From positions 1-16,769 of the forward strand of contig JALUEE010000034.1 of NCBI GenBank assembly GCA_027053075.1: DNA of 16,769 nucleotides, read 5' to 3'. This stretch comes from a candidate division WOR-3 bacterium (GTDB taxonomy: Bacteria > Hydrothermota > Hydrothermia > B15-G9 > WFZT01). Positions 1 through 16,769 of this stretch are shown here, in pieces. The translations under genes and the position numbers were made by a program. Under the pieces are notes generated by a model. It did no database searches and was not told the DNA's origin. It was given only the letters and a program-made list of their open reading frames with translations. Position 1 is the first letter of the stretch. Each line of letters opens with the position of its first letter.

Positions 1-2
1 AC

Positions 3-146
3 CTCGAGAAGCTTGAAAAACTGGGTAGGGCTGATGTGGAGTATGTTGACCCATTTCGGGTAATCAAAAAATTCCGGCTCTCCCGCCCCACCATTGTGTA
101 TGCCAACAGCCTAAGCCACAAATCCGGGGCAGGGTTTAAGGACTAA
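3..146 (+). CDS. 3' end of an unidentified protein (partial, runs off the window edge)
   Basis: Frame is open from position 3 to TAA at 144-146: LEKLEKLGRADVEYVDPFRVIKKFRLSRPTIVYANSLSHKSGAGFKD*. Convergent with the next gene. No motif recognised. Confidence 0.35.
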   Translation, partial: LEKLEKLGRADVEYVDPFRVIKKFRLSRPTIVYANSLSHKSGAGFKD

Positions 147-212
147 CTGTACATGGGAGTATAAGACAGGTGAGGGATTCCTCTTAAAAAACATCCCGGA
201 ATGAATGAAAAC

Positions 213-3020
213 TTATTTTCCAAGTATCTTTAAAAGTTTTTCGGCTTCGTCGTAGGCCACTTTGTAAGTATAGTCGGGAGGGCCGTCACAGGTGGCAAGT
301 TCGTGGGCCTTTAGAGCATGCTCACGGGCCTTTTCTTTATCTCCTTCAGCCAGGGCTATCTCAGCAAGGAAGAGGTGCACATCTGCGCCCTGAAGCACAT
401 ATCCACTGCGTTCAGTGATGATAAGAGCCTCTTCTGCAAGATTCAGGGCCTCTTTGATTCTACCCTGATCGTGGCGCAGGCGGGCCAGGGCCAATAAAAT
501 GTTGGCCTCATGATCTACCATGTTGATGGCTCGGCAGCGGCGCAGGGCCTCGTTCAGGTGGCGCTCGGCCGCGGGCAGGTCGCCGTTGAGGCGGTAAGCC
601 GCGCCCAAAAGCCAGTGGGCGCGCACATAGTCGCGCTCTACGGGGTAAGTGGTACGGGCGTCCTCGTCAGCCAGTTCCAGGGCGCGGCGGGCGGCGCGCA
701 GGGCTTCGTTGGCCCGCTTCTTGGAAAAGCGCTCCCGCGCCATGAGCAACGCCCGCAGGGCTCGGTAGGCCCAGACGATGCCCTGGGATTGCACCTCCTT
801 TTGCTTCTCGAACATCCCCAGCGCGGCGTCCAGTTCCGCTTCCGCCTCGGTCCAGCGGCCGCGGTAGGCCAGCAGCCGCCCCAGTTCCTGGTGGCCGATG
901 GCCTCGTCGAACGCATCCTCGATCTCGCGGCAGAGGGCGATGCGGCGGCTCAGGTTGGCCTCCGCGGCCCGCAGCGCGCCGATTTTCATCTGGTCGTCGG
1001 CCAGGTTCCCCAGGCCGATGGCGAGGTTTTTCTTGTCATTTGCATTTTCGTCAAGGCGCGCTGATATTTGCAACAAAGGAATGGCACGGGCCGGTTGACC
1101 GGAAAGACTATAGGAGTTTGCCAGTTCATTCGCTGCCCACGACTGGGCGCGCTCTGACTTCAGCCGCGGCGGCCTGTCCTCCCCGTCGGGGAACAGGGCG
1201 CGCAGGAGTTCGATGATGAGTTGGTAGGCGCCGAATTGGTAGTAAAGAGGCGTGGGGACGAGCCGTGCTTGGAGCAACTCAAACGCTTCGTCGTACCGCC
1301 CGGCCCGCACGGTGTGGTGGTACAGTTCAATCACCGGGGTCAGGTCGTCTAAGGTCTGTACCCGCTGGGGCGGGGGCACGGCGGCGAAGTAGTCCCGCAG
1401 GCGGGCGTGGGCGGCGGTGCGCTCGTCCCCGGTCAGGCGGTCGTAGGCATAACGGCGCACGATGGGGTGCAGGTCGTAGCGCCCACGGGCGGGGTCGTAG
1501 TGCACCAGGCCGCGGGCGACCAGGTCGCGCAGGGCGGCGTCCAGGTCAACCTCCTCCCCGGCCACGGCCTGCAGGGCATCGTACTCCACCGGCCCGCGGA
1601 AGCAGGCGATGACCCCCAGCAGGCGTTGGCGGTCGGGGGGCAGGCTTTCGTAGGCCCGCTGGAGCACGTGGTGCTGGCGCTGCTTGAGGTCACCTGTCAC
1701 ATCGAGCCCCTCTGCAACGGTTATATCTCCCGGTTTTCGTGGGTCCTTCAAAATCAATCCTGCCAGCAGAGCCAGACTGAGAGGGTGATAACCATAACGT
1801 TCAGCCACGACTTCCATCTCAGCTCGATTGCCGCGAATACCACGGGCACGGAAATAGGCTACAGCATCATCAGGGGACAAACCCTCCAATTCGACTTCCC
1901 GGCAGTTGGCAAGAAGGTCATCACCATGAGGCGATTCCAGGATGCGTGGTCGAAGACGTGTAGTAATCAGTACTTTTCCACTCAGATGAGGATAGGTGGC
2001 AACTTTTCTGAGGAAATCCTCAGCGGAAAGACTTATACAATCTCGCTGGCGGGCATGCTCCTCCTCATCGGAACTTACACTTTCATCGCCAAGATAGGGA
2101 GCCATCATTGTATTATACGCCCGGAGTGCCCGCTCAAAGCCATCCAAGACAAGCAGGACGCCTGGTTCACGCAGGCGATTCAATAAAGCCTCCACCTGTT
2201 GCGAGGGCAGGGCATCTACCTCCTCCATACCGAGATATTTCAGGGTGGCTTTCAGAAAAGATTCAAACTCACGCTGGTCATAAAAACTCCACCAGACTAT
2301 TTGCGGCCATTTGGTCATATCAACGTCATTCTTCAGCCAGTACCATACCAGAGCACTCTTTCCAAATCCCCCAAGTGCGCGCAATACTAAGATATTGTGT
2401 TTATCATCCTCATTAAGCCATTCATTTAACATCTTCCGCTCATTCCCCCTGCCGGTGAAGTGGTCAGGTAGAGGATAGGGATGAGGAAGGAACCATGAGA
2501 AAGTATTCCCTGTGTCAGAGTCATTGTTTGAATCTGGCTTAGCAGGTGGAGAAGCAGATGGATTAGGAGCTCCCAGAGCTTTGAGCAACTTCTGCCACTC
2601 CAGATTCCAGTCATAGGGATCAACAAAATTTAAATACGTTAGATATTTTAAACGTAGTGGTAGATTGCATCGCTCCTTGAGCATGGGAATCAGTCGGCGC
2701 TTCTGGTTGGCCGGGTCCAGGGTTTGTAACATGAGAGATTCAAACTCAGTCCAGTCACTTTTCAGGTAGGCTGGGGTAAGCACAAGCACGGTCTTCCGGC
2801 TTTTCTCTATACATCGTTCCATCTCTTTCACACCGGGCGCACCAGCCTTGAAATCACGAAAATCAATACAGACACGCAGGCCAGCTCTCCTAAGTGCTGG
2901 GAGTAGTTCATTTCTCACCCAGTCACTGTCTTTCGAGCTGTACGAAATAAATACATCATACTTATATCCGCCCATCTTTTGCCCCTTGGAATTTTTATCC
3001 AAATTTATTTTTGTTCCCAT
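213..3020 (-). CDS. TIR domain - STAND (NB-ARC-like) NTPase - winged helix - TPR protein (NLR-like, probable anti-phage defence)
   Basis: TIR: YDVFISYSSKD..RDFKAG..IEKSRKTVLVL..SDWTEFE. NTPase: FTGR..E lead-in, Walker A ALGGFGKS (2355-2378), Walker B LLVLDGFE, sensor-1 VLITTR, GYHPL (GxP), YDLHPIVRRYA (MHD-like). C-terminus is TPR-like helical repeats. True start may be ATG 2975 (M16), which has AAGGGG upstream; ATG 3020 is only 3 nt after a TAAAAT. Confidence 0.9.
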   Translation of the reverse strand: MGTKINLDKNSKGQKMGGYKYDVFISYSSKDSDWVRNELLPALRRAGLRVCIDFRDFKAGAPGVKEMERCIEKSRKTVLVLTPAYLKSDWTEFESLMLQTLDPANQKRRLIPMLKERCNLPLRLKYLTYLNFVDPYDWNLEWQKLLKALGAPNPSASPPAKPDSNNDSDTGNTFSWFLPHPYPLPDHFTGRGNERKMLNEWLNEDDKHNILVLRALGGFGKSALVWYWLKNDVDMTKWPQIVWWSFYDQREFESFLKATLKYLGMEEVDALPSQQVEALLNRLREPGVLLVLDGFERALRAYNTMMAPYLGDESVSSDEEEHARQRDCISLSAEDFLRKVATYPHLSGKVLITTRLRPRILESPHGDDLLANCREVELEGLSPDDAVAYFRARGIRGNRAEMEVVAERYGYHPLSLALLAGLILKDPRKPGDITVAEGLDVTGDLKQRQHHVLQRAYESLPPDRQRLLGVIACFRGPVEYDALQAVAGEEVDLDAALRDLVARGLVHYDPARGRYDLHPIVRRYAYDRLTGDERTAAHARLRDYFAAVPPPQRVQTLDDLTPVIELYHHTVRAGRYDEAFELLQARLVPTPLYYQFGAYQLIIELLRALFPDGEDRPPRLKSERAQSWAANELANSYSLSGQPARAIPLLQISARLDENANDKKNLAIGLGNLADDQMKIGALRAAEANLSRRIALCREIEDAFDEAIGHQELGRLLAYRGRWTEAEAELDAALGMFEKQKEVQSQGIVWAYRALRALLMARERFSKKRANEALRAARRALELADEDARTTYPVERDYVRAHWLLGAAYRLNGDLPAAERHLNEALRRCRAINMVDHEANILLALARLRHDQGRIKEALNLAEEALIITERSGYVLQGADVHLFLAEIALAEGDKEKAREHALKAHELATCDGPPDYTYKVAYDEAEKLLKILGK

Positions 3021-3061
3021 TTAATTTTAAAGCCCCTCAACTGTGAAATCATGTCATTCAC

Positions 3062-3210
3062 GAACGTGTTCAGAAAATCTCAGAGTATGAGAATTTGAAG
3101 AGGAACCTCCCTACTTTCCTTCTTCCCAACTCACGAAAGTGCGTGAGGAAGAGAATGGGAAGGGGAACCTCAGGATTGGAAGAATTTGATGTGTTTTCGA
3201 AAATATCCTC
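3062..3210. repeat. Intergenic MITE/REP-like element, copy A (degenerate; core inverted relative to copy B)
   Basis: Left end GAACGTGTTCAGAAAATC resembles the ends of copies B and C; right end TTTTCGAAAATATCCTC is degenerate. Reverse complement of the core 3121-3153 (CTCTTCCTCACGCACTTTCGTGAGTTGGGAAGA) aligns with the copy B hairpin CCCCCACGCACTTTGTGCGTGGGGGAGA. Confidence 0.55.
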
Positions 3211-3229
3211 TAAGTGAATCTCCCATTTA

Positions 3230-3258
3230 TAGTCAATATGTGGGGTTTGCTATATTAT
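3230..3258 (+). promoter_or_regulatory. Candidate sigma70 promoter for the ZIP gene
   Basis: TAGTCA(3230-3235)-17 nt-TATTAT(3253-3258), 8 nt before ATG 3267; no Shine-Dalgarno. Confidence 0.35.
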
Positions 3259-3266
3259 AAAATGTC

Positions 3267-4058
3267 ATGGTTGATTCGCTTGTTAATCTATTTGTACATC
3301 TTTCTGGTGATAAGGCTATCTGGCTAGGGTTCTGGGGTGGCCTTACAACAACCCTGTTCAACACATTCGGTGCCCTGCTTGTGATGTTTTTCCGTAAACC
3401 CTCAGACCGATTCATGGATGCATCACTGGGCTTTGCTGCAGGTGTAATGCTCGCAGCAAGCTTTACAAGTCTCATCATACCGGGTGCGGAAATGGGAGGA
3501 ATTGTGCCCGTTTTAATCGGTATCCTCATAGGCTCCTTCTTTCTTGACCTATCTGACCATCTTATTCCGCACATGCACAATATTATTGGTACTGAGGGAA
3601 TCCATCCGGAAAGAGTAAAAGCCGTCTGGCTTTTCATAATCGCTATTACCCTTCACAACATGCCCGAAGGGCTGGCCGTGGGTGTAGCCTTTGGGGCAGA
3701 TAGGATAAGGGATGCCATTGTTCTCATGATTGCCATCGGAATCCAGAACATTCCAGAGGGATTTTCTGTCTCGCTCTCCGCTGTAAGTGCGGGATATAGC
3801 AGGGGATTTTATGCAGTTTATACGGGTATTCGCTCAGGACTCGTGGAGATACCACTTGCCATGCTTGGAGCGTGGGCAGTTAATCAGGTAAAGGTGATAA
3901 TCCCCTACGCCATGGGATTTGCAGCAGGTGCCATGCTCTACGTTATAAGTGATGAAATCGTCCCTGAAACCCACCGAAAGGGACACGAGAGATACGCGAC
4001 ATTTGGTACCATTATCGGTGTGGTTATCATGCTTTATCTGGACGTTGTATTCGGATAG
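3267..4058 (+). CDS. ZIP family divalent metal (zinc) transporter, GufA/ZupT-like
   Basis: GFAAGVML, His-containing loop DHLIPHMH, TM4 ITLHNMPEGLAVG, TM5 IGIQNIPEG, FAAGAMLYV..DEIVPE; about 8 hydrophobic helices. Confidence 0.93.
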   Translation: MVDSLVNLFVHLSGDKAIWLGFWGGLTTTLFNTFGALLVMFFRKPSDRFMDASLGFAAGVMLAASFTSLIIPGAEMGGIVPVLIGILIGSFFLDLSDHLIPHMHNIIGTEGIHPERVKAVWLFIIAITLHNMPEGLAVGVAFGADRIRDAIVLMIAIGIQNIPEGFSVSLSAVSAGYSRGFYAVYTGIRSGLVEIPLAMLGAWAVNQVKVIIPYAMGFAAGAMLYVISDEIVPETHRKGHERYATFGTIIGVVIMLYLDVVFG

Positions 4059-5179
4059 GGGATTTTGCTCACAAAAAATGAGCTTATGAGTGAGAACAAT
4101 ATCCCCAGCATGAAGGTCGCATGTATCCCATAGCTGACTTTGATCAGCATTCCAATGTAAGGACCGCCTGATGACACAAGTCCATTTATAGTGCCTATCG
4201 TGCCTATGGTGCTTGCCCTCTTTGATTGCGGAGAAAGGGAAGTGACTATCGTATTGTAAGCGATAAAAATGAGCTGGACCGCACCAAAAGATATCATAAG
4301 AAGGAGTGTATTGAGTGTGCCCGGCATCAAATGTGACCAGATGAAAATAGTGGTGCTGTGAACCAGCATGGCGGTAATGAAGAATCTTACAAGATTTTCG
4401 CTTTTCAGTATCCTTGTAGCTGCAATGGAAACCAGTAGTGAGAAAAGAGTGGAATAGGAAATCAGCAGGTTAATCCGCCTCTCGATCAAACCGAGACTTT
4501 TCATGTGGAGTGTGATAAATGGCCCATTGATGGTGATGGAAAAGAGAAGATAAAGAAATATTGAACCTGATAGGAAGATCAAGACATTTCGGCTGAAAAT
4601 CCCTGTAAAATCCAGGCTCCCTCGTTTCTTCATCTTTAGTGTCTCATCGAGAATAAAATGGCGGATCAGTGCTGACAGCAGATAAATGGCGGCTGTAAGC
4701 ATCATAAGCTCGCGAATATTTAGAAATTTTAGTAAAAAGAATCCCACGAGTGGGCCTGTTGCAAATCCCCCGGCAACCGAAAGTTCAAAAATCGAGAACG
4801 CCTTCTCTCGGTCAATGCAGGATTCACCGACAAGGGAGAGAAATGCCGGCCATTGGAGTGAAGAAAATATTGCAGTAAGTGCGTAAACCAGAGTCACAAA
4901 CCACCAGACCTTTGCAAGAGACATCGAAAATATCAGAAACGATGCCACATAGGTTGGGATAACAATCGCCGGCTTTCGTCCCCATCTATCTGCAAAGAAA
5001 CCGCCAAAAATCTGAAATCCAGTTCCACCGAGGGTAAAAAGGGTGTACGAGACCCCTACCATGCGGTCATTTGCCCTAAGTTGCTTTAAAAATAGTGGCA
5101 GCAAATAGAGCCACGAGCTCAAGCTCATGAGCAGCAAAAATACTGTACCCGAGATGACGAAGAGGTTTTTCCTTTTCAT
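4034..5179 (-). CDS. Major facilitator superfamily transporter
   Basis: 381 aa, ~12 TM segments, MFS motif A GGFFADRWGRK, second-half echo SPQSKRASTIG. Confidence 0.88.
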   Translation of the reverse strand: MKRKNLFVISGTVFLLLMSLSSWLYLLPLFLKQLRANDRMVGVSYTLFTLGGTGFQIFGGFFADRWGRKPAIVIPTYVASFLIFSMSLAKVWWFVTLVYALTAIFSSLQWPAFLSLVGESCIDREKAFSIFELSVAGGFATGPLVGFFLLKFLNIRELMMLTAAIYLLSALIRHFILDETLKMKKRGSLDFTGIFSRNVLIFLSGSIFLYLLFSITINGPFITLHMKSLGLIERRINLLISYSTLFSLLVSIAATRILKSENLVRFFITAMLVHSTTIFIWSHLMPGTLNTLLLMISFGAVQLIFIAYNTIVTSLSPQSKRASTIGTIGTINGLVSSGGPYIGMLIKVSYGIHATFMLGILFSLISSFFVSKIPYPNTTSR

Positions 5180-6039
5180 GAACCTAAAGTTATCAGGATT
5201 GCGCCAAGAACCATCAACACGCTGCCAGACATTCTTGGCAGGATATCCTTTTCTTTAAATAGCATCCAGCCATAAAAAACGCTGAAAATAGCCGAAAGTC
5301 TCTTAACAGAAATCATATAACTTACGAGGGTTAGTCTAATGGCTGTCATGTGGAAGATGGTCATTAAGGCATAGAAAAATCCCGCTCCCACGAGCTGTAG
5401 CCGGCAATTTTTCCACTGGCTCTTCTTCATGCCAACAATCCCGGGCCCAAGGAGCACGAGATTCATTACGATGGTGTAATAAAAGCTGAAGAACACCGGA
5501 CTCGAATGCAGCACGAGCATCTTTCCGCTAATGGACGTTATGCTGTATAAAAAGGCAACCAAAATCACGAGCTGAACCCCGCGATTTCTAAATGTAAGCT
5601 TCAGGGGAGCAAAAATCCCTTTCTTCAGATTCCGTATTCCCATCACATACGAGCCTGCCACGATGAGCAAAATCCCCGCTCCGGCAATCAGGGAAACCCT
5701 TTCACCGATGATTATGTATCCATTAACAATGAGAAATAGAGGGGTGAGAGACAGGAAAGGCAGAGCCATGGAGATATCTGAAATGGAGATCGCTTTTACG
5801 TAAAGGAATAGAGCGGCTGTTTCCAGAGGAATCCATACCAGATGCCAGAGAAAGAAAGTCTTATCGAGGTGGGGAATAGGTACTTTTAGAAATGGGATGA
5901 GTACAAAGGGGAGGGCAAAGAGGTATCTTATCCATACCACGAAGTATTCATTAAGGGAGCAATGCCTGTAAGCCGCTTTTACAAAGGCATCTGATGTCGC
6001 CCATCCGAAAGCTGATAGCAGCGCGTAAATAACCCACAT
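5176..6039 (-). CDS. EamA/DMT family transporter
   Basis: 287 aa, two 5-TM repeats with IGERVS..GILLIVAG and FKEK..GSVLMVLGAILI; ATGA overlap with the MFS gene. Confidence 0.9.
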   Translation of the reverse strand: MWVIYALLSAFGWATSDAFVKAAYRHCSLNEYFVVWIRYLFALPFVLIPFLKVPIPHLDKTFFLWHLVWIPLETAALFLYVKAISISDISMALPFLSLTPLFLIVNGYIIIGERVSLIAGAGILLIVAGSYVMGIRNLKKGIFAPLKLTFRNRGVQLVILVAFLYSITSISGKMLVLHSSPVFFSFYYTIVMNLVLLGPGIVGMKKSQWKNCRLQLVGAGFFYALMTIFHMTAIRLTLVSYMISVKRLSAIFSVFYGWMLFKEKDILPRMSGSVLMVLGAILITLGS

Positions 6040-6040
6040 C

Positions 6041-7720
6041 TCATGGATACTTTGTCAACATCCCGGATATCTTTTTCTTCATACTCTCTGAGGAGGCGGA
6101 TTCAAAGGCCTTTTTTAGATAGAATTTTGCCATGTACCTATCACCAAATTCCTCTCTCAACTCTGCGAGCTGAATGTAAATTCTGGCCCTGTTGTCACCA
6201 CTGAAATCTTCGATTACACTGAGCAGATAGCTTTCGAGGTCTTTTAGCTGTCCCGTATTTATGTATGCCTCTTTCAGTTTCTCAACGATCTGAAATCTCG
6301 ACTCTTCATCCGGGGACATGCTGTAAAGTCTCTGGCCAAGTGCAATGGCCTCATTGAACCTTTTGATTTTAAAATAAATATTCATGGATTGAAGCATGGC
6401 CTGATACTTGAGGGTCTTATTCCCTGTTTGAAGAAGCCTTCCATAGATGGCAAGTGCAGAATCTGGCATACCAAGTGAATCGTAAAGAGTGGCAATCACA
6501 AGATTTGCCGCGGGGTTCTTGTCAAGATAAGACCTTGGGATGTGAGGTATAACAATCCTATAGATATCCTTCGCTTTTATACCGCGTTTTAGTCCCTCTG
6601 AAATAGCCTGGATTGTGTACGCATTTCCATCGTACCTCACTGCGAGCCATTTCAGAATGCTAAGGGCTGACTTAAACCAGTGTCTGATGGTATAGAGAAA
6701 GAATACTTCATAGAGAAGTTCCGGTGCCATTGGGCTATCCGGATATTTTTTCACAAAGTTTATATTGAGTTCAGTTGCAGACTTGTAGTAACCAAGCTTG
6801 TACTTGCAGAGTTCAATTTTGTACCTTACCCTGTCCGGGTCTATATCAGGAGAATAATGGCTGAGTGCGAGTCCGTAGTATTCCATGGATTTCTTGTATT
6901 CTCCATTAATAAACGAAAGCTCACCAAACAAATAGTAAGTGCTACCGAGCACATCGTCTTCGACGCCCTGTCTCTGAAGAATGTTTTCTAAAAAAGTGGA
7001 GGCACTGTCAGGATGACCTATTTGAATGTAAAGACGGGCGAGATACAGAAGTCGATAATTTTCAAGAGCAGGATTGAAGCAACTTTGCAGCAGTTTTCTG
7101 GCTGGTTCTATATTACCAAGCTCAATGTAATCAAAGGCAAGAACACATTTGAAGTAAGAATTTATCGGCTCGTCAAAAGCAAACTTCTCAGCACTCTCAA
7201 GGAATTCCTGGGCCTTTTCAAAGTTCCTCATCATGAAATAGGTAATTCCAGTCTCAACATAGGTGAATGGAAGAATATCAGGATCACCGGAATTTCTCGC
7301 CTTCTCAAGATACTTTAGGGCAGATTGGAAGTCTCTTGTGAGGTCTCTCAGATTCAGGGCATAAAGAAACTCAACCTTGCCAGCAAGAGGACTGTTCCCA
7401 AATCTATCCAGGAAATATTTTCTTGAATCCATGGCCTCGTTATAAAGGCCCATCTTGTCCTGAATTAACGAAATGAAATAGAGTGCGGAATCTGCAAAGT
7501 TGTTGTTTTCATTACCAATGGTCACAAAATAAAAAATGTACATGGCCTTTTCGTAGTTCCCGGCCAGCATGTATTTTTTTGCAAGATTATAGCGCTTTGA
7601 CAGGCTATCAGGAGATGTGACATTGGATATACTTGTCCCCTGCAGGAAAAGCTCGACGTAATGGTTGTATAAGGGTTTTGTGTTCAGTGACGTTATGACA
7701 GCAATAATCAGCGGCATCAT
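6041..7720 (-). CDS. Tetratricopeptide repeat protein (BamD/CpoB-like repeats, probably exported)
   Basis: 559 aa helical repeats with ADSALYF, FGNSPLAGKVEF, YPDSPMAPELLY; short hydrophobic N-terminus; stop 1 nt before the EamA start. Confidence 0.75.
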   Translation of the reverse strand: MMPLIIAVITSLNTKPLYNHYVELFLQGTSISNVTSPDSLSKRYNLAKKYMLAGNYEKAMYIFYFVTIGNENNNFADSALYFISLIQDKMGLYNEAMDSRKYFLDRFGNSPLAGKVEFLYALNLRDLTRDFQSALKYLEKARNSGDPDILPFTYVETGITYFMMRNFEKAQEFLESAEKFAFDEPINSYFKCVLAFDYIELGNIEPARKLLQSCFNPALENYRLLYLARLYIQIGHPDSASTFLENILQRQGVEDDVLGSTYYLFGELSFINGEYKKSMEYYGLALSHYSPDIDPDRVRYKIELCKYKLGYYKSATELNINFVKKYPDSPMAPELLYEVFFLYTIRHWFKSALSILKWLAVRYDGNAYTIQAISEGLKRGIKAKDIYRIVIPHIPRSYLDKNPAANLVIATLYDSLGMPDSALAIYGRLLQTGNKTLKYQAMLQSMNIYFKIKRFNEAIALGQRLYSMSPDEESRFQIVEKLKEAYINTGQLKDLESYLLSVIEDFSGDNRARIYIQLAELREEFGDRYMAKFYLKKAFESASSESMKKKISGMLTKYP

Positions 7721-7765
7721 AGATAGTTATTTTAAAGTATGCAAAGGCTTTATGGCATATTATTT

Positions 7766-7893
7766 GAGCTCGTTATAGAATTCTCCTCCCTCCTTTCCTC
7801 CCCCCACGCACTTTGTGCGTGGGGGAGAAGGAGGTGGGGACAAATTTTTCATTAAAAATTAAATAAAGGTTTTGAAATTTTTCGAACAGGCTC
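7766..7893. repeat. Intergenic MITE/REP-like element, copy B
   Basis: Imperfect terminal inverted repeats GAGCTCGTTATAGAATTC (7766-7783) and AATTTTTCGAACAGGCTC (7876-7893); perfect 11-bp hairpin CCCCCACGCAC-TTT-GTGCGTGGGGG (7801-7825). Confidence 0.7.
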
Positions 7894-8157
7894 ATATTAA
7901 TTGAAAGTGTTGTCGCTTTTCATAATCTCCTTTTGGGGAAGATTGATTTTGCTAAATTGCAGATGTAGCCCCCTTTTTAATTTCCTCCCACAATCAAATT
8001 TATGAGGGGGTACGGGCTATGGCAAAATAGGAGGTCGCATATTCTAAAATACTTGCAATCTGCCTGTTGAATACTCTGAATGCTTTCTCTTCAAAGTTTT
8101 CCAATAACAGACGGGAAGGAATTTGAGGTGTTAACTCCGGAGCATGGGGTTAAATTG

Positions 8158-8197
8158 AGAGGGGGGGCGGCGGCCCTCCGGGCCGCCGCCCCCCTCT
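8158..8197 (-). terminator. Strong GC hairpin, probable terminator or 3' stabiliser of the octaheme cytochrome mRNA
   Basis: 15-bp perfect GC stem GGGGGGCGGCGGCCC-TCC-GGGCCGCCGCCCCCC, extendable past a bulge, ~21 nt past the stop at 8219; U-tract is weak. Confidence 0.7.
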
Positions 8198-8218
8198 TCC
8201 CATTTTATCCAACCATTT

Positions 8219-14653: not shown

Positions 14654-16035
14654 AGGTCTTTGTCTGAAAAAACATAAGCACTGAATTTGTAAATTTCAAC
14701 TCCTGGTTCCTTCCAGCAGCCCGGAGACAGCCCTGCCTTCAGACACGTGTTGTCAAGGAATTCGTACCTGTCCCAGCCATACTCAACAGGTACCTGTGGA
14801 AGCAGCACTCCCTGATAATATCCAGCCCTTATGAGCAATCCGTGCTTTCCGACCTCAATCTCGTTTATATCTTCAACCTTCTCAAGAGGTGTGAGAACTG
14901 AAATCTCAAATTCAAGGTCATCGAATTCCTCCGGTCGCACAGGGGAGAACCTTGGGTCATTCACCGCGGCCTCACCTGCCACCTCAGCCGTTGCAATATA
15001 AAGGGGCTTGATGGGAATGACATAACCTATACAACCTCTCAAAACACCTCTATTTTTAAGCGTCACAAACACACCTGATGGCCTGGCCAGCTTTTCTGTG
15101 GGTGGTGGGGGCGGCGTGTAACTCCTGCCTCTGATCCTGTTGTAAACTGCCTCTTTTGCTATCTGCATGAGGTATTCCTTTTCTTCACGGGTCAAATACT
15201 CCTCTTCCCTTTCCACCCTGGAAATTGCAACCGAGGCGTACCCCACAACGTAGCCTTCAAATCTTCCCGTAACTCTTGCGGAGTTTGTATAGGCAAGAAG
15301 TTGAATATTAACTGGAGACAATTTCTTAAGAGTGGCGATAACAGTCGCAATTGGGCCGGCACCACACGCCATTGCCCTGCCGGTGTGATTCTCCTCGATT
15401 AACCCCTTTTCGTCACCATTCAAAATTAATCCCACCGTGTACGCATCGGTCTTTTCGCATTCCTCAACAGAGTAACCGTGGTAAAGGTCCGAGCTTGCAA
15501 CGAGCAGAAAATCAGACTCATTTTCAAGCACCTTTGAGAGGCCTCTACTTGCCGCTTCCATGGTAGGGACATCCTGGACTCCCATCATTATTGGAACGAT
15601 TTTGAAATCATCGAGTACATACTGAAGAAAGGGAACTTGAACCTCGAGGGAATGCTCGTTCACATGCACATCAAGGTCGGGCACAAAAATGGGATTGGAA
15701 TCAATGATCTTATCTGCAAGCTCTTCATCGATACCCACCTCTCCAAGCGGAGTCAGCCAGGAACCTCTATTGTAGACAGCCATGCCCGTAAAAGGCACCT
15801 GATGACTCGGCCCTATCAATATAACTTTTTTAATTTTCCTACCCTTTAGCGTCTTGTAGCCGGTTGCGGCAATTACTCCAGAATACACATAACCTGCATG
15901 GGGCGATACAAGACCCATAAGGTCTCCTTTGACCTCCCTCTCCTCTGCTCTATCAAACAATTCTTTGAGCAGAGAGAGCAACTCCTCTCTATCCGATGGA
16001 TAAAAGCTACCAGAAAATGTTGGTTTTCTAATCAT
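14644..16035 (-). CDS. amrB: Fused AmmeMemoRadiSam proteins B (MEMO1 family) and A (AMMECR1 family)
   Basis: MEMO part: GSFYP, PHAGYVYSG, IGPSH, EHSLEVQ, SSDLYH, ACGAGP, VVGYAS. AMMECR1 part: GVFVTL, LRGCIG, DPRF, EISVLT, GKHGL, LLPQV. Start placed at ATG 16035 because GTG 16044 lies inside the SD GGGGGTG. Confidence 0.92.
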   Translation of the reverse strand: MIRKPTFSGSFYPSDREELLSLLKELFDRAEEREVKGDLMGLVSPHAGYVYSGVIAATGYKTLKGRKIKKVILIGPSHQVPFTGMAVYNRGSWLTPLGEVGIDEELADKIIDSNPIFVPDLDVHVNEHSLEVQVPFLQYVLDDFKIVPIMMGVQDVPTMEAASRGLSKVLENESDFLLVASSDLYHGYSVEECEKTDAYTVGLILNGDEKGLIEENHTGRAMACGAGPIATVIATLKKLSPVNIQLLAYTNSARVTGRFEGYVVGYASVAISRVEREEEYLTREEKEYLMQIAKEAVYNRIRGRSYTPPPPPTEKLARPSGVFVTLKNRGVLRGCIGYVIPIKPLYIATAEVAGEAAVNDPRFSPVRPEEFDDLEFEISVLTPLEKVEDINEIEVGKHGLLIRAGYYQGVLLPQVPVEYGWDRYEFLDNTCLKAGLSPGCWKEPGVEIYKFSAYVFSDKDLRP

Positions 16036-16087
16036 TTTCATCACCCCCGGTTTTTAAATAGTCAAGTGCGAAATATTTCAGACTTCT

Positions 16088-16344
16088 ATCAAATCCAAAA
16101 TTTTCATACATCATAAGTGCACATGAAATGTGTGCGAGAGATGATGGATGCCAAGTCTTCAAATTTCCTATCCCTTCCCCATTCTCCCCTAACCCCTCCT
16201 TCCCTGAGGGAAGGAGGGGTAATTTCTTGGCTTCCCGACAAAGGTTTCGACTCTGCTGATTTAAGCGAGAATAAAACTCACTCCCTTCCCTTTGGGAAGG
16301 GAGGGTCGGGGTGGAATGGGTGGTCAACAAAATTTTGAATGTAT
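16088..16344. repeat. Intergenic composite palindromic element (REPIN-like doublet), copy D
   Basis: Perfect hairpins CCCCTCCTTCCC-TGA-GGGAAGGAGGGG (16193-16219) and CTCCCTTCCC-TTT-GGGAAGGGAG (16281-16303) with mirror flanks; bounded by ATCCAAAATTTT and AAAATTTTGAAT. Confidence 0.65.
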
Positions 16345-16397
16345 CCATTCTTTTATTCACTGTATGGTTGTGCTTGTATAAAAAATTATAGCCGATA

Positions 16398-16769
16398 CTA
16401 TAAAATATACCTTGAGAGGTCCTCATCCTCAATTATCTCCGAGAGTCGCTTATCCACGTACTCCTCATTAATGATTACCTCTGTAACACCTGGCTTGGGT
16501 AGCTCAAATAAGAGTTCTTCAAGAAGATGACTCATCACAGTATGAAGTCGCCTTGCGCCTATATTTTCGGTTCTTTCATTGACGATAGCAGCGTACTTTG
16601 CAATTTTAGCGATGGCCTCATCGGTAAATTCGAGATTCACCCCCTCTGTTTCAAAAAGGGCCTTGTACTGTTTAACGAGTGAATTTTCCGGCTCCACAAG
16701 AATTCGCCTGAACTCATTCTCTCCGAGGCTGTCGAGCTCCACCCGAATGGGGAATCTTCCCTGAAGCTC
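16398..16769 (-). CDS. hslU: ATP-dependent protease ATPase subunit HslU (ClpY), C-terminal part; partial
   Basis: Open to the window edge: [52 protein letters not shown]. Confidence 0.97.

Follow-up and report, generated by a model that had tools for sequence, protein, structure and literature searches.

A TIR-STAND-TPR gene with a mosaic sensor in a WOR-3 bacterium and its family of putative NLR-like receptors

Described receptors of similar architecture

A one-gene TIR-STAND-TPR anti-phage protein with swapped heads was validated in Rousset et al. 2022 (PMC9122126). According to the accessible text of that paper, the TIR-NLR of P4-like satellites likewise combines TIR, STAND and TPR regions in a single anti-phage gene, its relatives exchange the TIR for a SIR2 or nuclease domain, and NAD+ degradation has been proposed. 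It differs in its AAA_35-like ATPase (Table S3 of the same source) and in being prophage-borne, whereas the family analysed here is chromosomal and NB-ARC-like; no PADLOC or NCBIfam model of TIR-NLR matched, and the two are set apart by description rather than by direct alignment. The relevant passages of Lee et al. 2026 (PMC13581612) recognise 589 STAND clades with Avs types up to 24, and let effector content suffice for calling a clade defence-associated. The Avs1-24 and defence STAND clades described there share the effector-STAND-TPR layout, with interchangeable effectors and a sensor of >400 aa. In contrast, the core of the present family matched no Avs model or structure and is not island-linked. 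On the accessible part of that study, the family may be one of its 198 clades or 684 sensor clusters.

The same ATPase class and repeat are found in the NB-ARC/AP-ATPase-TPR NLRs of multicellular bacteria (bioRxiv 10.1101/2020.01.06.895854, PMC7159879, PMC8195603), which occur in the same taxa (Chloroflexi, Cyanobacteria and some archaea) and carry the same heads (TIR, CHAT, EAD, bDLD and amyloid-like motifs, the last with background in the available part of bioRxiv 10.1101/2024.11.07.622273). These NLRs were described computationally and in general terms, and the relevant passages of those papers neither single out this family nor mention cassette recombination. A rapidly diversifying C-terminal region was described in bNACHT01 by Kibby (bioRxiv 10.1101/2022.07.19.500537), in the accessible passages of which recombination is not named. 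Plant TNP proteins have a TIR-NB-ARC-TPR arrangement with TTR, GLPL and MHD motifs, and maize TNP-IIa kills cells via its TIR Glu and P-loop; they are eukaryotic, the likeness is drawn by description, and in the available text (PMC9806590) they resemble bacterial proteins in the nucleotide-binding domain only. The literature searches turned up no paper that names the family or describes exchange of sensor cassettes in prokaryotic STANDs; subscription papers or supplements could hold one.

The architecture is already published (TIR-NLR, Avs), and the gene alone is an ordinary finding. The preliminary description of the locus had overrated its novelty, because a protein of this kind had been validated in 2022 (PMC9122126, accessible text). 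What is less ordinary is the family, which is unnamed, chromosomal, located outside defence islands and marked by independent exchange of effector and central sensor.

The gene, its protein and its insertion site

The window analysed here, 16,769 nucleotides long, is the entire contig C34 of a candidate division WOR-3 genome (2.44 Mb, 44% GC, 95% complete). Labelled sequencing runs containing this DNA were hydrothermal-vent metagenomes, and no RNA run was among the matches listed. Of 47 RecA matches, the two with named sources were from Ca. Hydrothermota and Ca. Hydrothermales, which makes WOR-3 the likely host phylum. An open, intact reading frame on the minus strand at 213-3020 gave 935 aa upon translation of the window, or 920 aa from the alternative start Met16 (P0002). 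The features are as follows.

213..3020, minus strand: TIR-STAND-TPR gene, 935 aa, start possibly Met16 (ORF, Pfam, model)
2571..2963, minus strand: TIR domain, aa 20-150, putative catalytic Glu94 at 2739-2741 (Pfam TIR_2, homologues)
2496..2570, minus strand: disordered linker, aa 151-175, the effector-swap boundary of the family (pLDDT, homologue match starts)
1881..2495, minus strand: nucleotide-binding domain, aa 176-380, Walker A at 2355-2378 (motif conservation, fold match 6MFV)
1431..1880, minus strand: helical and winged-helix domains, aa 381-530, GxP-like and MHD-like motifs (motifs, model)
1155..1430, minus strand: arm region, aa 531-622, including the conserved block aa 559-574 (alignment)
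216..1154, minus strand: TPR sensor, aa 623-935, first four repeats variable, last conserved
1137..1691, minus strand: high-GC3 block A, codons 444-628 (GC3; GC-rich contigs cease matching at 1682)
1029..1136, minus strand: host-like GC3 patch, codons 629-664, first TPR repeat (GC3 0.42; bridged in run X6)
471..1028, minus strand: high-GC3 block B, codons 665-850 (GC3)
150..3187, no strand: segment in place of the 272-bp spacer of the sister species G004 (empty-site comparison)

Pfam placed TIR_2 at aa 23-145 (84 bits against a cut-off of 28) and TPR families over aa 754-909, with helical repeats spanning aa 623-934. The NB-ARC match was weak (aa 198-293, 18 bits) and stayed under the cut-off, which several family members exceed. 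Inspection of the sequence located the STAND motifs (Walker A 215-222, Walker B 289-296, TTR 353-355, GxP-like 410-414 and MHD-like 516-519), and their key residues were conserved at 98-100% in 119 homologues; motifs and fold together place the protein in the STAND AP-ATPase/NB-ARC-like class with a TPR sensor. The AlphaFold2 model, built with 120 sequences, had a mean pLDDT of 90.6 for the full protein, and disorder was confined to aa 1-17 and aa 156-170, the latter within the disordered linker at about aa 151-175 and with pLDDT below 50. Many homologue matches began at aa 175-177. The residues W90-T-E-F-E94 were present as first reported and lay on helix 89-101 of the model, and the initial outline of a TIR with intact WxxxE, a linker, a STAND motif set and TPRs was correct by Pfam, motifs and model.

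Regarding the fold, the ATPase-arm-TPR core best matched the STAND-TPR protein PH0952 (6MFV; E 7e-17, 16% identity), followed by RPP1, LGN, Avs3, CED-4, Apaf-1 and MalT. The closest solved STAND is a MalT homologue and not an Avs; Avs3 matched at E 5e-8 and TM 0.19 only. PH0952 and MalT, described in the available text of PMC6468293, differ in being MalT-type regulators without a TIR. The sensor, modelled at pLDDT 97.6, resembled APPBP2, MalT domain III, Rap and LGN (Z 23-30), mostly peptide-binding TPRs, a common fold that by itself demonstrates no function. Neither PADLOC 2.0 nor NCBIfam 20 listed an Avs or NACHT model for the protein at a threshold of E 0.01, and no curated model in either collection covers the core, in agreement with the earlier statement that no named Avs type could be assigned. 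Only one Avs match came up among 16 relatives, between a trypsin head and Avs1b, and it scored 30 bits where the cut-off is 1500. The FxSxx-COOH system TPR protein (NF040586) was rejected as an identity, with 58 bits against the required 300.

The contig ends 212 bp beyond the gene's stop, and contig C81 overlaps its left end by 127 bp and bears a convergent PPDK_N gene; a small gene on C81 looked PIN-like by eye. The earlier remark that no partner was in view was uninformative as stated, because the window is the whole contig and ends so soon after the stop, but the convergent PPDK_N gene upholds a stand-alone gene. A partner gene past the contig end was ruled out by PPDK_N and the small gene. 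On the other side the gene is divergent from a ZIP gene (3267-4058; Pfam Zip) and no integrase was seen at the locus in the Pfam scan, both as originally described.

In the sister species (G004, 94% nucleotide identity), the PPDK_N and ZIP genes lie 272 bp apart and the site is empty, whereas the same interval in the host is occupied by window 150-3187. Contig ends fitting the empty allele were present in runs X1, X2 and X10. A genome search found the gene in none of five congeners, and the core was matched in just 3 of 272 genomes of the phylum at E 1e-30; with the empty site, these counts make gain the likely direction, and the gene was likely acquired by its host recently and laterally. Neither direct repeats, a target-site duplication nor terminal repeats were found at the segment ends, and promoter and terminator scans were not above chance. 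Carriage by a mobile element was considered and rejected, since relatives were found neither in viral contigs (two patterns searched) nor in phages, and plasmids yielded a single match, weak and partial.

Mosaic structure and exchange of the sensor cassette

The insertion site and the mosaic sensor were absent from the preliminary description. The gene contains the most GC-rich of the 7,744 windows of 1.2 kb in the genome (0.66 vs a mean of 0.44). Its GC3 was 0.43 over codons 2-443 and 0.45 over codons 851-935, close to the host ORF mean of 0.46, and rose to 0.83 over codons 444-850, interrupted by a 0.42 patch at 629-664; the two high-GC3 blocks were individually near 0.85. The change-point score of the gene ranked first among 241 long host ORFs. 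A metagenome-assembled genome, a gene near a contig end and abundant GC-rich homologues in the same habitat could all suit a misassembly that fused a WOR-3 contig to a GC-rich homologue from Chloroflexota. That explanation is extremely improbable in view of the sequencing runs: the probable source run tiles 41-3500 without differences; run X4, from another study, bridges the left end (117-383), the right end (2448-3245) and the 1690 junction (1593-1874, with 7 differences); run X6, also from another study, bridges the low-GC patch (936-1190); and every junction is in frame. The junction near 470 was bridged, among the pieces listed, in the probable source run only. Because the probable source run tiles the gene and runs of independent studies bridge junctions, the gene is a mosaic and not an assembly artefact.

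GC-rich homologous contigs in four runs ceased matching at 1682. Contigs of runs X4 and X9 matched the ATPase side closely, but a 162-bp block at 1483-1644 was diverged in them, a sign of differently patched alleles from a host that is presumed rather than proven. In segment trees the nearest protein for both the ATPase and the GC-rich blocks was P0275, from a vent Anaerolineae, so the trees show no incongruence for the gene, and neither they nor the homologue search identified a donor of the GC-rich blocks. In this gene the blocks intrude deeper into the winged-helix domain than a family cassette typically does.

Across the family, the flanks of the TPR region are conserved, while the cassette in its middle (aa 575-790) undergoes exchange; the conserved block in the arm (aa 559-574) lies at the left edge of that cassette. 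Of 63 intact family genes, 24 had GC3 change-points; once 5 identical pairs were removed, the figures were 22 of 58. The 37 breakpoints included 14 at aa 520-599 and 10 at aa 800-879, near two conserved blocks. In a neighbour-gene control, change-points occurred in 8/32 neighbours vs 14/26 family genes (Fisher p 0.03), several control breaks coinciding with crude ORF starts. Pairwise identity over 119 proteins correlated between ATPase and C-terminal TPRs with rho 0.65, vs 0.23-0.32 between ATPase and cassette. Among 156 close pairs the flanks were 86-89% identical and the cassette 68-72%. Synonymous divergence was higher in the cassette than in both flanks in 15/15 close pairs from 14 genes (mean 0.41 vs about 0.20), pairs that are non-independent but with which 6 disjoint pairs agree. 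This raised synonymous divergence indicates import of sequence, not selection alone. An incompatibility permutation test on 12 close relatives supported recombination for cassette and ATPase alike (p 0.0005 each). Exchange therefore extends beyond the cassette, in which informative sites per residue were 2.5 times more frequent than in the ATPase. No DNA motif beyond protein conservation was seen at the cassette edges. As the members come mostly from metagenome assemblies, single pairs could be chimeric, while the shared breakpoints argue against chimerism as a general cause. Taken together, the cassette is likely varied by recombination in the family.

Family members, their heads and their neighbours

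Of 7,996 candidates scored in the full-length search, 1,713 proteins passed E 1e-10, cyanobacterial members among them, and the best relatives were 55-62% identical over their full length. The ATPase-TPR core was matched by 1,173 clusters (50% identity) at E 1e-30. The 37 genome loci were mostly from Chloroflexota, with Planctomycetota, Verrucomicrobiota, an acidobacterium, a Thermoplasmata archaeon and others also represented. Heads were surveyed in the top 150 cluster representatives, 115 of which had an N-terminal extension, with Pfam run on 51 picked representatives. As a result, 31 TIR, 17 DUF4062, 6 trypsin, 4 metallophosphoesterase and 3 HNH heads were counted among the 115, together with rarer types (2 Mrr, 2 alpha/beta hydrolase, 1 CHAT, 1 kinase and 1 GT4-conflict). 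NADase-type heads (TIR or DUF4062) made up 48 of the 115, DUF4062 being an anti-phage NADase in the accessible text of bioRxiv 10.64898/2026.09.04.749371. EAD1, EAD7, bDLD1, a few HTH domains, membrane helices and short amyloid-like peptides were additional heads, the membrane and amyloid-like labels having been assigned by eye. By our own clustering and effector list, enzymatic heads were present in 68/115, against the at least 50% defence effectors by which Lee 2026 classes a clade as defensive. No amyloid partner gene was found beside short-N-terminus members among the few ORFs inspected. One archaeal contig held six tandem copies, five of them within the fetched locus, including DUF4062 and HNH heads.

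The defence-island enrichment anticipated for homologues was not borne out. Neighbours within 4 kb were mainly housekeeping genes, and a plausible defence neighbour occurred at just 5-6 of 71 loci: 3/35 genome loci (SoFic, PycTM and PIN-TPR-GreABC; 197 ORFs scanned) and 2-3/36 metagenome loci (36 of 70 loci; 148 ORFs). These counts rest on single-gene matches and crude ORF calls, leave out generic ABC-ATPase, subtilase, FtsX, GlgB, TnpB and the tandem array, and are not comparable with the DefenseFinder null of Lee 2026. The family loci are clearly not island-like. Eight Anaerolineales copies lay upstream of a carboxyl-transferase gene, which suggests a stable locus; the heads differ among those whose start is intact.

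A proposed switch and its alternatives

The reading that we favour, with moderate confidence, is that the gene encodes a putative Avs-like, one-gene NLR-like NADase switch for abortive infection that was laterally gained. A protein of an invader, most probably a phage, would dock on the TPR sensor, and the ligand, judging from the fold, would be a protein or peptide in the TPR groove. By the example of characterised STANDs, the resting state would be ADP-bound and autoinhibited by arm and sensor. Ligand would then drive ATP exchange and open the ATPase, in analogy to the autoinhibition of PH0952/MalT (Lisa 2019, PMC6468293) and the ligand-triggered activation of Avs (Lee 2026, PMC13581612) as given in the accessible parts of those papers. 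The STAND ATPase would oligomerise, and the TIR domains so clustered would cleave NAD+ at Glu94, ending in abortive infection. What the sequences establish is the architecture with its motifs unbroken, the vacant site in a sister species, the exchange of heads and of the central sensor across the family, and the mosaic make-up of the gene. In favour of such a switch speak the effector repertoire, the retention of Glu94 in most TIRs, the gain of the gene, the closeness of the core to a STAND-TPR fold and of the sensor to peptide-binding TPRs, and the exchange of the cassette; the gene would work like an Avs or TIR-NLR receptor, with membership in a named type left unassigned. The initial interpretation is supported in part, by a stand-alone TIR-STAND-TPR gene, by the absence of a match to a named Avs type, by defence-type effectors swapped across the family and by recent gain. 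Against a defence reading stand the few defence neighbours, the stable Anaerolineales locus, the lack of viral or phage relatives in the searches, the TLR-like TIRs, the 13 Glu-less relatives, a closest solved STAND of the MalT kind and a sensor more variable than those of Avs families.

The output and the trigger of the switch could each differ. The Glu of the WxxxE helix is presumably the catalytic position of NADase TIRs; Glu94 occupies it, which is necessary and not sufficient for activity, and was kept in 105 of 118 homologues possessing a TIR. It was replaced by Gly or Ser in the other 13, a supported monophyletic group in which the rest of the TIR is still conserved. The closest solved TIRs were those of TLR1, TLR15, TLR6 and TLR2, which we take to be scaffolds, TLR1 having the same Glu motif. 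With this TLR likeness, the Glu-less relatives, and the non-enzymatic adaptors and short amyloid-like peptides that other members carry at the same position, the TIR might not deplete NAD+ and might instead recruit another TIR as a scaffold or produce a cyclic ADP-ribose signal for a separate effector. We consider this quite unlikely, since the commonest alternative effector is a demonstrated NADase and the 95%-complete genome yielded neither a second TIR_2 match nor an SIR2_2 protein, so that no relay partner is evident; for a Thoeris-type partner, the neighbourhood, the SIR2_2 search and a STALD search were likewise empty. With neither protein found, direct NAD+ depletion would be the simplest output of the receptor. 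A non-immune signalling STAND of the MalT, AfsR or PH0952 type, with a metabolic or developmental ligand, would fit the closest folds (PH0952, MalT domain III), the HTH heads of a few members and the stable Anaerolineales locus. It is very improbable given that this copy has no DNA-binding domain and that nuclease, protease and NADase heads, patchy distribution, the six-copy array and sensor recombination are marks of conflict systems.

Fungal NLRs act in heterokaryon incompatibility. The same switch and NADase could be triggered by a competitor or kin non-self signal, for which a toxin, an injected effector or an incompatibility protein are candidates, and the WOR-3 copy would then be a passenger from filamentous Chloroflexota. 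Chloroflexota supply most genome matches; EAD1, EAD7 and bDLD1 adaptors, linked to multicellular bacteria in the accessible text of Kaur 2020/2021 (PMC7159879, PMC8195603), occur in the family; the sensor is polymorphic and recombining; the loci lie outside defence islands; and fungal STAND-TPR clusters appeared in a language-model search, as a lead only. This trigger is nonetheless unlikely, as none of the loci showed a linked incompatibility partner, this vent bacterium with its small genome keeps an intact copy and several populations hold alleles of it, and effector-bearing prokaryotic STANDs tested in the cited literature were all anti-phage.

Every characterised Avs receptor recognises a single conserved phage fold, and the ones tested were mostly chosen to work in E. 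coli. The hypervariable sensor seen here is unlike such Avs families. A cassette swap between the blocks at about aa 560 and about aa 800 would alter recognition. More tentatively, and as a possibility that we rate below even, the family could be a cross-phylum bacterial and archaeal NLR family with a cassette reprogrammed by recombination through a shared gene pool, an independently swapped effector and a combinatorial repertoire outside defence islands; it may then recognise variable invader or non-self proteins rather than a single conserved phage fold. Two members, L075 and L080, share the same sequence across almost the whole of aa 176-565, after which identity drops to 42-93% (aa 566-805); L076 and L093 are another natural pair with identical ATPases and differing cassettes. 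With the same ATPase and a different cassette, such pairs make a change of prokaryotic NLR specificity by recombination directly testable.

Surroundings of the insertion

The right edge of the insertion carries a hairpin-like element (window 3085-3190; locus L059:2392-2528), and the element found at the corresponding spot of the sister species G004 has matches at dozens of sites in the window's genome. On the other side, the PPDK_N protein gene (L063:685-3117, plus strand; ~800 aa) ends at window 146, and its product seems, by eye, to have a receiver domain at the N-terminus. Transposase-like ORFs, IS630-like by eye, were found on contig C40 (L064:820-2282), a few kb past C81, the contig adjoining the window's left end. 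Elsewhere in the window, a pair of genes encoding a GAF histidine kinase and a LuxR-type regulator is adjoined by the following gene:

8219-9511, minus strand: multiheme cytochrome, 430 aa (Multi-haem_cyto and related families)

Variation of the N-terminal heads

In one supported clade, the putative catalytic Glu of the TIR is replaced by Gly or Ser in an otherwise conserved domain, and these TIRs may possibly serve as adaptors. The clade comprises:

Proteins: P0006, P0008-P0012, P0017, P0018, P0027, P0028, P0031, P0043, P0054
Loci: L075, L076, L080, L084, L086, L088

Besides the gene in the window, the phylum has a single strong member of the family (L039; G009:C26:6593-9427), which is surrounded by housekeeping genes and bears a hydrophobic, membrane-helix-like head in place of TIR. 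Anaerolineales copies with a downstream carboxyl-transferase gene (L001, L015, L021, L023, L029-L032) differ in their heads, which include TIR, a helical domain and a short amyloid-like peptide. Short N-termini rich in Gly/Asn/Val, resembling amyloid signalling motifs, occurred at four loci, and no partner gene was seen nearby:

L007:9863-10100
L020:1134-1400
L021:9815-10100
L030:9806-10100

A Thermoplasmata archaeon (L014; G272:C271:19384-36482) harbors a tandem run of six members with varied heads (DUF4062, HNH and others), and several of the copies have GC-shifted C-terminal ends. At L082 (7369-10730), a gene encoding a 666-aa reverse transcriptase and another that is MzaA-like lie beside a mosaic member.

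Conserved residues of the terminal TPRs

Across 103 divergent members, Cys829, Arg830, Glu838, Arg871, Tyr874, Asp880, Cys911 and Tyr919 were conserved in the terminal TPRs of the sensor (aa 795-935, window 216-640). These residues could possibly form a fixed site for ligand, metal or autoinhibition.

Follow-up and report, generated by a model that had tools for sequence, protein, structure and literature searches.

An in-frame GC mosaic within a predicted TIR-STAND-TPR receptor gene of a candidate division WOR-3 bacterium

The window analysed here, a stretch of 16,769 nt from a candidate division WOR-3 bacterium, raises the question of how a block of markedly GC-rich DNA came to lie inside a single gene. 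An earlier note on this DNA proposed that recombination with a homologue from a distant, high-GC organism had replaced the ligand-sensing part of an NLR-like receptor, while the TIR domain and the ATPase were kept. According to our analysis, the gene is, with a probability of roughly three in four, a true in-frame mosaic produced by repeated homeologous recombination at short conserved motifs; it encodes a predicted NLR-like receptor in which the swapped TPRs would alter sensing.

Architecture and composition of the gene

The gene and its segments are as follows.

213..3020, reverse strand: gene of a TIR-STAND NTPase-winged helix-arm-TPR protein, 935 aa, or 920 aa if translation starts at the second Met (2975)
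2586..2963, reverse strand: TIR domain (aa 20-145) with W90-x3-E94; GC3 0.47; TIR_2 match, E 1e-23
1701..2468, reverse strand: nucleotide-binding domain and helical domain 1 (aa about 185-440), from motifs, model and alignment; GC3 0.44
1682..1691, no strand: upstream crossover, in the conserved motif opening winged-helix helix 445-458, from change-point, donor-like contigs and model
1140..1682, reverse strand: GC-rich tract A (codons 447-627), covering the winged helix, the arm and the start of TPR1; GC3 0.88
1029..1139, reverse strand: GC-poor patch (codons 628-664; in the model 629-664, 1029-1136), most of TPR1; GC3 0.42
522..1028, reverse strand: GC-rich tract B (codons 665-833), TPR2-TPR5; GC3 0.88
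463..521, reverse strand: downstream crossover zone (codons 834-853), from change-point; GC3 0.67
213..462, reverse strand: GC-poor tail with the remaining TPR6, TPR7 and the capping helix; GC3 0.45

The Glu of the W-x3-E motif is the catalytic residue in TIR domains. Here W90 and E94 are both in place, which by sequence gives the domain the motif expected of an enzymatic TIR; E94 is conserved in 94 of the 118 alignment rows, with 11 rows gapped at this position. K221, D293, R355, H412, P413 and H518 are invariant in all 118 rows, and we take K221 to belong to Walker A, D293 to Walker B, R355 to be the sensor-1 Arg, residues 410-413 the GxP of the helical domain and H518 the MHD-like His of the winged helix. 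The Pfam NB-ARC profile scored 21.2 bits (E 1.9e-4) against a curated cut-off of 23.5, and the atlas clusters closest to the protein are NB-ARC/TPR. Foldseek matched the predicted model (pLDDT 88) to 6MFV, RPP1, CED-4 and Apaf-1. An N-terminal effector and a C-terminal repeat sensor are indicated by the TIR_2 and TPR profile matches and by seven helical hairpins at aa 623-910 of the model. The predicted architecture is that of a STAND NTPase (NB-ARC/AP-ATPase-like) of the NLR type, and the protein presumably serves in immunity. A promoter/terminator scan performed no better than chance.

The GC content is 0.675 at 470-1695, compared with 0.48 upstream and 0.49 downstream, and the block contains the GC-richest (0.692) of the 23,937 500-nt windows of the genome (2.44 Mb; mean 0.439, sd 0.037). 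The GC3 change-point of this gene is the strongest among 345 ORFs of at least 500 aa. Six hand counts of GC given earlier (48, 44, 45, 30, 23 and 32 of 60) proved exact, as did the remark that no other CDS in the window is this GC-rich (GC3 0.43-0.49 in the 11 other complete ones) and that the frame is kept, the ORF at 213-3020 being uninterrupted across its 935 codons. The block is not single, however: the best change-point model consists of five segments (GC3 0.43, 0.89, 0.42, 0.88 and 0.49), that is, of two tracts around the GC-poor TPR1 patch. For the abrupt upstream switch, formerly placed near 1690 (aa ~444), the change-point analysis gave codon 444 and the donor-like contigs gave 1682/1683 (codon 446/447), whereas the downstream end of the GC-rich DNA is blurred between codon 833 and about codon 853. 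As judged from the predicted model (pLDDT 88), the crossovers would fall close to domain or repeat borders.

With the same amino acids and host codon use, a GC3 of 0.46-0.47 would be expected in tracts A and B, against the observed 0.88 (z of the excess 11.4 and 11.1); the host expectation is matched by the N-terminal part, the patch and the tail (z -0.6 to 0.3). Amino-acid composition is excluded as the source of the high GC3, since the excess persists for matched amino acids; the profile does not flatten once composition is accounted for, a check proposed in the earlier note. A family-wide rise of GC3 in this region is excluded as well: the difference between block and NTPase averages -0.056 (sd 0.09) across 79 homologue loci, compared with +0.445 here. 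The sole homologue near this value, L025 (+0.385), aligns only from residue 493 onwards, its segment upstream of this being non-homologous.

Targeted mutagenesis, for instance by a diversity-generating retroelement, might also be thought of as the maker of the odd composition, as passages of PMC10907252 report that such elements diversify putative sensors in multicellular bacteria. Yet the change affects about 1.1 kb of synonymous third positions rather than a short variable region, and blastn and tblastn detected no template, paralogue or second copy of the gene DNA in the host assembly; this explanation is barely credible. The lack of a second copy likewise excludes a same-genome paralogue as the donor.

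Insertion site, junctions and alleles

The surroundings of the gene and the main allelic branch point are listed below.

1..146, forward strand: end of the convergent host gene, continuing from contig C81, with a receiver-like N terminus (by eye)
150..3187, no strand: accessory segment carrying the gene; in the relative G004 the same two flanking genes enclose 272 other nt
3267..4058, forward strand: divergent host gene of a ZIP transporter, the other flank of the insertion
1641..1647: departure point of an AT-rich alternative winged-helix allele (X4, X6, X7) and contig branch point in X1

The view that the TIR domain and the ATPase are native host sequence had to be abandoned, for the whole gene is an insertion. 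G004 is 92% identical at 1-149 and 94% identical at 3188-5873, and the gene is missing from all five same-genus genomes searched. As a relative with 94% identity lacks the gene at this site, the TIR-ATPase backbone is itself foreign. Its N-terminal Arg codons are mostly CGN (AGR in 5 of 32, compared with 68% in the host), and the codon use of the backbone is about equally close to that of mid-GC family genes and to that of the host. PADLOC matches were found in 13 of the 145 neighbouring ORFs, a figure that carries no background control.

The evidence for the junctions consists of assembled contigs. The position 1682/1683 is bridged, with at least 31 nt on each side, by X4 record 13 (1593-1874; 7 differences and 2 gaps), X7 record 30 (2 differences) and X3 record 6 (4 differences), three runs that belong to two studies distinct from the likely source. 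Past 1641, the point at which the AT-rich allele departs, only X4 record 13 and X7 record 30 extend, and X6 record 20 has a short side of 25 nt. A single unbranched contig of the likely source run leads from tract B into the neighbouring gene of the host (41-1037, 0 differences). The junction check by contigs thus succeeded in other studies for the upstream switch, but the patch and downstream junctions are bridged only in the likely source run, where the junction near 1030 is a 30-nt contig overlap. In X10 parts of the block are uncovered, and this set carries no evidential weight.

A donor-like contig is identical at 55 of 56 nt over 1627-1682 and then at 22 of 30 nt further on, and GC-rich contigs that match to 1682 and then diverge occur in X4, X7, X3 and X2. 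At the other end, a GC-rich homologue in X4 aligns as far as 463 and then stays GC-rich. The AT-rich winged-helix allele is in frame and lies behind upstream DNA of identical type in X4, X6 and X7; in addition, X6 carries a 62-nt patch in the ATPase part (1767-1828) with about 20 differences and matching flanks. Abrupt in-frame segments of different affinity and parental-type alleles, the features by which a mosaic gene is recognised, are both present.

The same picture could arise if an assembler had crossed from the host to a GC-rich neighbour at a shared identical stretch of 40-50 nt near 1641-1682. Such a stretch does exist, the block is split in the likely source run into contigs with 30-nt overlaps, and the depth there is 46-56 over 41-1677 against 79 upstream. 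However, the upstream contig of this run is unbranched from 1648 to 3736, so that there is no donor branch at 1683; tract B and the neighbouring host gene share one contig; X4 record 13 connects 1593-1874 in another study; and the same protein was obtained from two assemblies, though possibly from the same reads. Since contigs of three runs from two other studies bridge the upstream junction, a chimeric assembly is very unlikely.

A real mosaic may, on the other hand, already have been complete when it arrived, having been put together in a mobile element or in an earlier carrier, its shuffling being neutral by-catch rather than selected diversification. The insertion absent from related genomes and the mid-GC codon use of the backbone agree with such an arrival, and the patched ATPase part in X6, as well as the fact that tract A is not sensor, agree with neutrality. 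Nevertheless, several alleles with the same upstream DNA occur in the same samples, the ZIP gene is linked in X4 contigs to a TIR end of 95% identity, and searches of plasmid and viral contigs found no carrier. We regard this course of events as unlikely; its neutral component is also opposed by the family data given below.

Family-wide patterns and the origin of the tracts

The family (90 loci) is distributed among Chloroflexota (31), Planctomycetota (17), Acidobacteriota (12) and Cyanobacteriota (10), with 13 loci without a phylum, and is found mainly in GC-rich genomes. Across it, the loss of identity is concentrated in aa 576-800 (means 65-80% vs 88-94% elsewhere), which argues against neutral by-catch, and 9 of 10 close pairs show a drop in fourfold-site identity in the same region. 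Patchiness of the TPR region is seen across the family. GC3 change-points were detected in 23 of 80 family genes (one duplicate dropped) and in 6 of 52 neighbouring ORFs (p 0.03), an excess that is weak because kin are not independent and the control ORFs are shorter; the patches in Anaerolineales homologues are not independent for the same reason of kinship. Local AT-biased hypermutation is not favoured as the origin of the GC-poor patches of the homologues, because several Anaerolineales genes share a codon pattern (by eye), pointing to descent.

Segment phylogenies, called for in the earlier note, disagree for TPR1. In the TPR1 tree the protein groups with 7 others (support 100/98), a group that the NTPase tree rejects (p-AU 2e-35); the group's own tree is circular, since the group was defined from TPR1 residues. 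The GC-poor patch represents a minority TPR1 type present on unrelated ATPase backbones, and convergence behind this shared type is possible. For the tracts, grouping with P0003, the sister of the backbone, was not rejected by the AU test (p 0.09 for tract A, 0.27 for A+B, the true donor missing from the set), and the tract B tree places the protein and P0003 weakly together (56/53).

These tract tests, the prevalence of the family in GC-rich genomes and the CGN-dominated N-terminal Arg codons would all suit a single old transfer from a GC-rich donor followed by uneven amelioration, in which the TIR domain, the ATPase, TPR1 and the tail drifted to the host while the tracts lagged. Such a history is nonetheless hardly probable: the switches are abrupt, the tracts are unameliorated (GC3 0.88, against 0.83 in GC-rich family genes), the precise position of the switch is where near-identical GC-rich contigs diverge, and the region also has an AT-rich allele.

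Among genomes, the best match to the GC-rich DNA reaches just 74% DNA identity (401 genomes of the class of G272, no donor genome among them). Nothing close to a donor was found by DNA in 272 genomes of the host phylum; by protein, 3 of the 272 gave matches at E 1e-30, including G000, the other two at 42% and 28%. Per-tract protein identity is at best 75-77% among 120 proteins, short-protein searches yielded at best 69% and 66%, metagenome contigs (11 loci) held nothing close, and no donor was found among viral contigs and plasmids. The donor was probably a neighbour at the vent, for instance an organism of the Anaerolineae type.

Recombination with a GC-rich homologue, the core of the earlier proposal, is upheld by the amino-acid-matched GC3, the lack of a corresponding family trait, the bridged junction and the donor-like and alternative alleles. 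More than the ligand-sensing part was exchanged, because tract A comprises the winged helix, which belongs to the ATPase core, and the arm. Instead of one replacement event, the gene looks like one case of recurrent shuffling, and putative immune sensors are likely to swap pieces between distant bacteria.

Under the mosaic reading, the TIR-STAND-TPR gene would have reached this lineage by horizontal transfer, following or in the course of a long stay in DNA with a GC3 of about 45%, and a GC-rich homologue would then have replaced the region from the winged helix to TPR5, frame and domain order being preserved because of crossing over at conserved motifs. TPR1 would have escaped this replacement or else been overwritten by a different mobile TPR1 type. 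By analogy with general STAND biology, ligand binding at the TPRs would free the protein from its ADP-bound state, and oligomerisation would follow, with the TIR domain then consuming NAD+ or producing a signal.

More tentatively, and with the odds rather against it, single TPR units and longer tracts may be exchanged family-wide, in register via conserved motifs and under selection for new phage specificities, the partners being Chloroflexota, Planctomycetota and unrelated vent bacteria. If so, this would be a prokaryotic counterpart of the sensor shuffling of plant and fungal NLRs, without internal repeats or a retroelement, and the gene would be a cross-phylum exchange caught under way in a natural population. 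The donor-like and alternative alleles occur in the same deep-sea vent communities. Natural alleles with a common TIR domain and ATPase, differing by defined tracts down to one TPR, offer ready-made pairs for specificity tests.

Comparison with known systems

The best Foldseek match is PH0952 of Pyrococcus horikoshii (PDB 6MFV; E 1.6e-16, TM 0.38/0.50, 16% identity). PH0952 and MalT are STANDs with a TPR sensor and the NOD-arm-TPR order seen here, although the relationship is distant, the N-terminal TIR domain sets the present protein apart and no mosaic question arises for them; autoinhibition between NOD and sensor is described in passages of PMC6468293. The effector-STAND-TPR architecture is also that of the Avs antiviral STANDs, but PADLOC 2023 gave no Avs profile match, only partial TIR and TPR matches. 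Architecture and phyla are the same in the TIR-AP-ATPase-TPR and EAD-linked conflict proteins of multicellular bacteria, as outlined in sections of Kaur et al. 2020 (PMC7159879), and homologue P0015 carries EAD7. Unlike in those systems, no vWA-MoxR or FxSxx peptide genes adjoin the gene, its neighbours being the ZIP and receiver-like genes, and the FxSxx_TPR profile scored 57.6 bits against an NCBIfam cut-off of 300.

Surveys so far have described sensors common to several clades and whole genes moving horizontally, whereas this locus records an exchange within one gene, with a crossover mapped to about ten bases. In Lee et al. 2026 (PMC13581612), 589 STAND clades and 90 sensor families are distinguished, immune effector domains are taken as a defence criterion, and shared sensors and extensive horizontal transfer are reported; the main text mentions neither swapping nor recombination in the evolutionary sense, and six homologue accessions are absent from 7 of its supplementary files. 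A full-text literature search, covering few subscription papers, found no case of bacterial STANDs exchanging sensors in register. Mosaic genes in general are already well known.

In fungal NLRs, TPR and WD40 repeat units move between NLR genes, and the arrays consist of near-identical internal repeats, according to parts of PMC13449251. In contrast, positions 1-3400 contain only short, weak repeat families and no near-identical tandem sensor repeats of the fungal type; the TPRs are not internally conserved, and the exchange keeps repeat position and spans a large GC gap. The closest mechanistic precedent appears to be the movement of target-recognition domains in Type III methyltransferases (Furuta and Kobayashi 2012, PMC3467074), where, in the passages concerned, the specificity region is exchanged by recombination at conserved flanking motifs, also from distant bacteria. 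The unit moved in that case is a single defined DNA-recognition domain, whereas here the tracts range from 60 nt to >500 nt and extend over the winged helix, the arm and single TPRs.

Composition and domain layout of the receptor gene

The gene under study, a predicted TIR-STAND-TPR receptor, belongs to a genome of 2.44 Mb with 43.9% GC, in which the window covers the entire contig C34. The ATPase motifs of the protein are intact, and its TIR domain has W-x3-E. An AlphaFold2 model was built from 118 alignment rows (pLDDT 88.4), and the solved structure closest to it is PH0952, a STAND protein with a TPR sensor.

Gene and modelled domains; domain names within the AlphaFold2 model are the authors' reading.
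213-3020, minus strand: ORF of 935 aa with TIR (20-145), STAND NTPase and TPRs
aa ~185-378: nucleotide-binding domain
aa 383-438: helical domain 1
aa 445-528: winged helix
aa 531-607: arm
aa 623-910: seven helical hairpins

Elsewhere in the window, a multi-haem cytochrome c gene (8219-12015, minus strand) has a GAF histidine kinase and a LuxR-type response regulator paired upstream of it.

The earlier note had described a single GC-rich block at 470-1695 on the basis of six hand counts per 60-nt line, all of which proved exact on recount. No 500-nt stretch anywhere in the genome is richer in GC than one inside this block, and the GC3 change-points of the gene are the strongest among 345 long ORFs (BIC gain 142 vs 49 for the runner-up). 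The GC-richness is therefore upheld, but not its unity, as the best change-point model has five segments rather than three.

Segments of the change-point model.
Segment 1, codons 2-443: GC3 0.43
Segment 2, codons 444-627: GC3 0.89
Segment 3, codons 629-664: GC3 0.42
Segment 4, codons 665-833: GC3 0.88
Segment 5, codons 835-935: GC3 0.49

The excess withstood correction for amino acids: under host codon use the GC-rich tracts A (codons 447-627) and B (codons 665-833) would be expected at 0.46-0.47, and they lie above this at z 11, while the segments outside them fit host codon use for the same amino acids. In 79 homologue loci the block region minus the NTPase gave a mean GC3 difference of -0.056 (sd 0.09), slightly poorer if anything. 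Hence neither amino-acid make-up nor a habit of the family accounts for the high GC3. Further GC-rich stretches of the genome (0.58-0.64) were found at C23:51301-54500, C43:13601-14400, C62:1-900, C33:69501-70100 and C46:601-1100.

Junctions and alleles in metagenome contigs

Window DNA was matched by 13 runs, nine of them labelled hydrothermal vent metagenome (two added as same sample/study), with X4, X6, X7 and X8 carrying no organism label. The junction evidence consists of assembled contigs, the matches being taken from those listed. In X1, the likely source run, four contigs span the gene with no differences to the window.

Contigs of X1.
41-1037, depth 56: tract B, tail and host neighbour gene, unbranched
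1008-1317, depth 52
1288-1677, depth 46
1648-3736, depth 79: passes the upstream switch, unbranched

If the mosaic were a chimeric assembly, tract B would hardly be linked to the tail and the host neighbour gene without a branch, as it is in the first of these contigs, nor would the upstream switch at 1682/1683 be crossed unbranched in the last. This switch is also bridged, with at least 31 nt per side, by contigs from two other studies (X4 record 13, X7 record 30, X3 record 6); in X6 record 20 and X3 record 7 the short side is 25 and 30 nt. The junction near 1030 sits on a 30-nt overlap between X1 contigs, and the downstream junction is bridged in X1 only, among the matches listed. As far as contigs can show, the mosaic is not chimeric, and it is a real feature. 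The drop of X1 depth beyond 1677 may reflect a second allele or GC bias.

Both parental types are present in vents. Record 14 of X4 has one difference over 1627-1682 and is GC-rich beyond, where by hand reading 22/30 nt match and a near-identical peptide is encoded by different codons; similar loose ends at 1682 occur in X7, X3 and X2. A GC-rich homologue in X4 differs at 43 positions over 463-791, with 9 gaps, being aligned to 463 and GC-rich past it. By contrast, X4 record 15 and X7 record 31 have host-type upstream DNA and then, from 1645 and 1641 respectively, follow an AT-rich winged-helix allele that stays in frame, with the same loose end in X6; the X4 contig of this allele rejoins at 1482 (83% identity, length unchanged). 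Since the AT-rich allele retains the first 40-50 GC-rich bases, it is itself recombinant rather than a clean ancestor. In X6 a patch of 62 nt within helical domain 1 differs at about 20 positions. At 1804-1838, an X4 contig is close over the GC-poor 35 nt and becomes GC-rich at its loose ends to either side, a hint of transfer the other way.

Origin of the backbone and phylogenetic conflict

According to the earlier note TIR and ATPase were kept, but this backbone is itself foreign. The gene was not found with this query in any of 5 same-genus genomes, and in the relative G004, with neighbouring genes 94% identical, the site is empty, 272 other bases lying between window 149 and 3188. Only 3/272 genomes of the phylum, the host included, match at E 1e-30. 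In the NTPase tree the protein pairs with P0003 (support 100/99, long branch), a homologue with a cluster mate labelled Anaerolineae, and its N-terminal Arg codons are unlike those of the host (AGR 5/32 vs 68%). In X4 contigs a 95%-identical TIR end is joined to the ZIP gene, which puts the gene at this site in related hosts as well. Purine/pyrimidine-rich hairpin-like repeats occur by the upstream border of the insertion (3083-3180) and also at the site that is empty in G004 (L112:2710-2830); in-frame repeated TPR6 insertions in P0004 and P0031 resemble such repeats in translation.

For the tracts, trees were built from 34 proteins: this one and, drawn from 117 homologues, the 12 most identical in each of four segments. 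Tract B placed the protein with P0003 at weak support; constraining this pair was not rejected for tract A (p 0.09) or for A+B (p 0.27), in a set from which the true donor is absent. Across 401 genomes the best DNA match was 74%. The phylogenetic conflict is clear for the GC-poor TPR1. Its motif type occurs in 10/206 homologue rows, some being the same gene twice (Chloroflexota and Planctomycetota where known), and in 2/3 of those with DNA it is a GC-poor stretch within an otherwise GC-rich gene. The TPR1 tree (38 rows) groups the protein with 7 same-type proteins (100/98), whereas on the NTPase tree this group needs 8 changes and is rejected (p-AU 2e-35); because TPR1 itself served to define the group, the test escapes circularity on the NTPase side alone.

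Probable sensor exchange within the family

Close protein pairs share on average 65-80% identity at aa 576-800 vs 88-94% across ATPase, winged helix and the final repeats; between P0122 and P0003, identity is 96-99% as far as aa 627 and 56% at 701-750. At fourfold sites, too, identity drops over 576-800 in 9/10 pairs, picked by the authors from the list top and sharing members (L023/L063: 83/93 vs 1/10 in TPR1), which points to recombination over amino-acid selection alone. GC3 change-points were found in 23/80 homologues vs 6/52 neighbouring ORFs, a weak difference (p 0.03).

Chloroflexota homologues (L062, L056, L088, L038, L019, L052, L093, L074, L063) have strongly AT-rich patches, with GC3 down to 0.12-0.28, recurring at about aa 574-630 and 700-750, some common by descent. 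The Heliomicrobium homologue L036 is mosaic too (GC3 0.70, 0.47 and 0.78, last switch near aa 499). In the host genome, two tandem genes named by eye as Wzc-like polysaccharide co-polymerases/kinases (C47:112843-117697, minus strand) share a near-identical centre of about 480 codons (GC3 0.67-0.69 vs 0.36-0.44 at the ends), readable as gene conversion, import or assembly collapse. Two other tandem genes (C95:10602-15873, minus strand; about 850 aa, caspase-like end by eye) have near-identical C-terminal two thirds; their N termini are AT-rich (GC3 0.24-0.27 vs 0.49-0.50) and unrelated.

The segments, the upstream junction, the alleles and the empty site are direct observations; the process behind them is deduced. 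Taken overall, we consider it probable, at roughly three chances in four, that family members recombine in register via conserved motifs and that a GC-rich homologue donated the winged helix to TPR5. Members 60-75% identical would recombine via short, nearly invariant motifs, for instance at the winged-helix start, one tract taking the place of another with the register kept; the donation may have taken place in the current host or an earlier carrier, and TPR1 would have been either spared or overwritten. As the tracts lack amelioration, the exchange would be recent on that scale. By analogy with other STANDs, ligand binding would lead to oligomerisation and TIR activation. A role against phage is likewise putative, and none of the Avs profiles matches the 935-aa protein.

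The family may be classified in the supplements of PMC13581612. No description of sensor exchange in register among bacterial STANDs came up in full-text literature searches. The gene appears to work similarly to target-recognition-domain movement in methyltransferases (PMC3467074) and to repeat exchange in fungal NLRs (PMC13449251), being a member of neither system.
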